From contig OY970192.1 of assembly GCA_963708135.1 (NCBI GenBank), positions 3,104,001-3,168,000 of the forward strand: DNA of 64,000 nucleotides, written 5' to 3'. Every line of letters starts with the position of its first letter. Within the stretch, counting starts at the first letter, position 1. This DNA comes from an uncultured Gemmatimonadales bacterium (GTDB lineage: Bacteria > Gemmatimonadota > Gemmatimonadetes > Longimicrobiales > RSA9). Shown one piece after another: positions 1-64,000 of the stretch. The notes beneath the pieces are model-generated. The model did not search any database. It was not told where the DNA came from and worked only from the letters and a program-made list of their open reading frames with translations. The translations under genes and the position numbers were made by a program.

Positions 1-1233
1 CGGGAGGGGCGGATCGCGGCGGTGGGGCCGCAGGCGACGACGCCCGTGCCGGCGGGCGCCGCGGTCCTCGACCTCTCCGGGCGCAGCGTGATGCCGGGGC
101 TCGTCATGCTGCACGAGCACCTGTTCTATCCGACGGGGCCGGGCGTCTACGGCAACGAGGCCATGAGCTTCACGCGGCTGTACCTGGCGGGCGGCGTCAC
201 GTCGATGCGGACGACCGGCAACATGAACGGCTACGGCGACATCGGGGTGAAGCAGGCCATTGACGAGGGCAAGCTGCCGGGCCCGTGGATCGATGCGACG
301 GGGCCGTACCTGGAGGGACCGGGGCTGGGGCTGCCGCAGGTGCACGCGCTGAAGGACGCGGCGGACGCGCGTCGCATGGTGGACTTCTGGGCGGACGCGG
401 GCGCGACGTCGTTCAAGGCGTACATGCACGTCACGCGGGCCGAGCTCGGGGCGGCCATCAAGGAGGCGCACAGCCGCGGGCTGAAGGTCACGGGCCACCT
501 CTGCTCCGTGACCTACCGGGAGGCGGCGGCGCTCGGCATCGACGACCTCGAGCACGGCTTCTTCGTCGCGACGGACTTCGTGCCGGACAAGAAGCCGGAC
601 GTCTGCCCGGGGCAGGCGGAGGGGATGAAGGCGCTCGCCGCCACGGATCCGGATGGCGACGCCGCGCGCTCGCTGATCCGCGACCTCGTCCAGCACCACG
701 TGGCCGTCACGTCCACGCTCACGGTGTTCGAGACCTTCACGCCCGGCCGTCCCGAGCCGCCGGGGCTGGAGGTGCTCGATCCGATCCTGCGCGAGCGCTT
801 CGAGCAGGGGCGGGCGCGCGTGAACGCGCAGGAGACTTCGATCTACCCGAAGCTGCTGAAGCAGGACATGGCCATGGAGCACGCGTTCGCGAAGGCGGGC
901 GGGCTCCTCGTCGCCGGGACGGACCCGACGGGCTTCGGCGGCGTGATCCCGGGCTTCTCCGACCAGCGCGAGCTGGAGCTGCTGGTCGAGGCCGGCTTCA
1001 CGCCGCTCGAGGCGATCCGCATCTGCACGCTCAACGGCGCCACCTACCTCGGACGCGCGGACCGCGCGGGCTCGATCGCGGCGGGGAAGCAGGCGGACCT
1101 GGTGGTCGTGCGCGGCGATCCGGCCACGAACATCTCGGACGTGCGCAACGTCGAGATCGTGTTCAGGCAGGGCGTGGGCTACGATCCTCACAAGCTGATC
1201 GATTCGGTGAAGGGGCAGGTGGGGCTGTACTGA
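1..1233 (+). CDS. Metal-dependent amidohydrolase family protein (5' end outside the window)
   Basis: The frame is open from base 1 (REGRIAAVG...). It has the LDLSGRSVMPGLVMLHEH (HxH) motif, the GTD motif and the C-terminal GSIAAGKQADLVVVRGDP typical of amidohydrolases. Confidence 0.88.
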   Translation, partial: REGRIAAVGPQATTPVPAGAAVLDLSGRSVMPGLVMLHEHLFYPTGPGVYGNEAMSFTRLYLAGGVTSMRTTGNMNGYGDIGVKQAIDEGKLPGPWIDATGPYLEGPGLGLPQVHALKDAADARRMVDFWADAGATSFKAYMHVTRAELGAAIKEAHSRGLKVTGHLCSVTYREAAALGIDDLEHGFFVATDFVPDKKPDVCPGQAEGMKALAATDPDGDAARSLIRDLVQHHVAVTSTLTVFETFTPGRPEPPGLEVLDPILRERFEQGRARVNAQETSIYPKLLKQDMAMEHAFAKAGGLLVAGTDPTGFGGVIPGFSDQRELELLVEAGFTPLEAIRICTLNGATYLGRADRAGSIAAGKQADLVVVRGDPATNISDVRNVEIVFRQGVGYDPHKLIDSVKGQVGLY

Positions 1234-1234
1234 C

Positions 1235-1300
1235 GCAAACGCAAGCGCAAGGGCAAGGGCAAGGGCAAGCGCGAGGGCAAGGGCAAGCGCAAGCGCAAAC
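1235..1300. repeat. Degenerate hexamer microsatellite (GCAAGG/GCAAGC)n
   Basis: gcaagcgcaagggcaagggcaagggcaagcgcgagggcaagggcaagcgcaagcgcaa lies directly after the amidohydrolase stop codon. Confidence 0.8.
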
Positions 1301-1314
1301 CGAGGGGAAGGCGA

Positions 1315-2121
1315 ATGACGACAGTCTTCTGGCCTGAATTCGGTGTCCTGTTTGCTGCAACGCTCCTCGGCGGCGCGGCGGTGCTGCCCTACGTCATGAA
1401 GCTTCTGGGGAAGCCTGGACAGGAGAAGCGGCCCAGGCTCTCGGTTCCAACGCTCGTGCTGCTGTCGTTCCTCCAGACCGCCGTGCTCTCTGCGGTCGCC
1501 GTCGGAGTCGGACTGCTCGCTGCGCATGCGATCGGACTCGGCGCTCCGTATCTCGAGGCGGGCCTCGCTGGGGCGAGTGTGCAGGGGATCGCGAACATGG
1601 CGACGGTCGCCGGCCTTACAGGCACGCTCGCCGGAGTCGTCCTCCTGGGCGCCGACCTGCTCTTCCTGCCCTACTGGCCGCAAGCGCTTCTCGAGGCAAC
1701 GCGCCGCGCCACGGTGCGTGACAACTTCCTCGCTTCGTTCTATGGCGGGATCAACGAAGAGATCCTGATGCGTCTCTTCGGGCTCTCGGGCCTCGCGTGG
1801 CTCCTGGCTTTCGTCTGGCATGGTCCGGCGGGCGCTCCGACGACTGCCGGCTTGTGGCTCGTGAACATCGTCATGGCGATCGTGTTCGGCATCGGACACT
1901 TGCCGGCGTTGAAGAACATTCTCGGCAAGATCCCGCCCCTGATGGTGACGCGGACTCTGCTTCTCAATGCTCCAGTTGGACTCCTGTGCGGTTGGCTGTT
2001 CTGGACCTATGGGCTCGAAGCGGCGATGATCGCGCATTTTTCAGCGGACATTGTATATCACGTCTTCGGGACCGTACTGCTCGACCGCCGCCCGTTGCCG
2101 TCGCCGGCCGGGCAAGGCTAG
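1315..2121 (+). CDS. CPBP family intramembrane glutamic endopeptidase (CAAX protease/Abi-like)
   Basis: Multi-pass membrane protein with the EExxxR motif (GGINEEILMR), FxxxH (FGIGH) and a C-terminal H (AMIAHFSAD). Confidence 0.85.
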   Translation: MTTVFWPEFGVLFAATLLGGAAVLPYVMKLLGKPGQEKRPRLSVPTLVLLSFLQTAVLSAVAVGVGLLAAHAIGLGAPYLEAGLAGASVQGIANMATVAGLTGTLAGVVLLGADLLFLPYWPQALLEATRRATVRDNFLASFYGGINEEILMRLFGLSGLAWLLAFVWHGPAGAPTTAGLWLVNIVMAIVFGIGHLPALKNILGKIPPLMVTRTLLLNAPVGLLCGWLFWTYGLEAAMIAHFSADIVYHVFGTVLLDRRPLPSPAGQG

Positions 2122-2283
2122 AGTGCAGGGCCCGCCGCCGCGCGGGGTCGGCGGACTGGGCGGCCTCACCGTCGCCTGCTGGGTCCATGTCGTCGGTTAC
2201 GGTCTCGGTGCGGGGCCGGCTTGCGCCGCGTCGGCCGACGCCGAGATTGACAGACCCACATCCACCTCCCCGGAGTCCCGCAG

Positions 2284-3939
2284 ATGGAACCCAGCAACCC
2301 GACGACGCGGTGGCCCAGCGCCGCGCTCGGCCTCGCGGCCACGCTCGCGGTCTTCCTCGCCGGGTGCGGCCACGAGGCGCCGTCCGCCGGGTCGCTCGAG
2401 ACCGCCACGCCGATCAAGCATCTCGTGGTGATCTACGGCGAGAACATCTCCTTCGACCACTACTTCGGCACCTACCCGAAGGCGACGAACCCGCCTGGCG
2501 AGCCGGCGTTCACGGCGCTGCCCGGTACGCCGCGCGTGAACGGGCTCACGGATTCGCTGCTCACGCACAACCCGAACGCGATGAATCCCGCCAACGGAAC
2601 GGCGGCCACCGGCCCGTTCCGCATCGACCGCTCGCAGGCGGCCACCTCCGACCAGTCGCACGACTACACGCTCGAGCAGATGGCCTACGACGCCGGCCGG
2701 GCCGACCTGTTCCCGGACTACACGGGGCGCGGCATGGCGGGCGGCACGGGCGCGTTCTCGACGCCGGGGATGGTGATGGGCTACTTCGACGGCAACACGG
2801 TCACGGCGCTCTGGGGCTACGCGCAGCATTTCGCGATGAGCGACAACGCGTACGGCGACCAGTACGGCCCCTCGACGCCGGGCGCGCTGAACCTCATCGC
2901 GGGACAGACGAACGGGGTCGAGGTGGTCCAGGGCAGCGGGACCTGGTACTTCGTGCCGGACGGGCAGGGCGGAAAGACGATGACCGGCGACGTCGATCCT
3001 GCCGGCGACATCTGCTCCGACACCGCCAACACGGTCCGTATGGCCGGGCGCAACATCGGCGACCTGCTCTCGGCCGCGCACGTGAGCTGGGGATGGTTCG
3101 AGGGTGGCTTCGACACCACGATCGCGGGCAACGGCGACGGCAACGGCTGCCGCCGCCGAACGTTCTCCGCGGTGGTCAATGCGGCGCCGCCGGACTACAT
3201 CCCGCACCACCAGCCGTTCCAGTACTACGGCTCCACCGCCAACCCGACGCACGCGCGGCCCACGTCCGTGGCCATGATCGGCCACAATGGCGACGCCGCC
3301 AACCACCAGTACGGGCTGCACGATTTCTTCGATGCCGTGAAGGCCGGCAACTTCCCGGCGGTGACCTACCTCAAGGCCTCCGCCTACCAGGACGGCCACG
3401 CCGGCTACTCGGATCCGCTCGACGAGCAGACCTTCCTCGTGCAAACGGTGAACTTCCTGATGCAGCGCCCGGAGTGGAAGAGCACGGCCGTCATCATCCT
3501 CTACGACGACTCGGACGGCTGGTACGACCACCAGATGGCGCCCGTCGGCAACGCCTCCTTCGACCCGAAGGCCGACCGCCTCACGGCGCTGGGCGCGTGC
3601 GGCGAGCGTGGCAGGACGCCGCAGCTCCCCGGCGTCGCCGCGACGGGGCCCGTGAACGGCCGCTGCGGCCCGGGCACGAGGCAGCCGTTCCTGGTCGTGT
3701 CGCCGTGGGCGAAGCGGAACTACGTCGATCACACGCTGCTCACCCAGTCGTCCGTGCTCCGCTTCGTCGAGGACAACTGGCTCCACGGCCAGCGGCTGGG
3801 CGGCGGGTCGTTCGACGCCACCGCCAACCCGATCGACGAGCTGTTCGACTTCAGCGGCGGGGGAAACGCGCCCGCGCTATTCCTGGACGACACGCTCGGC
3901 ACGCCCGTGGCCACGCCGTCCGGGAAGCTGCCGCAGTGA
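2284..3939 (+). CDS. Phosphoesterase family lipoprotein (phospholipase C / acid phosphatase AcpA-like)
   Basis: Lipobox LAGC. Motifs TPIKHLVVIYGENISFDHYFGTYP, GPSTPG, YDDSDGWYDH and VSPWAKRNYVDH. Confidence 0.9.
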   Translation: MEPSNPTTRWPSAALGLAATLAVFLAGCGHEAPSAGSLETATPIKHLVVIYGENISFDHYFGTYPKATNPPGEPAFTALPGTPRVNGLTDSLLTHNPNAMNPANGTAATGPFRIDRSQAATSDQSHDYTLEQMAYDAGRADLFPDYTGRGMAGGTGAFSTPGMVMGYFDGNTVTALWGYAQHFAMSDNAYGDQYGPSTPGALNLIAGQTNGVEVVQGSGTWYFVPDGQGGKTMTGDVDPAGDICSDTANTVRMAGRNIGDLLSAAHVSWGWFEGGFDTTIAGNGDGNGCRRRTFSAVVNAAPPDYIPHHQPFQYYGSTANPTHARPTSVAMIGHNGDAANHQYGLHDFFDAVKAGNFPAVTYLKASAYQDGHAGYSDPLDEQTFLVQTVNFLMQRPEWKSTAVIILYDDSDGWYDHQMAPVGNASFDPKADRLTALGACGERGRTPQLPGVAATGPVNGRCGPGTRQPFLVVSPWAKRNYVDHTLLTQSSVLRFVEDNWLHGQRLGGGSFDATANPIDELFDFSGGGNAPALFLDDTLGTPVATPSGKLPQ

Positions 3940-3954
3940 TGTGAGGGGGGTAGT

Positions 3955-4002
3955 GGTTTTGGTTTTGGTTTTGGTTTTGGTTTTGGTTTTGGTTTTGGTT
4001 TT
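3955..4002. repeat. Perfect (GGTTTT)8 microsatellite
   Basis: Eight exact GGTTTT units between the phosphoesterase stop and the peroxidase gene, which is unusually AT-rich for this genome. Confidence 0.95.
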
Positions 4003-4062
4003 GGGGAATGGATTTTCCTGCCGGCGACGAGGCGGCCGGGGGGGGGCCTGGTTGCCATAATC

Positions 4063-5376
4063 GTGCTCTTCGGTTGCACGCGCGGGCACGCGGCGGAGGC
4101 GAGGATCGGATTGAACCCCCACCCGGGCCGCCTCATCCGCCCGGCCATCCGGCCGCTCTCGCCCATGGCCACACTCGGCCGCGCGCTCTTTTCCGATCCC
4201 CGGCTCTCGCGCTCCGGCGCGCTCTCCTGCGCCTCCTGCCACAGCCCCGATCACGCCTACGGACCGCCCGACGGTCGCGCGGTGCAGGCAGGAGGACCGG
4301 CTCTCCGCCGGCAGGGCGCCCGCGCCGTGCCCAGCCTGCGCTACCTCGACCGGGTGCCGGCCTTCTCGATCGGGCCGGAAGCGGCGGACGCGGAGGGGAT
4401 GAGCGCGCCCGCGGCCGGCGCGGGAGGGTTCTTCGCCGCACCGACGCGAGGAGCCAGCGCCGGTGGCACCAGGGGCGGCCCCGCAGCGAGACCCAGGAAG
4501 ACCGCCGGTTCCCCGCCCGCCGCCCCTCCGGCGATTCCCCGCGGCGGCCTCTTCTGGGACGGCCGCGCGGGCACGCTGCAGGCGCAGACGCTCGGGCCGC
4601 TGTTCAGCCCGGTCGAGATGGCGAACGCCGACACGGCCGCGCTCGCGGCGCGGCTCCGCGCGCTCTACGGTCAGGCGCTCGCCCGACTGGTCGGCGGACA
4701 GACCCTCGCGAGCCCGCGGCGGCTCCTGGACGAAGCGATGTTCGCGGTGGCGCGCTTCGAGCTGGAGGACGCGGCGTTCCACCCGTACTCGAGCAAGTAC
4801 GACACGTACCTGGAGGGGAAGGCCCGCCTCACGCCCGCGGAGGCGCGCGGGCTCGCGCTGTTCGAGGACCCGCGGAAGGGCAACTGCGCGGCCTGCCATA
4901 CCTCACGGTCCGGTCCGGATGGCCGGCCGCCGACCTTCAGCGACTACGAGTACGAGGCGCTCGGCGTGCCGCGGAACGATTCGCTGCCGGCCAACCGCGA
5001 CGCGGGCCACTTCGACCTCGGCCTGTGCGGCCCGTTCCGGACCGACCTCGCGCACGAGACGCGCTACTGCGGCATGTTCCGCACACCGTCGCTGCGCAAC
5101 GTGGCCACGCGGCGGGTGTTCTTCCACAATGGCGTCTACCACACCCTCGAGCGGGTGCTCGAGTTCTACGCCTTCCGGGAAGGCGACCCGGGGCGGATCT
5201 ACCCCCGCGGCGCCGATGGCCGCGTCGCGCGCTACGACGATCTGCCGCCCCGCTACCGCGGCAACGTGGACACGCTCGATGGGCCGTTCGACCGCCCGGC
5301 GGGGGACGGCCCGGCCCTGTCTCCGGGCGAGATCCGGGACATCATCGCGTTTCTCGGGGCGCTGACGGACCGGTAG
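4063..5376 (+). CDS. Diheme cytochrome c peroxidase / MauG superfamily protein (BthA-like); true start probably slightly upstream
   Basis: Two CxxCH motifs (CASCH, CAACH), LGRALFSDPRLS, LFWDGRA and FRTPSLRNVATRRVFFHNG. The in-frame upstream sequence GLVAIIVLFGC looks like a lipoprotein signal. Confidence 0.88.
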   Translation: MLFGCTRGHAAEARIGLNPHPGRLIRPAIRPLSPMATLGRALFSDPRLSRSGALSCASCHSPDHAYGPPDGRAVQAGGPALRRQGARAVPSLRYLDRVPAFSIGPEAADAEGMSAPAAGAGGFFAAPTRGASAGGTRGGPAARPRKTAGSPPAAPPAIPRGGLFWDGRAGTLQAQTLGPLFSPVEMANADTAALAARLRALYGQALARLVGGQTLASPRRLLDEAMFAVARFELEDAAFHPYSSKYDTYLEGKARLTPAEARGLALFEDPRKGNCAACHTSRSGPDGRPPTFSDYEYEALGVPRNDSLPANRDAGHFDLGLCGPFRTDLAHETRYCGMFRTPSLRNVATRRVFFHNGVYHTLERVLEFYAFREGDPGRIYPRGADGRVARYDDLPPRYRGNVDTLDGPFDRPAGDGPALSPGEIRDIIAFLGALTDR

Positions 5377-5413
5377 CCGCCGGGCGCGCGCAGGGGGACG
5401 GGCGCGCCGACGG

Positions 5414-5895
5414 GCCAGACCGTCGGACGTGGCCGGGAAGGTTCGGCGATCCTGTGCGCCCGGCGCACACAAGAGCCAAACCGTCGGACGTGGCCGGAAG
5501 CTTCGGCGATCCTGTGCGCCCGGCGCACACAAGAGCCAGACCGTCGGACCGGGACCGGAGCCCTCGGCGATTAGTTGCGCCGGGCGGACACAAGAGCCAG
5601 ACCGTCGGACCGGGACCGGAGCCCTCGGCGTTTGCGTGCGCCCGGCGCACACAAGAGCCAGACCGTCGGACGTGGCCGGGAAGGTCCGGCGATTATGTGC
5701 GCCTGGCTCACACAAGAGCCAGACCGGCGGACGTGGCCGGGACGATTCGGCGATCCTGTGCGCCCGGCGCACACAAGAGCCAGACCGTCGGACGTTGGCC
5801 GGGAAGATTCGGCGATCCTGTGCGCCCGGCGCACACAAGAGCCAAACCGTCGGACGTGGCCGGGAAGATTCGGCGATCCTGTGCGCCCCGGCTCA
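5414..5895. repeat. Tandem array of about 8 units of 60-62 bp with an internal palindrome
   Basis: Unit approximately GCCAGACCGTCGGACGTGGCCGGGAAGATTCGGCGATCCTGTGCGCCCGGCGCACACAAGA, with hairpin TGTGCGC-CCG-GCGCACA. It lies between convergent genes. Confidence 0.92.
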
Positions 5896-6257
5896 CTCGA
5901 GAGAGATCTCGAGCCCGTACAGGGGCAGCGGCGGGCGGGCCCGGGGCAGCGGCGGGCGGGACGCGGGGGCCACGTGCTGCGGCGGGAGCGGCCCGTCCGG
6001 GCGGGGCGGCCGCGGTTCGCGTCCGCGCCGCTCGGTGTGCGACCTGCGGGCGTCCGCCGCGGCCCGACGGCAAGACCGGAGTTCGTGCCGTTATTCGCCC
6101 TCCTGTCCGCTCCCGTTCCTCCGCGCGCCCCCTGCGAACGGCGTTGCAGGCCCTCAGCGCCCTCTACCGCCGGGGGCCCGCGGCCCGCAACGCTCGCGGA
6201 GCTCGGGGAGCTGGTGCTCGCCCTCACCCGGGCGCGCGCACGCCGCGCGGGCGAGAC

Positions 6258-6341
6258 ACCCTCCCCACGCGGCCAAGCAGGCACCCTCCCCACGCGGCCA
6301 AGCAGGCACGCTCCCCACGCGGCCGAGCAGGCACCGTCCCC
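6258..6341. repeat. Tandem repeat of about 3.3 units of 25 bp
   Basis: CACCCTCCCCACGCGGCCAAGCAGG repeated three times with small variations. Confidence 0.8.
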
Positions 6342-6383
6342 ACCCGGTACGTCTTCGTTCGTGCCCGCCCGCGGGGCCGATGG

Positions 6384-7973
6384 TCAGACCACCACCTCCG
6401 GCTCCATCCCCGCGGGCAGCCCCGCCTCCTCTCGCTCGACCAGGTAGTCCTCCGGCGCCGTCTCGTCGGCGCCGCGCTCCGCCCCGAGGAGGTCCAGCAG
6501 CAGCGTGGCGGCCAGCACGACCGCGATGTTCAGGATCACCGAGTAGAACGCCGCGTAGCCGGGGATGGTCACGGCGCCGATGTGCAGCGGGTAGATCGAG
6601 CTCTGGAATCCCTGCGCGGCGGCCATGGCGGTGCCGGTCACGATGCCGACCAGCCAGCCGGCGGTGAGCGCCCGGGCGTGGAACCAGCGTGTGAAGAGGC
6701 CGCCGACGAGCGCGGGCAGGGTCTGGATGATCCACACGCCGCCGAGCAGCTGGAGCTGGATGGCGTACTTCGTGGGCAGGACGATGATGAAGGCGAGCGC
6801 GCCCAGCTTCAGCACGAGCGAGATGTTCTTGGCGGCGCGGGCCTCCGCGGCGCCGTCCAGCGAGCGGTTGAACCAGTCGCGGTAGATGTTGCGCGTGAAG
6901 AGGTTCGCGGAGGCGATGGACATGATGGCGGCTGGCACCAGCGCGCCGATGGCGACGGCGGCGAACGCCACGCCCACGAACCAGCTCGGGAACTGGTCGA
7001 GGAAGAGCGCCGGCACGGCGAAGTTCGGGCCGTAGCGCTCGAAGTACGGTGCGTAGGCCGGGTTCGCATCGACGTGCGCGGCGAAGGCCATGTAGCCGAG
7101 CAGCGCAATCAGCGCGAGCACCACCGAGTAGGCGGGCAGGAGCGACATGTTGCGCTTGATCACGCGCCGGCTGCTGGCGCTGAGCACGCCCGTCACCGCG
7201 TGCGGGTAGAGGAACAGGGCGAGCGCGGAGCCGAGGGCGAGCGTGGTGTAGGCGCTGAAGCTGCCCAGGCTGCCGGCCGCGGGCGGCGCGAGCAGCAGCT
7301 TGTCGCGCGGGATGGCGTCGAAGATGGCGCCGTAGCCGCCCAGGTGCGCGGGGATCACGATCACGGCGGCGATCACGGTGATGTAGATGAGCACGTCCTT
7401 GACGAGCGCGATGAGCGCGGGCGCGCGCAGCCCCGAGCTGTACGTGTACGCCGCGAGGATCGCGAAGGCGATGATCAGCGGGGCGTCGCCGGCGAGGCCC
7501 GTGGCGTGGAAGCCGAGGCCGGCGATGACGACCTCGATGCCGACGAGCTGGAGCGCGATGTAGGGCAGCGTCGCCACCATGCCCGTGATCGCGACGGCCA
7601 GCGCGAGCGTGGGGCTGCCGAAGCGGCCGGTTACGAAGTCGGAGGCGGTGATGTAGCCGTGGCGGTGCGAGACGGACCACAGGCGGGGGAAGACCAGGAA
7701 CACGAACGGGTAGACGAGCAGCGTGTACGGCACCGCGAAGAAGCCGATCGCGCCCGCGCCGAAGACGAGCGCCGGCACGGCGATCAGCGTGTAGGCTGTG
7801 TAGAGGTCGCCGCCGAGCAGGAACCAGGTCACGACCGTGCCGAAGCGGCGCCCCGCGAGCCCCCACTCGTCCAGCCGGTTCAGGTCGCCGCGGCGCCACC
7901 GGGCGGCCACGAAGCCGAGCACGGTGACGAGCGCGAAGAGCAGGACGAAGACCGTCGTCGCCATCCAGTTCAT
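6384..7973 (-). CDS. mctP: Sodium:solute symporter, MctP-like monocarboxylate permease
   Basis: Many TM helices and the motif LDEWGLAGRRFGTVVTWFLLGGDLYTAYT typical of the MctP/YodF group. Adjacent to a small DUF3311-type partner. Confidence 0.85.
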   Translation of the reverse strand: MNWMATTVFVLLFALVTVLGFVAARWRRGDLNRLDEWGLAGRRFGTVVTWFLLGGDLYTAYTLIAVPALVFGAGAIGFFAVPYTLLVYPFVFLVFPRLWSVSHRHGYITASDFVTGRFGSPTLALAVAITGMVATLPYIALQLVGIEVVIAGLGFHATGLAGDAPLIIAFAILAAYTYSSGLRAPALIALVKDVLIYITVIAAVIVIPAHLGGYGAIFDAIPRDKLLLAPPAAGSLGSFSAYTTLALGSALALFLYPHAVTGVLSASSRRVIKRNMSLLPAYSVVLALIALLGYMAFAAHVDANPAYAPYFERYGPNFAVPALFLDQFPSWFVGVAFAAVAIGALVPAAIMSIASANLFTRNIYRDWFNRSLDGAAEARAAKNISLVLKLGALAFIIVLPTKYAIQLQLLGGVWIIQTLPALVGGLFTRWFHARALTAGWLVGIVTGTAMAAAQGFQSSIYPLHIGAVTIPGYAAFYSVILNIAVVLAATLLLDLLGAERGADETAPEDYLVEREEAGLPAGMEPEVVV

Positions 7974-7982
7974 GGCGGCCCC

Positions 7983-8192
7983 CTACACGCCCAGCCGGAA
8001 GGCGACGGCGGTCGCCAGCGCGGCCACCGCGATCCACACCACCTGGAACCAGTAGAAGAACGGCACGCCGCCGATGCTCGGCTCGATGCGGTCGTAGAGC
8101 GGCACCCAGAGGGCGACCGCCGCGGTGGCCAGGAATGAGGCGTAGACCAGCCAGCGCTGCCAGCGGGCGGGCGTTCGGGACGGGGATGGCAT
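7983..8192 (-). CDS. DUF3311 small membrane protein (symporter partner)
   Basis: 69 aa with two TM segments, LWVPLYDRIEPSIGGVPFFYWFQ, immediately upstream of the SSS gene. Confidence 0.82.
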   Translation of the reverse strand: MPSPSRTPARWQRWLVYASFLATAAVALWVPLYDRIEPSIGGVPFFYWFQVVWIAVAALATAVAFRLGV

Positions 8193-8252
8193 GGCGGCTC
8201 CGGGGTTCGGGACTCGGGCTCGGGACCCGGGTTCAGGATGCGGGGGCGGCTC

Positions 8253-10413
8253 TCAGGGCCTCGTCGGCACCTCGGTCCGGCTCTCCAGGTGCGCCTCCAC
8301 GTCGGCGCGGGTCGTCCAGACCGGGCGCATCTTCTTCTCCGACTCGAGCTTCAGCTGGTCGCGGACGTGCGGGGAGCCGGGCTGCGTCGCGTTGCCGTAG
8401 GTCAGGAGCGCGGTGGCGCGCGGCCCCTCGGGCGCGAACTCGATGGCCGCGATCCACGTCTCGCCGACGACGGCCTGCGCCGTCTTCTTCCCCGGCACGG
8501 GCGCGTAGCCGATGACATGGAAGATGCCGAACGGATCGCCGGGCGCGCCGTTGCCCGGGTATTCCCCCAGCCGGTTAACCACGCCGTAGGCGACGTCGAG
8601 CCGGCCGTACCGGCGCTCGACCTTCCGCGCCACGCGGCCGAGCGTCTCCGCCGCCGCGGCCGGATCGGCCAGCCCCGTCGGCGTCGTGGTCGGCGCGTCC
8701 GGGCTCCAGGGCCTGGCGAAGCCGGCCGGATGCGGCGCCCACGGCGGGCCGCGGAACACCTGCTGCGTCCACGCCTCGAAGAGCACCGCGCCACGGCTGT
8801 CCGCGTCCGCCGCCCGGTCCCACGCGGCCAGCACCTCGCCCGCCCGGCGGGTGACGGAGTCGGCCGAGGCCTTCGCGGCGGGAAGCAGCGCCGGGAGCAC
8901 GCGATCGGCGAGGTCCATGTGGTTCGAGTAGCGCATGCGGATGAGATCGTCGTATGTGATGCTCGAGTCGGAGAGCAGCATGTGGAGCCCGCGCTGCTCG
9001 CGCATGTCGAGCCAGTCGGGGGCGAGGTACGGCGGGAAGGCGCGCGGGTCGAGCGCCCGGGGCAGCGTCGCGTACCAGGGCGGCGAGTTCGAGTTCTCGA
9101 TGAAGCCGGCCGGCGGGTCCACGATGCGCGGCATCGAGTCGAAGGGCAGGTAGCCGGCCCACAGGTTGGCGGCCGAGTCGCCGGAGACGGTGCCCTGCCA
9201 GAGCGCGAAGTCGCCGTGCGAGCGGGCGGGCACGCGGCCGGCGTAGAAGTAGAGGATGTGGCCGCCGCGGTCGGCGTAGGAGACGTTGAACATCGGCAGC
9301 CCCATCTCGTGCAGCGCCGCCTGGAACGAGGCCAGGTCGTGGGCGCGTCCCATGTCCCACCATTCCTCGAGGGCGCTGTCGGCGCCGAGCCCCGTGGTCC
9401 GCACGGCGATGGCCAGCGTGTCGTTCCGGAAGATGACCGGCCCCTGGATGGCGCCGCGGAGCACCAGCGGCTCGACGCGCAGCCTTCCGTTCGCGCCCTT
9501 GATCCGCATCGTGTCCGCCCGCACCTCGAAGGCGCGCACGCCGCCCTGCCAGCGGTAGCCGCCGGACACGAGGTGCAGCGCGTAGGTGTCGAGCGCGTCG
9601 ATGGTGTTCACGGTGTGGGACCAGCCGAGATCGCGGTTGAAGCCGATCGCGATCTCGGGCAGGCCGATCAGCGTCACGCCGTAGACCTCGCCGCCGGGCG
9701 AGGCGAGCTGTGCCTCGGTGAAGTGCATGAGCGGCGGGTCCCACGGCAGGTGCGGGTTCTGGAGCAGCATGGCGTGGCCGCTCGCGGAGCGGCTCGCGCC
9801 GATCGCCCAGGTGTTGGAGCCCGCGCCGCCCGGCCCCGGCGGTGCGCGCGGCCGCTCGGGCGGCAGGCCCGCGAGGCCCACCAGCGGGGGCTGGTTCCCG
9901 GTCGCGGCGACGAACGTGAAGAGCGCGCGGTCGCCGTGGGCGAGCACGTCGCCTGCCGTGACCGGCAGCACTACCCGGAGCGAGTCGGCGATGCGCTCCG
10001 GGTGCTCCCGCGCGTAGTCGTTGAACCCGTCCGCGAACGCCTGGACGTAGCCGCGGAGCGGCGCCGGCAGGCCGGCGGCCTGCCTCCGGCCGAGCGCGGG
10101 GAGGTCGAGCGCGCGCACGAGCCGGTCGGACGCCGCGTAGCGCTCGCCCCAGTACTCGGCGGCCCGGCCGCGCGCCAGGGCGTAGAGCTGGAGGATCGCG
10201 TCCGCATGGCCCCGCGCCTGCGCCCAGCCGAAGGCGTAGCCCATTCTCGTCGTCGCTGCGGGCGTAGATGTGCGGCACGCCCCAGGTATCCCAGAGGATC
10301 TCGGTGCGGCGGAGCGGCGTCTGCGCGCAGGCGCGGTCGGCCGCCGCGGAGAGGGCGAGCGCGGCGAGCACGAGGAGCGGAAGGGCGCGGCGGCCGCGCG
10401 GACCTGAGGCCAC
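8253..10413 (-). CDS. Penicillin acylase family Ntn-hydrolase (AHL/cephalosporin acylase-like), with one frameshift near 10245
   Basis: RBS GAAGGAG then GTG, a signal peptide and EILWDTWGVPHIYA in one frame. It continues as MGYAFGWAQA...GSNTWAIG...LLQNPHLPW in another frame to the stop at 8253. Confidence 0.85.
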
Positions 10414-10607
10414 GGTCTCTCCTTCGAGCGGGGCGGATGGCCGGCCGGTCGGGCCGGATCGGTGGAGAACGGGCCAATAAGTGCGCCCGGCGGGGGCAGC
10501 CGCGCAAGGGCGGCAGGGCGGCCGGACGACTTCATTGCGCCCATCGCGCGCGCCGGCCTACCTTTCACGCTCCCCTCGCGCGTCCTCCCCCATCCCGAGG
10601 ATCGCAG

Positions 10608-12911
10608 ATGGCCACCGCTCCACAGAATCCTGGCAGCCGTGCCGGCCCGCCGCCCGAGGCGCCGGCCACCGGGCCGGATCCCCGCTTCGCCTCGAACGCG
10701 CCGCCGAACCCGCCGCCCAACGCGCCTCACGGCGACGCCGCCGGTGAGGCTCCGCCGATGGGTCCGGCCCGGATGAGCAAGCTCCAGGAGCCGCCGGGAT
10801 CCTACCAGAACGCGCCGCCCCGCGAGTTCGCGCAGGAGGCGGTGCAGGAGCAGGCGAAGGCGCAGGACGAGGTGACGGCTTCGGTCGCCGGGTTCCCGCC
10901 GACGGAGTCGGTGCGGGGCGCCGAGCGTTCGCTCGCGCTGGAGGGCCCCGTCAGCGCCTGGCGCGTCGTGCGCGAGCTCCTGGAGGCGCATCGCGAGTAC
11001 GGCGGCGGCCTGGCGGAGCGGGTCCTCGGCCTCACGGCCACGGAACGGTTCACCGTCGAACGTCCGGCATCGGAGTGGATCGACGCGGCGCGGGCGCTGC
11101 TCCGGCCGAACGCCCGCAGCGCGGCCGGAGACGTGATCCCGCTGCACGGCCGCCTGCTCATCGTCTGCCTGGCCCGCCTGGACCAGGAGCTGGGCGCCAT
11201 CCTCGCCGCCAGCGGGTTTCTCGCCGCCGTGGAGGGCGAGATCGAGGAGCCCTTCGAGACGCTGCTGCGCCCCGCCAGCGAACGGGCGAACGCCGTGCCG
11301 CCCGACCCCGCGCCGCTGCATCTGGACGATCCGGCCTCGACCGACCGGCTGGGCCGGCGCGGCTTCGCGCGCGGGCTGGCGTTTCGGCTGAACCGGATCT
11401 GGGCGGACAACGTGCAGTCGCCGCGCTCGAGCAGCTTCATCCTGCACCTGCACGGGCCGTGGGGCGCGGGCAAGACGTCGCTGCTGAACCTGCTCAGGGA
11501 GGAGCTCCAGTCCGGCATGAAGCGGGACGGCGGCGCGGCGGAGGGCGAGGGCGGCGCGCGCGAGGGCGGGAACGGCGGCGGCTGGATCGTCATCGACTTC
11601 AACGCCTGGAAGAACCAGCGGCTCGACCCGCCGTGGTGGCCGCTGCTCGAGGCGGTGTACCGGCAGAGCCGCATGCAGCTGGCCGCGTACGGCGACCGGC
11701 GGCGTGCGTGGCGGCTGCGCGCCCGGGAATGGGCGTGGCGGCTGGCCGTGGGCCGGCGCGAGCTGCTCATCACGCTGGCGGTGTTCGTGCCCGCCGCCGC
11801 CGCCGTCTACTGGCTGCTGGTCTCGGTCTCGCGCGGCGTGGGGCTGCCCGGCATGGCGAAGAACGCGGACAGCATCGGGAAGGTGATCGGCCTCGTGGGC
11901 GCGGTCGTCACGGCGCTGGTGCCGTTCGCGCGGGCGCTCTTCGCCGGCTCGGCCCGCTCGGCGCAGTCGTTCGTGGACTCCGCCAACGACCCGCTCACGC
12001 GCGTGGCACTGCACTTCGACGGGATCCTGCGCACGGTCGAGCGGCCGGTGGCGATCGTGATCGACGACCTCGACCGCTGCCAGCGCGGCTACGTGGTGAC
12101 GCTGCTCGAGGGGATCCAGACGCTGTTCAGCAGCTCGCGCGCCGTCTACGTCGTGGCCGCGGACCGGCGCTGGCTCGACACCTCCTTCGAGAAGGCCTAC
12201 AGCGAGTTCTCCGACACGGTGGTCGAGCCCGGCCGCCGGCTAGGCTCGCTGTTCCTCGAGAAGTGCTTCCAGCTCTCCGTCTCCATGCCGCGCATCTCGG
12301 ACGAGCTCAAGCACCGCTACTGGGACTTCCTCATCCGCGGCGCGCCGGCCGAAACGCGCGAGAGCATCGCGGAGGTCGAGAGCCGGGTGCGCCGGGAGAT
12401 GAGCGCCGGCGACGGCTTCGAGGACGTACTCTCCCGCGCCGCCGCCCCCGAGGCCGACCCGCTCGTCCGGCAGATGCGGCGCGAGGTCGCCGTCGAGCTG
12501 CTCGCCAACGTGGAGGTCGAGCGGGGGACCGAGGCGTTCCTCGCCCCGTTCGCGCCGCTCGTCGGGGCGAATCCGCGCTCGATGAAGCGCTTCGTGAACG
12601 CCTACGCGGTGCACCGCGACCTGGCGATCCTGGCGGGCGTGGACCTGCGCGACGCCGGACGCCGGAAGCAGCTCGCGCTCTGGACCATCGTCGCGCTCCA
12701 GTGGCCCGCGCTGCAGGACTACTTCATGGAGCGGCTGGACGGCGGCGCGCCGCCGGTCACGGACGACGTGCGCGCGCTGAACTCCTCGCCCGAGGTCCAG
12801 CGCGTGCTGAACGGCAATGCGCCGGGCGTGGGCGTGGCGCTCGACATGGAGGCCGTCGGCGCGTTCGCCGAGCTGCGGACGACCGCGTCCAGCGTCAGCA
12901 CGGTGGCGTGA
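10608..12911 (+). CDS. KAP family P-loop NTPase with two TM helices and an uncharacterised N-terminal domain
   Basis: DRLGR, Walker A LHGPWGAGKTS, IDFNAW, two hydrophobic helices, Walker B VIDDLDRC, FLEKCFQL and NPRSMKRFVNAY. Confidence 0.9.
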   Translation: MATAPQNPGSRAGPPPEAPATGPDPRFASNAPPNPPPNAPHGDAAGEAPPMGPARMSKLQEPPGSYQNAPPREFAQEAVQEQAKAQDEVTASVAGFPPTESVRGAERSLALEGPVSAWRVVRELLEAHREYGGGLAERVLGLTATERFTVERPASEWIDAARALLRPNARSAAGDVIPLHGRLLIVCLARLDQELGAILAASGFLAAVEGEIEEPFETLLRPASERANAVPPDPAPLHLDDPASTDRLGRRGFARGLAFRLNRIWADNVQSPRSSSFILHLHGPWGAGKTSLLNLLREELQSGMKRDGGAAEGEGGAREGGNGGGWIVIDFNAWKNQRLDPPWWPLLEAVYRQSRMQLAAYGDRRRAWRLRAREWAWRLAVGRRELLITLAVFVPAAAAVYWLLVSVSRGVGLPGMAKNADSIGKVIGLVGAVVTALVPFARALFAGSARSAQSFVDSANDPLTRVALHFDGILRTVERPVAIVIDDLDRCQRGYVVTLLEGIQTLFSSSRAVYVVAADRRWLDTSFEKAYSEFSDTVVEPGRRLGSLFLEKCFQLSVSMPRISDELKHRYWDFLIRGAPAETRESIAEVESRVRREMSAGDGFEDVLSRAAAPEADPLVRQMRREVAVELLANVEVERGTEAFLAPFAPLVGANPRSMKRFVNAYAVHRDLAILAGVDLRDAGRRKQLALWTIVALQWPALQDYFMERLDGGAPPVTDDVRALNSSPEVQRVLNGNAPGVGVALDMEAVGAFAELRTTASSVSTVA

Positions 12912-12938
12912 ACCCGGGCGGAGCCTGCGCCGCGCGGC

Positions 12939-13420
12939 CTACAGCCCTTCGGCGAGAGTCCCCTGACAGGCGCCCGGCCACCCCTCCTGGCATGCTATGG
13001 CGTAGAGCCGGGTCGGCCGGCGCTCGCGCAGGGGCGGCTTGGTTCCGCGCAGCACGATGGGCAGGTCGGCCACGAGGGGCGCCGAGCGGACGAGCCGGTC
13101 GGGGGCCGGCGCCGGCGTGGCGACGTTGTGGCAGGCGGTCGGGAACCCCAGCTCGCAGCCGTGCGAGAAGAGCTCGCCGGCGGATCCGCCGCTGCGCACG
13201 GCCGCCACGCCGGCCTCGTTGCACGCCCAGCCCGAGCCGTTCTCGCAGTAGGTGAGGGTGAGATGGCCCGCGTAGCGGCACGCGCGCTCGCTCCCCTCGT
13301 GGCACGCGTGGGCCCAGAAGGGCAGGTACTGGCCGGGGTGGTGGTCGCCCAGAGCGCGGGCACCGACGAGGGTGAAGAACACCGCGACCCAGACGCCGGC
13401 AAACGCGACGCCGCCGAAGG
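12939..13420 (-). pseudogene. C-terminal fragment of a membrane protein with Cys-rich Sel1-like repeats; 5' part missing
   Basis: A TM segment followed by GDHHPGQYLPFWAHAC...CENGSGWACNEAG...GCELGFPTAC. Upstream of ~13420 the frame is just the antisense of the TonB receptor start, and there is no plausible start codon. Confidence 0.55.
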
Positions 13421-16400
13421 ATGTCGAGGACCGGGATCGCCGCGCTCGCCGCGGCGGTCCTGGGCCTCCGCCGTCCCTCTCTCCGCGCAGCAGGCGGGAC
13501 GGGTGGAGGGCCACGTCGCTGGCGGCCAGGAGTCTGCAGCCGCTGGCGGGCGCCCAGGTCGTCGTGGAGGGCACGGGACTGGGCACCCTCACGCAGCAGG
13601 ACGGACGCTTCGTCATCCTGAACGTGCCTGCGGGCTGCGTACACGCTGCGGGTCGAGATTCTCGGCTACCGGACGGGCTCGAAGCCGATCACGGTCACCG
13701 CGGGGCAGGCCACGACGGCCGACTTCCAGCTCGCGCGAGACCGCGGTCTCGCTCGAGCAGCTTGTGGTGACGGGCACGGCGGCGGCGGTCAAGAAGAAGT
13801 CGCTGGGCACGAGCATCGCCTCGATCTCCGCCGCCGAGATCGAGGGGGCGCCCGGTCGCGGACGCCTCGCAGGCGCTCGAGGCCAACGCCTCGGGCGTGA
13901 CCGTCATGGCCAACAGCGGCCAGGCGGGCGCGGCCTCGACGGTCAAGATCCGCGGCGTCCACTCCGTGGCATCCAACAGCGCGCCGATCATCAACGTGGA
14001 CGGCGTTCGCATCTACAACCTGCCGACGCGCGCCGGCTGGGACAGCCACCAGTCGACCTCGCCCGCTCCAGGACATCGACCCCGCGGACATCGAGCGAAT
14101 CGAGGTCGTGAAGGGCGCCGCCGCCACCACGCTGTACGGTACGGAGGCGGCCGCGGGCGTGATCCAGATCTTCACGAAGAGCGGGCAGACGGGCGGCACC
14201 CAGTGGAACGCCGAGCTGAACGGCCGGCGGCGTCGGCCGCGCCGCGGTTCGGCGCGAAGAACGACCCATCGAACCTGTTCGTGGACTGCAACAACCACGG
14301 CGCAGATGTACGGGCTGGACACGTTCAACGCGCTACGGCACGGCGGGCTACGGGGACCGCGTCTACTTCCAGGACCCGACCTGCCCGGCCCGAGCGGGCA
14401 CTGGAACGAGCTCGGGCCGCGCAGCGGGCTCTCGCTCTCCGCGCGCGGCGGCAGCGAGTCGATCACGTACTACCTGTCCGGCAACTACAACGACCAGTCG
14501 GGCTACCTGCCGACGCAGCGCAACAAGGACGGCGGGCTGCGCGCCAACGTTTCCTTCGCGCCCACGGACAACTTTACGATCCAGCTGAACTCGCGCGTAC
14601 CAGCGGGTGCACACGCGCTGGACCGAGGACGGCAACGACGCCAACGGCTTCCTGCTCGACGTCGGCCGCGGCTTCGGCGGCTATCTCAAGGGCGGCAAGG
14701 GCGACGATTGCGCCGGCGTGCCGCAGACCGGGCCCGGCGGCGCGTCCATGGTGTGCGTGACCAACCAGTACCTCTTCGACTCGGAGCTCTTCACGCGGAA
14801 GGACCACTACACGACGGGGCTGACGCTGCGCTACACGCCGATCACGAACCTGCAGAACCGCTTCGTCGTCGGCTGGGACTACCTCTACGTCAACAACGAG
14901 TCCACCCGGCCGTACGGCAGCCTCTACACGCCGGGCGGCTACTACTGGCCGGAGAACACCTGGCACCGCAAGCTCTCGCTCGACTACGCCGGAACGCTGA
15001 GCAACGACTTCATGGGCGGCGAATCTGACCTCGGCCCTCTCCTGGGGCGGGCAGATCTTCCGCGACGACCACGACTGGACGGAAACGGACATCGAGGACT
15101 TCGCCGGCCCCGGCCGTCCGACCCTCACCTCCGGCGCCAACCTGACGTACCGCAACGAGCACACCTACGCCATCACGAACGCGGGTTTCTTCGGGCAGGA
15201 GCAGCTCGGCCTGAAGGATCGCCTGTTCCTGACGGCCGGCATCCGCGTGGACGGCAACAGCGCGTTCGGCTCGGCGCTCGGGCTCCAGACCTACCCGAAG
15301 CTGAGCCTCTCCTACGTCCTCTCGGACTACGACTGGTGGCCGACCAACTGGTTCGACACGTTCCGGCTGCGCGGCGCCATCGGCGAGTCCGGCAAGGCGC
15401 CGGACCCGTTCGCGAAGCTGCGCACCTGGCAGCCGGTCTCGGACGGCAACTCGGAGGCCGGTTTCGCCCCGCAGAACGTCGGCAACGCCGATGTCGGCCC
15501 CGAGCGCACGCTCGAGACGGAGGGCGGCTTCGACGCCAGCCTGCTGAACGGCCGCCTCGGGCTGAACATGACCTACTACCACGACAAGACGTTCAAGATG
15601 CTGGTCAACGAGACGCTGCCGCCGAGCAACGGCTTCCTCTCCGGCCGTCTCGCGAACGTCGGCTCGATGGTGAACAGGGGGCTCGAGATCGAGTCCACGC
15701 TCGGCCTGATCCGCACGCGCGCGATCGACTGGAGCATCCGCGGCAACATGGACCTGCAGAAGAGCAAGGTGCTGGACCTGGACGGCGACCCGGCCACCCA
15801 CACCCGCGTCTACTCGGGGCTGCTCTCCTACTTCGACGAGGGTCAGACCGCGCCGGTCTACGAGGGCCATCTGGTCCTGAACCCGAATGCCTTCGCCGAC
15901 CCCGTCATCGTCTCCGATACCGTGATCGGACCAGTGTACCCGACCAGGCACTTCGGCATCGGGACCACCCTCAAGCTGGGATCTCGCCTCACACTCGATG
16001 CCCTGGTCGACCGCCAGGCAGGCCACTACCTGCCCAACTACACCGCCTACCAGAACGAGCGCCGCGGCGTCTGGCACCCGTGTTACGATGTGCAAGCCAA
16101 GATCATCGACTACTACAAGAACGGGAACGCGAGCGCGCTCGAATGACGTCACCGCCCTCCAGCGCGCGCAGTGCGCGATCACCGGCGTCGGCATGAGCCC
16201 GAACAGCGACTACTGGATCCAGAAGGCGGACTTCACCAAGCTGCGCCACGTGTCGCTGACCTATCAGGTCCCGCCCGGGCTGCTCAAGTTCGCGAGCAAT
16301 GCCTCCGTCACCCTCTCGGGCGAGAACCTGTACACGTGGAGCCCCTACCGGGGGGCGGATCCCGAGGTCATGGATTTCTCCGACCAGAACGGGACCGAAT

Positions 16401-16490
16401 GTCACGCTGGCGGGCAACTACGGCCGCCGCGACTACTACCAGATCCCGAGCGCACGCCTGTTCACGCTCTCCTTCCGCGTCAGCTGGTGA
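13421..16490 (+). pseudogene. SusC/RagA-like TonB-dependent receptor, split by about 10 or more frameshifts
   Basis: Consecutive pieces in different frames: signal peptide, PLAGAQVVVEGTGLGTLTQQDGRF (CarboxypepD-like), LEQLVVTG, VKIRG, DIERIEVVKGAAATTLYGTEAAAGVIQIFTK, DGNSAFG, VGPERT, ADFTKLRHVSL and the terminal RLFTLSFRVSW. Confidence 0.85.
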
Positions 16491-16513
16491 GGGGGCCCGA
16501 AATGAGGAAAGCG

Positions 16514-17734
16514 ATGAGCAACCACAGCAAGCCGTTGTCCGTGCTGATCCTCGCCGTGGTCCTGCCGCTCGGGGCCTGCCATGGCCTCTTCGACGTGGTG
16601 AGCCCCGGCCGGATCGCCGACACCGACCTCAACACCAAGGATGCGCTGTCCGGGCTGGTGGCCGGCATGTCCTGGGCGGTGGCGGAGGGCGAGAACCAGT
16701 CGCTGGAGCGCCTCTCCCTGTTCTCCGGCGATCTCTGGCACGCCGGCAGCTACGACTTTGGCGACAACGCCCGGGGCAAGATCCTGCCCGAGGAGGTGAA
16801 CGGCGAGTGGGGCGAGATGGAGCGGGCCCGCTGGGTCGCCGAGGACGGGGTCCGGCGCATGAAGGAGGAGATCTTGTCCGGCTCGGCCGATGCGTTCGCG
16901 AAGAGCGCCTACGCGGCGCAGGCCTACATGTGGGAAGGGTTCGGCGACCGGCTGCTGGGGGAGAACGTCTGCGCCGCGGTGATCGATGGAGGCGCGGAGC
17001 AGCCGGACACGGTCTACTTCCAGCGCGCGCAGGACGAGTTCACGCAGGCGATCCAGATCGGCCAGGCCGCGGGCGACGACGAGACCGTGACCGCCGCCTA
17101 CGGCGGGCGAGCCACGGTGCGAGCCTGGCAGGGCGACTGGGACGGCGCCGTGCAGGATGCCATGCAGGTGCCGGATGACTTCATGTTCGACGCGCCGATC
17201 TCGACCGAGATGCAGAACCGGCTCGCGTACGAAACGCACACGCGCTACGAGTACTCCGTCTACAGCACGGTCTTCGAGGACCATCCGGACGATCCGCGCG
17301 TGCCCTGGACGATCCTCTACAACGCCGACGGCAGCGTCGCGCGAGGCGCCAACGGCTCGACGCCGATGTACCAGCAGAACAAGTACGACTCATACGACAG
17401 CGGGGTGCCGCTGACCAAGGGGACCGAGATGCTGGTGCTGCGGGCGGAGGCCGCGCTGCGTGGCAACGACATTGCCGGGGCCTACGCGCTCATGAACCAG
17501 GCCCGCGCCGTCTACGGCATGGACCCGCTCCCCGTTGCGGCCGACATGACGGCGGCGTGGAACGACCTCCACTACGAGCGCATGGCCACCGTGTGGCTGG
17601 AGAACCGCAAGCTCTGGGACATGCGCCGCTGGTTCGCGGCCAGCGGCCCCGAGCACTACGATTACCTGAGCGGCCGCGACAGGTGCGTGCCGGTCAGCCA
17701 GGAAGAGGTCAATGCGAACCCGAACATTCCGTGA
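16514..17734 (+). CDS. SusD/RagB-like outer-membrane lipoprotein
   Basis: Lipobox LGAC, EMLVLRAEAALR, YERMATVWLENRKLWDMRRW and CVPVSQEEVNANPN. Directly after the SusC-like gene; alternative start at 16502. Confidence 0.88.
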   Translation: MSNHSKPLSVLILAVVLPLGACHGLFDVVSPGRIADTDLNTKDALSGLVAGMSWAVAEGENQSLERLSLFSGDLWHAGSYDFGDNARGKILPEEVNGEWGEMERARWVAEDGVRRMKEEILSGSADAFAKSAYAAQAYMWEGFGDRLLGENVCAAVIDGGAEQPDTVYFQRAQDEFTQAIQIGQAAGDDETVTAAYGGRATVRAWQGDWDGAVQDAMQVPDDFMFDAPISTEMQNRLAYETHTRYEYSVYSTVFEDHPDDPRVPWTILYNADGSVARGANGSTPMYQQNKYDSYDSGVPLTKGTEMLVLRAEAALRGNDIAGAYALMNQARAVYGMDPLPVAADMTAAWNDLHYERMATVWLENRKLWDMRRWFAASGPEHYDYLSGRDRCVPVSQEEVNANPNIP

Positions 17735-17775
17735 CGAAGCGCGCGGCCCGGGCTACGGACCGGACCGGAGCACCG

Positions 17776-17800
17776 GAGCGGGGGCCTCGTGCCCCCGCTC
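17776..17800. terminator. GC-rich hairpin after susD (possible terminator or stabilising stem)
   Basis: GAGCGGGGGC-CTCGT-GCCCCCGCTC is a perfect 10-bp stem, but the U-tail is weak. Confidence 0.45.
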
Positions 17801-17822
17801 TCGTTCCGGAAAAGGAGACTCC

Positions 17823-18314
17823 ATGTCGTCGGTCAACAGGAGGCGCCTGCGCGCCGTCGGCGCGGCGCTGCTCGGCCCGCTGGTGGCGGGCTGCTTCAGC
17901 TACGCGCAGGTCCCGCCGGGAGACGTTCAGCCGGGCGCGCGCGTTCGCGTTCACATCGCGGCCGACCGCGCCGGCGAGCTGCGCCAGGCGCTCGGCTACC
18001 CCGTGGACCGACTGCGCGGAGAGGCGCTCGCCACCGACGGCGACACCCTCGTGCTCCAGGTGGCCAGCGCCCCGGCCGGCGGCGGAGCGGCGCTCCGGCA
18101 GAACGTGCGCCTGGCCCCCGGCGACTTGGATGAGGTCGAGCTCCAGCGCCTGAGCTGGCCCAAGACCGGCGCAGTCGCCGGGGCCGCGATCCTCGTCGGG
18201 GGCATCATCGTCGCCAGCGTGCTGCACACGGATCAGCGGAACGGGCAGAGCAACCCCAAGCCCACGCCCAACGCGGCACGCCTTCCCCTGGTCCTGTTCT
18301 TCATCCATCCATAG
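17823..18314 (+). CDS. Hypothetical lipoprotein with a C-terminal TM segment
   Basis: RBS AAGGAG, lipoprotein signal MSSVNRRRLRAVGAALLGPLVAGC and a hydrophobic segment GAVAGAAILVGGIIV. Confidence 0.7.
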   Translation: MSSVNRRRLRAVGAALLGPLVAGCFSYAQVPPGDVQPGARVRVHIAADRAGELRQALGYPVDRLRGEALATDGDTLVLQVASAPAGGGAALRQNVRLAPGDLDEVELQRLSWPKTGAVAGAAILVGGIIVASVLHTDQRNGQSNPKPTPNAARLPLVLFFIHP

Positions 18315-18356
18315 CCCGGCGCCCGGGCTAGAGACGACCCGACCAGGAGGCTCGAG

Positions 18357-18884
18357 TTGAGGCATCTGCGCGGCAGGAACGCGATCGTCACCGGTGCGTC
18401 GTACGGGATCGGACCCCGGATCGCGCGGGCGCTGGCGGCACAGGGGGTGAACCTGGTGCTGGCCGCCCGCTCGGGGGCACGCCTCGAGCGGGTGGCGGCC
18501 GAGCTCGCGGGCGCGGGAGTGCGAGTGGTCCCGGTCGCGGCGGACCTCCGCGATCCGGCGGCGCGGGAGAGGCTGGTCTCGCGGGCGGAAGCCGAGCTCG
18601 GGCCGGTCGACATTCTGGTGAGCAACGCGAGCACGGCGTACGGTGGACGGCTGCACACGACCGAGCCGGCACAGGTTGACGCGATCGTGGAGACGAACAG
18701 TACCTGTCTCTCTATGGCGCTACGAAGCATGCCGTGGTCGGCTTCAACCACTGCCTCCAGGAGGAGCTGCGCGGGACGGGCGTCCACAGCTCCGCGGTCT
18801 GCTCCGGCTTCGTGCGGGGCGAGGGGATGTGGGGCGCGCTTCGAGCAGAACGTGCATCCGGCCTTCGCCGGCCAGGCCGGCTAG
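18357..18884 (+). pseudogene. Short-chain dehydrogenase/reductase, internally deleted, frameshifted and truncated
   Basis: NAIVTGASYGIG and VDILVSNA. After IVETN the chain jumps, in another frame, to YGATKHAVVGF (YxxxK). The segment carrying the catalytic Ser and the C-terminus are missing. Confidence 0.75.
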
Positions 18885-20605
18885 GTTTCCGACCTGAGCC
18901 CGATCCGCGACACCAGGCCGGCGTAGCGCGGGTCGGCCCGGAGCGGATCGTAGGACGGGTCCACGTGCAGGTAGATGAGCCCCGACGAGCGCTGCGCCAG
19001 CGCGCGCTCGAGCGCCGCGAACGCGCGGTCGGGCTCCCCCGTCGCCGCGTAGCCGGCTGCCAGGTACTCCGCGCGGACGTAGTGGGAGCCGGCCTCGAGC
19101 TCGCGGAGCCGGGCGCGGGCGCCCTCCACGTCTCCCGTGGCGACCATGGCGCGGGCGATGAACGGGACGGCCGAGGGCACGTGGCCGCTCACCTCGTGCG
19201 CGCGGTGGAACGAGGCGAGCGCCTCCGCCGACTGGCCGCGCAGCAGCTGACACTGGCCCAGGATGAGCAGCGGCCGGAACGAGGTCGGATCCAGCTCGAC
19301 GGCCCGAGCGAGCTCCTCCACCGCCGCGTCCACCTTCCGCTGGAAGTAGAGGTAGCGCGCCAGCCAGTAGCTGGCGATCGGGGAGAGCGGGTCCAGCGAG
19401 AGCGTGGTTCGCATCTCCCTCACGCCCTCCTCGAGCTGCCCGTTCGGCGGCAGGATGCTGCCGAGCCCCCAGTGCGCATCGGCGTAGCGCGGGTTGGCCG
19501 CCACCGCCCGGCGCATCGCCAGCTCCGCGGCGTCGAACCGCCACTCGAACCAGCCCAGCACCTTGCCGATCGCGGTGTGCGCCTCCGCGAGCGCGTCGTC
19601 CAGCGCCACCGCCTTCTCCGCCGCCTCCTTGGCGGCGGGGTAGGCCTCCTCCGGCGCCACCCAGTCGTCGGCCAGCTGCATCCACGTGTCGGCGATGCCG
19701 GCGTACGCCCGCGCGTACTCCGGGTCCAGCGCCAGCGCCTCCCGGTACAGCTCCAGGCTGCGGCGCAGGTCCGCCTCCTTGAAGCGCGTGAACAGGAAGC
19801 GCCCCTTCAGGTAGAGCGTGTAGGCCCGCACGTCGTGGGTGACCGGCGCCACCAGCGGGCGCTCCTCCTCGCCGACCAGCTCGACCTTGAGCGCCTCCAC
19901 GATCGCGCGGGCGATCTCGTCCTGCACCCGGAACACGTCCTCGAGCTCCCGGTCGTAGGTGTGCGACCAGAGATGGTAGCCGTCGGCCGCGCTGATCAGC
20001 TGCGCGGTCACCCGGATCCGGCTCCCCGCCTTGCGCACGCTCCCCTCCACCACCGACTCGACGCGCAGCCGGCGCGCGATCTCGAGCACGTCCAGATCCT
20101 TGCCCTTGAAGGTGAACGACGACGTCCGCGAGGCCACCCTCAGCTGCTCCACCTTGGCCAGCGCGTTCAGGATCTCCTCCGTCATCCCGTCGCTGAAGTA
20201 CTCGTTCTCCCGGTCGTCGCTCATGTTCACGAACGGCAGCACCGCGATCGAGCGCTCGGCCGCCGGCGCGCCATCCGCCCCCGCGGGTGCGGGCGGGGGC
20301 AGCGTCGCCACCCCTCCTCCGGATCCCCCAGGCGATGTGGCCGCAGCATGCTCCCCGGCCCCCGCGGGCGGCGTGCGGCGGACGCCGCCCGGCGTGACGT
20401 CGAAGGTCCAGGCCAGCAGGAGCGCGACGGGGAAGCCGAGCAGGAGCAGCACCACCACGAAGGTGACCGCCCAGCCGGGAAGCAGCAGCGCCGGGAAGAT
20501 GGTGGCCGCGGCCTGGATGAGCACCCAGGCGACGATCACGTAAGTGAGCGCGAGAGGCGCCACCTTGCGACGGCGCAACTCCGACCAGAGCTCGCTCAAC
20601 GCCAT
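18881..20605 (-). CDS. TolB-like domain / TPR protein with two N-terminal TM helices (adenylate-cyclase-associated type)
   Basis: SELRRRKV plus 2 TM, SIAVLPFVNMSDDRENEYFSDGMTEEILNAL, VEGSVRKAGSRIRVTAQL, TPR repeats and the terminal DPLRADPRY. Confidence 0.88.
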   Translation of the reverse strand: MALSELWSELRRRKVAPLALTYVIVAWVLIQAAATIFPALLLPGWAVTFVVVLLLLGFPVALLLAWTFDVTPGGVRRTPPAGAGEHAAATSPGGSGGGVATLPPPAPAGADGAPAAERSIAVLPFVNMSDDRENEYFSDGMTEEILNALAKVEQLRVASRTSSFTFKGKDLDVLEIARRLRVESVVEGSVRKAGSRIRVTAQLISAADGYHLWSHTYDRELEDVFRVQDEIARAIVEALKVELVGEEERPLVAPVTHDVRAYTLYLKGRFLFTRFKEADLRRSLELYREALALDPEYARAYAGIADTWMQLADDWVAPEEAYPAAKEAAEKAVALDDALAEAHTAIGKVLGWFEWRFDAAELAMRRAVAANPRYADAHWGLGSILPPNGQLEEGVREMRTTLSLDPLSPIASYWLARYLYFQRKVDAAVEELARAVELDPTSFRPLLILGQCQLLRGQSAEALASFHRAHEVSGHVPSAVPFIARAMVATGDVEGARARLRELEAGSHYVRAEYLAAGYAATGEPDRAFAALERALAQRSSGLIYLHVDPSYDPLRADPRYAGLVSRIGLRSET

Positions 20606-20804
20606 GGGGGCAGGCCCGGCTCAGGGGGATACGGCGGATGGGGTGTGCCTCACAAGATACCATGCGGCGGGGGCGCCGCCAAGGACGAGCCGCCCGGGCG
20701 ACGCTCCATTCCACGCGCAGGGAGCGGCAATCCTCGCCGCGGGCCCGCAGTGCGGCCGGCGGCAGGGCGAGGGGCGAAGCGGTCCGCCCCTCACCCGGCG
20801 CAGG

Positions 20805-21443
20805 TCAGTCCTCGTGCCGCTTCCTGAGCACCTTCCCGCTGTTCGCGTTGACCAGCACCTCCTCGTGCCCCGAGGGGGCGGTGTCCAGGTCGATCTCCCA
20901 GACGAGCACGCCGTCCTCCGTCTCGAGGTCCACGTCCTTCACCGGCGCGCCGGGTACCGCGTGCTTCGCGATCGCCACGGCGTGCTCCTCCGAGATGGCG
21001 GGGTGCATCTTCTCGATGTCCTCCTTGCTGAAGACGCGGTCCGCCTTCTTCGCGGCTTCCTTGCCCGTCTTCTCCGCTTCCCTGCCCGCCTTCTCGGCCT
21101 CCTTGCGGGCCTCTTTCGCGGCCCCTTCGGCCTTGTTCACCGCCGTCCCCACGAGGTCGTCCTCGTGCTTGCTGTAGACGATCGCGCCGGTATGCGCGTC
21201 CACCCGGACCTCCTGGTGGCCGGAGCCCGGCGTCTCGATGTCGAACTCCCAGACCAGCACTCCATCCCTGGTCTTCAGCTTGGCGGACTCCACGCCCTGG
21301 TTGTCCGGCACCTTCGCGAGCGCGATGGCGCGCGCACGGTCCAGGGTCAGCGTCCCCGCCGGCGCGGGCTGCTGCGCCTCCAGCGCCCCGGCGCCCGTGA
21401 CCAGGGCCGCCGCGGCCAGCACGAGCAGGCTCGATCGAATCAT
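20805..21443 (-). CDS. Secreted protein with two PepSY domains
   Basis: Signal peptide and two repeats of A..IAL...VP...GVLVWE.DI....EV.VDA.TG. Confidence 0.85.
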   Translation of the reverse strand: MIRSSLLVLAAAALVTGAGALEAQQPAPAGTLTLDRARAIALAKVPDNQGVESAKLKTRDGVLVWEFDIETPGSGHQEVRVDAHTGAIVYSKHEDDLVGTAVNKAEGAAKEARKEAEKAGREAEKTGKEAAKKADRVFSKEDIEKMHPAISEEHAVAIAKHAVPGAPVKDVDLETEDGVLVWEIDLDTAPSGHEEVLVNANSGKVLRKRHED

Positions 21444-21688
21444 GGCTTCTCCTCCGTCGTCGGTCCGTGCCGTGTGGGAGGCGGATGCCTCCACCCGGAA
21501 AGCGCGCAAGGTCGGTACCAGCAACGGATTGGAGACCGCCAACGCGGCCGCGGCCGGCGCGTCCCGCCCGGCGGCACGGACCGGTGCATGCGCGTGAAAC
21601 CCCTATTGCCCGCCCCACGTACGAGTTATCATTCGGCCGGCGCCCCACCTTCCCGGCGCCGACCCCCGTTCTCGAACCGTCGAATGGT

Positions 21689-22390
21689 ATGAGCGCACTT
21701 CCAGGTACGCCCCGAGCCGTCGTCGCCCTCGTCCTCGGCATTGCCGCCGTCGGCTGCGGCGGCGCCGTCGCCTCCGGCGCGAAATCCTCCCCCGCGCCGC
21801 GCGCCGCCCCCTCGCCGGCGCCGAACGCGGAGGTCGAGGCCATCTACCACGCGCGCATGGACAGCGCGCTCTCCCACTACACGGACGCGGACGTCCGCTT
21901 CATGAGCGGGATGATCCACCACCACGCGCAGGCGCTCGTCATGGCGGAGTGGGCGCCGAGCCACGGGGCGAGTCCTTCCGTGCGGACGCTGTGCGCACGC
22001 ATCATGAACTCGCAGACGGACGACATCCACCTCATGCAGCACTGGCTCGCCGAGCGCGGCAGGCACGTGCCGGACGTCCAGCTCGACACGGCCAGCGTGC
22101 TGATCGACGGCAAGCCGCCGATGCACATGCACGGGATGCTCTCCGACGAGCAGATGCGGGAGCTCGACCACGCCACCGGCACGGAGTTCGACCGCCTGTT
22201 CCTCAAGTACATGATCCAGCATCACAGCGGCGCGCTCACGATGGTGGACGACCTCTTCGGCACCGACGGCGCCGGACAGGACATGCTCGTCTTCAAGTTC
22301 GCCAACGACGTGCAGATCGATCAGAAGACCGAGATCGCCCGCATGCAGCGCATGCTCGACGCGATCTCCGCAGGAGGCCGGGCACCGTGA
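21689..22390 (+). CDS. DUF305 (ferritin-like, HH motif) lipoprotein
   Basis: Lipobox AVGC, ADVRFMSGMIHHHAQA and FDRLFLKYMIQHHSGA. Confidence 0.88.
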   Translation: MSALPGTPRAVVALVLGIAAVGCGGAVASGAKSSPAPRAAPSPAPNAEVEAIYHARMDSALSHYTDADVRFMSGMIHHHAQALVMAEWAPSHGASPSVRTLCARIMNSQTDDIHLMQHWLAERGRHVPDVQLDTASVLIDGKPPMHMHGMLSDEQMRELDHATGTEFDRLFLKYMIQHHSGALTMVDDLFGTDGAGQDMLVFKFANDVQIDQKTEIARMQRMLDAISAGGRAP

Positions 22391-22446
22391 TCGCACCGAA
22401 CCCGATCCGGCGCGGGCCCCACACCCCCCAGCAAAGGAACCGTGTC

Positions 22447-24462
22447 ATGGACTCCGTCGCTCCGCTCCGCTCCAGGGCCGGGAAGGCCGCCGCCTTCCGG
22501 GCGCCCCGGCTGCGCGCCCTCGCCGTCGCCGCAGCGCTCGTCGGTGCCGCCGCCTGCGCTTCATCCCAGGCGACGAACACCGCCTCCGGCCCCACGCCCG
22601 GCGCCGACCTCTCGAAGGCCGCGCCGAGCCCGGACCCGCGCGTCGGACTCGCGCCCGGCCTCACGGATGCCGGCGAGGCCGCCTGGAACCTGAAGGTCAT
22701 GGCGCAGATGTCGCCGGCCAAGGACTTCATCGGCGTCACCAACTCCGACCTGGCCTTCACGGGCCGGTACGCCATCCAGGGCAACTACAACGGCTACCAG
22801 GTCTGGGACATCTCCGACCCCGCGCACCCGACGCTCGCCGAGGGCTTCGTGTGCCCCGCGTCGCAGAGCGACGTCTCCGTCTACCACGACCTGCTCTTCG
22901 TCTCCGGAGAGGGGCTCGGCGGCCGGCTCGACTGCGGCACGGAGGGCGTGAAGACCACGGTCAGCCCCGACCGCCTGCGCGGCATCCGCATCTTCGACAT
23001 CAGCGACATCCACAACCCGAAGTACATCGGCAACGTGCAGACCTGCCGCGGCTCGCACACCCACACGCTGCTGGTCGATCCGAAGGACCCGGACAACGTC
23101 TACATCTACGTGTCCGGCTCCGCGCCCGTGCGGCCGTCCGAGGAGCTGCCCGGCTGCTCCAGCGGCATGCCGACCGACGACCCGAACACCGCGCTCTTCC
23201 GCATCGAGGTCATCAAGGTGCCGCTCGCCCACCCCGAGCAGGCCGCCATCGTGAGCTCGCCGCGCATCTTCAACGACCTGGCCGCGCCGCCGCGCCACGG
23301 CATGGCCCCCGCCGACAAGGAGGCGGTGGCGAAGGCCAAGGCGGCGGGCGCCTTCGTCGTCAACGTCATGGGCGAGTCGATGGTGCTGCCCGCCCGCATG
23401 ACCGACCCGATGCTGGACAGTATCATGAAGGCCCGCGGCGGCAGCGGTGCGCCCAGCGCGGAGGACAGCGCGGCGCTGCGCAGCACGCTCGACGCCATGG
23501 TCGCGAAGATGATGGCCGGCCGGGCCGACCACGGCCCCACCCAGTGCCACGACATCACCGTCTATCCCGCCATCGGCCTGGCCGGCGGCGCATGCGAGGG
23601 CTACGGGCTGCTCCTCGACATCAGCGATCCCGTGAACCCGAAGCGCATCGGCGCCGTCTCCGACGCCAACTTCTCCTACTGGCACTCCGCCACCTTCAAC
23701 AACGACGGGACCAAGGTCCTGTTCACGGACGAGTGGGGCGGCGGCGGCGCCCCCAAGTGCCGCGCCACCGATCCCAGGGAGTGGGGCGCCGACGCCATCT
23801 TCACGCTCGACAACCGCGAGATGAAGTTCCACGGCTACTACAAGCTGCCCGCGCCGCAGACCTCCTTCGAGAACTGCGTCGCCCACAACGGCTCGCTCAT
23901 CCCCGTCCCCGGCCGCGACATCATGGTCCAGGCCTGGTACCAGGGCGGCATCTCCGTCTTCGACTTCGGCGACGCCGCGCACGCGCGCGAGATCGCCTTC
24001 TTCGACCGCGGCCCCGTGGACGGGACCAGGATGGCCATGGGCGGCTCCTGGTCCGCATACTGGTACAACGGCGCCATCTACAGCTCCGAGATCGCCCGCG
24101 GCCTCGACGTCTTCGAGCTCGAGCCGAGCGCCTTCCTCACCCAGAACGAGATCGACGCCGCCCGCTCCGTCAAGCTCGATTACCTCAACGTCCAGGGTCA
24201 GCCCCACTACGTCTGGCCCGCCACCTTCGCCCTGGCCCGCGCCTACGTGGACCAGCTCGCGCGCTCCGGCGGCCTCTCCACCGACAGGATCGCCGCCGTC
24301 CGGAAGAGCCTGACCGGCGCCGAGAACGCCTCCGCCACCGCGCGCCGCCAGGCGCTCATGGAGCTCGCCTCCCAGCTCGACGGCGAGGCGTCCGCATCGA
24401 AGGATGCCGCCAAGGTGCGCCTCCTCGTCGGCGCCGTGCGCGGACTCGCCGCCGGCGAGTAA
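22447..24462 (+). CDS. LVIVD-repeat (beta-propeller) lipoprotein
   Basis: Lipobox AAAC, NSDLAF, WDISDP repeats, TCRGSHTHT, QCHD, YWHSATFNNDGTKV and NCVAHN. The usual partner of DUF305 genes. Confidence 0.82.
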   Translation: MDSVAPLRSRAGKAAAFRAPRLRALAVAAALVGAAACASSQATNTASGPTPGADLSKAAPSPDPRVGLAPGLTDAGEAAWNLKVMAQMSPAKDFIGVTNSDLAFTGRYAIQGNYNGYQVWDISDPAHPTLAEGFVCPASQSDVSVYHDLLFVSGEGLGGRLDCGTEGVKTTVSPDRLRGIRIFDISDIHNPKYIGNVQTCRGSHTHTLLVDPKDPDNVYIYVSGSAPVRPSEELPGCSSGMPTDDPNTALFRIEVIKVPLAHPEQAAIVSSPRIFNDLAAPPRHGMAPADKEAVAKAKAAGAFVVNVMGESMVLPARMTDPMLDSIMKARGGSGAPSAEDSAALRSTLDAMVAKMMAGRADHGPTQCHDITVYPAIGLAGGACEGYGLLLDISDPVNPKRIGAVSDANFSYWHSATFNNDGTKVLFTDEWGGGGAPKCRATDPREWGADAIFTLDNREMKFHGYYKLPAPQTSFENCVAHNGSLIPVPGRDIMVQAWYQGGISVFDFGDAAHAREIAFFDRGPVDGTRMAMGGSWSAYWYNGAIYSSEIARGLDVFELEPSAFLTQNEIDAARSVKLDYLNVQGQPHYVWPATFALARAYVDQLARSGGLSTDRIAAVRKSLTGAENASATARRQALMELASQLDGEASASKDAAKVRLLVGAVRGLAAGE

Positions 24463-24469
24463 GCCGCAA

Positions 24470-26012
24470 GCCAGCGCCGCCGGGGGCGGCGCTGCGCCAG
24501 AGTGGGGGAGTGGGGGAGTGGGGGATGCGGCGGCCCTCGCCGCGTCCCTCACCTCGCGGCCAGCGCCGCCGGGGGCGGCGCTGCGCCAGAGTGGGAGAGT
24601 GGGAGAGTGGGGGATGCGGCGGGCCTCGCCGCGTCCCTCACGCTCCCGCCGCGGCGCCGAGCCCGGCACCCGCCGCGAACGGCGCGGCGCGTCTGCAACC
24701 GCGCCGCCCGGATCCCGCGCACGCGGCAAACGGCTCCCGGCCCCGCGCTCGAGGCGAGCCTCGCCGCCAGCCCGTCTCCCACTCTCCCACCTCGCGGCCA
24801 GCGCCGCCGGGGGCGGCGCTGCGCCAGAGTGGGAGAGTGGGGGAGTGGGGGATGCGGCGGGCCTCGCCGCGTCCCTCACGCTCCCGCCGCGGCGCCGAGC
24901 CCGGCACCCGCCGCGATCGGCGCGGCGCGTCTGCAACCGCGCCGCCCGGATCCCGCGCACGCGGCAAACGGCTCCCGGCCCGGCGCTCGAGGCGAGCCTC
25001 GCCGCCAGCCCGTCTCCCACTCTCCCACCTCGCGGCCAGCGCCGCCGGGGGCGGCGCTGCGCCAGAGTGGGGGAGTGGGGGAGTGGGGGATGCGGCGGGC
25101 CTCGCCGCGTCCCTCACGCTCCCGCCGCGGCGCCGAGCCCGGCACCCGCCGCGAACGGCGCGGCGCGTCTGCAACCGCGCCGCCCGGATCCCGCGCACGC
25201 GGCAAACGGCTCCCGGCCCCGCGCTCGAGGCGAGCCTCGCCGCCAGCCCGTCTCCCACTCTCCCACCTCGCGGCCAGCGCCGCCGGGGGCGGCGCTGCGC
25301 CAGAGTGGGGGAGTGGGGGATGCGGCGGGCCTCGCCGCGCCCCTCACGCTCCCGCCGCCGCGCCGAGCCCGGCACCCGCCGCGAACGGCGCGGCGCGTCT
25401 GCAACCGCGCCGCCCGGATCCCGCGCACGCGGCAAACGGCTCCCGGCCCCGCGCTCGAGGCGAGCCTCGCCGCCAGCCCGTCTCCCACTCTCCCACCTCG
25501 CGGCCAGCGCCGCCGGGGGCGGCGCTGCGCCAGAGTGGGAGAGTGGGGGAGTGGGGGATGCGGCGGGCCTCGCCGCGTCCCTCACGCTCCCGCCGCGGCG
25601 CCGAGCCCGGCACCCGCCGCGATCGGCGCGGCGCGTCTGCAACCGCGCCGCCCGGATCCCGCGCACGCGGCAAACGGCTCCCGGCCCCGCGCTCGAGGCG
25701 AGCCTCGCCGCCAGCCCGTCTCCCACTCTCCCACCTCGCGGCCAGCGCCGCCGGGGGCGGCGCTGCGCCAGAGTGGGAGAGTGGGGGAGTGGGGGATGCG
25801 GCGGGCCTCGCCGCGTCCCTCACGCTCCCGCCGCGGCGCCGAGCCCGGCACCCGCCGCGATCGGCGCGGCGCGTCTGCAACCGCGCCGCCCGGATCCCGC
25901 GCACGCGGCAAACGGCTCCCGGCCCCGCGCTCGAGGCGAGCCTCGCCGCCAGCCCGTCTCCCACTCTCCCACTCTCCCACTCTCCCACTCTCCCACTCTC
26001 CCACTCTCCCAC
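24470..26012. repeat. Tandem array of six ~238-bp structured units, plus a truncated first unit and a terminal (TCTCCCAC)7
   Basis: Unit starts at about 24559, 24797, 25035, 25273, 25503 and 25741. Each unit has the hairpin CAGCGCCGCC-GGG-GGCGGCGCTG, 2-3 GAGTGGG(G/A) octamers near the start and complementary TCTCCCAC octamers at the end. Confidence 0.95.
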
Positions 26013-26051
26013 TCTCTCCTTGCGTCGGCCAATCCCTGGCCCCATATTTCA

Positions 26052-26081
26052 CCTGCAAGTGATTGGCGAATCCATTGCAGG
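26052..26081. promoter_or_regulatory. Candidate operator palindrome upstream of the TA operon
   Basis: CCTGCAA-GTGATTGGCGAATCCA-TTGCAGG inverted repeat in an AT-rich patch, overlapping the RBS of the antitoxin. Confidence 0.5.
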
Positions 26082-26092
26082 AGGATCCAGAC

Positions 26093-26467
26093 ATGCCCGG
26101 AGCCGCCACCGCCGCCGCGCCCGAGCCCGGCGCCGTGCTGACCAAGGCCGTACGGTCCGCGGCGGCGCGCCTGGGGCTGCGTAACCGGGAGCTTGCCGTC
26201 GTGCTGGGGACGAGCGAGGCGTCGATCTCGCGGCTCAGGGGGAGCCGCACGCTGGATCCGGAGAGCAAGGAGGGCGAGCTGGCCCTGCTGCTGGTGCGGC
26301 TGTTCCGGAGCCTGGATGCGCTGGTGGGCGGGGACGAGCGACGGGCGCGGGCGTGGCTGCACGCGCGGAACGAGCACGTGGGCGGGGTGCCCGCGGAGCG
26401 GATCCGGCAGGTGGAGGGACTGGTCGATGTCGTCCAGTATCTGGACGCGATGCGCGGGCGGCTCTGA
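26093..26467 (+). CDS. Xre/MbcA/ParS-type antitoxin (HTH plus DUF2384-like C-terminus)
   Basis: RBS GGAGG, HTH LGLRNRELAVVLGTSEASISRL and C-terminal ARAWLHARNEHVGGVPAERI...GLVDVVQYLDAMRG. Confidence 0.88.
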   Translation: MPGAATAAAPEPGAVLTKAVRSAAARLGLRNRELAVVLGTSEASISRLRGSRTLDPESKEGELALLLVRLFRSLDALVGGDERRARAWLHARNEHVGGVPAERIRQVEGLVDVVQYLDAMRGRL

Positions 26468-27179
26468 GGTCGGTCCGCTCGCGCTCGAGCCGTGGCGGGT
26501 GGTGGAGGCGCAGCACCTGGTCTCGACGCGGAAGCTGGTGGACACGGACGCGGAGCAGGCGCTGCTGGAGGATCTCATCGAGCGGGTGAAGCCGCCGGAT
26601 CCCACGGGCGGCCGGCTGCACTACCTGCTGGCGACGCCGTTCCGCTATCCGCCGCTCCGCCACGGCTCGCGCTTCGGGGGCCGGCACGAGCGGGGGCTCT
26701 GGTACGGGTCGGAGACGCTGTCAGCGGCGTTCGCGGAGGTGGCGTACTATCGGCTCCTCTTCCTCGAGGGCACGGCGGCGGATCTGGACGGTGTGGAGAC
26801 GCAGCTCACGGCGTTCCGGGCGCGGGTGCGGGCGGAGGTCGGTGCGGACCTCGTCGCGGGCTGCTTCTCGGATTGGCACGCGCAGATCGCCTCGCCGACC
26901 TCGTACGAGGCCACGCAGGCGCTCGGGGCGGCGATGCGGGAGGCGGGGGTGCAGGCGTTCCGCTACCCATCGGCGCGGGACGCGGAGGGGGTCAACGTCG
27001 GGGTTCTGGATCCGGCGGCGTTCGGGCGCCGTGCGCCGCACGCCTTCGAGACGTGGCACTGCACGGCGACGCGGGGGCGGGTGGAGCTGCGGAAGCGGGA
27101 CTACTTCACGCGACGCTCCCTTTCCTTCCTCCGGGAGCGCTTCGTGGTGGACGGACGTCTGCCGGCGCCGGCGCTCTGA
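26427..27179 (+). CDS. RES domain toxin (NAD+ phosphorylase-type)
   Basis: ATG with RBS GGAGGG inside the antitoxin 3' end. Motifs TPFRYPPLRHGSRFG (R), YGSETLSAAFAEVAYYR (E) and FRYPSARD (S). Confidence 0.88.
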   Translation: MSSSIWTRCAGGSEVGPLALEPWRVVEAQHLVSTRKLVDTDAEQALLEDLIERVKPPDPTGGRLHYLLATPFRYPPLRHGSRFGGRHERGLWYGSETLSAAFAEVAYYRLLFLEGTAADLDGVETQLTAFRARVRAEVGADLVAGCFSDWHAQIASPTSYEATQALGAAMREAGVQAFRYPSARDAEGVNVGVLDPAAFGRRAPHAFETWHCTATRGRVELRKRDYFTRRSLSFLRERFVVDGRLPAPAL

Positions 27180-27369
27180 GCGGTTCCGGGCTCGGCTCGG
27201 CGCCCGCACACCGCGCCGGCGCTGGTCCCGAGCGTGCCGTCACGGCCCGCGCGGCCGGATTCGGATTCCGGGGCTCCGCCCCTGGACTGCGCGGCCGCGC
27301 CGCTGGATTCGGATTCGTGGGCACATCCCGGGGCGCGACCTCCGGCGTCAGGCTGTGGCCCGACGGGTC

Positions 27370-27552
27370 GGGCGAGAACAATCGCGCAGTCGAGGCATCC
27401 CCATCCGGCCAAATCCCGATCTTTCCCGGATACCGAGCAAGATCGGGATCTCGCCGGGCCGCCGCCGCGGCCACTGCGCGATTCCTCTCGGATTCCGATC
27501 AAATTCGGGATGTCGATGCCGGCGACGATCTCCATTCCCCGATCTTGCTCGC
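27370..27552. repeat. Diverged copy of the repeat that flanks the DUF559 gene
   Basis: Nearly ungapped match to 58255-58440 and 59822-60007. Contains the perfect inverted repeat CGAGCAAGATCGGG ... CCCGATCTTGCTCG. Confidence 0.7.
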
Positions 27553-27611
27553 GTGCCTCTCGGATTCGAATTCCGGGCTCCGCGGCGGTCCCCAACGCGC
27601 GTCCGCCCTCC

Positions 27612-30600
27612 TCAATACATGATTCTCAGGCGCCTCGCCATCCCCCGGCCGAGGCGGCCGGGGCGCGGGATGTAGCGGTGCAGCTCCTCGGGGGTCTCGA
27701 CCCAGACGCACAGGTCGGGGAGGAGGGCGAAGTCGCCGATGCCGATGGCGGCGCCGAAGTGCGAGATCAGCAGCACGGCCTCGCCGTCGAGGAGGGCGGA
27801 GCGGTAGTCCTCGTTGTGGGAGCCCTGGAGCAGGTAGTAGATGACGCGATCGGGCTTGTCGCGCGTGACCTGGGTCTGGAAGAGTCCGCCGCCGGCGGCG
27901 CGCGAGTCGGCGGCCTGCTCGAGCGGGAAGAAGCCGAGGTACTGGAGCCGGTTCTCGATGATCCGGGCACGGCCGCGGAAGTAGGCGGCGAGCAGGTGGC
28001 CCCAGGCGGGGTCGGCGAAGAGGTTGTCCCACCCCTCGGCGGACGCGAAGAACTGGGCCTTCATGTGGAGCTTCGGATGCTCGCCGGGGTCGGCCGGCCG
28101 GGGCGGCTCGAAGCCGCGGGCGCGGAGCCGCTCGGCGACGGCGTGCAGCGAGTCCACCACCGCGGTCGAGAACGGCTCGAGGGCGAGCAGCCAGGGCGTC
28201 CGCGCGCGGCGGGCGAGCGCGGTGTCGATGCGGGCGGGCAGGTCCACGACGGGGATGGCGGTGTCGTAGATCCCGACGCGGAGCAGCCCGCCAGCGCCGT
28301 GGATGGCGGGGGCGAGGGTCCGGCGGGCGAAGAGCAGATGCGAGAGCGTGGCCTCGGCGAGCGCCATGGCGCCGCCGTAGGGGGCGGGGGCGTTGCGGAC
28401 GGAGGGGGCCATGACGAGCACGCGGCCGCCGTCGAGGGCGCGGCCCACGAGGAGCGAGGCCCAGAGTGGATTGCTCCACAGCGAATCCGGGATGCGGAGC
28501 ACGGAGCCGGGCGGCAGCAGCGAGTAGAGCATGGCCTTGGCGATGGTGGCGGCCTTGAAGCCGTAGCCGACGCGGTTGTGGAGCTGGACCACGGTGGCCG
28601 GCGTCAGGTCGAAGCGGGGTACGGGCGCGGGGTCCGCAACGGCGGCGGCGTCGCCGGGGGGCCGCAGGAACGAGGGGAGCTGGTCCGGCTTCACGCCCTG
28701 GCGGAGCAGCAGACGCGAGGCGGCCTCCTTCACGGGCAGCGCCGCGGGGCCCTGGAGCAGCACGGCGCGGTCCTCCCACTCGGGCCCGGCGTAGTCCTCG
28801 CCGACGCCCATGCCGCTCATGATGAGCATGCCGCGGTAGGGGTCGCCTTCCGTGAGGTCGTAGAAGGCGAGCTTGCGGTGGTCGCGGAGCGCGTTGTCGG
28901 GGAGGCCCACCAGCGGCAGGATGTCGGGGCTCCAGAAGGAGGGATCCTGCTGGTCGGTCACGTGGACGTGCACGGCCACGCGGTCGTGCAGCCAGTCGGC
29001 GCCGTGGCCGCGCGCCTCCGTCTGCAGCCGCCGTGAGGCCGCCACCGCCCGCCTGAGCTCGCCCTGCAGGCTGTCGATCACGGCCGCCCACGCGCGCGGC
29101 GCCCCACGCAGGCGCGAGCCGCGCGAGAGCGGATCCGTGAGCACCGGCATCCAGAGCCGGCTGCGGTGCGCCTCGAAGTAGTACTGGTCGAGGAAGATGT
29201 GGAACTGCGGCAGCACGCCGGTCGCGTCGTAGGCGCGCACGCGCCGGATGAGCGCGTCCAGGTAGCCGTACGCCACCATGCGGAAGGCCACGGAGTCGGC
29301 CACGCCGTGCTGGTCCACGCCGTGGAAGTCGTGGATCCAGAGCACGTGGTACGTCCGCGCCTCGTGGATCGAGCGGTCGAGCTCCCACTGGAACTGCGAG
29401 TTGCGCGCGTACGCCACGTGGTTGCTGTCGGAGAAGGCGGCGCCCGTGGCGCGCTCGATCAGCCGGTCAACCTGCTCCTGCGTGCAATGGTCCTCCTCGC
29501 GCAGCGCGAGCTGGAGCGGCAGCCAGACGAGCCGCCAGTCGCCCCAGCGCCGCTGCTGCTCGGCCGCCACCTCGCCGACCGCGTCGAGCAGGCGCGCCAG
29601 CAGCCAGCCGGTGCGGGCCAGGTCGTCCGTCCCGGCGACGAGGCCGCCGCCGGATGCCGGCCCGCTCTCGCCGGCTTCCGCGCGCACCACCCGCCGGCCC
29701 GCGAACGGCTCGAGCAGCGCGGCGGCGAACGGCGCCAGCGACACCGGCTCGCGCTTCTGCCCGAGCAGGCGGTCGTACGGCAGCAGCACCCGAGCGAGGA
29801 GGAGCAGCCGCATGGAGTCGGCACGCGCGCGGCCGCGCGGCGTCACGCCGGCGGCGCGGGGATCCAGCGCCACGGAGAACGCGCGGTCGAACGCGTGGTG
29901 ATAGGCGGCCAGCACGGCGCCCGCGCCGCCCGAAGCGGCCACGAGCCGGCCAAGCGCCGCGAGGCTGTCCACCACCTCCGCCGGCGGGGTGCCGCCTCCC
30001 GCCCGCCTCAGGTATGGAACCACGACCGCCCCGACGCGCAGCGCCCAGGCACGCAGGTCCGCGGCGGCCGCCCGGAGCGGGTCGGCGGCGGGCGGCGCGG
30101 GTGGGACGGGCGGCGTCGCCTCGGCGAGGTGCACGCGGTCGCCCTTCGGGCGGTCCTCACCCCTGAGCCGCTGGCCGACCGGCAGCACGAAGCCGATCCG
30201 CAGCCGCTCCGCCCCCGCCGGTGTCCAGGTGGCGTGCAGCATGGTGCCCGGCAGGAGGAATCCGCCGCGCACGAGCGGGTGCATGAGGGAGAAGTACGGC
30301 GAGGCCTGGCCATCGGGGAGGTCCACCTCGATTCCCATGCCGAGGCGCAGGATCGGGCTCCGGACGCCGGCCATAAGGGCGCCCCGCGGCCCGGCACGGT
30401 TCGTCTCCGTGCCGATCGCCCCCTCGAGCTGCAGGCCGAGCAGCCCGGTGGCCGGGTTCAGCAGGCCGCGGTAGATGCCCGCGCCGACGAGCCCGCCCAC
30501 GCCCGTCCCGCCCCCGCCGCCGACGTACGCACCGACGAACGGCCGCAGCACCGGCGGCAGGCTGAGGAGGTCGGCGTACGCTTCAGGCGGCGGCGGCTGC

Positions 30601-30803
30601 CGCCGTGCCGCGGCCGCTCGGGCCCGGTCGGCGTGAGCGGTGGCGGCGGGATCGGGCGTAGGCCGCGCGACGGCCTGGGCATCGAGGCTCCCGGGCGCCG
30701 CGAGCAGGCAGGCGCACACGACCGCGATCGCAGCCGTCCCCGCCCGGCGGCGGATCCCGCGCCACGCCTCCTCCCTCTCCGCCATCCACGCCTGCCTCGA
30801 CAT
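27612..30803 (-). CDS. Large secreted phospholipase D superfamily-like protein (~1063 aa)
   Basis: Signal-like N-terminus, a Gly/aromatic beta-strand-rich region, HKD motif DHRKLAFYD and a second degenerate motif KLHMKAQFFA followed later by QGSHNEDYRS. Confidence 0.65.
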   Translation of the reverse strand: MSRQAWMAEREEAWRGIRRRAGTAAIAVVCACLLAAPGSLDAQAVARPTPDPAATAHADRARAAAARRQPPPPEAYADLLSLPPVLRPFVGAYVGGGGGTGVGGLVGAGIYRGLLNPATGLLGLQLEGAIGTETNRAGPRGALMAGVRSPILRLGMGIEVDLPDGQASPYFSLMHPLVRGGFLLPGTMLHATWTPAGAERLRIGFVLPVGQRLRGEDRPKGDRVHLAEATPPVPPAPPAADPLRAAAADLRAWALRVGAVVVPYLRRAGGGTPPAEVVDSLAALGRLVAASGGAGAVLAAYHHAFDRAFSVALDPRAAGVTPRGRARADSMRLLLLARVLLPYDRLLGQKREPVSLAPFAAALLEPFAGRRVVRAEAGESGPASGGGLVAGTDDLARTGWLLARLLDAVGEVAAEQQRRWGDWRLVWLPLQLALREEDHCTQEQVDRLIERATGAAFSDSNHVAYARNSQFQWELDRSIHEARTYHVLWIHDFHGVDQHGVADSVAFRMVAYGYLDALIRRVRAYDATGVLPQFHIFLDQYYFEAHRSRLWMPVLTDPLSRGSRLRGAPRAWAAVIDSLQGELRRAVAASRRLQTEARGHGADWLHDRVAVHVHVTDQQDPSFWSPDILPLVGLPDNALRDHRKLAFYDLTEGDPYRGMLIMSGMGVGEDYAGPEWEDRAVLLQGPAALPVKEAASRLLLRQGVKPDQLPSFLRPPGDAAAVADPAPVPRFDLTPATVVQLHNRVGYGFKAATIAKAMLYSLLPPGSVLRIPDSLWSNPLWASLLVGRALDGGRVLVMAPSVRNAPAPYGGAMALAEATLSHLLFARRTLAPAIHGAGGLLRVGIYDTAIPVVDLPARIDTALARRARTPWLLALEPFSTAVVDSLHAVAERLRARGFEPPRPADPGEHPKLHMKAQFFASAEGWDNLFADPAWGHLLAAYFRGRARIIENRLQYLGFFPLEQAADSRAAGGGLFQTQVTRDKPDRVIYYLLQGSHNEDYRSALLDGEAVLLISHFGAAIGIGDFALLPDLCVWVETPEELHRYIPRPGRLGRGMARRLRIMY

Positions 30804-30889
30804 GCCGCCCTCTCCGGCCGAGCACCCGGGTGCCCGTCCATGGGGGCACCCGCAGGGCCGTGTGCAAGCCGGAGACCACACTCCACTGA

Positions 30890-33466
30890 CTATACTCCGT
30901 CCGTCATCGGCCGCTGTGCCGGCTCGCAGGCGATGGCGGTCTTCGCGCCGGCGAGCCCGGGCGCGCCCGCCTCGAGAGTCAGCGTTCCGGGCTCGCGGCC
31001 GGCCTGCAGGATCGCGCAGCACAGGCCGCCGAAGGCGCTGCGCTTCATCGCCCTGTCCGCCTCGTGGCTGCTGGGATCGCCGTTGCCGACGCCGAGGAGC
31101 TTCCCCGCGCCGGTGACGCGGAAGGCGACCTCGTCGCCTGCCACGGGGACGAGGCGGCCGCGCGCATCCTCGACGCGCACCTCCACGACGGCCACGTCCT
31201 GCCCGTCCGCGGCGATGCGGGCGCGGTCCGGGCGGAGCGCGAGCCGGGCCGGCGCCCCGGTGGTCTCGCGGCGCGCGATCAGCGCCGGCTTGCGCGAGCC
31301 GGTGCGGTATCCGCGCGCGGTAAGCGTGCCCGGCGCGTACGGCACGGTCCACTGCACGTGGCCGTATCTCGGCACGTCGCGCGCGCCGAGGGAGCGGCCG
31401 TTCAGCAGGAGCTCGACACGATCGAGGTTCGTGTAGCACCAGACGTCGATCGGCTGGCCTTCCCTGCCCTGCCAGCTCCAGTGGGGAAAGAGGTGGAGCA
31501 CGGGGGCGCCGCCCCACATGGCCTGGTAGTAGAAGAAGGCGTCCTTGGGGAAGCCGCAGGTGTCCATGACGCCGAAGTGCGAGCTCACGCACGGCCAGTC
31601 GTAGGGCGTGGGCTCGCCGCGGTAGTCGAGGCCGGTCCAGACGAAGCCGCCGGCCAGGTACTCGCGCGCGGCGTAGTGGGCCCACCAGTCCTCGGCGGTG
31701 CTGCCCCACCACGGGTGGTTCACGTCGTAGGCGGAGAGGTAGCCGCGCTCCTTGTCGGTCGTGTAGATGCCGCGCGTCGAGAGGGCGCTCGCGACCTCGG
31801 TTCCCATGCACGGCTTCGCGGGGAACCGCTGGTGGAACGCGTCGGTCTTGGCGTCGCGGTAGTTGAAGCCCTGCACGTCGATGACGGTCGAGATGCCGGT
31901 GCCGAAGCCGCTGTCCATGGCGGCGGCCACGGGCCGGCCGGGGTCCAGGCGCAGCACCGCCCGCTTCAGCGTGGCGGCGATGCGGGCGCCGCGCTCGTTC
32001 CACTGATCGGCCTGCTCCTCGTTGGCGATGGACCAGCAGAAGACGCTCGGGTGGTTGCGGTCCCGCCGCACCATGCGCTCGAGCTGCGAGAGCCCCTCCG
32101 CTCCGGGCTCGAACATGCGCGTCTCGTCGACGACCAGCATGCCCAGCCGGTCGCACGCGTCGAGCAGCTCCCTGGCCGGGGGGTTGTGCGCCGCGCGGTA
32201 GGCGTTCGAGCCCATCGCCTTCAGGCGCTCGATCCGGTACGCCTGCAGCCGGTCGGGCACCGCCGCGCCGACGCCCGCGTGGTCCTGGTGGTTGCACGTG
32301 CCGCGCAACTCGAGGCGCCGGCCGTTCAGGAAGAAGCCGCGCTCGGCGTCGAAGCGGATCGTGCGCATGCCGAAGGTGGTCTCGACGCGGTCGAGCACGC
32401 CGTCCACGCCCTCCACGGTGGTGACCAGGCGGTAGAGCGCCGGCGAGTCGGGCGACCAGAGGGCCGGCCGCGCCACCAGGGCCTCCTGCGTCAGGGTGAG
32501 GCCGGTGCACGCGGGCAGGCTCGCGGGCTCGGCGGCCGTCGTGGCGACCGTGTTCCCCGCCGCGTCCAGCACGGTGTGGGTGACGCGGCAGTCGGCGGTC
32601 TCGCCGGCGTCGTTGGCGAGCTCGGTCGCGATCGTGAGGCGGGCGTCGTCGCCTTCCACCGCCGAGTGGACGAAGACGCCGTCCGGCGCGACGTGCACCG
32701 GGCCCGTCTCGACCAGCCACACGTGCCGGTAGATGCCGGCGCCCTCGTAGAACCAGCCCTCGTGCTCGGTGGCGTCCACGCGCACGACGAGGATGTTGGG
32801 CGCGGCCGGGTCGAAGACGTCGGTGAGGTCCACGCGGAAGGGCGCGTAGCCGCTCATGTTGCCCGCGAGGAAGTGTCCGTTGAATGCGACGATGGCATTG
32901 CGGAACACCCCGTCGAACTCGAGCGCCAGGCGCCGTCCGCGGGCCAGGGCCTCGGGCAGCCGGATCTCGCGCCGGTACCAGCCGATGCTGGTGTCGGGCC
33001 AGCGGCGGCCGAGGGGCCTGAAGCCGGAGTCGCGGAGCTCGGGGTCGTTCACGAACGGCAGCTCGACCGCCCAGTCGTGGGGCAGGTCGAGCTCACGCCA
33101 CGCGGCCGCGTCGAAGTCGGGCTTCGAGGGCTCGAAGAGCGTGCCCGCCTTGGCGAATGCGCTCTTCCGGCCGTAGCCGAAGTCGCGGGCGGGGTCATCG
33201 GCGTGGCCCAGCGCGAAGCGCCAGCCGAAGTCGAGGAGCAGGCGTCGGCGGGGGGAGCCGGGCGCGGAGGAGGAGGCGGGCTCGAGACGCGAACGGGACC
33301 TCGGATCGCCGGGCGCCGTACCGAGGAGGCCCGGGGGCAGGGCACACGCGGCGGCGGCGCCGAGGGTGGTCCTGAGGAGCTCGCGGCGGGTCCAGCGCTC
33401 GGCGGGCGCGTGCCCAGCGAGGCATTCCTCTGCCTCGGGGCCGCCTTGCGGCTCGTCGCGGCTCAT
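30890..33466 (-). CDS. galA: GH2 beta-galactosidase (GalA type) with a twin-arginine signal
   Basis: TRRELL Tat motif, LPHDWAVELPF, EGWFYEGAGIYRHVWL, HQDHAGVG, RDRNHPSVFCWSIANEE (acid/base) and GGFVWTGLDYRGEPTP. Start uncertain (33466/33487/33526). Confidence 0.9.
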   Translation of the reverse strand: MSRDEPQGGPEAEECLAGHAPAERWTRRELLRTTLGAAAACALPPGLLGTAPGDPRSRSRLEPASSSAPGSPRRRLLLDFGWRFALGHADDPARDFGYGRKSAFAKAGTLFEPSKPDFDAAAWRELDLPHDWAVELPFVNDPELRDSGFRPLGRRWPDTSIGWYRREIRLPEALARGRRLALEFDGVFRNAIVAFNGHFLAGNMSGYAPFRVDLTDVFDPAAPNILVVRVDATEHEGWFYEGAGIYRHVWLVETGPVHVAPDGVFVHSAVEGDDARLTIATELANDAGETADCRVTHTVLDAAGNTVATTAAEPASLPACTGLTLTQEALVARPALWSPDSPALYRLVTTVEGVDGVLDRVETTFGMRTIRFDAERGFFLNGRRLELRGTCNHQDHAGVGAAVPDRLQAYRIERLKAMGSNAYRAAHNPPARELLDACDRLGMLVVDETRMFEPGAEGLSQLERMVRRDRNHPSVFCWSIANEEQADQWNERGARIAATLKRAVLRLDPGRPVAAAMDSGFGTGISTVIDVQGFNYRDAKTDAFHQRFPAKPCMGTEVASALSTRGIYTTDKERGYLSAYDVNHPWWGSTAEDWWAHYAAREYLAGGFVWTGLDYRGEPTPYDWPCVSSHFGVMDTCGFPKDAFFYYQAMWGGAPVLHLFPHWSWQGREGQPIDVWCYTNLDRVELLLNGRSLGARDVPRYGHVQWTVPYAPGTLTARGYRTGSRKPALIARRETTGAPARLALRPDRARIAADGQDVAVVEVRVEDARGRLVPVAGDEVAFRVTGAGKLLGVGNGDPSSHEADRAMKRSAFGGLCCAILQAGREPGTLTLEAGAPGLAGAKTAIACEPAQRPMTDGV

Positions 33467-33537
33467 CCGCCTACTCCTCCGGCTCATCGAGACATTCCTC
33501 TGGCTCGGGGGCGGCCTCAACTTCATAACGAACCGTC

Positions 33538-33568
33538 ACGGAGGAAACGGAGGAACGGAGGAACGGAG
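33538..33568 (+). repeat. Left (ACGGAGGAA)n tract flanking GxxExxY
   Basis: ACGGAGGAAACGGAGGAACGGAGGAACGGAG runs up to the GTG start and also supplies the RBS. Confidence 0.85.
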
Positions 33569-33954
33569 TGGAGCGTCGCGAGGTGGATCCTCTTACGGGG
33601 AAGATCATCGGCGCGGCCATCACGGTGCATCGGCACCTCGGGCCCGGGCTGCTGGAGTCCACGTACGGCGCGTGCCTGGCGGCCGAGCTGAGACACCTGG
33701 GGCTCGGCGTCGAGCGGCAGGCCGTCGTGGCGATCGATTATCGCGATCTCCGCCTCGAGCGCGCCTACCGCATCGACATCCTGGTCGAGCACACGGTCGT
33801 GGTGGAGCTCAAGGTCGCGGCTGCGCTGGCCCCGATCCATGTCCGCCAACTCCTCACCTATCTTCGTCTCGCCGACCTCCACGTCGGCCTCCTCTTCAAC
33901 TTCGATGTCGAAGCCCTCGCCGCCGGCGGCATCCGCCGCGTCTTCCGGCCCTGA
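33568..33954 (+). CDS. GxxExxY protein (PD-(D/E)XK nuclease superfamily)
   Basis: IIGAAITVHRHLGPGLLESTY, YRIDILVEHTVVVELK and QLLTYLRL...GLLFNF. Confidence 0.93.
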   Translation: MERREVDPLTGKIIGAAITVHRHLGPGLLESTYGACLAAELRHLGLGVERQAVVAIDYRDLRLERAYRIDILVEHTVVVELKVAAALAPIHVRQLLTYLRLADLHVGLLFNFDVEALAAGGIRRVFRP

Positions 33955-33956
33955 TG

Positions 33957-33982
33957 CCTCCGTTTCCTCCGTTTCCTCCGTT
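33957..33982 (-). repeat. Right inverted (TTCCTCCGT)n tract flanking GxxExxY
   Basis: CCTCCGTTTCCTCCGTTTCCTCCGTT starts just after the stop codon and is the reverse complement of the left tract. Confidence 0.85.
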
Positions 33983-34088
33983 CGCTCGTGTCCGGCCGTT
34001 GGACGTCTGCCGAGCCACGGGGCCTCCGCAGCGCGGCGCGGCGCGGTCTCGGCACCGCGAGGTCGCTGCGCCCGGGAACTCTCCGCTC

Positions 34089-34148
34089 GCCCGTGCCCGT
34101 GCCCGTTCCCCGTGCCCGTGCCCGTGCCCGTTCCCCTTGCCCGTGCCC
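34089..34148. repeat. Degenerate (GTGCCC)n hexamer microsatellite
   Basis: gcccgtgcccgtgcccgttccccgtgcccgtgcccgtgcccgttccccttgcccgtgccc upstream of galM. Confidence 0.8.
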
Positions 34149-34172
34149 CCGCCGTCCGCTCTCATTCCGGAC

Positions 34173-35231
34173 ATGCCCGATCCCTTCGGCACCCTCGACG
34201 ACGGCACGGTCGTCCACGCGCACACGCTCCGCAACCCGGCGGGGATCGTCGTCCGCGTCCTGGACTACGGCGGCATCATCCAGTCGCTCGAGGTGCCGGA
34301 CCGCGACGGCCGCGCGGTGGATGTCGTGCTCGGCTTCGACTCGCTGGAGCCGTACACGAGCGTGTCGCCGTACTTCGGCGCGCTGATCGGCCGCTACGCC
34401 AACCGCATCGGCGGCGGCCGCTTCGCGCTCGATGGGCGGACCTTCACGCTGGCCCGCAACGACCCGCCGAACCACCTGCACGGCGGCGAGCGGGGCTTCG
34501 ACCGGCGCCTGTGGAGCGCGGAGCCGTTCGAGGCGCGGGGCCGGCGCGGCCTGGTCCTCCGCTACGTCAGCCCGGACGGCGAGGAGGGCTACCCCGGGAC
34601 GCTGCGAGCCACCGCGAGCTACACGCTGAGCGACGATGGCCGCCTCGTCTTCGACTTCCAGGCCACGACGGACCGCGCAACGCCGGTGAACCTCACGCAG
34701 CACAGCTACTTCAACCTGGCCGGCGCGGGCGCGGGCAGCGTGCTGGGCCACGTCGCGCGGATCTCGGCGGAGTCGTTCACGCCGGTGGACGCGACGCTCA
34801 TCCCGACGGGCGAGCTGCGGAGCGTCGCGGGCACCCCGTTCGACTTCCGCGCGCCCACGCCGCTCGGCCAGCGGATCGACGGGGACGACGCCCAGCTCCG
34901 CCACGGCCACGGCTACGACCACAACCTCGTGCTCGAGCCTGCGGGCGAGGAGGGCGGCCTCCGCTTCGCGGCGCGGCTCGACGAGCCGGCGAGCGGGCGC
35001 ACGCTCGAGATCCTCACGGACCAGCCCGGGCTCCAGCTCTACACGGGCAACTACCTCGACGGCACGCTCAAGGGGAAGGGCGGCGTCGCCTACGGCCGCC
35101 ACGCCGGCGTGGCGCTCGAGACGCAGCACTTCCCCGACTCGCCGAACCGGCCGGAGTTCCCCGCCTCGATCCTGCGGCCCGGCCAGCTCTACCACACGCG
35201 CACGGCCTGGCGCTTCTCCGTGAGCGGCTGA
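34173..35231 (+). CDS. galM: Aldose 1-epimerase (galactose mutarotase)
   Basis: YFGALIGRYANRI, NHLHGG, GEEGYPG, VNLTQHSYFNL, GYDHN and ALETQHFPDSPN. Confidence 0.93.
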   Translation: MPDPFGTLDDGTVVHAHTLRNPAGIVVRVLDYGGIIQSLEVPDRDGRAVDVVLGFDSLEPYTSVSPYFGALIGRYANRIGGGRFALDGRTFTLARNDPPNHLHGGERGFDRRLWSAEPFEARGRRGLVLRYVSPDGEEGYPGTLRATASYTLSDDGRLVFDFQATTDRATPVNLTQHSYFNLAGAGAGSVLGHVARISAESFTPVDATLIPTGELRSVAGTPFDFRAPTPLGQRIDGDDAQLRHGHGYDHNLVLEPAGEEGGLRFAARLDEPASGRTLEILTDQPGLQLYTGNYLDGTLKGKGGVAYGRHAGVALETQHFPDSPNRPEFPASILRPGQLYHTRTAWRFSVSG

Positions 35232-35339
35232 GCGGGAAGGACGCCGGCCCGGCGGTTCCACGCCGGGCGCGGCGGTTTCGATGCTGCCGGGAAGACGCAA
35301 GCTCCAACGGCCGTTCTCCGTTCTCCGTTGCCTCGGCCC

Positions 35340-36746
<1,407 letters not shown>

Positions 36747-37127
36747 GTCGGCCTCCCGATGGTTGATGGAGGCGTCGATCATGCGCGAACCGCGCGAGGG
36801 GCGCAAGAAGGGCCGGGGCGGCGCTGTCGAGGCCGGCCGGGTTGCGGCCAGGCGGGGCTCGAGGGTGCCCGGCCGCGAGAGTGGGAGATCCCGGGCCGGC
36901 GATGTCGAGGCGGCCGGGTTGCGGCCAGGCAGGCTCGACCGTGCCGGACGCATGAGTGGGGGACCCTGGGCCGGCTTGGCGGGCGCTCGGCTCGCGAGGC
37001 CTCGCGCCCCGCCGGGCGGACTGCCGGTCCGAACGGCCGGGCGCGGGCACGGGCGAAGGGGGCCGGCCGCCGCCCCCACTCCGGGCCGCCGGGGGGAGGG
37101 AGGAAGGGGGCGGAGGGGCAGTCCGAC

Positions 37128-37574
37128 TCAGCCGGCCGCCACCCTGCCGCGCAGCAGGTCGCGGATCTCGGCGAGCAACTTCTCCTCGGCGCTGGGCGCG
37201 GGCGGGGCGGGCGGCGCGGGCGCGGCCTCTTCCCTCCTCTTCAGCCGGTTGAAGCTGCGGACTACCATGAAGACCACGAACGCGACGATGCCGAACGAGA
37301 TGAGCGCGTTCAGAAAGACGCCCAGGTTCACGGTCACGGCGCCGGCGGCTTTGGCGGCAGCAAGCGTCGCGTAGGGGCCGGGGTGGGTGCCGGATTTCAG
37401 CACCATGAAGATGTTCGAGAAGTCCACGCCGCCGAGCGCGAGTCCGATGGGCGGCATGATGATGTCATCGACCAGCGACTTCACGACCGTGGCGAACGCG
37501 GCGCCGATGATGATGCCGACCGCCATGTCGAGCATGTTGCCCTTGACCGCGAACTCCTTGAATTCCTTGAACAT
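37128..37574 (-). CDS. mscL: Large-conductance mechanosensitive channel
   Basis: [27 protein letters not shown]...[12 protein letters not shown] and the C-terminal LLAEIRDLL. Confidence 0.96.
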
Positions 37575-38063
37575 GAAACCCTCCGGGGTGAGCGGGACGC
37601 GGCCAGGCGGAGCGGGCTCGACGCGCGTGCGCCGGACGGCCGGCTCAATCAATGGCGCCCCGGCCCCGGCAGCGCAACGGTGTTCGCGGCCGAGGCGGAT
37701 GGCCCGGTCGACGCCGAGGGCATCGGCTGGAGGCTGCTCCGTCTCAGGGCCGAGCGTTTCGGAGAGCGCGCACGCCGCCGCACGTCGCCCGCCGGAAGCG
37801 GCCTCGCCATCGTTGCGCCGCGGGGCGCACCCCACCTACCTTGACCCGCCGCGCCGGCCCGGACGGAAAATCACGGGACCGCGTGGACGGCTCCCACTCC
37901 CCCACATCGACGCAAGACTGCTCGCATGAATGTGCGATGCCGCCGCGGCGGGGTCCATCGCAATGTCGGGCATTCCGGCGGCGTTCCGCCGGCGCGCGAC
38001 GCAGTCCTCCACGCCCGCGGCCCCTCCGGCCGCGGACGCGGGTTCCCCTCGCCAGGAGGCGGC

Positions 38064-39245
38064 ATGCGCATTCTCGGACGGCCGTACCGACGCACGACCC
38101 TGTGGCTCGCGGTAGCCGCGCTCGCGGCGGCCGGCCTCACGGCCTGGTTCGCCGTCCCCCCCGGCGGCGGCGCGAGCCGGACCTACTACGTGGCCGCCGA
38201 CGAGCTGGACTGGGACTACGCGCCCGCCGGCAGCGACCTGACCATGGGGCAGCCGCTGCCGAAGAAGCCGTTCGAGATCGTGAACGGGCCGCCCGACACG
38301 CTGGCCCGGGTGATGCGAAAGGCCGTCTACCACGAGTACACCGACAGCACGTTCACCACGCGCAAGCCGCGCCCCCCGAAGTGGCGGCACCTGGGCATCC
38401 TCGGCCCCGTGCTGCGCGGCGCCGTGGGCGACACCCTCGTGGTGGTGTTCCGCAACAACACGAAGTTCCCGGTCGGCATGCACCCCCACGGCGTCTTCTA
38501 CGCGAAGGCCTCCGAGGGCGCGCTCTACAGCGACGGCACCTCGGGCGCCGACAAGGCGGATGACGGCGTGCCGCCGGGCGGGACGCACCGCTACGTGTGG
38601 CCGATCCCGGAGCGGGCGGGGCCCGGGCCGAACGACCCGAGCTCCGTGGTGTGGCCGTACCACTCGCACACGCACGAGCTGAAGGACTTCCAGTCGGGTC
38701 TCGTGGGCGCGATCCTCGTGACCCGGCGGGGGATGGCCCGGGCCGACGGCTCGCCGAAGGACGTGGACCGCGAGTTCGTCACTCTGTTCGCGGCCATCAA
38801 CGAGGACGAGTCGAACTATTACCAGCACAACCTCGAGCGCTACACCGGCGACACGACGAAGGTGGGGCCCCACGGGCCACGCCTCTTCGCGGCGGACGCG
38901 GCCGAGAACTATCACACGATCAACGGCTATATGTACGGCAACCTGCCGCTGTCCTCGCTCCAGATGAAGGTGGGCGAGCGGGTGCGCTGGTACGTCATGT
39001 CCGGCACGGGTTTTGACGACTACCACTCGCCGCACTGGCACGGCAACACCGTGCTCGTGCACGGGGACCGGACGGACGTGCTGGATCTCGGCGCGCCACT
39101 CGTCACCGTCACCGCCGACATGGTGCCGGACAACCCGGGCACCTGGCTGTTCCACTGCCACTTCGGCGAGCACATGGTGGATGGCATGTCCGCCCGCTAC
39201 GGCGTGGTGCCGGAGGACGCGCCGCTGGTGGCGGAACGCCAATAG
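38064..39245 (+). CDS. Two-domain multicopper oxidase
   Basis: RBS AGGAGG, N-terminal TM/signal, and motifs HPHG, YHSH, HSPHWHG and WLFHCHFGEHMVDGM in about 390 aa. Confidence 0.9.
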   Translation: MRILGRPYRRTTLWLAVAALAAAGLTAWFAVPPGGGASRTYYVAADELDWDYAPAGSDLTMGQPLPKKPFEIVNGPPDTLARVMRKAVYHEYTDSTFTTRKPRPPKWRHLGILGPVLRGAVGDTLVVVFRNNTKFPVGMHPHGVFYAKASEGALYSDGTSGADKADDGVPPGGTHRYVWPIPERAGPGPNDPSSVVWPYHSHTHELKDFQSGLVGAILVTRRGMARADGSPKDVDREFVTLFAAINEDESNYYQHNLERYTGDTTKVGPHGPRLFAADAAENYHTINGYMYGNLPLSSLQMKVGERVRWYVMSGTGFDDYHSPHWHGNTVLVHGDRTDVLDLGAPLVTVTADMVPDNPGTWLFHCHFGEHMVDGMSARYGVVPEDAPLVAERQ

Positions 39246-39309
39246 CCTCCCTCCGGCCCTCCACCGCTGTCCCGCTCGCGAGAACGTGCCGCGGCCGGCG
39301 CCCCGCCGC

Positions 39310-41022
39310 TCACTGGCGGCAGGGACCGTTCGGGTCGGCGGGCTTGGGGTGGTCGAGGGCGGGACGCGAGGGCATGTCGGCGAGCGTGCGTGCCATGTCG
39401 AGGACGAGGCGGGCCACGCGCGCCATGTCCGGATAGTCGATGTACTGCGCCTCGTCCGTCACCTGGTGGTAGTCCAGGTGCTCGCCGCGCGAGAGGCTGA
39501 CGGTCGGGATGCCGAAGCGCGCGTAGCTGTAGGCGTCGTTGCGGCAGAAGTAGTTCAGCGGATCGCCCGGCTGGTCATACTGCAGGTTGAAGACGAACGG
39601 CAACGGCAGGCGCGCGTTGGCGGAGTCGAGCACCGCGCCGAACGCGCTCGACATCCGGTAGGCGCCGATCATCTCGAGGTACGTGGGGCCGCCCGCCTTG
39701 CCGATGACGGGTACGTCCGTGGTCTTGCCCCGGCCGACCATGTCCTGGTCGATCTCGCCGACGATGGAGTCGAGCGGGACGCTCGGGTGGTCGGTGAAGT
39801 AGCGCGAGCCGAGCAGCCCGGCCTCCTCGGCCGTGTGGCTGATGAAGAGGATCGAGCGGCGCGCCCGCCGGCCCGCCGCCATCGCTTCGGCCACCTCGAG
39901 GATCGAGGCCGTCCCCGAGCCGTCATCATCGGCGCCGTTCCTGATCGAGTCCAGCCGCGGCCGGTGCACCTGGCGCAGGCTGTCGAGGAGCGCATGGATG
40001 CGCGTCCACTCCTCGGGCGTGGCCGGCCGCGGCGGCGAGTCTGCGCCCATCGGCCGGACCACGCGGTTGAAGGCGCGCAGCGAGTCGTGGTCCACCGGGG
40101 CGTGGTCGAAGCCGACGTGGTCGTTGTGCGCGCTCAAGGCGACGTACTCGCCCGCGAGCGCCGGATCGCTTCCGCGCAGCACGCCGATCACGTTCCTGGC
40201 CGGGAACGCCACCGGCCGGCGCAGGTAGCCGAAGCGGCCGCGCACCGCGGCGCCGCCGGCGCCCGGCTCGAGCGTGGCCGGATCGGCGCCCAGGAGCGCG
40301 CGCGCGGCGGCCCGCGTCACGAGCAGGACCGGCACCGTGCGCGGATCGGCCGCGGAGTCGGGCACGGGCCGGCCGCTGGAGAAGCGGGCGAGGATCTCCG
40401 GCGGCAGCTGCTCGAGGACCGGCACCGCGAGCGCGGCCGCGCCCGTCCAGCGTGCCGCGTCGGCGAGGGCGCCGCGCAGCGGCGCCCCGGGCGGGACATC
40501 GAGCACGACGAGCTTGCCCGCGGCGCTCGCGGGCTGGATCCAGCGCGCGCTGTCCGTCACCGCTCCGCCGTACACCACCTCGGTGCCGTCCAGCACGCGG
40601 GGCGGCCCGCTCGGGACCGGCACGAAGTCGCGCCCGAGCTCGAGCGCCGCGCCGCCTGCCTCGATCCGCGAGGCGGGATCGAGCGTCAGGACCCAGAGCG
40701 GCACCGTCTGGAAGTAGCCATCCTCGCCCGCCGGCTCGATCCCCAGCCGGCGGAACTCCGCCGCGACGTAGGCGGCCGCCTGGTAGTCGCCCCGGCTGCC
40801 GCTCTCGCGGCCCATCATCGAGTCGTCCGCGAGTAGCCGCTCCCGCGTCTGGAGGTCGGCCGTCGTGATGGCCGGCACGGTGGCCGTTGGCGCGGCGCCG
40901 CTACCGGCCGCCGCGGGGCGGCCTGCCGCGGCCGGACCCGTGCCGCCCTGGTGCGCCGGTCCTCCGGCGGCGGCGCAGCCGCCCAGCGCCAGCGCGACGA
41001 GCGCCGCCGCGGCGCCCCTCAC
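39310..41022 (-). CDS. M28 family metallopeptidase lipoprotein
   Basis: Lipobox LGGC, LADDSMMGR, SAHNDH, NGADDDGSG, HTAEEAGLLGS and HLDYHQVTDE. Confidence 0.9.
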   Translation of the reverse strand: MRGAAAALVALALGGCAAAGGPAHQGGTGPAAAGRPAAAGSGAAPTATVPAITTADLQTRERLLADDSMMGRESGSRGDYQAAAYVAAEFRRLGIEPAGEDGYFQTVPLWVLTLDPASRIEAGGAALELGRDFVPVPSGPPRVLDGTEVVYGGAVTDSARWIQPASAAGKLVVLDVPPGAPLRGALADAARWTGAAALAVPVLEQLPPEILARFSSGRPVPDSAADPRTVPVLLVTRAAARALLGADPATLEPGAGGAAVRGRFGYLRRPVAFPARNVIGVLRGSDPALAGEYVALSAHNDHVGFDHAPVDHDSLRAFNRVVRPMGADSPPRPATPEEWTRIHALLDSLRQVHRPRLDSIRNGADDDGSGTASILEVAEAMAAGRRARRSILFISHTAEEAGLLGSRYFTDHPSVPLDSIVGEIDQDMVGRGKTTDVPVIGKAGGPTYLEMIGAYRMSSAFGAVLDSANARLPLPFVFNLQYDQPGDPLNYFCRNDAYSYARFGIPTVSLSRGEHLDYHQVTDEAQYIDYPDMARVARLVLDMARTLADMPSRPALDHPKPADPNGPCRQ

Positions 41023-41174
41023 GCGCCTTCCTCGATGGTGTCGATCTCGCGCCGGCCGTGGTCCACGAGCTCGTGGTAGCCTCGGAGGGCGTCCTCGACG
41101 TCCTTCGTCTGCTTCTCCACCATAGGCCGGACCTTCCCGGGCTTGAGGTACATGAGGTCGCGGATCAGCAGCAT
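41019..41174 (-). CDS. Small 51-aa protein (not in the ORF track), possibly an internally deleted NIPSNAP/dimeric alpha-beta barrel-like protein
   Basis: RBS GGGAGG plus ATG. Sequence MLLIRDLMYLKPGKVRPMVEKQTKDVEDALRGYHELVDHGRREIDTIEEGA; its TGA overlaps the GTG of the M28 gene (GTGA). Confidence 0.6.
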   Translation of the reverse strand: MLLIRDLMYLKPGKVRPMVEKQTKDVEDALRGYHELVDHGRREIDTIEEGA

Positions 41175-41208
41175 GGTTCGCCTCCCTTGCGTGAGGGGTG
41201 CGGGATGT

Positions 41209-44200
41209 CTACTGCATCACGATCGGACCGGCGGCGGCCGACTGGTTGAAGCGGGCGACGCGCTCCTTCGCCGCCTCGTAGCGGTTCGCGGCCTCCTGAA
41301 GCCGTCCGTCCAGCTCCTGGAAGGCCGCCAGCTGCTGCGTCGTCGGCGCGAAGTCGGACTCGGCCACCTGGCCGGCGAGGTAATCGAGCTGCCCGCCGAT
41401 GCGGACGGGCCAGCGCACGCCGTCCTGTCCCCGCCCGCTGAGCCGCAGGTCCTGCAGCAGTCCCTCCGCTGCTTCGAGCTGCCGCGCGAGGGAGTCCGCC
41501 GGCGCGGCCGGGCCGCCGGCGTCGCCATCCGTGGCGCGGGTGGCGCCCTCGGCCAGCGTCGCGTAGCGCGCGAGCTGCCGGCGGGCGGACTCGAGGGCGT
41601 TGTACATGCGCGCGGCGTGGTCCAGATCGGCCCGGATCTTCTCGAGCAGGGCCGTCTGCCGGGCGATCTCCTGCTCGGTGCCGAGCGAGTGGGGGTCCTT
41701 GCGCACCGTGAGGGGCTGCTCGAGCGTCTGTCCGGCCACGGCGAGCCGGACGGTGTAGCGGGCGGGCGGGGCGAGGATGGCGACATCGCCGAAGCCGGGC
41801 GCGGTGATCCCCTTTTCCGGGATCTCCATGGCGTCGTCGTAGAGCGGCGGGTTGAGCATCACGGCTCGGCTGGATGGGGTCTCGCGCAGGTTCCACCAGA
41901 CGCGGTTCAGCCCGGCCTTCGCCGGACCCTTCAGCGTGCGCACGACCTTGCCGGCGTCGTCGACGATGGCGATGCTCGCGCCCCGGTCCGCGGAGGCGGC
42001 GAGCCAGTAGGTCAGGCCCGCGCCGTACTCGGGGTTCTCGCCGGCGGTCGGGTCCTGGTTGTCGGCCATGTAGCTGGTGACCGGACGGAAGCGCCAGGCG
42101 TCGCGGGGGACGAAGAGGTGCACGGCGGCGGTGCGCGCGTCGGGGGTGAGCTGCTCGAGGGGCGAGATGTCGTCCAGGATCCAGAGCCCGCGGCCGTAGG
42201 TGGCGACGGCCAGGTCGTGGAAGTGCGGCTGGATGGTGAGGCCGTCGACGGGGGCGTGCGGCAGGTCGTTCTGGAGTGGCCGCCACTGGTCGCCGTCGTC
42301 GAAGGAGACGTAGAGGCCGTTCTCCGTGCCGAGGAAGAGGAGGCCACGCCGCACGGGGTCCTCGAGGACGACGTGGACGTAGCCGAGCGGGCCCGGCTCG
42401 ATGCCGGCCGTGATCTTCTTCCAGGTCTTCCCGAAGTCCGCGGTGCGGTAGACGTAGGTCCCGCGGTCGTCCTGCTGGTGGGCATCCACGGCGATAAACG
42501 CGGTGCCGGCGTCGAAGTGCGAGGGCGCGATGCTCGAGATCGTCCCCCACTCCGGGATGTCGGGGATGTTCTTCGTGACGTCGGCCCAGGTCTTCCCGGC
42601 ATCGCGCGTCAGGTGCAGCAGCCCGTCGTTGGTGCCGGCCCAGATGAGCCCGGCCTGCACGGGCGACTCCGCGATGCGGTAGATCACGCCCGCGTACTCG
42701 ACGCCGATGTTGTCCGGCGTGAGGCCGCCGGAGAGGCCCATGCGGGTGGTGTCGTCGCGCGTGAGGTCGGGGCTGATGATCTGCCAGCTCCTGCCGCCGT
42801 CCGTGCTCACGTGCAGGTACTGGCTGCCCGTGTAGATCCGGCTGTGGTCGTGCGGCGAGATCTCGAACGGCGCGTCCCAGACGAAGCGGTACTTCACCTC
42901 TTTCGCGGGATAGCCGCCCGTGCTGATCGGCCACACCTCGACGTTCTGGTACTGGCGGGCCTTGCGGCTGTAGCGGACGACGATGCCGCCGCGCGAGCCG
43001 GAGCCCGAGGCGGTGGACCAGATGATGTCGGGATCCACGGTGTCGGGGGTCGCCCAGCCGCTCTCGCCGCCGCCCACGCTGAACCAGTCGCCGCGCGGGA
43101 TGCGGCCGGGGCCGCGGAATCCGCCCGAGCGGCTGTCGCTCGGGCCGCACTGCGAGGGGCCGTCCTGCCGGTTGCCGCAGACGATGTAGGGCGTGCCGCC
43201 GCCGACCTCAACGTGGTACATCTGCCCGATCGGCAGCTGCACGCGCATCCAGCTCCGGCCGCGGTTCGTGGTGATGCCGAGCCCCTGGTCGTCCGCCACG
43301 ATCATGCGGTCCCCGTTGCCGGGGTCGATCCACATGTTGTGGTGGTCCCCGCCCGGCTGCTGGCTGCGCGGGATGTCCACGGTGTGCTCCCCGCCGTCCA
43401 GCGTCTTGCTGAAGGAGGCGGCCATGAAGTAGACCTCGTCCTCGTCATCCGGCGAGACCGCCAGCCGGTTGTAGTAGGCGGTGCGGCCGCCCAGCTGCCG
43501 ATCGTAGCTGACCACCTTCCAGCTGGCGCCGCCGTCGTCGCTGCGCCACAGCTCGCCGTTGTCCGTGGGCTGGGCGTTCCAGGGCACGCCATCCCCGGTC
43601 TCGATGAGGGCGTAGACGCGGCCCGGGTCCGTCTGCGCGACGCCGAGCCCGACCTTGCCGAAGGGCCGCTCGGGGAGGCCGTGGCCGGTGAGGCGCCTCC
43701 AGGTGGTGCCCCCGTCCGTGGACTTGAAGATGCCGCTGCCGGGGCCGCCGCTGTCGCGGCCCCACGTGTGAACCTGCACCTGCCAGGTGCCGGCATAGAG
43801 GACGTGCGGGTTGGTCGGGTCCATGACCAGGTCCGAGCAGCCGCTGTTCTCGTCCGAGAAGAGCACCCGCGTCCAGCTAGCGCCGCCATCGGTGGTGCGG
43901 TAGACGCCTCGCTCCTGCTGCGGGCCGTAGGCGGTGCCAAGCGCGCACGCGAACACGATGTCGGGGTTCGTGGGATCGATGACGACGCGCGAGATGCGGC
44001 CCGTCTTTTCCAGGCCCATGCGCTTCCAGGTCTTCCCCGCGTCCAGCGAGCGGTACATGCCCCAGCCGATCGAGATGTGGCTGCGGATGAACGGCTCGCC
44101 CGTGCCCGCCCACACGATGCTGAGATCGCTTGGCGCCACGGCCAGCGAGCCAATGGACTGCACCGGCTCGTCATCGAAGACCGGCGTCCAGGTGATCCCG

Positions 44201-44481
44201 CCGTCCGTGGTCTTCCACACGCCGCCGGAGGCCGCGCCCGCGTAGTAGGTCTCGGGGTCGCCAGGCACTCCGGCCACGGCATCCACGCGGTTGCCGACCG
44301 GGCCAATGTAGCGGTAGTGGAGCGGCGCGAAAGGCGACGTCTCCGCGCCCGACGCCGCCGCGGCCGCGGACCCCGCGGCCGGCGCCGCGCGCCGTTGCGC
44401 GCGAGCCGGAGACGCGGCCACGAGCAGTGCGAGCGGGAGCAGGATCGCGTGGCGAATCGGACGGATCCTCGACGAGCGCAT
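41209..44481 (-). CDS. Secreted BNR/Asp-box repeat (VPS10/sortilin-like) glycosyl hydrolase-like protein
   Basis: Signal peptide, RYIGPVGNRV, many Asp-boxes (KTTDGGITW, RSLDAGKTW, KSTDGGTTW, SFDDGDQW) and ATYGRGLWILDD. Confidence 0.88.
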   Translation of the reverse strand: MRSSRIRPIRHAILLPLALLVAASPARAQRRAAPAAGSAAAAASGAETSPFAPLHYRYIGPVGNRVDAVAGVPGDPETYYAGAASGGVWKTTDGGITWTPVFDDEPVQSIGSLAVAPSDLSIVWAGTGEPFIRSHISIGWGMYRSLDAGKTWKRMGLEKTGRISRVVIDPTNPDIVFACALGTAYGPQQERGVYRTTDGGASWTRVLFSDENSGCSDLVMDPTNPHVLYAGTWQVQVHTWGRDSGGPGSGIFKSTDGGTTWRRLTGHGLPERPFGKVGLGVAQTDPGRVYALIETGDGVPWNAQPTDNGELWRSDDGGASWKVVSYDRQLGGRTAYYNRLAVSPDDEDEVYFMAASFSKTLDGGEHTVDIPRSQQPGGDHHNMWIDPGNGDRMIVADDQGLGITTNRGRSWMRVQLPIGQMYHVEVGGGTPYIVCGNRQDGPSQCGPSDSRSGGFRGPGRIPRGDWFSVGGGESGWATPDTVDPDIIWSTASGSGSRGGIVVRYSRKARQYQNVEVWPISTGGYPAKEVKYRFVWDAPFEISPHDHSRIYTGSQYLHVSTDGGRSWQIISPDLTRDDTTRMGLSGGLTPDNIGVEYAGVIYRIAESPVQAGLIWAGTNDGLLHLTRDAGKTWADVTKNIPDIPEWGTISSIAPSHFDAGTAFIAVDAHQQDDRGTYVYRTADFGKTWKKITAGIEPGPLGYVHVVLEDPVRRGLLFLGTENGLYVSFDDGDQWRPLQNDLPHAPVDGLTIQPHFHDLAVATYGRGLWILDDISPLEQLTPDARTAAVHLFVPRDAWRFRPVTSYMADNQDPTAGENPEYGAGLTYWLAASADRGASIAIVDDAGKVVRTLKGPAKAGLNRVWWNLRETPSSRAVMLNPPLYDDAMEIPEKGITAPGFGDVAILAPPARYTVRLAVAGQTLEQPLTVRKDPHSLGTEQEIARQTALLEKIRADLDHAARMYNALESARRQLARYATLAEGATRATDGDAGGPAAPADSLARQLEAAEGLLQDLRLSGRGQDGVRWPVRIGGQLDYLAGQVAESDFAPTTQQLAAFQELDGRLQEAANRYEAAKERVARFNQSAAAGPIVMQ

Positions 44482-44721
44482 CGGGAACCTCCTCGAGCCT
44501 GTGCGGGTTGCCAGGGGACGGCGTGTCGTGCTTGCGGCGGAGGGACTCCGGCATCTTCCTGCAAGGGGGCGCGGCGCGCAAGAGGCCGGCGCCCGGTGGA
44601 CCTTTCCGGTTGCCGGCCCGGTATATGCCAGACCGCCGCGCCGGGCGGGCCAGGCGACGCACCGCCCGGCTCACCCGGCGTCGCTGCGGAACCGCGCCCG
44701 ATCCGATCCTCCGGAGGACCC

Positions 44722-46524
44722 GTGCCCGACAGGACCCACACCCTCACCGCCAGTGCGCGCCGCCCGCGGCGCGGCGCCCTCGCACGCAGCGTCGGGGCGC
44801 TGCTCCCCGCCGTCGCGGCGCTCACCACCGCCTGCGCGAGCGCCGACAACGGCACGGGCGTCATGCCGCCGCCGGAGGCGGGCTCCCCGTGCGCCGGCGG
44901 CGCCTCCGTCCAGCTCGGTCCGCTCCAGGGCGCGCGGCTCGACTGCAGCACGGGCACGACGGTCACCCTGCCGGGCGGCGGCGCCACCTACCTGGTGGTG
45001 CCGAACCTGGCCGTCGGCGATGTGGCCAACCGCTCGACCGCCTACACCATCGGCGCGACCGGCGTCGGCGTCACGACGGCGCGCGTGCCGGCGCCGCGGC
45101 CGCCGATCGCCGCCGACCTCGCGCCGGGCGCGACCGAGTTCTCGGGCCCGGTCGGCCCCGGGGCGGCGCAGCGCCGCTTCGACGCCGAGCTGCGGGCGCT
45201 CCCGCTGCACCGGTCCGCGGCTCCGGCCGGGGCCGCCACGGTGCGCGCCGACGTCCAGGCGAGCCCGCCGCCGACGCTCGGCAGCATCAGAGAGTTCCAT
45301 GTGATCTCGACCCTCAGCTCCACGTCCGTCAGCTTCAAGGCCGTGGAGGCGCGGCTCGCCTACATCGGCACGAACATCCTGATCTACGAGGACACGCTGG
45401 CGCCGCCCGGCGGCTTCACGCAGACGCAGTTCTCCGAGTTCGGGAAGACCTTCGACCAGGTGCTCTATCCGATCGACGTGAACGCCTTCGGCCCGCCGTC
45501 GGACACGGACGCCAACGCACGCCTCATCATGCTGCTGACGCCGGTGGTGAACGGCCTCACGTCGTCGTCGAGCTGCGCCTCCCAGGGGTACGTGGCCGGG
45601 TTCTTCACGGGCAACGACCTGGTCAACAGCGACACCACCTCGAACCAGGGCGAGATCTTCTACGCGCTGGTGCCGGACCCGAGCGCCACGGTCAGCTGCA
45701 CGCACACCGTGGACGACGTCACGAGCGGCCTCGGGCCGACGTTCCTGCACGAGGTGCAGCACATGATCAACTTTTCGCAGCACGTGCTGGTGCATCACGG
45801 CAGTGCCGAGGACGGCTGGCTGGACGAGGGGCTCAGCCTCATGGCCGAGGAGCTCGGCGCCCGGTACTACGAGGACAGGTTCCCGCCGCCGTCCGGGCGC
45901 TCGAACCCCGACCAGATCTTCCCCGACTCGGCCGAGGCCTTCATCGGCAAGCTGCTGGTCACCTCGTACGACTACCTGCTCTCGCCGGACACGACGAGCA
46001 CCACGCTCCACACCGACGACCAGATCGGCCTCGCCTGGCGCGCCGGCGACTGGCTGCTGCTCCACTGGCTCGGCGACCGGAACGGCGGCGCGCCGTTCTA
46101 CCACGCGCTGGAGGAGACGTCGAGGACCGGCATCGCCAACATCGAGGCCGCCGCGGGCCAGCCGTTCACGACCCTCTTCGGCGACTTCGGCGCCGCCCTC
46201 TACACCGACAGCCTGCCCGGCGTGGCGCGCACCGACATCCCGCCCGAGTTCCGCTTTACCACGCGCAACCTGCGGCAGCTCTATGGCCGCCTCTTCGCCA
46301 TCGCCGGGCCCAGCGCGAGCGTGCCGTACGAGTTCCCGATCCTGCCGCGGCCGCTCCCGGCCACGGGCACCATCAGCGCCTCGCTCGTGCCCGGCTCGAT
46401 GGACTACTACACGGTCAACAGCGCCACCTCGGCCGACAGCGTGGTGATCACCTTCAGCGCGCCCGGCGGCGCGCCGCTTTCGGCGAGCGTGAAGCCGCAG
46501 CTCACGGTGTTCCGGCTGCCGTAG
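44722..46524 (+). CDS. Lipoprotein with an HExxH zinc metallopeptidase domain (M30/hyicolysin-like)
   Basis: RBS GGAGG plus GTG, lipobox-like LTTAC, and FLHEVQHMI followed by WLDEGLS. Confidence 0.72.
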   Translation: MPDRTHTLTASARRPRRGALARSVGALLPAVAALTTACASADNGTGVMPPPEAGSPCAGGASVQLGPLQGARLDCSTGTTVTLPGGGATYLVVPNLAVGDVANRSTAYTIGATGVGVTTARVPAPRPPIAADLAPGATEFSGPVGPGAAQRRFDAELRALPLHRSAAPAGAATVRADVQASPPPTLGSIREFHVISTLSSTSVSFKAVEARLAYIGTNILIYEDTLAPPGGFTQTQFSEFGKTFDQVLYPIDVNAFGPPSDTDANARLIMLLTPVVNGLTSSSSCASQGYVAGFFTGNDLVNSDTTSNQGEIFYALVPDPSATVSCTHTVDDVTSGLGPTFLHEVQHMINFSQHVLVHHGSAEDGWLDEGLSLMAEELGARYYEDRFPPPSGRSNPDQIFPDSAEAFIGKLLVTSYDYLLSPDTTSTTLHTDDQIGLAWRAGDWLLLHWLGDRNGGAPFYHALEETSRTGIANIEAAAGQPFTTLFGDFGAALYTDSLPGVARTDIPPEFRFTTRNLRQLYGRLFAIAGPSASVPYEFPILPRPLPATGTISASLVPGSMDYYTVNSATSADSVVITFSAPGGAPLSASVKPQLTVFRLP

Positions 46525-46559
46525 GAGCGGGGGCTCGGCACTCGGGCGGCAGGTGAGCG

Positions 46560-46599
46560 CGCGAGAGGGCCCGGCGGGATCCCGTCGGGCCCTCTCGCG
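46560..46599. terminator. Long hairpin between convergent genes (bidirectional terminator candidate)
   Basis: CGCGAGAGGGCCCGGCGGG-AT-CCCGTCGGGCCCTCTCGCG, a near-perfect inverted repeat. Confidence 0.65.
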
Positions 46600-46625
46600 T
46601 CGTGACGCGCCGGGCTGGCCGTCGC

Positions 46626-48374
46626 TCAGAAGGTGATGCTCTTCGGGTCCGAGCAGACCTGGGTGCCGGCCTCGCAGACCTTGTAGGTATCGGTCCACGT
46701 GCCCCGCATGTTCTTGCCGATCTTGTCGCTGTACTGGCCGTCGTTCGGCGTCGTCGCGATCAGCTGGAAGTCAACGGTGCCGCCGGGCTCGTCGCGGTAG
46801 ACGTCGATGGAGGCGGCGGACGAGCCGCTCCACGAGAGGTTGGCCGTCGTCCACGCGCCGTGGCTGCCATCGCTCACCGTCAGCGTGATGACCGTGGGCG
46901 GCGGCGTGCCGGGGCTCGTCACGGTGACGTCGTGGCTCGTCGTCGTCGAGGACGCGCCGTCATCGTCGGTGACCATCAGCGTGACGGTGTAGGTGTTCGC
47001 GCTCCCGTACGTGTGGGACGGGCTCTGCGCGCCCGAGCTCGTCCCGTCGCCGAAGTCCCAGCTCCAGGCGGTGACCGTCCCGTCGCTGTCGCTGCTCCAA
47101 TCGGTGAACTGGCAGGAGAGGTCGGCGCAGCTCGCGCCGAAGTCGGCGTTCGGCGGCTGGTTGGTCGGCGGCGGCGTGGAGCCCCAGCCGGCGGGCGGCG
47201 TGTAGAGCAGGTCGCCGTTGGCGCTGTTCAATGCGCCGACGATCCCCTTGTCCGTGGCGGCGTAGAGCGCGTCGCGCACCTGCTTCGGCATGGCGCTCGG
47301 ATTCGCCTGGAGGTAGAGGGCCGCGACGCCGGTGGTGTGCGGCGTCGCCATGGAGGTGCCACTGATCGTGTTGATCCTCGCGCCCGGCCAGTCGGAGGTG
47401 ATGTTCACGCCGGGCGCGAACCAGTCCACGCAGCTGCCGTAGTTGGACCAGTAGGGCCGCTGGTCGTTGGAGCCCGTGGCGCCGATGGTCATGGCGTCGG
47501 GCGCGTCGGCGGGGGAATAGTAGCAGGCGTCCCAACCCGCGTTGCCGGCGGCCACGGCGTAGGCGACGCCGTCGGCGATCGAGGCCTCGACGGCCTGGTC
47601 AACCGCCGAGCTCGAGCTGCCGCCGAGGCTCATGTTCGCGACCGCGGGGCTCCCCGCCCGGTGATCGCCCGTGACCCAGTCCACGCCCGCGACGACGCCC
47701 GCGAAGGAGCCGTTGCCGCTGCAGTCCAGCACGCGCACCGCCACGAGGCTCACGCCCTTGGCCACGCCGTACTTCGTGCCGCCGACCGTGCCGGAGACGT
47801 GCGTGCCGTGCCCGTCGCAGTCGAAGCCGTCGCGCCCATCCCCGATCTCGTCCACCCCGATGCGGGCCCGGCCGCCGAAGTCGGGGTGCGCGATGTCGAT
47901 GCCGGTGTCGATGATGTAGGCGGTCACGCCCGCGCCGTTCTCGTTCCAGGAGTACGTGCCGTCGAGTCCAGCGCGCTGGTCGATGCGGTCGATGCCCCAG
48001 GTGGCGCCGGTCTCCGTCCCGGACGCCGTGGCCACCTGGTCCTGCTCGACGTAGGCCACGTTCGGGTTGTTGCGGAGCGCCGCCGCGGCCTGCGCCGAGA
48101 GGTGGGCGGAGAAGCCCTGGAGCGCATGCTGGTAGAGGAAGCCGAGCGTCCCGCCGCGCGCGGCCGTGAGCTGTCGGGCGAGGCCGGCCACGTCGCGCAC
48201 GCCCGGGCGGAAGACGACGATGTAGTCGTCGGGGATCAGCCGCGCCGCAGCGCTCGCGGCGCCGACGGCCGCCCGCGGCGCACGCGTCGTCGCCGGCGCG
48301 AGCGGACCGGGAGCCTCCTGGCACGCCCCGAGCGCCATGGCGAGCGCGAGCGCGAGCGGCGGAATCCTCCGCAT
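46626..48374 (-). CDS. S8 subtilase (aqualysin/proteinase K-like) with I9 propeptide and PKD domain
   Basis: Catalytic triad YIIDTG / GHGTHV / [19 protein letters not shown] and PKD motif WSWDFGDG; lipobox LGAC. Confidence 0.94.
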
Positions 48375-48660
48375 GGGGACCTCCTGAATGGGCTGGATTG
48401 CAGGCTGGGCAGCGCTGCTGTATGGCGCGCGACAGGCCATGAGTCAAGGGTTACGGCGTTCGCGGCGCTTGACTCGCCCCCGCTGGCGACCCATAGTGCG
48501 AGAGATGGCATTCCCGCCGACGCAGCTCCAGGCACTCATCCGCGCTGGATCCGAACGACCCTGCTGGCCGCCTGCCTCGCCTCCGGTGGCACCCGGCCCG
48601 CCCCCGCTACCCCCGCGGCGATCTTCGACCGCCGCGGAGACCTCGAGAGGAGCAGAGATC

Positions 48661-49308
48661 ATGGCACTCGAGATCGCGAGCCGCGGCACCGCGGCGCAGC
48701 AGGCCCAGTACCGAGCGGGCGTCCAGGCCGTACTTTCCATCATCCGCACCCGGGCCGTGGGAAGCATCCTGCTACGGCACCTGGAGAGCGCGCCGCGGCT
48801 CGTCCGCATCGTGCCGTACGGCGCCGCCGACGTTCACGACATGGGGCAGAACGCCTACGCCGACCCCCTCAACCCGGCCGGCGCCGATCGACATGGCAGG
48901 AGGGCGGGCGGCGGCAGCGTCAGCGAGGTGCATTTCAGCCCGAGCCTGTGGGCGCGGGACCGGAGGGTGCAGTCCACGCCGGACGAGGTCCTGCTGCACG
49001 AGCTCTGTCACGCCTACCGCCAGATCAACGGGCTGCAGCGTCAGGCTCACATCGCGTCGTTCGAGAACGTCGAAGAGTACTTCGCCGCTCTGGTGGCCTC
49101 CGTCTACTCATCCGAGAACAACCGTCCTCCGCTGGGCAACCACGGATTCTGGACGCTGCGTGATCCAGCCGTCCTGGGGCAGCCGCCCTATTCCACCTGG
49201 CTCGACCGCTTTCGTGCCACCATGCCGGGGCTCACGCGAGAGCTGGGGCAGATCCCGGCCAACCGGGTCCGCTTCAATCCGTTCCGCGACATCGGCGTGC
49301 ACGCCTGA
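48661..49308 (+). CDS. Hypothetical HExxH zinc-metallopeptidase-like protein (M91/NleD-like, tentative)
   Basis: RBS GAGGAG, PDEVLLHELCHAYRQING followed by EEYFA, and no signal peptide. Confidence 0.6.
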   Translation: MALEIASRGTAAQQAQYRAGVQAVLSIIRTRAVGSILLRHLESAPRLVRIVPYGAADVHDMGQNAYADPLNPAGADRHGRRAGGGSVSEVHFSPSLWARDRRVQSTPDEVLLHELCHAYRQINGLQRQAHIASFENVEEYFAALVASVYSSENNRPPLGNHGFWTLRDPAVLGQPPYSTWLDRFRATMPGLTRELGQIPANRVRFNPFRDIGVHA

Positions 49309-49362
49309 TCCGACGCGCAACAGCTCGATCCGCCGGTTCTTCGCTCGCCCGGCCTCCGCCGC

Positions 49363-49920
49363 CTACTCCACCTCGTGCCGCACATCGACCTCGACGCCGC
49401 GGCGCAGCGTGTCGAGGTTGACGCAGCTCCGCTCCGCGGCCACGAGGAGCCGCCCGACCAGCTCCGGATCGGTTCCCTCGCGGGGCTTCACCCGGATCCG
49501 GCAGCGCATCCCCTGGAAGCCGACGCGGACGTCATCGGAGACGCGAAGCGTGCCGCGGACATCGACGTCGCCCGTGACATCCACGGAAAGCGCCTCGAGC
49601 GCGACGCCGTGGCGGTTCGCGATCATGCGGATCACGTTGTCCATGCAGGCGGCGAGGGCCATGCACAGCAGATCGCCGGGGTTCGGCGCGTCGTGCAGCC
49701 CGGCCACCGCGCTGTGGATCCCGAGCGTCCACCGGACGCCGTAGTCCTGACTGCCCGGCACGGCCCAGACGTGGAGCGGATCCGCGAGCTCGCCCTCGAC
49801 GGTGCGGCCGCGGTCGGTGATCCGGGCCTCCTCCGGCGCCGTGCGGTAGCGCTCGCGCAGCGGGTCCTGGCGGGCGCGGACGTCGACCGGCGGGTTGTGC
49901 GTATCCGTGCGGCTGGCCAT
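49363..49920 (-). CDS. OsmC family protein
   Basis: APNPGDLLCMALAAC, DVDVRG and AERSCVNLDTL, giving the two conserved Cys. Confidence 0.85.
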   Translation of the reverse strand: MASRTDTHNPPVDVRARQDPLRERYRTAPEEARITDRGRTVEGELADPLHVWAVPGSQDYGVRWTLGIHSAVAGLHDAPNPGDLLCMALAACMDNVIRMIANRHGVALEALSVDVTGDVDVRGTLRVSDDVRVGFQGMRCRIRVKPREGTDPELVGRLLVAAERSCVNLDTLRRGVEVDVRHEVE

Positions 49921-50132
49921 GCTTCCTCCTCCTCCGTCAATGTGACGCGCGGGCGCGCTCCGGGGTCCCGCGCGGAAGCGGGCCCGGCGCGCGAGTGGCC
50001 CGACGTCGCCTCGCGCGCCGCTCCCCGGAGCTCAAGCTCCGCAGGCGACGGCGCCCGGGCCATGATCCGGGCTCCGCCATTCCTGACCGGGGCTCCACGA
50101 TCCCGGCGGGGCGCGGCCCTGGAGGTGCGCCG

Positions 50133-51170
50133 ATGGACCCTCTCTCCAATGTGCTGCGCGTCACGCGGCTGACGAGCGCCCTCTTCTTCACCGCCCGGCT
50201 GCGCGGGCCCTGGGCCGTGGCCTCGCCTCCGACGGCCGAGCTCGGCCGGCTCCTCCGGCTCCGCACGGAGTGCATCTCTCTCTTCCACGTCGTCGCCGAG
50301 GGACGCTGCCACATCGGGCTCGACCATGGCGCGCCCGTCGAGGTGGGGGCGGGCAGCATCGTGCTGTTTCCGCACGGCAGCGCGCACTTCATGGCCAGCC
50401 AGCCCGGGCTGGCGCCGCGTCCCGTGGCCGGGCTGCTCGCGCGGCTGCCGCTGGAGGACGTGCCGCACGTCGAGCACGGGCGGGACGGCCCGGCCACCCG
50501 CCTCGTGTGCGGCTACCTCGAGTGCGAGCAGCGCTTCGCCCCGCTCATGGGCGCGCTGCCCGAGATGCTGCTGGTGCGGGCGAGCGGCAAGATGCTGGGC
50601 GGCGGACCCGCGGCCGAGCCGCTGGACGGCGCCGGCGGCCGGGCCGAGGGCGAGGTGTGGCTGCGGGCGATGCTGGAGCACACGGTGCGCGAAGCCGGCG
50701 CGGACCGGCCTGGCGCCCCCGCGATGCTGGCGCGCCTCACGGAGCTGCTCTTCGTGGCGATCCTGCGGCGGGTGATGGAGCGGCTGCCCGCGCACGGCAC
50801 CGGCTGGCTCGCGGCCGTGCGGGATCCCGACGTCGGGCGCGCGCTCCGGCTCATGCACGCCGCGCCCGAACGTGCGTGGACGGTCGAGGCGCTGGCCCGC
50901 GAGGCCCACCTGTCCCGCTCCGCGCTCGCCCAGCGCTTCAGCGCGCTCGTCGGGGAGTCGCCGATGCGGTACCTGACCACCTGGCGCATGCTGGTGGCGC
51001 GGCGGCTTCTGCGCGAGCGTCGCCTGAGCACGGCGCAGGTCGCGCGGCGGGTGGGCTACGGGTCCGAGGTCGCCTTCCAGCGCGCCTTCAAGCGCGTGGT
51101 CGGCGCGACGCCCGCCGCCTGGCGCCGCGCTCAGGCGCCGGCGCCGAGCGAGGTCGGGGCGCGGAGGTAG
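50133..51170 (+). CDS. AraC family transcriptional regulator with a cupin_6 domain
   Basis: MDPLSNVL, FHVVAEGRC, WTVEALAREAHLSRS and VGYGSEVAFQRAFKR. Divergent from osmC. Confidence 0.92.
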   Translation: MDPLSNVLRVTRLTSALFFTARLRGPWAVASPPTAELGRLLRLRTECISLFHVVAEGRCHIGLDHGAPVEVGAGSIVLFPHGSAHFMASQPGLAPRPVAGLLARLPLEDVPHVEHGRDGPATRLVCGYLECEQRFAPLMGALPEMLLVRASGKMLGGGPAAEPLDGAGGRAEGEVWLRAMLEHTVREAGADRPGAPAMLARLTELLFVAILRRVMERLPAHGTGWLAAVRDPDVGRALRLMHAAPERAWTVEALAREAHLSRSALAQRFSALVGESPMRYLTTWRMLVARRLLRERRLSTAQVARRVGYGSEVAFQRAFKRVVGATPAAWRRAQAPAPSEVGARR

Positions 51171-51443
51171 CCGCCGCCGCAGGCGCCGAACGCCGCCGAG
51201 CCCGTGGCCCGGCCCTCCGGCCGGAGACAACGGTCGGACGCCCCGGGGTTATCTCGGGCGGGCCGCAGCGCAATCGCAGGGATTCCCGCACCGAGCTACA
51301 CGTTTGCGCAGCCCGGACGAGGTCGCGCGATAGCTAGCCGGGCCGCGAGCGCTCCATGAATGTGTGCGGCGGCGGTCGTGAACTCCCCAGCCGTACCCCG
51401 GCGCAGAGGCGGTTCCCACGGGCCGGAACTCCATGGCAATGGT

Positions 51444-51513
51444 TGGGGACTTTGCCGCGCTATTCGCCGTCAAGTCCCCACGCGTTGATTTCACGGCCGA
51501 CGCGTGGGGACTT
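51444..51513. repeat. Cluster of three alternating TGGGGACTT/AAGTCCCCA motifs (REP-like)
   Basis: TGGGGACTT (51444), AAGTCCCCACGCGT (51472) and ACGCGTGGGGACTT (51500). The last two form a perfect 14-bp inverted repeat. Confidence 0.65.
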
Positions 51514-51580
51514 TCCTGCCCCGCGGACGGAGGCATGAAGGCGGCGCCGCAGGGCGCGGCGGCGCGAGTCGAGGGCACTT

Positions 51581-52024
51581 CTAGCCGGCGGTCGCGTCCT
51601 CGATGTGCTGGCTCATCATCCACTGCTGGCCGAACGGGTCGCGCAGCCGACCGGCGCGGTCGCCGTAGAACTGGTCCTCGAGCGGGTAGACCACCTCGGC
51701 GCCCGCCTCGACGGCACGGTTCCAGACCGCGTCCACGTCCTCCCAGTACGTGGCCATGATCGCGCTGACCCGGCCGCCGAGCGAGGGCGGCGCGGCCATG
51801 GGCGTGGGATCGGGGCCGACGCCCTCCTCGGTGATGAACACGACGGAGTCGCCGATGCGCAGCTCCGCGTGGATCAGCTGCCCATCGGGGGCGGCGAAGC
51901 GCTCGCCGAGCTCTTCGGCGCCGAACGCGCGGCGGTAAAACTCGATCGCCGCCGCGCCATCGCGCACGACGAGCCGGGGGGTGACTGTGTGCAGGTGCGC
52001 CGGGATCGGACGTTGGGAAGCCAT
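51581..52024 (-). CDS. VOC/glyoxalase family protein (PhnB-like)
   Basis: TVTPRLVVRDGAAAIEFYRRAFGA, HAELRIGDS and DQFYGDRAGRLRDPFGQQW. Confidence 0.92.
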   Translation of the reverse strand: MASQRPIPAHLHTVTPRLVVRDGAAAIEFYRRAFGAEELGERFAAPDGQLIHAELRIGDSVVFITEEGVGPDPTPMAAPPSLGGRVSAIMATYWEDVDAVWNRAVEAGAEVVYPLEDQFYGDRAGRLRDPFGQQWMMSQHIEDATAG

Positions 52025-52176
52025 GGAGGCATAGTGCGGCGGGCGGCGCGGCGGTGCAAGCGTCGCACGCGGGAAGCCGCCGGGCAAGCGGCGCGCCCTC
52101 ACCGGACCCGTCATCCGGGTTCGTCGAGCGCGACGAGCGAGATCCCGTACGCGCCGGGGTCGCGGAACGCGGCGAG

Positions 52177-52605
52177 TCACGGGCCGCCCTCCTCCAGCAG
52201 CGCGTCGATCTCGCGCAGGCGGGCCGCGGTCTCCGGCAGCTCGACCAGGGGGACGGCGCCGGAGGCGAGGGCGCCGTAGAGGAAGCGCGCGCGGGCGAGG
52301 AGGCTCGCGGCCGCCGTGTCGTCGCCTGAGAGGTGCGCCTCCAGGCCTTCGAGGTAGAAGCACTCGGCGAGGAACCAGCACCGCGTGGGATCCGCCTGCG
52401 GACCGGAGCCGACGAGCAGGAGCAGCGTCTCGGGGGTGACGCGGCGGGCGAGCTCCAGGTCCACGCCCGCGGCCTCGGCCGCGGCGTGCAGGTCGCGCCG
52501 CACCGCTTCGCGCGTGGTGGCGCCCCCGAGGAGGCGGGCACGCACCGCCGCCAGGATCCGCCCCAGCCGCTCGATCTCCCTCAGAATGAAGTCGCGCTGC
52601 GGCAT
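52177..52605 (-). CDS. Hypothetical protein (DUF6483-like)
   Basis: N-terminus MPQRDFILREIERLGRIL and a helical body. Confidence 0.65.
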   Translation of the reverse strand: MPQRDFILREIERLGRILAAVRARLLGGATTREAVRRDLHAAAEAAGVDLELARRVTPETLLLLVGSGPQADPTRCWFLAECFYLEGLEAHLSGDDTAAASLLARARFLYGALASGAVPLVELPETAARLREIDALLEEGGP

Positions 52606-52803
52606 CGGCGCTCCGGCATGAGGTCGGTGAAGCCGCCCGAAAAATGGAAGGTGCAGCTACCCCCGACCGCCGCGCCAGGATGCGGGCGCTCCGGCGGACC
52701 GGCGGCAGCGGGTTTCGCGGGCCGAGAGGCCCCTGGCCCAACTCCTCACCGCCCACGATCTTTCCCTTAGGCCAACCCCCCCGTGCAACCCGGAGCCCAG
52801 CCA

Positions 52804-53490
52804 ATGTCCAAGGCCGCCTGCGTCCCCGTACTCCGTGCCGCCCTCCGTCGGCGCGCCGCCCTGGCGCACCGCGCCGCGGGCGTCCTCGCGCCCGTCCGCC
52901 GCCGCGCCGCCGCGGCCGCCCTGGCCGCGGCCGTCCTCGGTCCCGCGTCCGTCCGCGCCCAGGCGCCTCCGCCCGTCCAGCAGATCGCCGCGGCCGTGCT
53001 CGCGGCGCCCGAGCCGATGCGTGCGGGCGCGGCCGTCCTCGGCTGGACCGACGACGGCCGCGTGGTCACGCTCCGGCGGGGCACGAACGCGCTGGTCTGC
53101 CTGGCGGACGACCCGCGTGACCGCTACTGGAGCGTGGCCTGCTACCACCGCTCGCTCGAGCCGTTCATGGCGCGTGGCCGCGAGCTGCTGCGGCAGGGCA
53201 TCAAGGGGAAGGAGCGCGAGGAGGTGCGCTGGAAGGAGGTGCGCGAGGGGAAGCTGAAGCTGCCGTACGGCCGCATCCTCTACGTGCTCGACGGCAAGGG
53301 CTACGATCCGGCCACGAAGACGGTGGACCAACCCTACCTGCGCTGGGTGATCTACACGCCCGGCGCCACCACGGAGTTGACCGGCATCGCCACGGCGGCC
53401 CGCGAGCCGGGCGAGCCCTGGCTCATGTTCCCTGGCACCGTCGGCGCCCACATCATGATCACGCCGCCGCGTGCCGGCGCGGAGCCGTAG
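52804..53490 (+). CDS. Secreted hypothetical protein (start uncertain)
   Basis: Signal-like AAALAAAVLGPASVRAQ, LRRGTNALVCLADDP and PWLMFPGTVGAHIMI, with coding-like codon usage. Confidence 0.7.
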   Translation: MSKAACVPVLRAALRRRAALAHRAAGVLAPVRRRAAAAALAAAVLGPASVRAQAPPPVQQIAAAVLAAPEPMRAGAAVLGWTDDGRVVTLRRGTNALVCLADDPRDRYWSVACYHRSLEPFMARGRELLRQGIKGKEREEVRWKEVREGKLKLPYGRILYVLDGKGYDPATKTVDQPYLRWVIYTPGATTELTGIATAAREPGEPWLMFPGTVGAHIMITPPRAGAEP

Positions 53491-53625
53491 GGCGCGGCGC
53501 GATCTTGCGGCCGCACGCGCCCGGGAGCCATTCTCCGGCCGAGGAAGCGGTGTGCGCGCGGCGATCGCGCGTGCGGCGCCCGCCCGGCTCGACCCCGCTC
53601 CCGCTCGGCGAGGAGGCATGCCAGC

Positions 53626-54384
53626 ATGCGACCGCGAGACAGAATGCGCACGCGCGCGCTCACCCTGGCGGCGCTCGGAGTCGTGGGCCTCGGGGCGGCG
53701 CCCTTCAGGCTCGACGCCCAGGCGACGCCCCACCCGGTCCACGTGACCGGCAACCTCGGGTTCGTCAACGCCTCCGGCAACACGGAGCTGACAACGCTCA
53801 GCGCCGATGAGAAGCTCGCGGCCGTCTCGCGCGACTCCCTCTGGAAATTCGAGCAGACCGCGGCCGCGGTGTACGGCCGCTCCCGGGATTCGACCACGGC
53901 CGGCGCCTACGCCGCGGGCGCGCGACTGGACCGGATGCTCTCGCGCCGGCTCGGCGTCTTCGCGGGCGGGACGTGGCAGCGGAACCGGTTCGCGGGGATC
54001 GCCCGGCGCTTCGAGGAGCTGCTCGGCCTGTCCTACGACCTGCTGGCCGGCGCTCGCAACACGCTCGAGGTGGAGGTCGGCACGGCCTTCACGCAGCAGC
54101 GGAGCACGACCGGGCTGGACGAGAGCTTCGTGGCCGGCCGGTTCGCGGGCACGTACAAGCACATGCTCACGGACAAGGCCTTCGTCGCGGAGGCGGCCGA
54201 GATCCTCCCCAACCTCGAGACCCGCGCGGACTACCGGATCAACTCGGAGACCTCGCTCGTGGCCCCGCTGTCCACGGCCATCGCGCTCCGGCTGTCCTAC
54301 ACCGTCCACTTCGACAACCTGCCGGAGCCGGGCTTCGAGAAGACGGACCGGATCCTGAGCTCGGGCATCCAGGTCACGTTCTAG
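53626..54384 (+). CDS. DUF481 (YdiY-like) outer-membrane beta-barrel protein
   Basis: Signal peptide, LGFVNASGNT, alternating beta strands and a terminal Phe (GIQVTF). Confidence 0.85.
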   Translation: MRPRDRMRTRALTLAALGVVGLGAAPFRLDAQATPHPVHVTGNLGFVNASGNTELTTLSADEKLAAVSRDSLWKFEQTAAAVYGRSRDSTTAGAYAAGARLDRMLSRRLGVFAGGTWQRNRFAGIARRFEELLGLSYDLLAGARNTLEVEVGTAFTQQRSTTGLDESFVAGRFAGTYKHMLTDKAFVAEAAEILPNLETRADYRINSETSLVAPLSTAIALRLSYTVHFDNLPEPGFEKTDRILSSGIQVTF

Positions 54385-54419
54385 CGAGTGGCCCGTATCC
54401 CTCGTCGCCAGGGGGCAGG

Positions 54420-54660
54420 CTCGTTCCTCAAGCAGCTCGTGCGACGCCGCGTGTTTGCGGCCCGCTCGCTCCGCGACGCCGAGCCCGCCGCGGCCGCGCG
54501 CGCGCTGCCCGCCCGCGCTCCCGGCCGCGCGGCCGTGGCCGTCATGCCGTTCAAGGAGCGGGGGCCGCGCCTGCGCGAGATCGGCGCGAGGCTGGGGGCG
54601 ACGGCGGTAGTGGATGGAGCGTGCGGCGCGCGGGGACCGGGGGCGCATCGTCGCCCACGC
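54420..54660 (+). pseudogene. Collapsed remnant of a TolB-like/TPR gene
   Basis: Juxtaposed fragments FLKQLVRRRV / AVAVMPF / FKERGPRLREIGARLGATAVVDG, then a frameshifted GSVRRAGDR.RIVA. These match the landmarks of the intact paralogs at 18881 and 55886. Confidence 0.55.
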
Positions 54661-54762
54661 CCCGCCGGCCCCCCGCGGGAGCGGCCCGAGCGCCACCGTC
54701 CCTGCCGGAGCCGGCTCGGAAGCCGCGACCGGCCGGGGCTCACTCCGGCCGGTCCGGCCAGC

Positions 54763-55053
54763 TCAGGCGCCGACCGTCGCCTCCTCGGCCGTCACCGGCT
54801 CGATCATGCGGTGCACGCGCGCGATCACGTCGGCGGGGAAGCCGCCCTCGCGGGCGTGCCTCAGCACCATCTCCTCGTCGGGCGCCACGTAGATGCAGTA
54901 GATCTTGTCGTCCGTGACGTAGCTGTGGACCCACTGGATCCTGGGACCGAGCTCGTTCAGCACGCCGCACGAGCGCTGCGAGATGGCCGCGAGCTGCTCC
55001 GCCGACAGCTGGCCGGCGCCCGGCAGGTCCCGCTCGATGATGTACTTGGGCAT
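54763..55053 (-). CDS. DUF4242 domain protein
   Basis: MPKYIIERDLPGAG...IQWVHSYVTDDKIYCIYVAPDEEMVLRHAREGGFPAD. Confidence 0.88.
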   Translation of the reverse strand: MPKYIIERDLPGAGQLSAEQLAAISQRSCGVLNELGPRIQWVHSYVTDDKIYCIYVAPDEEMVLRHAREGGFPADVIARVHRMIEPVTAEEATVGA

Positions 55054-55078
55054 GGTACTCTCCTGGTTCGGGTCGAGG

Positions 55079-55759
55079 TCACTGGGAGGCGCCGAGGTGC
55101 GTCACATCGCTGCCCGCATACTGGCAGGTCACGGTGGGATTCCAGTCGCTGAAGACGCCGCTCGGGTTCTCCTGCCACACCCACGCGTGCAGCCCCCAGA
55201 TGCCGAAGGCGTCGTTGTGGTGGAAGGGGACACCGCCGAACAGGGTAGGCGCCGGATCGGTGGCCGGCACGAGCGTGTAGGGGATGATGTACTCGACGCC
55301 CACCAGCTGCATGCGCCCGTTCTTCTGCGGCGCGTACATGAGCAGCTCGGGCTTGCGCGCGTCCGGCACGGGGTCGTTGACGTAGGTCGGGTTGCCGTAG
55401 TGGTAGCCCATGGTGCCGGCCGGCAGGTTGTCCATGCAGTTGGTGACCTCCACCGTCCAGCCCGCGTCCTGCGCCGCCTGGAAGTCGTGGAAGCGCGCCG
55501 TCACCTGCCGCAGCGCGGCCAGGTCGCGGTTGGCTGTGGCCGACCCGCCGCTGCTGCCCATGTCGAACGCCACCTGCCCGGCGGGGCCCCGCTGCGCCGC
55601 GGGCGCGTCGATCGGCTGGTCGCACGCGGCCGCCAGCAGGAGCGCCAGCGCGCCGGCCGCTCCGGCCCGCGCGATCCGCCCGGCCGCTGCGCCCGCCCGG
55701 CCGCTGCCCCCCGCGCGCCGCCCCGCGGCCGTCTCCCGATCCAGCATTCTCGATTCCAT
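55079..55759 (-). CDS. Hypothetical lipoprotein with conserved His motifs
   Basis: RBS GGGAGG, lipobox AAAC, MGYHY, PELLMY, LVGVEY and WGLHAWVWQENPSGVFSDWNPTVTC. Confidence 0.75.
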   Translation of the reverse strand: MESRMLDRETAAGRRAGGSGRAGAAAGRIARAGAAGALALLLAAACDQPIDAPAAQRGPAGQVAFDMGSSGGSATANRDLAALRQVTARFHDFQAAQDAGWTVEVTNCMDNLPAGTMGYHYGNPTYVNDPVPDARKPELLMYAPQKNGRMQLVGVEYIIPYTLVPATDPAPTLFGGVPFHHNDAFGIWGLHAWVWQENPSGVFSDWNPTVTCQYAGSDVTHLGASQ

Positions 55760-55885
55760 CACAAGACCTCCCCATGGTTGAAGGATGAGGGACCACTTGC
55801 CGTCCCTCTGCGTCGCGCTGCACATTGCAGCCGCGCCATCGCCCGGCTGTCGTCCCGTTCTCGCCACCCTCTCGCCCATGGCATC

Positions 55886-58132
55886 TTGTTTCGGCTCAAG
55901 CTCTTCGGCAGCGCCACCATCGAGGGCCCCGACGGCCCGCTGAGTGGCCGGCCCGTGCAGCGGCGGCGGCTCGCGCTGCTGGCGCTCCTCGGCCTGGCCC
56001 GCCAGCGCGGGCTCACGCGCGACAAGCTGATCGGCTATCTCTGGCCGGATGCCGACCCGGAGCGGGCTCGCCGTCTGCTCTCGGACTCGGTCTACCGGAT
56101 CAACCAGGCGGTGGGCGGCGAGGCCATCGTCGCCTTCGGGGACGACCTCCGGCTCGATCCCGAGCGGCTGCCCAGCGATGCATGGGAGTTCCTCGAGGCG
56201 CTCGAGCGAGGCGAGTGGCGGCGCGTCACCGAGGTCTACGTGGCGCCGTTCCTGGACGGCTTCTTCCTGACCGGCGCGGACGAGCTCGAGCGGTGGGTGG
56301 ACGCGCAGCGCGAGCGGCTGGCGCGCGAGCGCGGGCGCGCGCTCGAGGCGCTCGCGGAGGCGGCCGAGCGCGACCGCGACACTGGCGAGGCCGTCCGCTG
56401 GTGGCGCATGCTGGCGGCTCAGGATCCCTACAGCTCGCGGGTGGCGCTGCGACTGATGCGGGCGCTGGATGCGGACGGCGATGCGGCGGCGGCGCTCCGG
56501 CACGCGCGCGTGCATTCGCTCATGCTGAAGGAGGAGCTCGGCCTCGAGCCGGATGCCGAGCTGCTGGCTTTCGTCGAGGCGCTGCGGGCCGCGCCGCGGG
56601 CGGGCGTGCCGGCCGGCGACGAGGCCCGCGCCGCCCGCGCGGATGCCGCCGCACTCGCCGGGACGCCGCCGGTGCGGCCCGCCTCAGCCTCCGCCGCCGC
56701 GCCGATGGCCGTGCCCACCGGCGCAGATTCCCCCTCGCCCAGGCCACCGGCCGGCCCCGCCGGGCACACGGTTGCCGTGCTGCCGTTCGTGAACCTGAGC
56801 GCGGATCCGGAGAACGAGTACTTCGCCGACGGGATCACGGAAGATGTGATCGCCCACCTGTCGAGGATCGGCGCGCTGAGCGTGATCTCGCGCGCCTCGA
56901 GCATGCGCTTCAAGGACCGGGAGCAGAGCCCCCGCGAGATCGGGGCGGCGCTCGGGGCGGCCACCCTCCTGGCCGGGAGCGTGCGGCGCGCCGGGGACCG
57001 GGTGCGCATCGTCGCCCAGCTCGTGGATGCGGAGACCGGCCGCTGCCTCTGGGCGGAGACCTACGACCGGCGGCTCACCGATGTGTTCGCGATCCAGACG
57101 GACGTGGCGCTCCGGATCGCCGAGACCCTGCGCGCGCAGCTTTCGGCCGACGAGCGGGCGCGGATCCGGAAGGAGCCGACGCGCGACCTGCAGGCCTACC
57201 AGCTCTACCTCCAGGGCCGGATCTGCTTCGTCCACTTCACCGAAGAAGGACTGCGCGGGGGGATCGACTACTTCGAGCGGGCCATCGAGCGGGACCCGGG
57301 CTATGGCCCGGCCTACGTCGGGATTGCGATGGCGTACGCCGAGCTGGGGGAGACCGGGATGCTGGAGCCGGGCGAGGCATACCGGCGGGCCAGCGAGGCG
57401 GCCGCGAAGGGCCTCGCCCTCGACGATGGGCTGGCCGAGGCGCACTGCGTTCTCGGCCAGCTCAAGGTCGTGTCGGCCTTCGACTGGCCGGGCGCCGAGC
57501 GCGAGTTCCGGCGCGCCCTCGAGCTGAGCCCCAGCAGCGCCGATACGTGGGACCTCTACGGGCGTATGGCCTCATCCCTCGGCCGGCACGAGGAGGCCGT
57601 CGCGATGGAGAGTCGAGCGCAGGAGCTCGACCCGCTGGCGCACCGGGCGGACTTCGCCACCGCCCTGATCCGCGCCGGCCGCTACGAGGAAGCGCTCGAG
57701 GCGGCCCGGCGCACCATCGAGCTCGACCCCCGCTACGACCGGGGGCACGCCACCCTCGGCTGGGCCTACCTGAAGAACGGGCTGCCGGAAGAAGGCCTGG
57801 CGGAGCTGGAGAGGGCGGTCGCGCTGTCGCCGGAGAATGCCGCCTGGCTCGCGCAGCTCGGGCAGGCGTACGGCATGGTGGGGAGGACCGAGCAGGCGCG
57901 CGAGGCCCTCGGCCGGCTGGAGGCGATGGCCCGCGAGCGCTACGTCTCGCCGTACCACATGGCCTACATCTACACGGGCCTCGGCGAGGCGGATCGCGCC
58001 GTCGAAGCACTCGAGCGCGCCTACGAGGAGCGGGCCGGTGGGGTCTACGGCATCAAGGGCTCGTTCCTCTTCACGACCCTCCACTCCCACCCCGGCTTCC
58101 AGGCCCTGCTCCGGCGCATGAACCTGGCCTGA
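55886..58132 (+). CDS. SARP-type regulator: wHTH-BTAD plus TolB-like domain plus TPR repeats
   Basis: LFRLKLFG, TRDKLIGYLWP, PFLDGF, BTAD DPYS, VAVLPFVNLSADPENEYFADG and TPRs. The TTG start is inferred. Confidence 0.88.
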   Translation: MFRLKLFGSATIEGPDGPLSGRPVQRRRLALLALLGLARQRGLTRDKLIGYLWPDADPERARRLLSDSVYRINQAVGGEAIVAFGDDLRLDPERLPSDAWEFLEALERGEWRRVTEVYVAPFLDGFFLTGADELERWVDAQRERLARERGRALEALAEAAERDRDTGEAVRWWRMLAAQDPYSSRVALRLMRALDADGDAAAALRHARVHSLMLKEELGLEPDAELLAFVEALRAAPRAGVPAGDEARAARADAAALAGTPPVRPASASAAAPMAVPTGADSPSPRPPAGPAGHTVAVLPFVNLSADPENEYFADGITEDVIAHLSRIGALSVISRASSMRFKDREQSPREIGAALGAATLLAGSVRRAGDRVRIVAQLVDAETGRCLWAETYDRRLTDVFAIQTDVALRIAETLRAQLSADERARIRKEPTRDLQAYQLYLQGRICFVHFTEEGLRGGIDYFERAIERDPGYGPAYVGIAMAYAELGETGMLEPGEAYRRASEAAAKGLALDDGLAEAHCVLGQLKVVSAFDWPGAEREFRRALELSPSSADTWDLYGRMASSLGRHEEAVAMESRAQELDPLAHRADFATALIRAGRYEEALEAARRTIELDPRYDRGHATLGWAYLKNGLPEEGLAELERAVALSPENAAWLAQLGQAYGMVGRTEQAREALGRLEAMARERYVSPYHMAYIYTGLGEADRAVEALERAYEERAGGVYGIKGSFLFTTLHSHPGFQALLRRMNLA

Positions 58133-58147
58133 GGGCTGTCCGGCTGC

Positions 58148-58495
58148 CTCGCGGCGCGATAAGGATCGCGCAATGGGCGGGCGCCGAATCGCACCCACCC
58201 TCGCGGCGCGATAAAGATCGCGCAATGGGCGGGCGCCGAACCGCACGCACCCACGCGGCGCGATAAAGATCGCGCAATGGGCGGGCGCCACGCCGTCCAG
58301 ATCCGGAATCATCTCGGAAACCGGGCAAGATCGCGGGCGCGGCGTCGCCGAGAGGCGGCGGGTGCGCCTTTCTTCTCGAATCCCGATCAAGAAGGCGGTC
58401 GCGATCCTCGCGGCGAGGTCCGCTCGCCGATCCTGCTCGCCGCCCGCCGCGCGGATCGGCTGTCCGTCGCGCCCGCGCGGGCGAACCCGCGACGG
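58148..58495. repeat. Left direct repeat: 3 x 52-bp palindromic units plus a ~200-bp tail
   Basis: Units at 58148, 58200 and 58252 with palindrome GCGCGAT-AAGG/AAAG-ATCGCGC. The tail TCCAGATCC...AACCCGCGACGG is nearly identical to 59863-60059. Confidence 0.92.
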
Positions 58496-58549
58496 CGGCC
58501 CGATCGGAGGTTCATCCCGCGGTGCCGGCGGCCGGGCCTGACGGGCGGC

Positions 58550-59494
58550 CTATGCCCGATGTGCGCGGTGCCGGGGGGCGGCTGCCTTGCGCGCCCCCGC
58601 CAGGGCGAGAATCTGGCCGATCTCGACGGCCACGGCGGTGGGCTCTCGCGTGAGCCGTCGCCAGCTCACGCGGATGACCTCGATGCCGCGGGCGCGCAGC
58701 CACGCGTCCTTGCGGCGGTCGCCCTCGAACCGGGCCCGGGACGAATGGTGCTGCCAGCCGTCGATCTCGATAGCGACCCCCTCCCGGGGCCATAGGCCGT
58801 CCACCTCGTAGGGCCCGATCGCCACGTTGAGGTGCGGGCGCGCCAGGTGGCCGACGCGCACGAGGTCCTGGAGACGCTCCTCGGCTCCGGAGCGCGTGAA
58901 CGCCGGGCCGTCCAGATCACCGAGAACGTCCCGGAGCGCCGCCATGCCCGGGCGCCCCCGGTATCGCGCCGGCAGGCGGGCGAGCTCGTCGCTCGTGATC
59001 AGTTTCTGCCGCTCCGCGACGGCCACGCTCTGCTCGATCTCGCGTCGCCCGAGGAGAGCCGCGATGTCCACCAGCGTGCGGCCGGGGGACGTGACCGGAA
59101 TGCCTTCGGCGACGGCGCGCTCGTCCTCCGCCAGCGCCTTCACGTGGTGCAGCCGGATCCCGGCGCGGCCCGCGTGCGCGCTTCGGAAGACGCTGACATC
59201 GAGGGGCCCCGGGCGTTCGGGGCGCGGTCGCACGCCCAGCAACACCGCGCCGGAGAGGTGGCTGAGCAGCGCCCCCGTGCCGCCCGCCAGGACGGCCGCC
59301 ATCTCGGCCGCATGAGGCGCCTCGAACGGTCCAATGAGGTAGACCCCGCTGTGAAGCGGCCGGAATCGGCGGGACTGCATCCGACGACCGATCGCCGCGG
59401 AGGAGAGGCCTGCCCGGAGGAGCTGCGCCCGGCTCACCACGCCGTGCTGCGAGGCGGCCAGCGCCATGACGCGCTCTTCGGTCTCGATATCCAT
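58550..59494 (-). CDS. AbiEi antitoxin-like N-terminal domain plus DUF559 (Vsr-like) endonuclease protein
   Basis: LAASQHGVVSRAQL...LHSGVY (AbiEi-type wHTH), GIPVTSPGRTLVDIA, and YEVDGLW...AIEIDGWQHH...DRRKDAWL...GIEVIRV (DUF559). Confidence 0.88.
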   Translation of the reverse strand: MDIETEERVMALAASQHGVVSRAQLLRAGLSSAAIGRRMQSRRFRPLHSGVYLIGPFEAPHAAEMAAVLAGGTGALLSHLSGAVLLGVRPRPERPGPLDVSVFRSAHAGRAGIRLHHVKALAEDERAVAEGIPVTSPGRTLVDIAALLGRREIEQSVAVAERQKLITSDELARLPARYRGRPGMAALRDVLGDLDGPAFTRSGAEERLQDLVRVGHLARPHLNVAIGPYEVDGLWPREGVAIEIDGWQHHSSRARFEGDRRKDAWLRARGIEVIRVSWRRLTREPTAVAVEIGQILALAGARKAAAPRHRAHRA

Positions 59495-59656
59495 GGCTCA
59501 CACCCGCAGGGTTGCCCGGTGGCTCGGACCGCCCGCACCAGCCCGGCGCGATGTGCGACTGGGTCCGGTGCGGCCGGTGGGGCCCATGATCGCCCGGAAC
59601 GCGGGGCAACCCCATGGCAGGATGCGCCGCGGACCCGCCGGCCGGCCACGAAGCCA

Positions 59657-60059
59657 CTCGCGGCGCGATAAGGATCGCGCAACGGACGGGCGCCACGCCG
59701 CAGGCACCCACTCGCGGCCCGATAGGGATCGCGCAACGGACGGGCGCCACGCCGCAGGCACCCACTCGCGGCCCGATAAGGATCGCGCAACGGACGGGCG
59801 CCACGCCGCAGGCACCCACTCGCGGCCCGATAAGGATCGCGCAACGGACGGGCGCCACGCCGTCCAGATCCCGGATCATCTCGGAAACCGGGCAAGATCG
59901 CGGGCGCGGCGTCGCCGAGAGGCGGCGGATGCGCCTTTCTTCTCGAATCCCGATCAAGAAGGCGGTTGCGATCCTCGCGGCGAGGTCCGCTCGCCGATCC
60001 TGCTCGCCCGCCGCGCGGATCGGCCGTCCCTCGCGCCGCCGCGGGCGAACCCGCGACGG
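59657..60059. repeat. Right direct repeat: 4 x 54-bp palindromic units plus a ~200-bp tail
   Basis: Units at 59657, 59711, 59765 and 59819 (CTCGCGGC(G/C)CGATAAGGATCGCGCAACGGACGGGCGCCACGCCGCAGGCACCCA), followed by a tail matching 58296-58495. Confidence 0.92.
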
Positions 60060-60334
60060 GGCAGCGGTCCGGAGCCAGGCGCCAGGTCCTTCCGGCGGCG
60101 AAGGCGCTCCGGCCTGTAGGTCGCCCCCCCGGGCTGGCGGCGCGGGCCGGCCGACCGTAGAACTCCTGCGGAAGCCACCGCGCCGATCCGGTCCGCACCC
60201 CCTCCGAACAGGAGACCGGCATGCTCGTGAGGCACGGGGCGTGGTGGGGCTCGGTTGGGGGGGCGCGCCCGCGCGGCCTGGCGGCGAACGGCGGACGAGC
60301 GCACGACACCTGCGACCCCGGAGAGGAGACCGGC

Positions 60335-63256
60335 ATGATCGTGACGGCGGCGAGGCGAATCGGCGGGACGGCGCGGAGCCTCGGCGCGGTCCTCGTCGCC
60401 GGCGCCCTCCTCGCCGCTCCCCGCCCCGCCGTCGCGCAGCGGCCGGATTCGGTCCGCCACCGCCTCGAGGCCGCGCGGCGGCCGCCGCCCTCCGCAGCCT
60501 ACCGCGACGCGCACCTCCCCATCGCCACACGCGTGCGCGACCTCCTCGGGCGCATGACGCTGGAGGAGAAGTTCTGGCAGCTGTTCATGACCCCCGGCGA
60601 GCTGGACGACCCGGCGCACGACTACGGCCACGGCGTCTTCGGCCTGCAGATCCCGGCCGTGCGAAAGCCGGCGGCGGGTGCACCGCGGCAGGACCTTTCG
60701 GACCCGGTGCGCGCCGGCGATCGCGCCGCTAGCCGCGGCACTGCCGAGACGCGACGCACAGCCGAGGCGCCCGTCACGGCCGAAGCCCGCGGCGCGGCCG
60801 AAGCCCGCGGCACGACCCCGCCTGGCTCCGGGACCGCCGCCGCCAGCCTCGCCCGCGCCGACGCCGCGCGGATCGACAGCATCCAGCGTCATTTCGTCGA
60901 GCGGACCCGGCTCGGCGTCCCGATCATCCCCTTCAATGAGGCCGTGCACGGGCTGGTGCGCCCCGGCGCCACGGCGTTCCCGCAGGCCATCGCGCTGGCG
61001 GCCACGTGGGACACGGCGCTGGTCGCGCGGGTGGCGGGCGCCATCGCGCGCGAGACGCGCAGCCGCGGGATCCGGCAGGTGCTCTCGCCCGTGCTGAACA
61101 TCGCTAGCGACGTGCGCTGGGGGCGCGTGGAGGAGACGTACGGCGAGGATCCCGTCCTGGCCTCGGCGATGGCGCGGGCGTTCGTGGGCTCGTTCGAGCG
61201 CGCGGGCGTCGCGACGACGGCCAAGCACTTCGTCGCCAACGTGGGCGAGGGCGGGCGCGACAGCTACCCGGTGGACTACGACCGCCGCGTCCTCGAGGAG
61301 CGTTTCTTCCCGCCGTTCCGGGCCGCGCTGGTGGACGCCCACGCCAGCGCGGTCATGAGCGCCTACAACTCCGTGGGCGGCGTGCCGGCCACGCAGAACC
61401 GTGCCCTGCTCACGGGCGTGCTGCGCGCGGAGTGGGGCTTCCGCGGCATCGTGATCTCGGACGCGGCGGCCACCGCGGGGCCGACGGTGCTGCAGCACAC
61501 GGAGGCGAGCACGGCCACGTCGGCGCGGGACGCGCTCGAGGCCGGCCTGGACGTGATCTTCCAGTCGTCGTATCCGCAGCACCGCCCCTATCTGGCCGCA
61601 TTCCGACGCGGCCTGGTCCCGGACAGCGTGATCGACCGCGCCGTCGCGCGCGTGCTGCGCCTGAAGTTCCGGCTCGGCCTCTTCGAGCGCCCGTACGTGG
61701 ACCCCGACAGCGCCGCCTACTGGAACGGCCGCCCGGAGCACCGCGCGCTCGCCCTCGAGGCGGCGCGCGAGTCCATCGTGCTGCTGCGCAACGAGAACGG
61801 CACACTGCCACTCTCGCCCGCCACGCGCGCGCTGGCCGTGATCGGCACGGATGCCGTCGAGGCACGGCTCGGCGGCTACAGCGGTCCGGGCGTCCAGCCG
61901 GTCTCCATCCTCGACGCCCTCCGGCAGAAGCTCGGCCCCGCCACGGAGGTGCGGTACGCGCCCGGCCCCGGCCGCGAGAGTCCGGAGTACGTGGCCATCC
62001 CGGCGGCGCGGCTCACGTCCGCCGGTTCCGCCGACTCCACCGCCAGCGTGGACCGGCAGCCGCAAAGGGGCCTTCGGGGCGAGTACTTCGACAACCCGCG
62101 GCTCGAGGGCTCGCCGAAGCTCGTCCGGGCGGACAGCCAGATTGCCTTCCAGTGGACCCTCGCCTCGCCGGGCCCGGGCATCCCGCACGGCTGGTACTCC
62201 GTGCGCTGGACCGGCCGGGTCACGGGCCCGCCCGGCGGCGAGGTGCGGCGCATCGGCGTCGAGGGGAACGACGGCTGGCGGCTGTACCTGGATGGCCGGC
62301 TGCTGATCGACGACTGGCGCCCGCGCTCGTACGGGGCGCACCTGGCCGATGTGGCGCTCGCGCCCGGGAGCACGCACGACCTGCGGCTCGAGTACCACCA
62401 GGCGACGGGGCGCGCGCGCGTCCGTCTGGTATGGGACGCCGGCGTGGCGCACGCCTGGCCCGCGGCCATCGACAGCGCCGCCGCCCTGGCCCGGCGGAGC
62501 GGTGCCGCCGTCGTCGTGGCGGGCATCGAGGAGGGCGAGTTCCGGGACCGCGCCTCCCTCGCCCTGCCGGGCCACCAGGAGGAGCTGATCGAGCGCGTAG
62601 CCGCGACAGGCACGCCGACCATCGTCGTGCTGATCGGCGGCAGCGCCATCACCATGTCGGGCTGGCTCGAGCGCGTGGGCGCCGTCCTCGACGCGTGGTA
62701 CCCGGGGGAGCAGGGCGGCCGCGCCGTCGCCGACATCCTCTTCGGCGACGGCGACCCCGGCGGCCGGCTGCCCATCACCTTCCCCGTGGCCGAGGGCCAG
62801 CTTCCGCTCTACTACGACCACGAGCCGACGGGCCGCGGCGACGACTACGTGGACCTCACGGGCGAGCCGCTGTTCCCGTTCGGCTTCGGGCTGAGCTACG
62901 CGACGTTCGCGTTCTCGGACCTCGCCATCACGCCGGACTCGGTCGCGCCCGACGGCACCGCGGTCGTGCGCTGCGTCGTCCGCAACACGGGCACCCGCGC
63001 CGGCGACGAGGTGGTGCAGCTCTACGTGCACCAGGAGCTGGCATCGGTCGCCCGGCCGGTGCTGCAGCTCGAGGGCTTCCGCCGCGTGCACCTGGCGCCG
63101 GGCGAGGCGCGCGAGGTCCGGTTCACCCTGTCGCGGGAGCAGCTCCGGCTGCTCGCGCGGGACGGGCGCTGGGTCGTCGAGCCGGGCAGCTTCCGGGTGA
63201 TGGTCGGCGCCTCGTCGAAGGACATCCGCCTGCGCGGGGAGCTCCGCGTGCGCTGA
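60335..63256 (+). CDS. GH3 beta-glucosidase/xylosidase with PA14 and Fn3-like domains
   Basis: MTLEEK, EAVHG, WGRVEETYGEDP, KHF, VISD (nucleophile), a PA14 insert, WYPGEQGG and FGFGLSY. In-frame alternative ATG at 60221. Confidence 0.93.
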   Translation: MIVTAARRIGGTARSLGAVLVAGALLAAPRPAVAQRPDSVRHRLEAARRPPPSAAYRDAHLPIATRVRDLLGRMTLEEKFWQLFMTPGELDDPAHDYGHGVFGLQIPAVRKPAAGAPRQDLSDPVRAGDRAASRGTAETRRTAEAPVTAEARGAAEARGTTPPGSGTAAASLARADAARIDSIQRHFVERTRLGVPIIPFNEAVHGLVRPGATAFPQAIALAATWDTALVARVAGAIARETRSRGIRQVLSPVLNIASDVRWGRVEETYGEDPVLASAMARAFVGSFERAGVATTAKHFVANVGEGGRDSYPVDYDRRVLEERFFPPFRAALVDAHASAVMSAYNSVGGVPATQNRALLTGVLRAEWGFRGIVISDAAATAGPTVLQHTEASTATSARDALEAGLDVIFQSSYPQHRPYLAAFRRGLVPDSVIDRAVARVLRLKFRLGLFERPYVDPDSAAYWNGRPEHRALALEAARESIVLLRNENGTLPLSPATRALAVIGTDAVEARLGGYSGPGVQPVSILDALRQKLGPATEVRYAPGPGRESPEYVAIPAARLTSAGSADSTASVDRQPQRGLRGEYFDNPRLEGSPKLVRADSQIAFQWTLASPGPGIPHGWYSVRWTGRVTGPPGGEVRRIGVEGNDGWRLYLDGRLLIDDWRPRSYGAHLADVALAPGSTHDLRLEYHQATGRARVRLVWDAGVAHAWPAAIDSAAALARRSGAAVVVAGIEEGEFRDRASLALPGHQEELIERVAATGTPTIVVLIGGSAITMSGWLERVGAVLDAWYPGEQGGRAVADILFGDGDPGGRLPITFPVAEGQLPLYYDHEPTGRGDDYVDLTGEPLFPFGFGLSYATFAFSDLAITPDSVAPDGTAVVRCVVRNTGTRAGDEVVQLYVHQELASVARPVLQLEGFRRVHLAPGEAREVRFTLSREQLRLLARDGRWVVEPGSFRVMVGASSKDIRLRGELRVR

Positions 63257-63473
63257 GTGCGACCGCCCCGCTCCGCGGCGCCCCCGCGTCACCGTTGCGC
63301 CGCCTTCCTCCCCGCCGCCATCTTGACGGCGACGCCTTCCCCCTACAGCGCTCCGATCGCGCAGACCATCCCGCGCCCCGAGCCGCATGCGCTGCCGGCG
63401 CGGTGCGGGCGCTTCGGGCGCCCGCCGGACGGCTGCCTTCCAGCGCGCCCGCGTCCCCCGTCCCCGAGGCCGA

Positions 63474-64000
63474 ATGTCCAGACCGACGCTCCTCGTCGTC
63501 GACGACGACCCCCAGGTGCTGCGCGCCATCGCGCGCGACCTACGCCGGGAGTACCGGCACGGCTATCGTGTGATCGAGGCCGGCTCCGGCGCCGAGGCGC
63601 TGCTGGCGCTGCAGACGCTGAAGCGGCGGGGAGAGCCCGTGGCGGTCCTCGTCGCCGACCAGCGCATGCCGGAGATGACGGGCGTCGAGTTCCTGCAGCA
63701 GGCCGGCGGGGTGTACGCGGACGCCAAGCGGGCGCTGCTGACGGCGTACGCGGACACGGAGGCCGCGATCCAGGCGATCAACGCGGCGCACATCCACTAT
63801 TACCTGCAGAAGCCGTGGGACCCGCCGGAGGAGAAGCTCTATCCGGTGATCGCCGAGCTGCTGGAGGAGTGGGAGAGCCGCTTCCGTCCGCCCTTCGAGG
63901 GGGTGCGCGTGGTAGGCCACCGCTGGTCCCCCGAGGCGCACAAGATCCGCGACTTCCTGGCGCGCAACCAGGTGCCGTACCGCTGGCTGGACGTGGAGGA
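63474..64000 (+). CDS. Response-regulator receiver fused to a glutaredoxin-like/thioredoxin reductase module (3' end outside the window)
   Basis: MSRPTLLVVDDDPQVL...ADQRMPEMTGVEFL...LLTAYAD...YLQKPWDPPEE, then VGHRWSPEAHKIRDFLARNQVPYRWLDVE. Confidence 0.85.
   Translation, partial: MSRPTLLVVDDDPQVLRAIARDLRREYRHGYRVIEAGSGAEALLALQTLKRRGEPVAVLVADQRMPEMTGVEFLQQAGGVYADAKRALLTAYADTEAAIQAINAAHIHYYLQKPWDPPEEKLYPVIAELLEEWESRFRPPFEGVRVVGHRWSPEAHKIRDFLARNQVPYRWLDVE

Follow-up and report, generated by a model that had tools for sequence, protein, structure and literature searches.

In the 64,000-nucleotide stretch of DNA analysed here (the window), the gap between the divergent genes for GalA and galM is occupied by a 445-bp unit composed of a GxxExxY gene and two inverted tandem-repeat arms. 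The reading that we favour, tentatively and with somewhat less than even confidence, is that this unit is a member of a widespread family of selfish foldback cassettes resembling the intervening sequences (IVSs) of rRNA, and that its arms are putative cis-acting sites. Repeat-armed hairpin cassettes of this kind are widespread and apparently undescribed. Literature searches on GxxExxY, PDDEXK_3, S23p and the IVS protein found no description of such a cassette, and one paper lists the function of PDDEXK_3 as unknown; flanking repeats may be mentioned in what the curators of TIGR04256 and TIGR02436 wrote about these families.

The layout of the region is summarised in Table 1. The left array, ACGGAGGA, covers 31 nt (33538-33568) with 3.8 copies of its unit and was recognised by Tandem Repeats Finder with a period of 8 and 95% matches. 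As read it is ACGGAGGAAACGGAGGAACGGAGGAACGGAG, with its final G opening the GTG start codon (33568-33570). The TGA stop codon (33952-33954) is followed by the dinucleotide 'tg' and then by CCTCCGTTTCCTCCGTTTCCTCCGTT at 33957-33982, for which the same program reported a period of 9, 2.9 copies and 100% matches; this right array, CCTCCGTTT, is the reverse complement of the left one. An inverted repeat of 18 nt with 100% complementarity connects the two (33538-33555 versus 33964-33981). The earlier note had described inverted tandem repeats bracketing the GxxExxY gene, and direct reading, Tandem Repeats Finder and the 18-nt inverted repeat all agree with that description.

Table 1. Features of the galA-galM region (positions are those of the window)
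Feature	Position	Strand	Remarks
GalA, GH2 beta-galactosidase	30890..33526	-	NF041462, 1104 bits; coordinates of the longest ORF
Outer left flank TCAACTTCATAACGAACCGTC	33516..33536	+	weak complementarity to 33991-34003
Left arm	33537..33568	+	outermost unit CACGGAG at 33537-33543, then three more (A)ACGGAG(GA) units
GxxExxY / PDDEXK_3 gene	33568..33954	+	128 aa, GTG start, TGA stop
Right arm	33957..33982	+	CCTCCGTTT, 2.9 copies, begins 2 nt past the stop codon
CGCTCGTG	33983..33990	+	found by reading; pairs in the predicted arm duplex
galM, galactose mutarotase	34173..35231	+	Aldose_epim 8e-88

Some details at the borders of the unit deserve comment. The octamer CGCTCGTG is probably the decayed remnant of a unit at the outer end of the right arm; read on the opposite strand (CACGAGCG), it is similar to the outermost left unit CACGGAG. 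The outer left flank, TCAACTTCATAACGAACCGTC, may bear a weak resemblance to the AACTGC-type outer box that accompanies other copies of the arm family. The true start of GalA probably lies further in than that of the longest ORF, before the twin-arginine signal. Three GGAGG motifs are present in the left arm, and because the last full one (33557-33561) is located 6 nt 5' of the GTG, a ribosome-binding site (SD) likely lies inside the left array. The cassette ORF has a GC3 of 0.86 versus 0.96-0.98 in the neighbouring genes. A scan of 33300-34300 for sigma-70-like promoters gave 0 sites, and a search of 32500-35500 against Rfam gave nothing at E <= 1. The sequencing runs listed for the region were all of DNA, namely three soil-metagenome runs from one study, and the stretch was present in only one of them.

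The two arms are predicted to form an RNA duplex of about 26 bp with an energy of -53.3 kcal/mol. When the right arm was shuffled 500 times the mean energy was -33.1 ± 4.4 kcal/mol, and the observed value was reached in 0 of the 500 shuffles. Likewise, the flanks of the gene gave a Smith-Waterman inverted-repeat score of 44, the 99th percentile of pooled controls of the same geometry (n=312) being 32.9. In the predicted MFE fold of 33520-34000 the arrays are paired with each other (z = -3.8), in agreement with the claim of the earlier note that the ends of the unit are complementary and place the ORF in a loop. As short tandem arrays abound in the genome (7397 after merging), it might be thought that two unrelated microsatellites, perhaps products of slippage, simply happen to be complementary. 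This explanation is refuted by the flank-score controls and the shuffled-arm duplex energies together with the recurrence of the architecture at homologous loci in many phyla, and we give it practically no credence.

The protein encoded in the loop was assigned both to GxxExxY (TIGR04256; 1.5e-38, 131.8 bits, cut-off 35) and to PDDEXK_3 (PF13366; 2.3e-37, 128.4 bits, cut-off 22); searches of the cassette gene against Pfam and NCBIfam returned these families only and no HUH/Y1 transposase. Across an alignment of 22 proteins no variation occurs at G27, E30, Y33, E80 or K82, and conservation of D70 is at least 90%. The window protein possesses G27, E30 and Y33 of the GxxExxY motif, D70, E80 and K82 of the nuclease motif D...ExK, and also Q94 and Y98, which are invariant in the family. 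Its AlphaFold2 model (pLDDT 92.8) found the best structural match in 3ijm (Z 8.3, rmsd 3.2, 98 aligned); other matches were Cas4 SSO0001 and BpuSI (both Z 8.0) and Hjc (Z 6.6). According to the model the protein has a restriction-endonuclease-like fold, and since the Z values are middling, the matches give the fold class only. Nothing was found at E <= 10 when PDB sequences were searched with the family profile, or at E <= 0.001 when the model was submitted to Foldseek. To our knowledge GxxExxY (PDDEXK_3) and the four-helix-bundle 'IVS protein' are among the commonest small bacterial families without known function. Both families are often present in many copies per genome.

Closely similar packaging surrounds relatives of the gene. 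At the order level, the inverted-repeat score exceeded the 99th percentile at 18 of 27 loci, a set that includes the two copies of this genome (16 of 25 loci from relatives; 312 same-geometry controls), and among loci from many phyla it did so at 56 of the 78 that were usable (628 controls). The expectation that inverted arrays would be enriched at other GxxExxY genes was thus answered strongly in the positive, the arms being non-significant at 9/27 and 22/78 loci, respectively. A typical arm is about 30 nt long and consists of three to four tandem purine-rich heptamers, each with a spacer of 2-3 nt. Common to the arms is the heptamer skeleton C-R-C-R-R-A-G, represented here by CACGGAG/AACGGAG and kept from low-GC genomes to genomes with 72% GC, and at 46 of the 78 loci at least two CRCRRAG units upstream were combined with at least two CTYYGYG units downstream. 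The consensus unit was a perfect fit to the skeleton at 26 of 52 loci versus 4.3% of shuffled units, figures that rest on extraction of the units by simple periodicity, which is crude because the spacers vary, and for which 52 of the 56 arms were usable. The second GxxExxY copy in this genome has different arms with the same skeleton, and a divergent subgroup of the family (L025, L027) has different units. Because the cassette family has a conserved arm sequence and not complementarity alone, the description 'minimal' in the earlier note needs qualifying.

The 22-sequence alignment contained no stretch conserved enough for the wide search, and 6 sequences were used instead. The distribution of the gene is patchy, with 0-11 copies per genome in relatives, and only 8 plasmid records carry the family. 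At 8 of the 78 loci the arrangement is 'everted', i.e. the gene lies between two complete hairpins. Gene callers run through the arms, and as a result the proteins encoded between them acquire spurious N- and C-terminal extensions.

The arms might be autoregulatory operators, whose tandem units are bound by the oligomeric product of the cassette much as TRAP binds spaced triplet repeats; the product would control its own transcription or translation, the element itself being immobile. In favour of such a role, each arm has three to four units at regular intervals, which directly adjoin the start or the stop codon; the different units of L025 and L027 would suit it as well, and so would the parallel between protein conservation and unit conservation described below for the two protein families. 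However, operators explain neither the dispersed ORF-less hairpins with equal arms nor the need for an inverted second array downstream of the gene, and a patchy 0-11 copies per genome is better suited to a selfish element. We consider this possibility very unlikely.

When arms were compared with each other's complement, 89% of the columns were identical (1656/1857), free spacers included. The spacers vary between elements, yet they co-vary between both arms of one element. Among transition mismatches of the arms a sense-strand G.U bias was absent (42 vs 63, 13 vs 13 and 19 vs 17), and selection on the sense RNA by itself found no support in this wobble test. The proposal that the ribosome-binding site lies within the left repeat and is sequestered there held in part: the site is likely to be inside the left arm of the window cassette, but its burial is not a general property, because the arms of many family members end 20-50 nt before the start codon, so that the SD is often outside them, and because the arms of four-helix-bundle cassettes are not SD-like.

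These data bear on the question whether the element might operate in RNA only. Its arms would then form a dsRNA stem that is cut by RNase III, with excision of the ORF loop from any transcript that runs through it and gating of translation through burial of the SD, and the nuclease would be cargo with an unrelated job. The arms pair in the predicted MFE fold and co-vary, the likely SD lies within the left arm, the IVS-protein family is equally packaged in this genome, and size and layout are those of the 23S IVS of Coxiella as presented in PMC4990558. Complementarity alone, however, does not account for a heptamer skeleton maintained from low to high GC or for the tandem build of the arms. The sense-strand G.U excess is lacking (74 vs 93 over the three mismatch sets), the SD is often beyond the arms, and none of 109 GxxExxY loci adjoins rRNA (0/109, in comparison with the rRNA operon of this genome). 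A purely RNA-level element thus appears rather unlikely to us.

The resemblance to rRNA intervening sequences that had been noted at the outset is nevertheless apt. Genes of the four-helix-bundle family, to which the 23S-rRNA IVS protein belongs, showed repeat-armed packaging at 21 of 28 loci of relatives and at 8 of 10 in this genome. Their arm units are hypervariable and unlike CRCRRAG. Conserved GxxExxY proteins are associated with conserved units and divergent four-helix-bundle proteins with hypervariable ones. Since an unrelated family has equal packaging with other units, the architecture does not need a PD-(D/E)XK nuclease, and both ORFs could be passengers.

The arms also occur without the gene. 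This genome contains ORF-less hairpins with the arm type of the window at C1:3250777-3250957, 3267581-3267799 and 4988637-4988822, and the interpretation of the unit as a cassette gains from such copies with the same arm type elsewhere in the genome. ORF-less copies measure 80-320 bp and many are located just past stop codons; in relatives they form near-perfect hairpins of 35-40 bp, with dozens of doublets. Among 60 relatives, 14 had at least 10 matches to a triple-heptamer pattern and the gene was present in all of them (14/14), while relatives without the gene had at most 7 matches and a control with the reversed pattern gave 0-1 matches per genome. Within the closest family arrays were found in 19 of 25 genomes with the gene versus 7 of 11 without it, these genomes being kin and not independent; here the presence of arrays was not clearly different by gene.

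It is conceivable that the hairpins are the real elements, MITE- or REP-like and moved or generated by machinery encoded elsewhere, and that small genes such as GxxExxY and four-helix-bundle genes have been captured in their loops or lie between two of them. ORF-less hairpins far outnumber ORF-bearing ones: when each array in this genome was paired with its nearest inverted partner, 86 of 123 pairs were separated by less than 300 nt, and genome G044 has 42 arrays and 1 GxxExxY gene. In G044 the abundant hairpin family consists of CACGGAG units and the arms of the single GxxExxY gene of CGCAGAG units. The packaging of two unrelated protein families and the everted loci point in the same direction. 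On the other hand, the arm skeleton follows GxxExxY across phyla while the arms of four-helix-bundle genes differ, and 10 or more arrays were seen only in carriers of the gene. A Pfam search of 109 frames from 12 longer array-flanked regions returned only the bordering host genes and one weak HHH/Transposase_20-type match; the Transposase_20 row, the only one of a transposase family, was sub-threshold (25.0 bits, 0 stretches) and lay on the frame with a strong HHH_3 match (L159). Because these 12 regions gave no other non-host Pfam family, the ORF families observed in the loops were limited to GxxExxY, in the window cassette, and to four-helix-bundle genes. No clear transposase was present in the 12 regions scanned (109 frames, part of the genome). 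On balance we regard a passenger role of the gene as unlikely.

The history of the insertion was approached through galM. The 60 relatives yielded 27 galM loci and metagenomes a further 80, with a best identity of 66% in either set. GxxExxY was not found within 1.5-3 kb of galM at any of these loci (0/27 and 0/80), and only two of the 27 loci of relatives (L052 and L056) had a divergent GH2 gene beside galM. No empty site was found among them, galM with 66% identity being too distant for comparison at the nucleotide level, and no presence/absence polymorphism of the cassette was detected. On inspection by eye, neither the window cassette nor the ORF-less copies had at their borders an evident direct repeat that would indicate a target-site duplication. 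The cassette may be a lineage-specific arrival inserted at galA-galM.

How could a foldback cassette with cis-acting arms function? Its loop contains a GxxExxY-family gene for a PD-(D/E)XK nuclease, flanked by arms of ~30 nt each that are reverse complements. The arms would serve as cis-sites of the encoded nuclease, probably a multimer with one subunit per heptamer unit. Acting on DNA, the nuclease could ensure the maintenance or the spread of the cassette and of the ORF-less hairpins derived from it, and its relation to the arms would be like that of RAYT transposases to REPINs. A REPIN/RAYT-like relation that involves a PD-(D/E)XK nuclease is probably what we see here. Transcription of either strand would allow the arms to zip into a ~26-bp duplex, with the ORF looped out and the SD buried. 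This duplex is a candidate RNase III site, as in 23S-rRNA intervening sequences, and insertion into the shared galA-galM control region would therefore be tolerable.

A broader generalisation may be offered, although we think it more doubtful. GxxExxY and its CRCRRAG arms would be a second REPIN/RAYT-like system, built on a PD-(D/E)XK enzyme and present in many bacterial phyla, and, together with the four-helix-bundle cassettes, would define a general class of bacterial foldback elements characterised by a small ORF in the loop, arms of tandem 6-10-mers and a unit of its own for each protein lineage; ORF-bearing rRNA IVSs would be a special case of this class. If true, this would be the first lead to what two very abundant families of proteins without known function do. 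The packaging of both families already provides a concrete candidate substrate for the nuclease, in the form of a duplex, hairpin or cruciform with three spaced CRCRRAG units. It also links the rRNA intervening sequences with intergenic elements that are far more numerous, and suggests a REPIN/RAYT-like partnership on another enzyme fold.

Several known systems invite comparison. In integron cassettes a small ORF that has no promoter is accompanied by an imperfect palindrome (attC) of 60-140 bp, and the everted loci, in which two hairpins enclose a gene, bear a superficial likeness to this arrangement. In the canonical cassette described here, however, the ORF is inside the palindrome, and by our reading the ends of the arms do not resemble the attC core. 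Eukaryotic Foldback transposons have long terminal inverted repeats made of short tandem repeats, and few copies carry a gene while most are noncoding. They belong to another domain of life, are far larger in scale and encode unrelated proteins, so that the parallel is an analogy only. Correia/NEMIS elements, which are bacterial MITEs, have terminal repeats that form structures in the transcript, where RNase III cleaves them. Like the elements studied here they are short and intergenic, have terminal inverted repeats and in many cases lie just past stop codons; unlike them, our elements have terminal repeats of tandem units. A target-site duplication was not evident by eye, and the 12 array-flanked regions scanned contained no clear transposase of a related IS.

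The REPIN/RAYT system consists of REP doublets and their HUH tyrosine transposase. In both cases a gene of nuclease type, single or low in copy number, is situated between inverted copies of a short sequence, the same sequence makes up many ORF-less hairpin doublets scattered over the genome, and high numbers of doublets are confined to carriers of the gene. The differences concern the protein, which has a PD-(D/E)XK and not an HUH/Y1 fold, and the arms, which contain 3-4 heptamers instead of one REP palindrome. In addition, GxxExxY is multi-copy and patchy (0-11 per genome), and G044 has one arm subtype at the gene and another at its abundant hairpins.

The last comparison is with the intervening sequences of 23S rRNA. 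Those of Coxiella and Leptospira, with an S23p or four-helix-bundle ORF, are regarded as selfish and horizontally moved in PMC4990558, where the Coxiella IVS is described as 428 nt long, with a terminal stem of 28 bp that RNase III cuts in the middle and an ORF in the loop. The cassette in the window differs in that it lies between protein-coding genes and not in rRNA, in that its cargo is a PD-(D/E)XK protein and not a four-helix bundle, and in that its arms are tandem heptamer arrays conserved across phyla. What the two have in common is an element of ~430-450 nt, a terminal stem of 26-28 bp, predicted in our case, and an ORF of ~120-130 aa in the loop.

The GxxExxY gene of the window lies between two short tandem arrays in inverted orientation, as the earlier note had described and direct reading of the sequence bears out. 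Tandem Repeats Finder called both arms, the left with a period of 8 (3.8 copies) and the right with a period of 9 (2.9 copies), and a repeat search found a perfect 18-nt inverted repeat between them. The arm-arm duplex was computed at -53.3 kcal/mol, against a mean of -33.1 ± 4.4 with the right arm shuffled; none of 500 shuffles reached the observed value. The pairing of the ends around a looped-out ORF, also proposed in that note, reappeared in the predicted minimum-energy fold of 33520-34000 (z = -3.8). Because the last full GGAGG is located 6 nt upstream of the GTG, within the left arm, the ribosome-binding site of the ORF is likely to lie inside this arm.

Features of the window cassette and ORF-less elements with the same type of arms
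Feature	Position	Strand	Basis or remark
Left array ACGGAGGAAACGGAGGAACGGAGGAACGGAG	window 33538-33568	+	read from sequence; last G is base 1 of the GTG start
GxxExxY/PDDEXK_3 ORF, 128 codons, GTG start	window 33568-33954 (TGA 33952-33954)	+	profile matches
Right array CCTCCGTTTCCTCCGTTTCCTCCGTT	window 33957-33982	+	begins two bases past the TGA
GalA-type GH2 beta-galactosidase, cassette neighbour		-	family match
galM, cassette neighbour on the other side		+	family match
ORF-less element, window arm type	C1:3250777-3250957		own genome
ORF-less element, window arm type	C1:3267581-3267799		own genome
ORF-less element, window arm type	C1:4988637-4988822		own genome

The ORF clearly encodes a GxxExxY/PDDEXK_3 protein. 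E30 and Y33 of the name motif and D70, E80 and K82 of the PD-(D/E)XK catalytic set were kept in an alignment of 22 family members from the same bacterial order. The confident AlphaFold2 model (pLDDT 92.8) was compared with known structures, among which 3ijm (Z 8.3), the Cas4 protein SSO0001 (Z 8.0) and BpuSI (Z 8.0) scored best and the archaeal Holliday-junction resolvase Hjc reached Z 6.6; the best Foldseek hit had E = 3e-3. The modelled fold is of the restriction-endonuclease-like class, and the scores support no more specific assignment. A search by sequence for a solved structure of the family gave no match. In a systematic survey PDDEXK_3 is listed with function unknown, and multiple transfers are noted (PMC3424549). 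In the retrieved loci L004-L032 and L073-L152 the open frames often continue through the arms, giving the proteins spurious tails (such as endings of the SAxxLR/LCG type) and spuriously extended N-termini; at several of these loci an ATG (ATGAACC...) overlaps the outer box. Such read-through is likely to produce annotation artefacts for the family.

Packaging in inverted arrays is a property of the GxxExxY gene family, which was carried by 35 of 60 relatives of the same order with 1-11 matches per genome. A tblastn match was obtained for 31 of the 32 loci fetched; after removal of two that had no in-frame start codon and two with short flanks, 27 loci remained, the two copies of the own genome included. 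The flank score was the best local alignment of about 120 nt upstream with the reverse complement of about 220 nt downstream, and identical geometry elsewhere in the same loci served as control (order-level set: n = 312, 99th percentile 32.9). Twenty of the 27 order-level loci scored above the 95th and 18 above the 99th percentile of the controls (16 of 25 above the 99th when the own genome was left out). A cross-phylum scan with one genome per prokaryote species gave 594 confirmed relatives. Among the best 80 of these 594 loci, from Chloroflexota, Cyanobacteria, Bacteroidota, Planctomycetota, Verrucomicrobiota, Acidobacteriota, Proteobacteria, Spirochaetota and others, 78 had usable flanks; relative to 628 controls, 60 of them scored above the 95th percentile and 56 above the 99th. 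These counts take in three unpublished genomes (G015, G016 and G019). Both the architecture and its generality are established, and the enrichment of inverted arrays at GxxExxY flanks to which the earlier note had tied its reading was found at either level. At eight of the 78 cross-phylum loci the arrays were 'everted', and there the gene lay between two complete ORF-less hairpins (e.g. locus L078).

Across phyla the typical upstream arm reads (T/A)ACC-RCRRAG-NN-CRCRRAG-NN-CRCRRAG, with examples from named records being AACCACAGAGACACAGAG, CACCGCAAAGACGCAAAG and CACCACGGAGACACGGAG; the downstream arm is its complement, ending CTYYGYGGT(G/T)AA. At least two CRCRRAG upstream together with at least two CTYYGYG downstream were present in 46 of the 78 loci, and the crude consensus unit fitted C-R-C-R-R-A-G perfectly in 26 of 52 loci, compared with 4.3% of shuffled units. 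Positions 1, 3, 6 and 7 of this skeleton are nearly invariant, and positions 2, 4 and 5 vary almost exclusively between A and G. The spacers differ freely between elements but agree between both arms of one element, and over 56 cross-phylum loci each arm matched the complement of its partner in 89% of columns (1656 of 1857). Conservation and co-variation of the arms are thus established, and since the skeleton is conserved while spacers match within an element, the arms are under two constraints, a mutual match and a shared motif. With its units (CACGGAG, then AACGGAG), the window cassette falls into a sub-clade whose arms retain the full skeleton in the outermost unit only. Its closest relatives, L017, L031 and L026, have the same arm build.

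The own genome (5.45 Mb, 72% GC), of which the window is C1:3104001-3168000, possesses one other full GxxExxY gene, which is also bracketed by inverted repeats (TTCCA-CGCGGAG-A-CGCGGGG-G-AGCGGAG and its complement) of different sequence and the same build. This second gene (locus L002, C1:1204615-1208053) is situated within a super-array of ~110-125-bp units, in each of which a 3'-end fragment of a GxxExxY gene is joined to right-arm sequence; the 29-nt arm is present in at least 20 copies, and a (GGGTCAGCC)n array follows immediately 3' of the gene. A 27-residue fragment at C1:3909858-3909938 (L003) matched the middle of the GxxExxY profile below the cut-off (E = 2.7e-4) and is possibly a decayed third copy. 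Arms of the window type (AACGGAGG units) also surround ORF-less inner segments of ~125-190 nt at the three further sites in the table, and solo arrays of this type occur at two additional places.

In the 60 relatives the pattern CRCRRAG-N2-3-CRCRRAG-N2-3-CRCRRAG gave 0-57 matches per genome; the reversed pattern, used as control, gave 0-1. All 14 genomes with at least 10 matches carried a GxxExxY gene. At least one match was present in 27 of 35 gene-carrying genomes versus 8 of 25 gene-less ones (maximum 7 in the latter), the genomes being kin and one whole family being without both array and gene. In the closest family the contrast in array presence was weak (19 of 25 genomes with the gene, 7 of 11 without). 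The ORF-less derivatives and the link between high array counts and the gene are established. Eighteen sites from four relatives were predicted to form near-perfect hairpins, 35-40 bp long and closed by loops of 15-250 nt; many were directly 3' of stop codons, and recurring outer boxes (AACTGCnGG or AAAGAAGG) flanked them. In one relative, G044, the units are CACGGAG in the abundant hairpin family and CGCAGAG in the arms of its only GxxExxY gene, so that gene arms and hairpin arms agree in skeleton and not always in subtype. In the ORF-less hairpins of G044 (L276-L286), which commonly follow directly on a stop codon, the arms are nearly identical from copy to copy, often with a different outer box at each end; the boxes might belong to the element or be a target that it prefers.

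The cassette is located in the shared control region of both galactose genes, ~11-70 nt from the galA start, so that transcription of either gene may have to run through it. The evidence that this copy was inserted is indirect. No GxxExxY gene was found near galM in 27 loci of relatives or in 80 metagenome loci. In two relatives (L052 and L056) a GH2 gene diverged from galM across a short gap; the best galM match was only 66% identical, so that no empty site could be demonstrated at the nucleotide level. No target duplication was visible at the cassette borders, and no sigma-70-like promoters were seen in 33300-34300. The GC3 of the cassette ORF (0.86 versus 0.96-0.98 for galA and galM) is compatible with a foreign origin. 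Between cassette and galM lies a solo GCCCGT array (34089-34148, ~9.7 copies, 25-nt super-period), for which no inverted partner was found in 30000-38000. Units of this type also flank four-helix-bundle genes (TIGR02436, the IVS-protein family) in the own genome (C1:2721546-2723718) and at L266. The array may be the remnant of an arm from another cassette, in which case the galA-galM gap would be a repeated landing place. The 5' region of galA that borders the cassette on the left holds a 32-nt direct repeat, with copies at 33412-33443 and 33482-33513 that are 70 nt apart and share 84% identity; the repeat overlaps the N-terminus which the longest ORF gives to GalA, ahead of the twin-arginine signal.

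The four-helix-bundle genes, of a family known from 23S-rRNA intervening sequences and with ten full matches in the own genome, are likewise flanked by inverted arrays, each locus with its own unit (AGAGTGGG/CCCACTCT, CGAAAG-type, G-rich vs C-rich, GGTTTT/AAACC or 14-15-mers, for example). Eight of the ten scored above the 99th percentile of controls placed at random in the genome (n = 300), and 21 of 28 usable loci from relatives, with hypervariable 6-9-nt units, passed that percentile relative to 213 controls. The unit differs at almost every locus (L247-L275 and the own genome). A scan of the own genome for inverted short-array pairs gave, after filtering out GC-only units, 123 nearest pairs, 86 of which count as ORF-less hairpins because they are spaced less than 300 nt apart. 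The AGAGTGGG family dominates these pairs and also builds super-arrays. In this AGAGTGGG/CCCACTCT-armed family (e.g. C1:539821-541444, 3233151-3235455 and 4709242-4710796), dozens of single hairpins of 190-320 bp were seen, as well as tandem super-arrays with a period of ~225-250 bp, one of which adjoins a four-helix-bundle gene between such arms (C1:3235046-3235348). In 12 longer array-flanked regions Pfam searches identified host genes at the borders and no additional kind of cargo.

The reading we favour is that the window cassette belongs to a family of selfish elements, widespread, foldback-type and IVS-like. The heptamer arrays might be cis-sites of the encoded nuclease, and three or four units per arm would suggest a nuclease multimer. 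The enzyme would act on DNA, maintaining or spreading cassette and hairpins much as RAYT keeps or spreads REPINs. Independently of the nuclease, transcribed arms could zip, looping out the ORF, and the zipped RNA would bury the ribosome-binding site at the window copy and present an RNase III site. The main weakness of assigning the arrays to the nuclease is the identical packaging of the unrelated four-helix-bundle family. For this reason both kinds of ORF could be passengers of hairpins that something else moves, or the arrays could serve as operators to which the product of the cassette itself responds.

A stem selected solely in sense RNA should show an excess of sense-strand G.U-compatible mismatches between the arms. 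No such bias was found in three sets: sense and antisense counts were 42 and 63 in the 56 cross-phylum GxxExxY loci, 13 and 13 in 16 loci of relatives, and 19 and 17 in 21 four-helix-bundle loci. Pairing or copying at the DNA level, a need for transcripts of both strands to fold, or arms that are simply young would each fit this outcome. Of 109 GxxExxY loci, none lay next to rRNA; no RNA run covering the region turned up, and an Rfam search of 32500-35500 gave no match at E <= 1.

Repeat-armed GxxExxY or four-helix-bundle cassettes were not described in full-text literature searches, the curators' notes on both NCBIfam models being outside their scope. Systems with which the cassette can be compared are REPIN/RAYT, Correia-type MITEs, Foldback elements, TRAP and attC. 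The published 23S-rRNA intervening sequence (IVS) of Coxiella is 428 nt long and has a 28-bp terminal stem, cut in the middle by RNase III, with an S23p ORF in the loop; these dimensions match those of the window cassette (PMC4990558). We would file the cassette among the IVS-like or MITE-like palindromic elements, a known kind.

Follow-up and report, generated by a model that had tools for sequence, protein, structure and literature searches.

Closest Described Systems

For many dispersed repeats of bacteria, the enzyme that mobilises them is not known. MITEs are non-autonomous IS derivatives that are short, gene-less and sharply bounded, with inverted ends. For CGTC repeats, no mobilising enzyme is known according to the available part of one source (PMC3733652). 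In REPIN-RAYT systems, or REPtrons, the gene of one enzyme has beside it a member of the repeat population that belongs to it, a genome can contain several such pairs, gene-less copies occupy extragenic space, and populations decay when the gene is lost, as far as the available portions of the descriptions go (10.1101/2021.07.10.451892; PMC3733652). The AbiE antitoxins are also relevant. AbiEi monomers bind pairs of 23-bp inverted repeats, and the operator of Rv2827c consists of 23+13+23+4 bp per repeat pair, with two pairs and a 63-bp period (PMC7319586). Of its gaps, 13 bp lie inside a pair and 4 bp between pairs, and the wider gap was suggested to house the C-terminal domains (PMC7319586). 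The homing endonuclease I-Bth0305I forms a dimer with a protected footprint of 60 bp, and its cut falls at the centre of a pseudo-palindrome (PMC3239194).

No paper on AbiEi-DUF559 genes with cognate repeats was found in a search of the open-access literature. In the available part of one source, MTES_1575 is treated only as a domain of giant defence proteins (PMC3710099). The accessible part of a preprint on AbiEii phosphorylation contains nothing on nuclease fusions.

The locus described here lies in a 64,000-nt window (the whole stretch of DNA that was analysed) of the genome of an uncultured Gemmatimonadales bacterium (G000), which is a single contig of 5.45 Mb with a G+C content of 72%. 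It contains an AbiEi-DUF559 gene between two copies of a 179-bp element that belongs to a dispersed family. The partnership of this nuclease family with private dispersed elements is real and is undescribed in the open-access literature. The locus adds six orthogonal gene-element pairs that share a genome and a common 61-62-61 grammar, together with a match to the operator geometry of AbiEi.

By membership, the partnership falls outside REPIN-RAYT, AbiE systems, EDxHD homing endonucleases and MITEs. As described for REPIN-RAYT, each enzyme gene adjoins a repeat from its own population (6 of 6 intact paralogs), several such pairs share one genome, gene-less copies are extragenic and populations decay on gene loss. 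The enzyme differs. No HUH/Y1 transposase domain was found; Pfam assigns AbiEi_4 and DUF559, the parts of the model match other folds, and the protein combines an AbiEi fold with a Vsr-type nuclease rather than being an HUH tyrosine transposase. The element carries six half-sites in three units at 61-62-61 and shows little hairpin covariation, unlike the hairpin doublet of two REPs, and its neighbours are rarely common to different genera. With the AbiE antitoxins AbiEi (6y8q) and Rv2827c (1zel) the protein shares the two-domain fold (residues 4-195), and the 63-bp operator period is near 61-62 bp. Unlike them, it has a nuclease domain fused C-terminally, it has no bicistronic nucleotidyltransferase toxin beside it, the AbiEii toxin family (PF08843) was not found in the source genome, and its repeat array occurs at dispersed sites and, at the gene, often on the downstream side. 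I-Bth0305I (3r3p) has a Vsr-like catalytic domain with matching D, H and D, an N-terminal DNA-binding part, and a footprint, as given in the available part of its description, of about 60 bp that matches one element unit. Here, the gene is not located in an intron or intein, the DNA-binding domain is different, and the apparent target is a dispersed element adjoining the gene and not an insertion-free allele. MITEs resemble the elements in their short, gene-less, sharply bounded copies with inverted ends, which here are inverted half-sites. Unlike MITEs, the elements have no detected target-site duplication, have ragged shared flanks and an internal triplication, and no DDE transposase was seen beside any copy when the neighbour proteins were clustered.

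The Gene and Its Product

The gene (58550-59494, minus strand) encodes a protein of 314 aa to which Pfam assigns AbiEi_4 and DUF559. The preliminary description placed it as a lone gene between two same-orientation repeats, and this was borne out, as the flanks align over 352 columns (89.5%). The gene is free-standing between two whole genes, encoding a BTAD-TPR protein and a GH3 glucosidase, so there is no intron or intein host, and no recombinase adjoins it. No sigma-70-like promoter and no terminator match were found at the locus. The named near homologs of the gene are from Gemmatimonadota.

The protein was modelled with a pLDDT of 92. It is divided into a winged helix (residues 4-55), an AbiEi C-terminal domain (58-194) and a Vsr/EDxHD nuclease domain (197-304). 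In the model, residues 4-195 match AbiEi (6y8q) with a Z of 11.7 over 184 residues and Rv2827c (1zel) with a Z of 8.8, and the protein matches the PADLOC AbiEi model with an E of 1.9e-26. Residues 200-301 match I-Bth0305I (3r3p; Z 13.3), NGO0050 (Z 13.1) and Vsr (Z 11.1), and the match to the catalytic domain of I-Bth0305I has an rmsd of 2.5 A over 96 residues. Six catalytic positions (E205, D232, E243, D245, H250 and D259) show no variation among 118 homologs, and the same holds for 87 of 87 locus proteins. In the alignment with I-Bth0305I, its catalytic residues H213 and D222 fall at H250 and D259, and D232 corresponds by position to D196. The protein is thus predicted to be an AbiEi antitoxin fold fused to a Vsr/EDxHD nuclease with intact catalytic residues.

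The Repeats at the Locus

Two tandem arrays were found, as had been described. The left array (58147-58289, plus strand) has a period of 52 bp, 2.8 copies and 95% matches, and the right array (59654-59862, plus strand) has a period of 54 bp, 3.9 copies and 98% matches. Units are more alike within arrays than between them, which was also part of the preliminary description: adjacent full units are 94-95% alike, and likeness to the left reference unit is 75-83% for those on the right. The two flanks share a 194-nt stretch at 95% identity.

The division of each flank into an array and a separate tail was incorrect. The last array unit and the tail together form one 179-bp element, which is composed of units of 56, 57 and 56 bp and two 5-bp linkers and has a spacing of 61-62-61. 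Within each unit, one half-site of about 17-20 bp is read forward and the other in reverse, giving six alternating half-sites per element, and the linkers between units are CG-N5-CG junctions. The copy downstream of the gene, placed as a family copy and by its register, is at 58261-58439 (plus strand). Its first unit runs from 58261 to 58316, followed by linker 1 (58317-58321), unit 2 (58322-58378), linker 2 (58379-58383) and unit 3 (58384-58439), all on the plus strand. The copy upstream of the gene is in the same orientation at 59828-60006 (plus strand), with linkers at 59884-59888 and 59946-59950. The two cores match at 172 of 179 positions and differ at 7. Beyond them lie outer extensions on the plus strand. 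The one at 58440-58495 has a ragged end and is common to the other copy and partly to close dispersed copies; its counterpart, a shared flank, is at 60007-60059.

In both arrays, it is the first half-site of the element, with some outer flank, that has been amplified locally. The amplified stretch ends 29 bp into the element in the left array and 35 bp in the right array. The palindrome GCGCGAT-N4-ATCGCGC was described in the units of both arrays, with one mismatch in three right-hand units. The mismatches were confirmed. The palindrome is not what is conserved, since there are five exact occurrences in 5.45 Mb and four of these are at this locus; the family consensus at the site of this 18-bp palindrome is non-palindromic.

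A structured RNA was considered and rejected, as there is no Rfam match within 58000-60300. A CRISPR-like array was rejected as well, since the units repeat whole and unique spacers are absent.

Dispersed Families in the Source Genome

BLAST of the flanks against the source genome, a check proposed in the preliminary description, is how the element was recognised. Family 1 has 23 full copies (at least 100 bits), of which two are at the gene and 21 are elsewhere, and its conservation begins and ends sharply at the edges. One gene-less copy lies in the same window at 27371-27552 (plus strand; 159 bits), in a convergent intergenic gap.

The genome contains seven AbiEi-DUF559 paralogs, each single-copy, and identity of the other six with the focal protein is 42-60%. 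An internal stop breaks paralog 7; paralogs 1-6 are intact. Family models were seeded from one flank of each paralog and iterated over the genome, and families 1-6 have 23, 5, 5, 4, 26 and 17 sites, respectively, gene-side sites included. Each model matches the flanks of its own paralog only, and all off-diagonal cells of the matrix are empty. A more sensitive run gave weak cross-matches (15 and 20 bits) between paralogs 1 and 2, which are the closest pair. Since the seeds were cut from the paralogs' own flanks, the diagonal is filled by construction, and the informative parts are the dispersal and the empty off-diagonal cells. The broken paralog 7 has a degenerate element downstream and no distant match on either flank. 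Two further families are represented in the window. A family-4 array (61 bp x 8; no strand assigned) is at 5410-5903, and an internally deleted family-5 copy is at 51373-51520 (minus strand). Their paralogs are outside the window, paralog 4, which family 4 flanks, at 3,189,628-3,190,545 and paralog 5, which lies beside a family-5 copy, at 3,378,136-3,379,017 of G000.

By the gene calls made for this analysis, 79 of 80 sites are intergenic. All six intact paralogs border a gap that contains an element, compared with 152 of 4437 predicted genes (3.4%), and clustering of 152 neighbour proteins found the AbiEi-DUF559 family to be the only one regularly adjacent to elements. A family-blind pattern of six half-sites gave 35 matches in the source genome and none in a reversed control. 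Orphan copies, family-4-like and two-unit family-3-like, are present among the de novo repeats listed.

Tandem repeats occur in 23 of 79 element gaps and in 57 of 765 other gaps. Copies are 66-92% identical to their nearest dispersed copy; they are therefore old, and no recent burst is seen. Sister copies have 10-60 bp of flank in common beyond the core. These ragged flanks are shared with the nearest copy on the left and right in 9 and 9 of 22, 11 and 3 of 25, and 7 and 9 of 18 copies, counts that take in reciprocal and tandem pairs. A target-site duplication was not detected: the longest word shared by a copy's own flanks averages 4.3, 4.1 and 4.7, against 4.4, 4.3 and 4.7 for mismatched flanks, a comparison in which duplications of 2-3 bp could be missed. 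In families 1, 5 and 6, unit-hairpin and end-to-end pairs show no excess of identity or covariation. Of 45 tests, three gave a slight covariation excess: two dyads at junctions, with p 0.011 and 0.046, and a non-adjacent pair, with p 0.001. One more was borderline. The single strand of the element folds well (z -2.9). Four Ku genes are present in the genome.

Homologs and Elements in Other Genomes

Of 60 relatives, 27 contain AbiEi-DUF559 matches; in three of these, which are order-level relatives, the match is partial. The number of matches per genome ranges from 0 to 8. The pooled set holds 150 de-duplicated loci. In 158 Gemmatimonadota flanks, 6-mers recur at lags of 61 and 62 in 16% and 20%. 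Recurrence is 1-2% in 600 windows drawn at random from the source genome and in 130 distal flanks, and 92 actinobacterial flanks gave 1-3%. Beside Thermoleophilia homologs, the 61-bp geometry is weak or absent.

A sequence-blind detector of five dyads about 30.5 bp apart, which overlooks many known copies, was compared with 633 control gaps. Their 99th percentile was exceeded by 33 of 74 loci, a set that takes in one unclassified record, and by 5 of 44 actinobacterial loci. The best junction dyads are odd-centred in 65 of 76 cases (38 elements). CG-N5-CG is present at 34 of these 65 junctions, compared with 59 of 816 in control gaps and 20 of 222 in score-matched ones. Exact 61-62-61 spacing was found in 15 of 40 registered elements, with 64 triples allowed. 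In the focal clade of 14 proteins, 10 of 10 registered elements start with CGRG[A/C], and outside it 1 of 32 does.

The expectation that the flanking repeats would co-vary with the protein phylogeny held for the half-site sequences, whose distances correlate with protein distance (Mantel r 0.41, p 0.002, which is the floor for 500 permutations; kin are not independent). The geometry itself is common to the families. The tree was made with FastTree, 11 partial-match loci were left out, and the paralog-6 row is about one base off register. Plain physical linkage would also explain this co-variation. At the level of domains, uncorrected partial correlations of at most 0.17 link the inner half-site to residues 28-47 and the outer half-site to residues 188-207 and 228-247. 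These give a hint of co-variation between half-sites and particular residue stretches.

In G032, the genome of the closest homolog, the element of that homolog is present in 12 copies, and 11 of these are away from the gene. None of eight dispersed copies that were fetched has a homolog within 1.5 kb, and no full copy of the element was found in four other genomes. Three other genes have 2, 0 and 2 dispersed copies, the zero being that of G027. Of 24 relatives that have a fusion-type homolog, 8 gave element-like matches to the family-blind pattern; of 36 that lack one, none did. Within the family, the counts are 8 of 23 and 0 of 13. These calls were made by agreement in unconstrained columns, by eye for two places in G032, and one place in G012 is unscored. 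Five diverged copies of the family-1/2 type are present in G035 and one in G030, and no focal-clade gene was found in either genome.

BLAST of the focal element over the 60 relatives, a search of the kind proposed in the preliminary description, gave matches of 23-60 bp only. At the sensitivity used, the focal family appears to be lineage-specific. Four GH3 orthologs from other genera have no BTAD gene, AbiEi-DUF559 gene or family match in about 0.7-1.3 kb upstream, sites that are too distant, and stretches too short, to count as empty alleles. Among 169 flanks, 16 pairs share neighbour genes, a count made without a synteny control, and the focal gene is in none of them. Such sharing is confined to a small number of closely related pairs.

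A Gene-Element Partnership and Its Alternatives

As an association, the partnership between gene and family is well supported. The preliminary description proposed a RAYT/REP-like system. That comparison has strong genomic support in the private dispersed family of each intact paralog, the geometry beside homologs in other genomes, the co-variation, the invariant residues and the failure to find a RAYT in the genome; the 18-bp palindrome as its target does not stand, and the predicted target is likely the six half-sites of the 179-bp element. Occurrence of the repeat genome-wide, away from the gene, had been named as speaking against a link, and literally this is what is found for 21 of 23 copies. 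Given the one-to-one pairing of gene and family, the gene-less copies look like non-autonomous spread rather than independence.

The best reading of the sequences is a RAYT/REPIN-like partnership that would have descended from an antitoxin and its operator. It is probably a two-part system like REPIN-RAYT, made of unrelated parts. By analogy with AbiE, the AbiEi part very probably binds the half-sites of its own family as double-stranded DNA. One monomer would sit on each half-site, so that the element would in effect be a tripled operator, with three operator pairs in tandem, and each unit would serve one nuclease dimer. Paired monomers would unite two nuclease domains, which would nick or cut the element. 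The cut would be a little more likely at the unit centre than at the CG-N5-CG linker, given the operator analogy and the fact that both arrays end near +28. The copies show no excess of unit-hairpin or end-to-end identity, which favours recognition of the element as double-stranded DNA. The substrate may alternatively be a structured single strand, in view of the slight covariation at three pairs and the well-folding single strand.

Host repair, by end joining or recombination, would turn breaks into local tandem amplifications and rarely would seed distant copies, which would have ragged ends and no target-site duplication. The gene would move rarely, carried with one element. The tandem repeats, the lack of a detected target-site duplication, the ragged flanks and the Ku genes are indirect signs of breakage and repair. 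That cuts by the nuclease seed new element copies in this way is favoured on balance. The step from a hydrolytic cut to a new copy is the weak step of the mechanism, since a hydrolytic nuclease has no joining chemistry and cutting one's own sites favours their loss, which counts against spreading. A strict link between gene and element is also weakened by the orphan families in G035, G030 and the source genome, and by genes with no dispersed copies, as in G027. A broader proposal is tentative and is given somewhat less than an even chance. An antitoxin and its operator would have become a selfish replicator of a new kind, in which an AbiEi-Vsr fusion spreads tripled-operator elements by cutting hydrolytically and relying on host repair, and transposase chemistry plays no part. 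Each paralog would read its own half-site of about 17 bp in a fixed 61-62-61 scaffold, making a large natural set of orthogonal protein-DNA pairs. If the nuclease does spread the elements, RAYT-like repeat populations would have arisen independently a second time, and the operator of a toxin-antitoxin system would have given rise to a mobile element. The pairs would also amount to a natural collection of compact nucleases, each with a long recognition site of its own. The six orthogonal pairs in one genome make the link directly testable.

The first alternative is that the proteins only bind. They would be domesticated DNA-organising or regulatory factors, or autorepressors, the elements would be spread by host recombination or another enzyme, and the nuclease would have a different role. 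This is unlikely, although AbiEi-type proteins are operator-binding repressors, orphan families exist, one focal copy is about 330 bp upstream of the start codon, and outside the focal clade 22 of 31 registered elements are upstream. For the focal clade, all 9 of the automatically registered cases have their best element downstream, a position that does not suit an operator, and the upstream copy at the focal locus is most likely secondary. In addition, 29 of 79 copies are in convergent gaps, compared with 13-14% of all gaps, and six independent families at unrelated genes fit no regulon. As for another enzyme, no Y1 transposase (PF01797, RAYT) was found in the source genome, which is 97.65% complete, and no other family is regularly adjacent. 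The gene number of 0-8 matches per genome also argues against binding alone.

A rather improbable alternative is a defence or addiction module with a DNA antidote, in which free nuclease is toxic, the elements keep it inactive, and loss or degradation of the sites, for example upon phage infection, releases it. The N-terminal part does match the PADLOC AbiEi models and derives from an abortive-infection lineage, the active site is invariant, and six sites per element with up to 26 elements would provide a high capacity. Such a module gives no account of the private families, the fixed spacing or the genes with one or no dispersed copy, and the gene is solitary, with a regulator on one side and a glucosidase on the other.

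It was also suggested that the unit may excise through its direct repeats, and a cassette that excises and integrates by recombination between the two long repeats would have this layout. No pair in family 1 is closer than the two cores, which are 96% identical, and a circle of gene and element integrating into a resident element would yield the arrangement seen. In the source genome, four of seven paralogs have a repeat shared by both flanks, in three of them as direct repeats. Two-sided enclosure is exceptional elsewhere, which leaves excision unsupported: it was found in 5 of 66 other Gemmatimonadota loci (3 direct, 2 inverted) and 2 of 43 actinobacterial loci, compared with 9 of 300 random source-genome genes, so direct repeats on both sides are not the rule. 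There is no adjoining recombinase, and the paralogs, each in a single copy, are only 42-60% identical to the focal protein. A listing of sequencing runs gave one DNA source of the sequence, possibly the source sample, and no RNA source. Contigs of three sequencing runs, which do not span the locus, contain no match to an excision joint between the two copies, a result that carries no weight either way. The cassette is decidedly improbable, and the best explanation of the direct-repeat layout is a second, recent duplication of the element and its arrays, with the layout itself incidental.

That gene and elements came together by chance in neutral gaps rich in repeats, or through an assembly artefact, is extremely unlikely: the source genome does have many other intergenic repeat families among the de novo repeats listed, and different families do cluster in some gaps, but the off-diagonal matrix is empty, 6 of 6 intact paralogs border elements against 3.4% of genes, the pattern recurs in other genomes, and the two copies differ at 7 positions and in their arrays.

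Distribution of the Protein Family

A metagenome scan with the focal protein gave one weak locus. Rv3517, Rv1482c, Rv3555c and Rv3714c of M. tuberculosis are candidate members of the family; the literature gave one unrelated match for them. The AbiEi-DUF559 proteins form a large family, and they are annotated as orphan antitoxins or as Vsr endonucleases.

Focal protein and related loci

The focal protein, the 314-aa AbiEi-DUF559 protein encoded at window 58550-59494 on the minus strand, possesses a middle domain (residues 58-194) with a nucleotidyltransferase-like fold, as identified by structure comparison of its predicted model. Within this domain, T135, R139, D143, and E154 are nearly invariant, even though the search for a toxin partner found none.

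The seventh paralog in the genome (4895626-4896504), which contains an internal stop, forms a tight clade with five homolog loci from other genomes, L073, L063, L082, L023, and L061. Identity within this clade is 67-80% across genera, and no neighbor genes common to its members were found. The clade may have spread by horizontal transfer.

The neighboring BTAD-TPR gene had been read as a 1049-aa open reading frame, window 54983-58132, that is over-extended. The gene caller places its start at window 55886 and identifies two minus-strand genes, at window 54763-55053 and 55079-55747.

Element copies in the genome

The gap at 5092458-5093154 holds three families: a family-6 element, a family-5 array of about six 62-bp units, and the right part of a family-1 element, which abuts the family-5 array directly. 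Family-4-like elements with no adjoining gene are present at 213943-214168, 216801-217020, and 473982-474126. About nine family-3-like two-unit copies (~115 bp) were observed elsewhere in the genome, and four of these stand in tandem at 229843-230785.

Element copies are sparse between 1.0 and 2.5 Mb, where only 5 of the 88 are located. The cumulative GC-skew of the contig has its maximum at 1.11 Mb and its minimum at 4.01 Mb. Six of the 43 members of a large family, tentatively guessed from sequence to be permease-like, adjoin an element (for example, the gene at 2765890-2768616), about four times the genome rate. At 5278191-5279242, a family-5 element was also seen immediately upstream of one of the four Ku genes.

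Other repeat families are represented in this genome. At window 24470-26016, a 238-bp unit with GAGTGGGR octamers at its ends occurs in six tandem copies. The unit is part of an intergenic family of its own, with about 98 sites in the genome according to the de novo repeat scan, and lies outside the six-half-site families. Among the matches listed from that scan are also a decamer-built family (~23 sites), a hexamer-built family (~22 sites), and, at 3067973-3087512 and 5132878-5140406, a cassette array resembling an integron together with CRISPR-like arrays.
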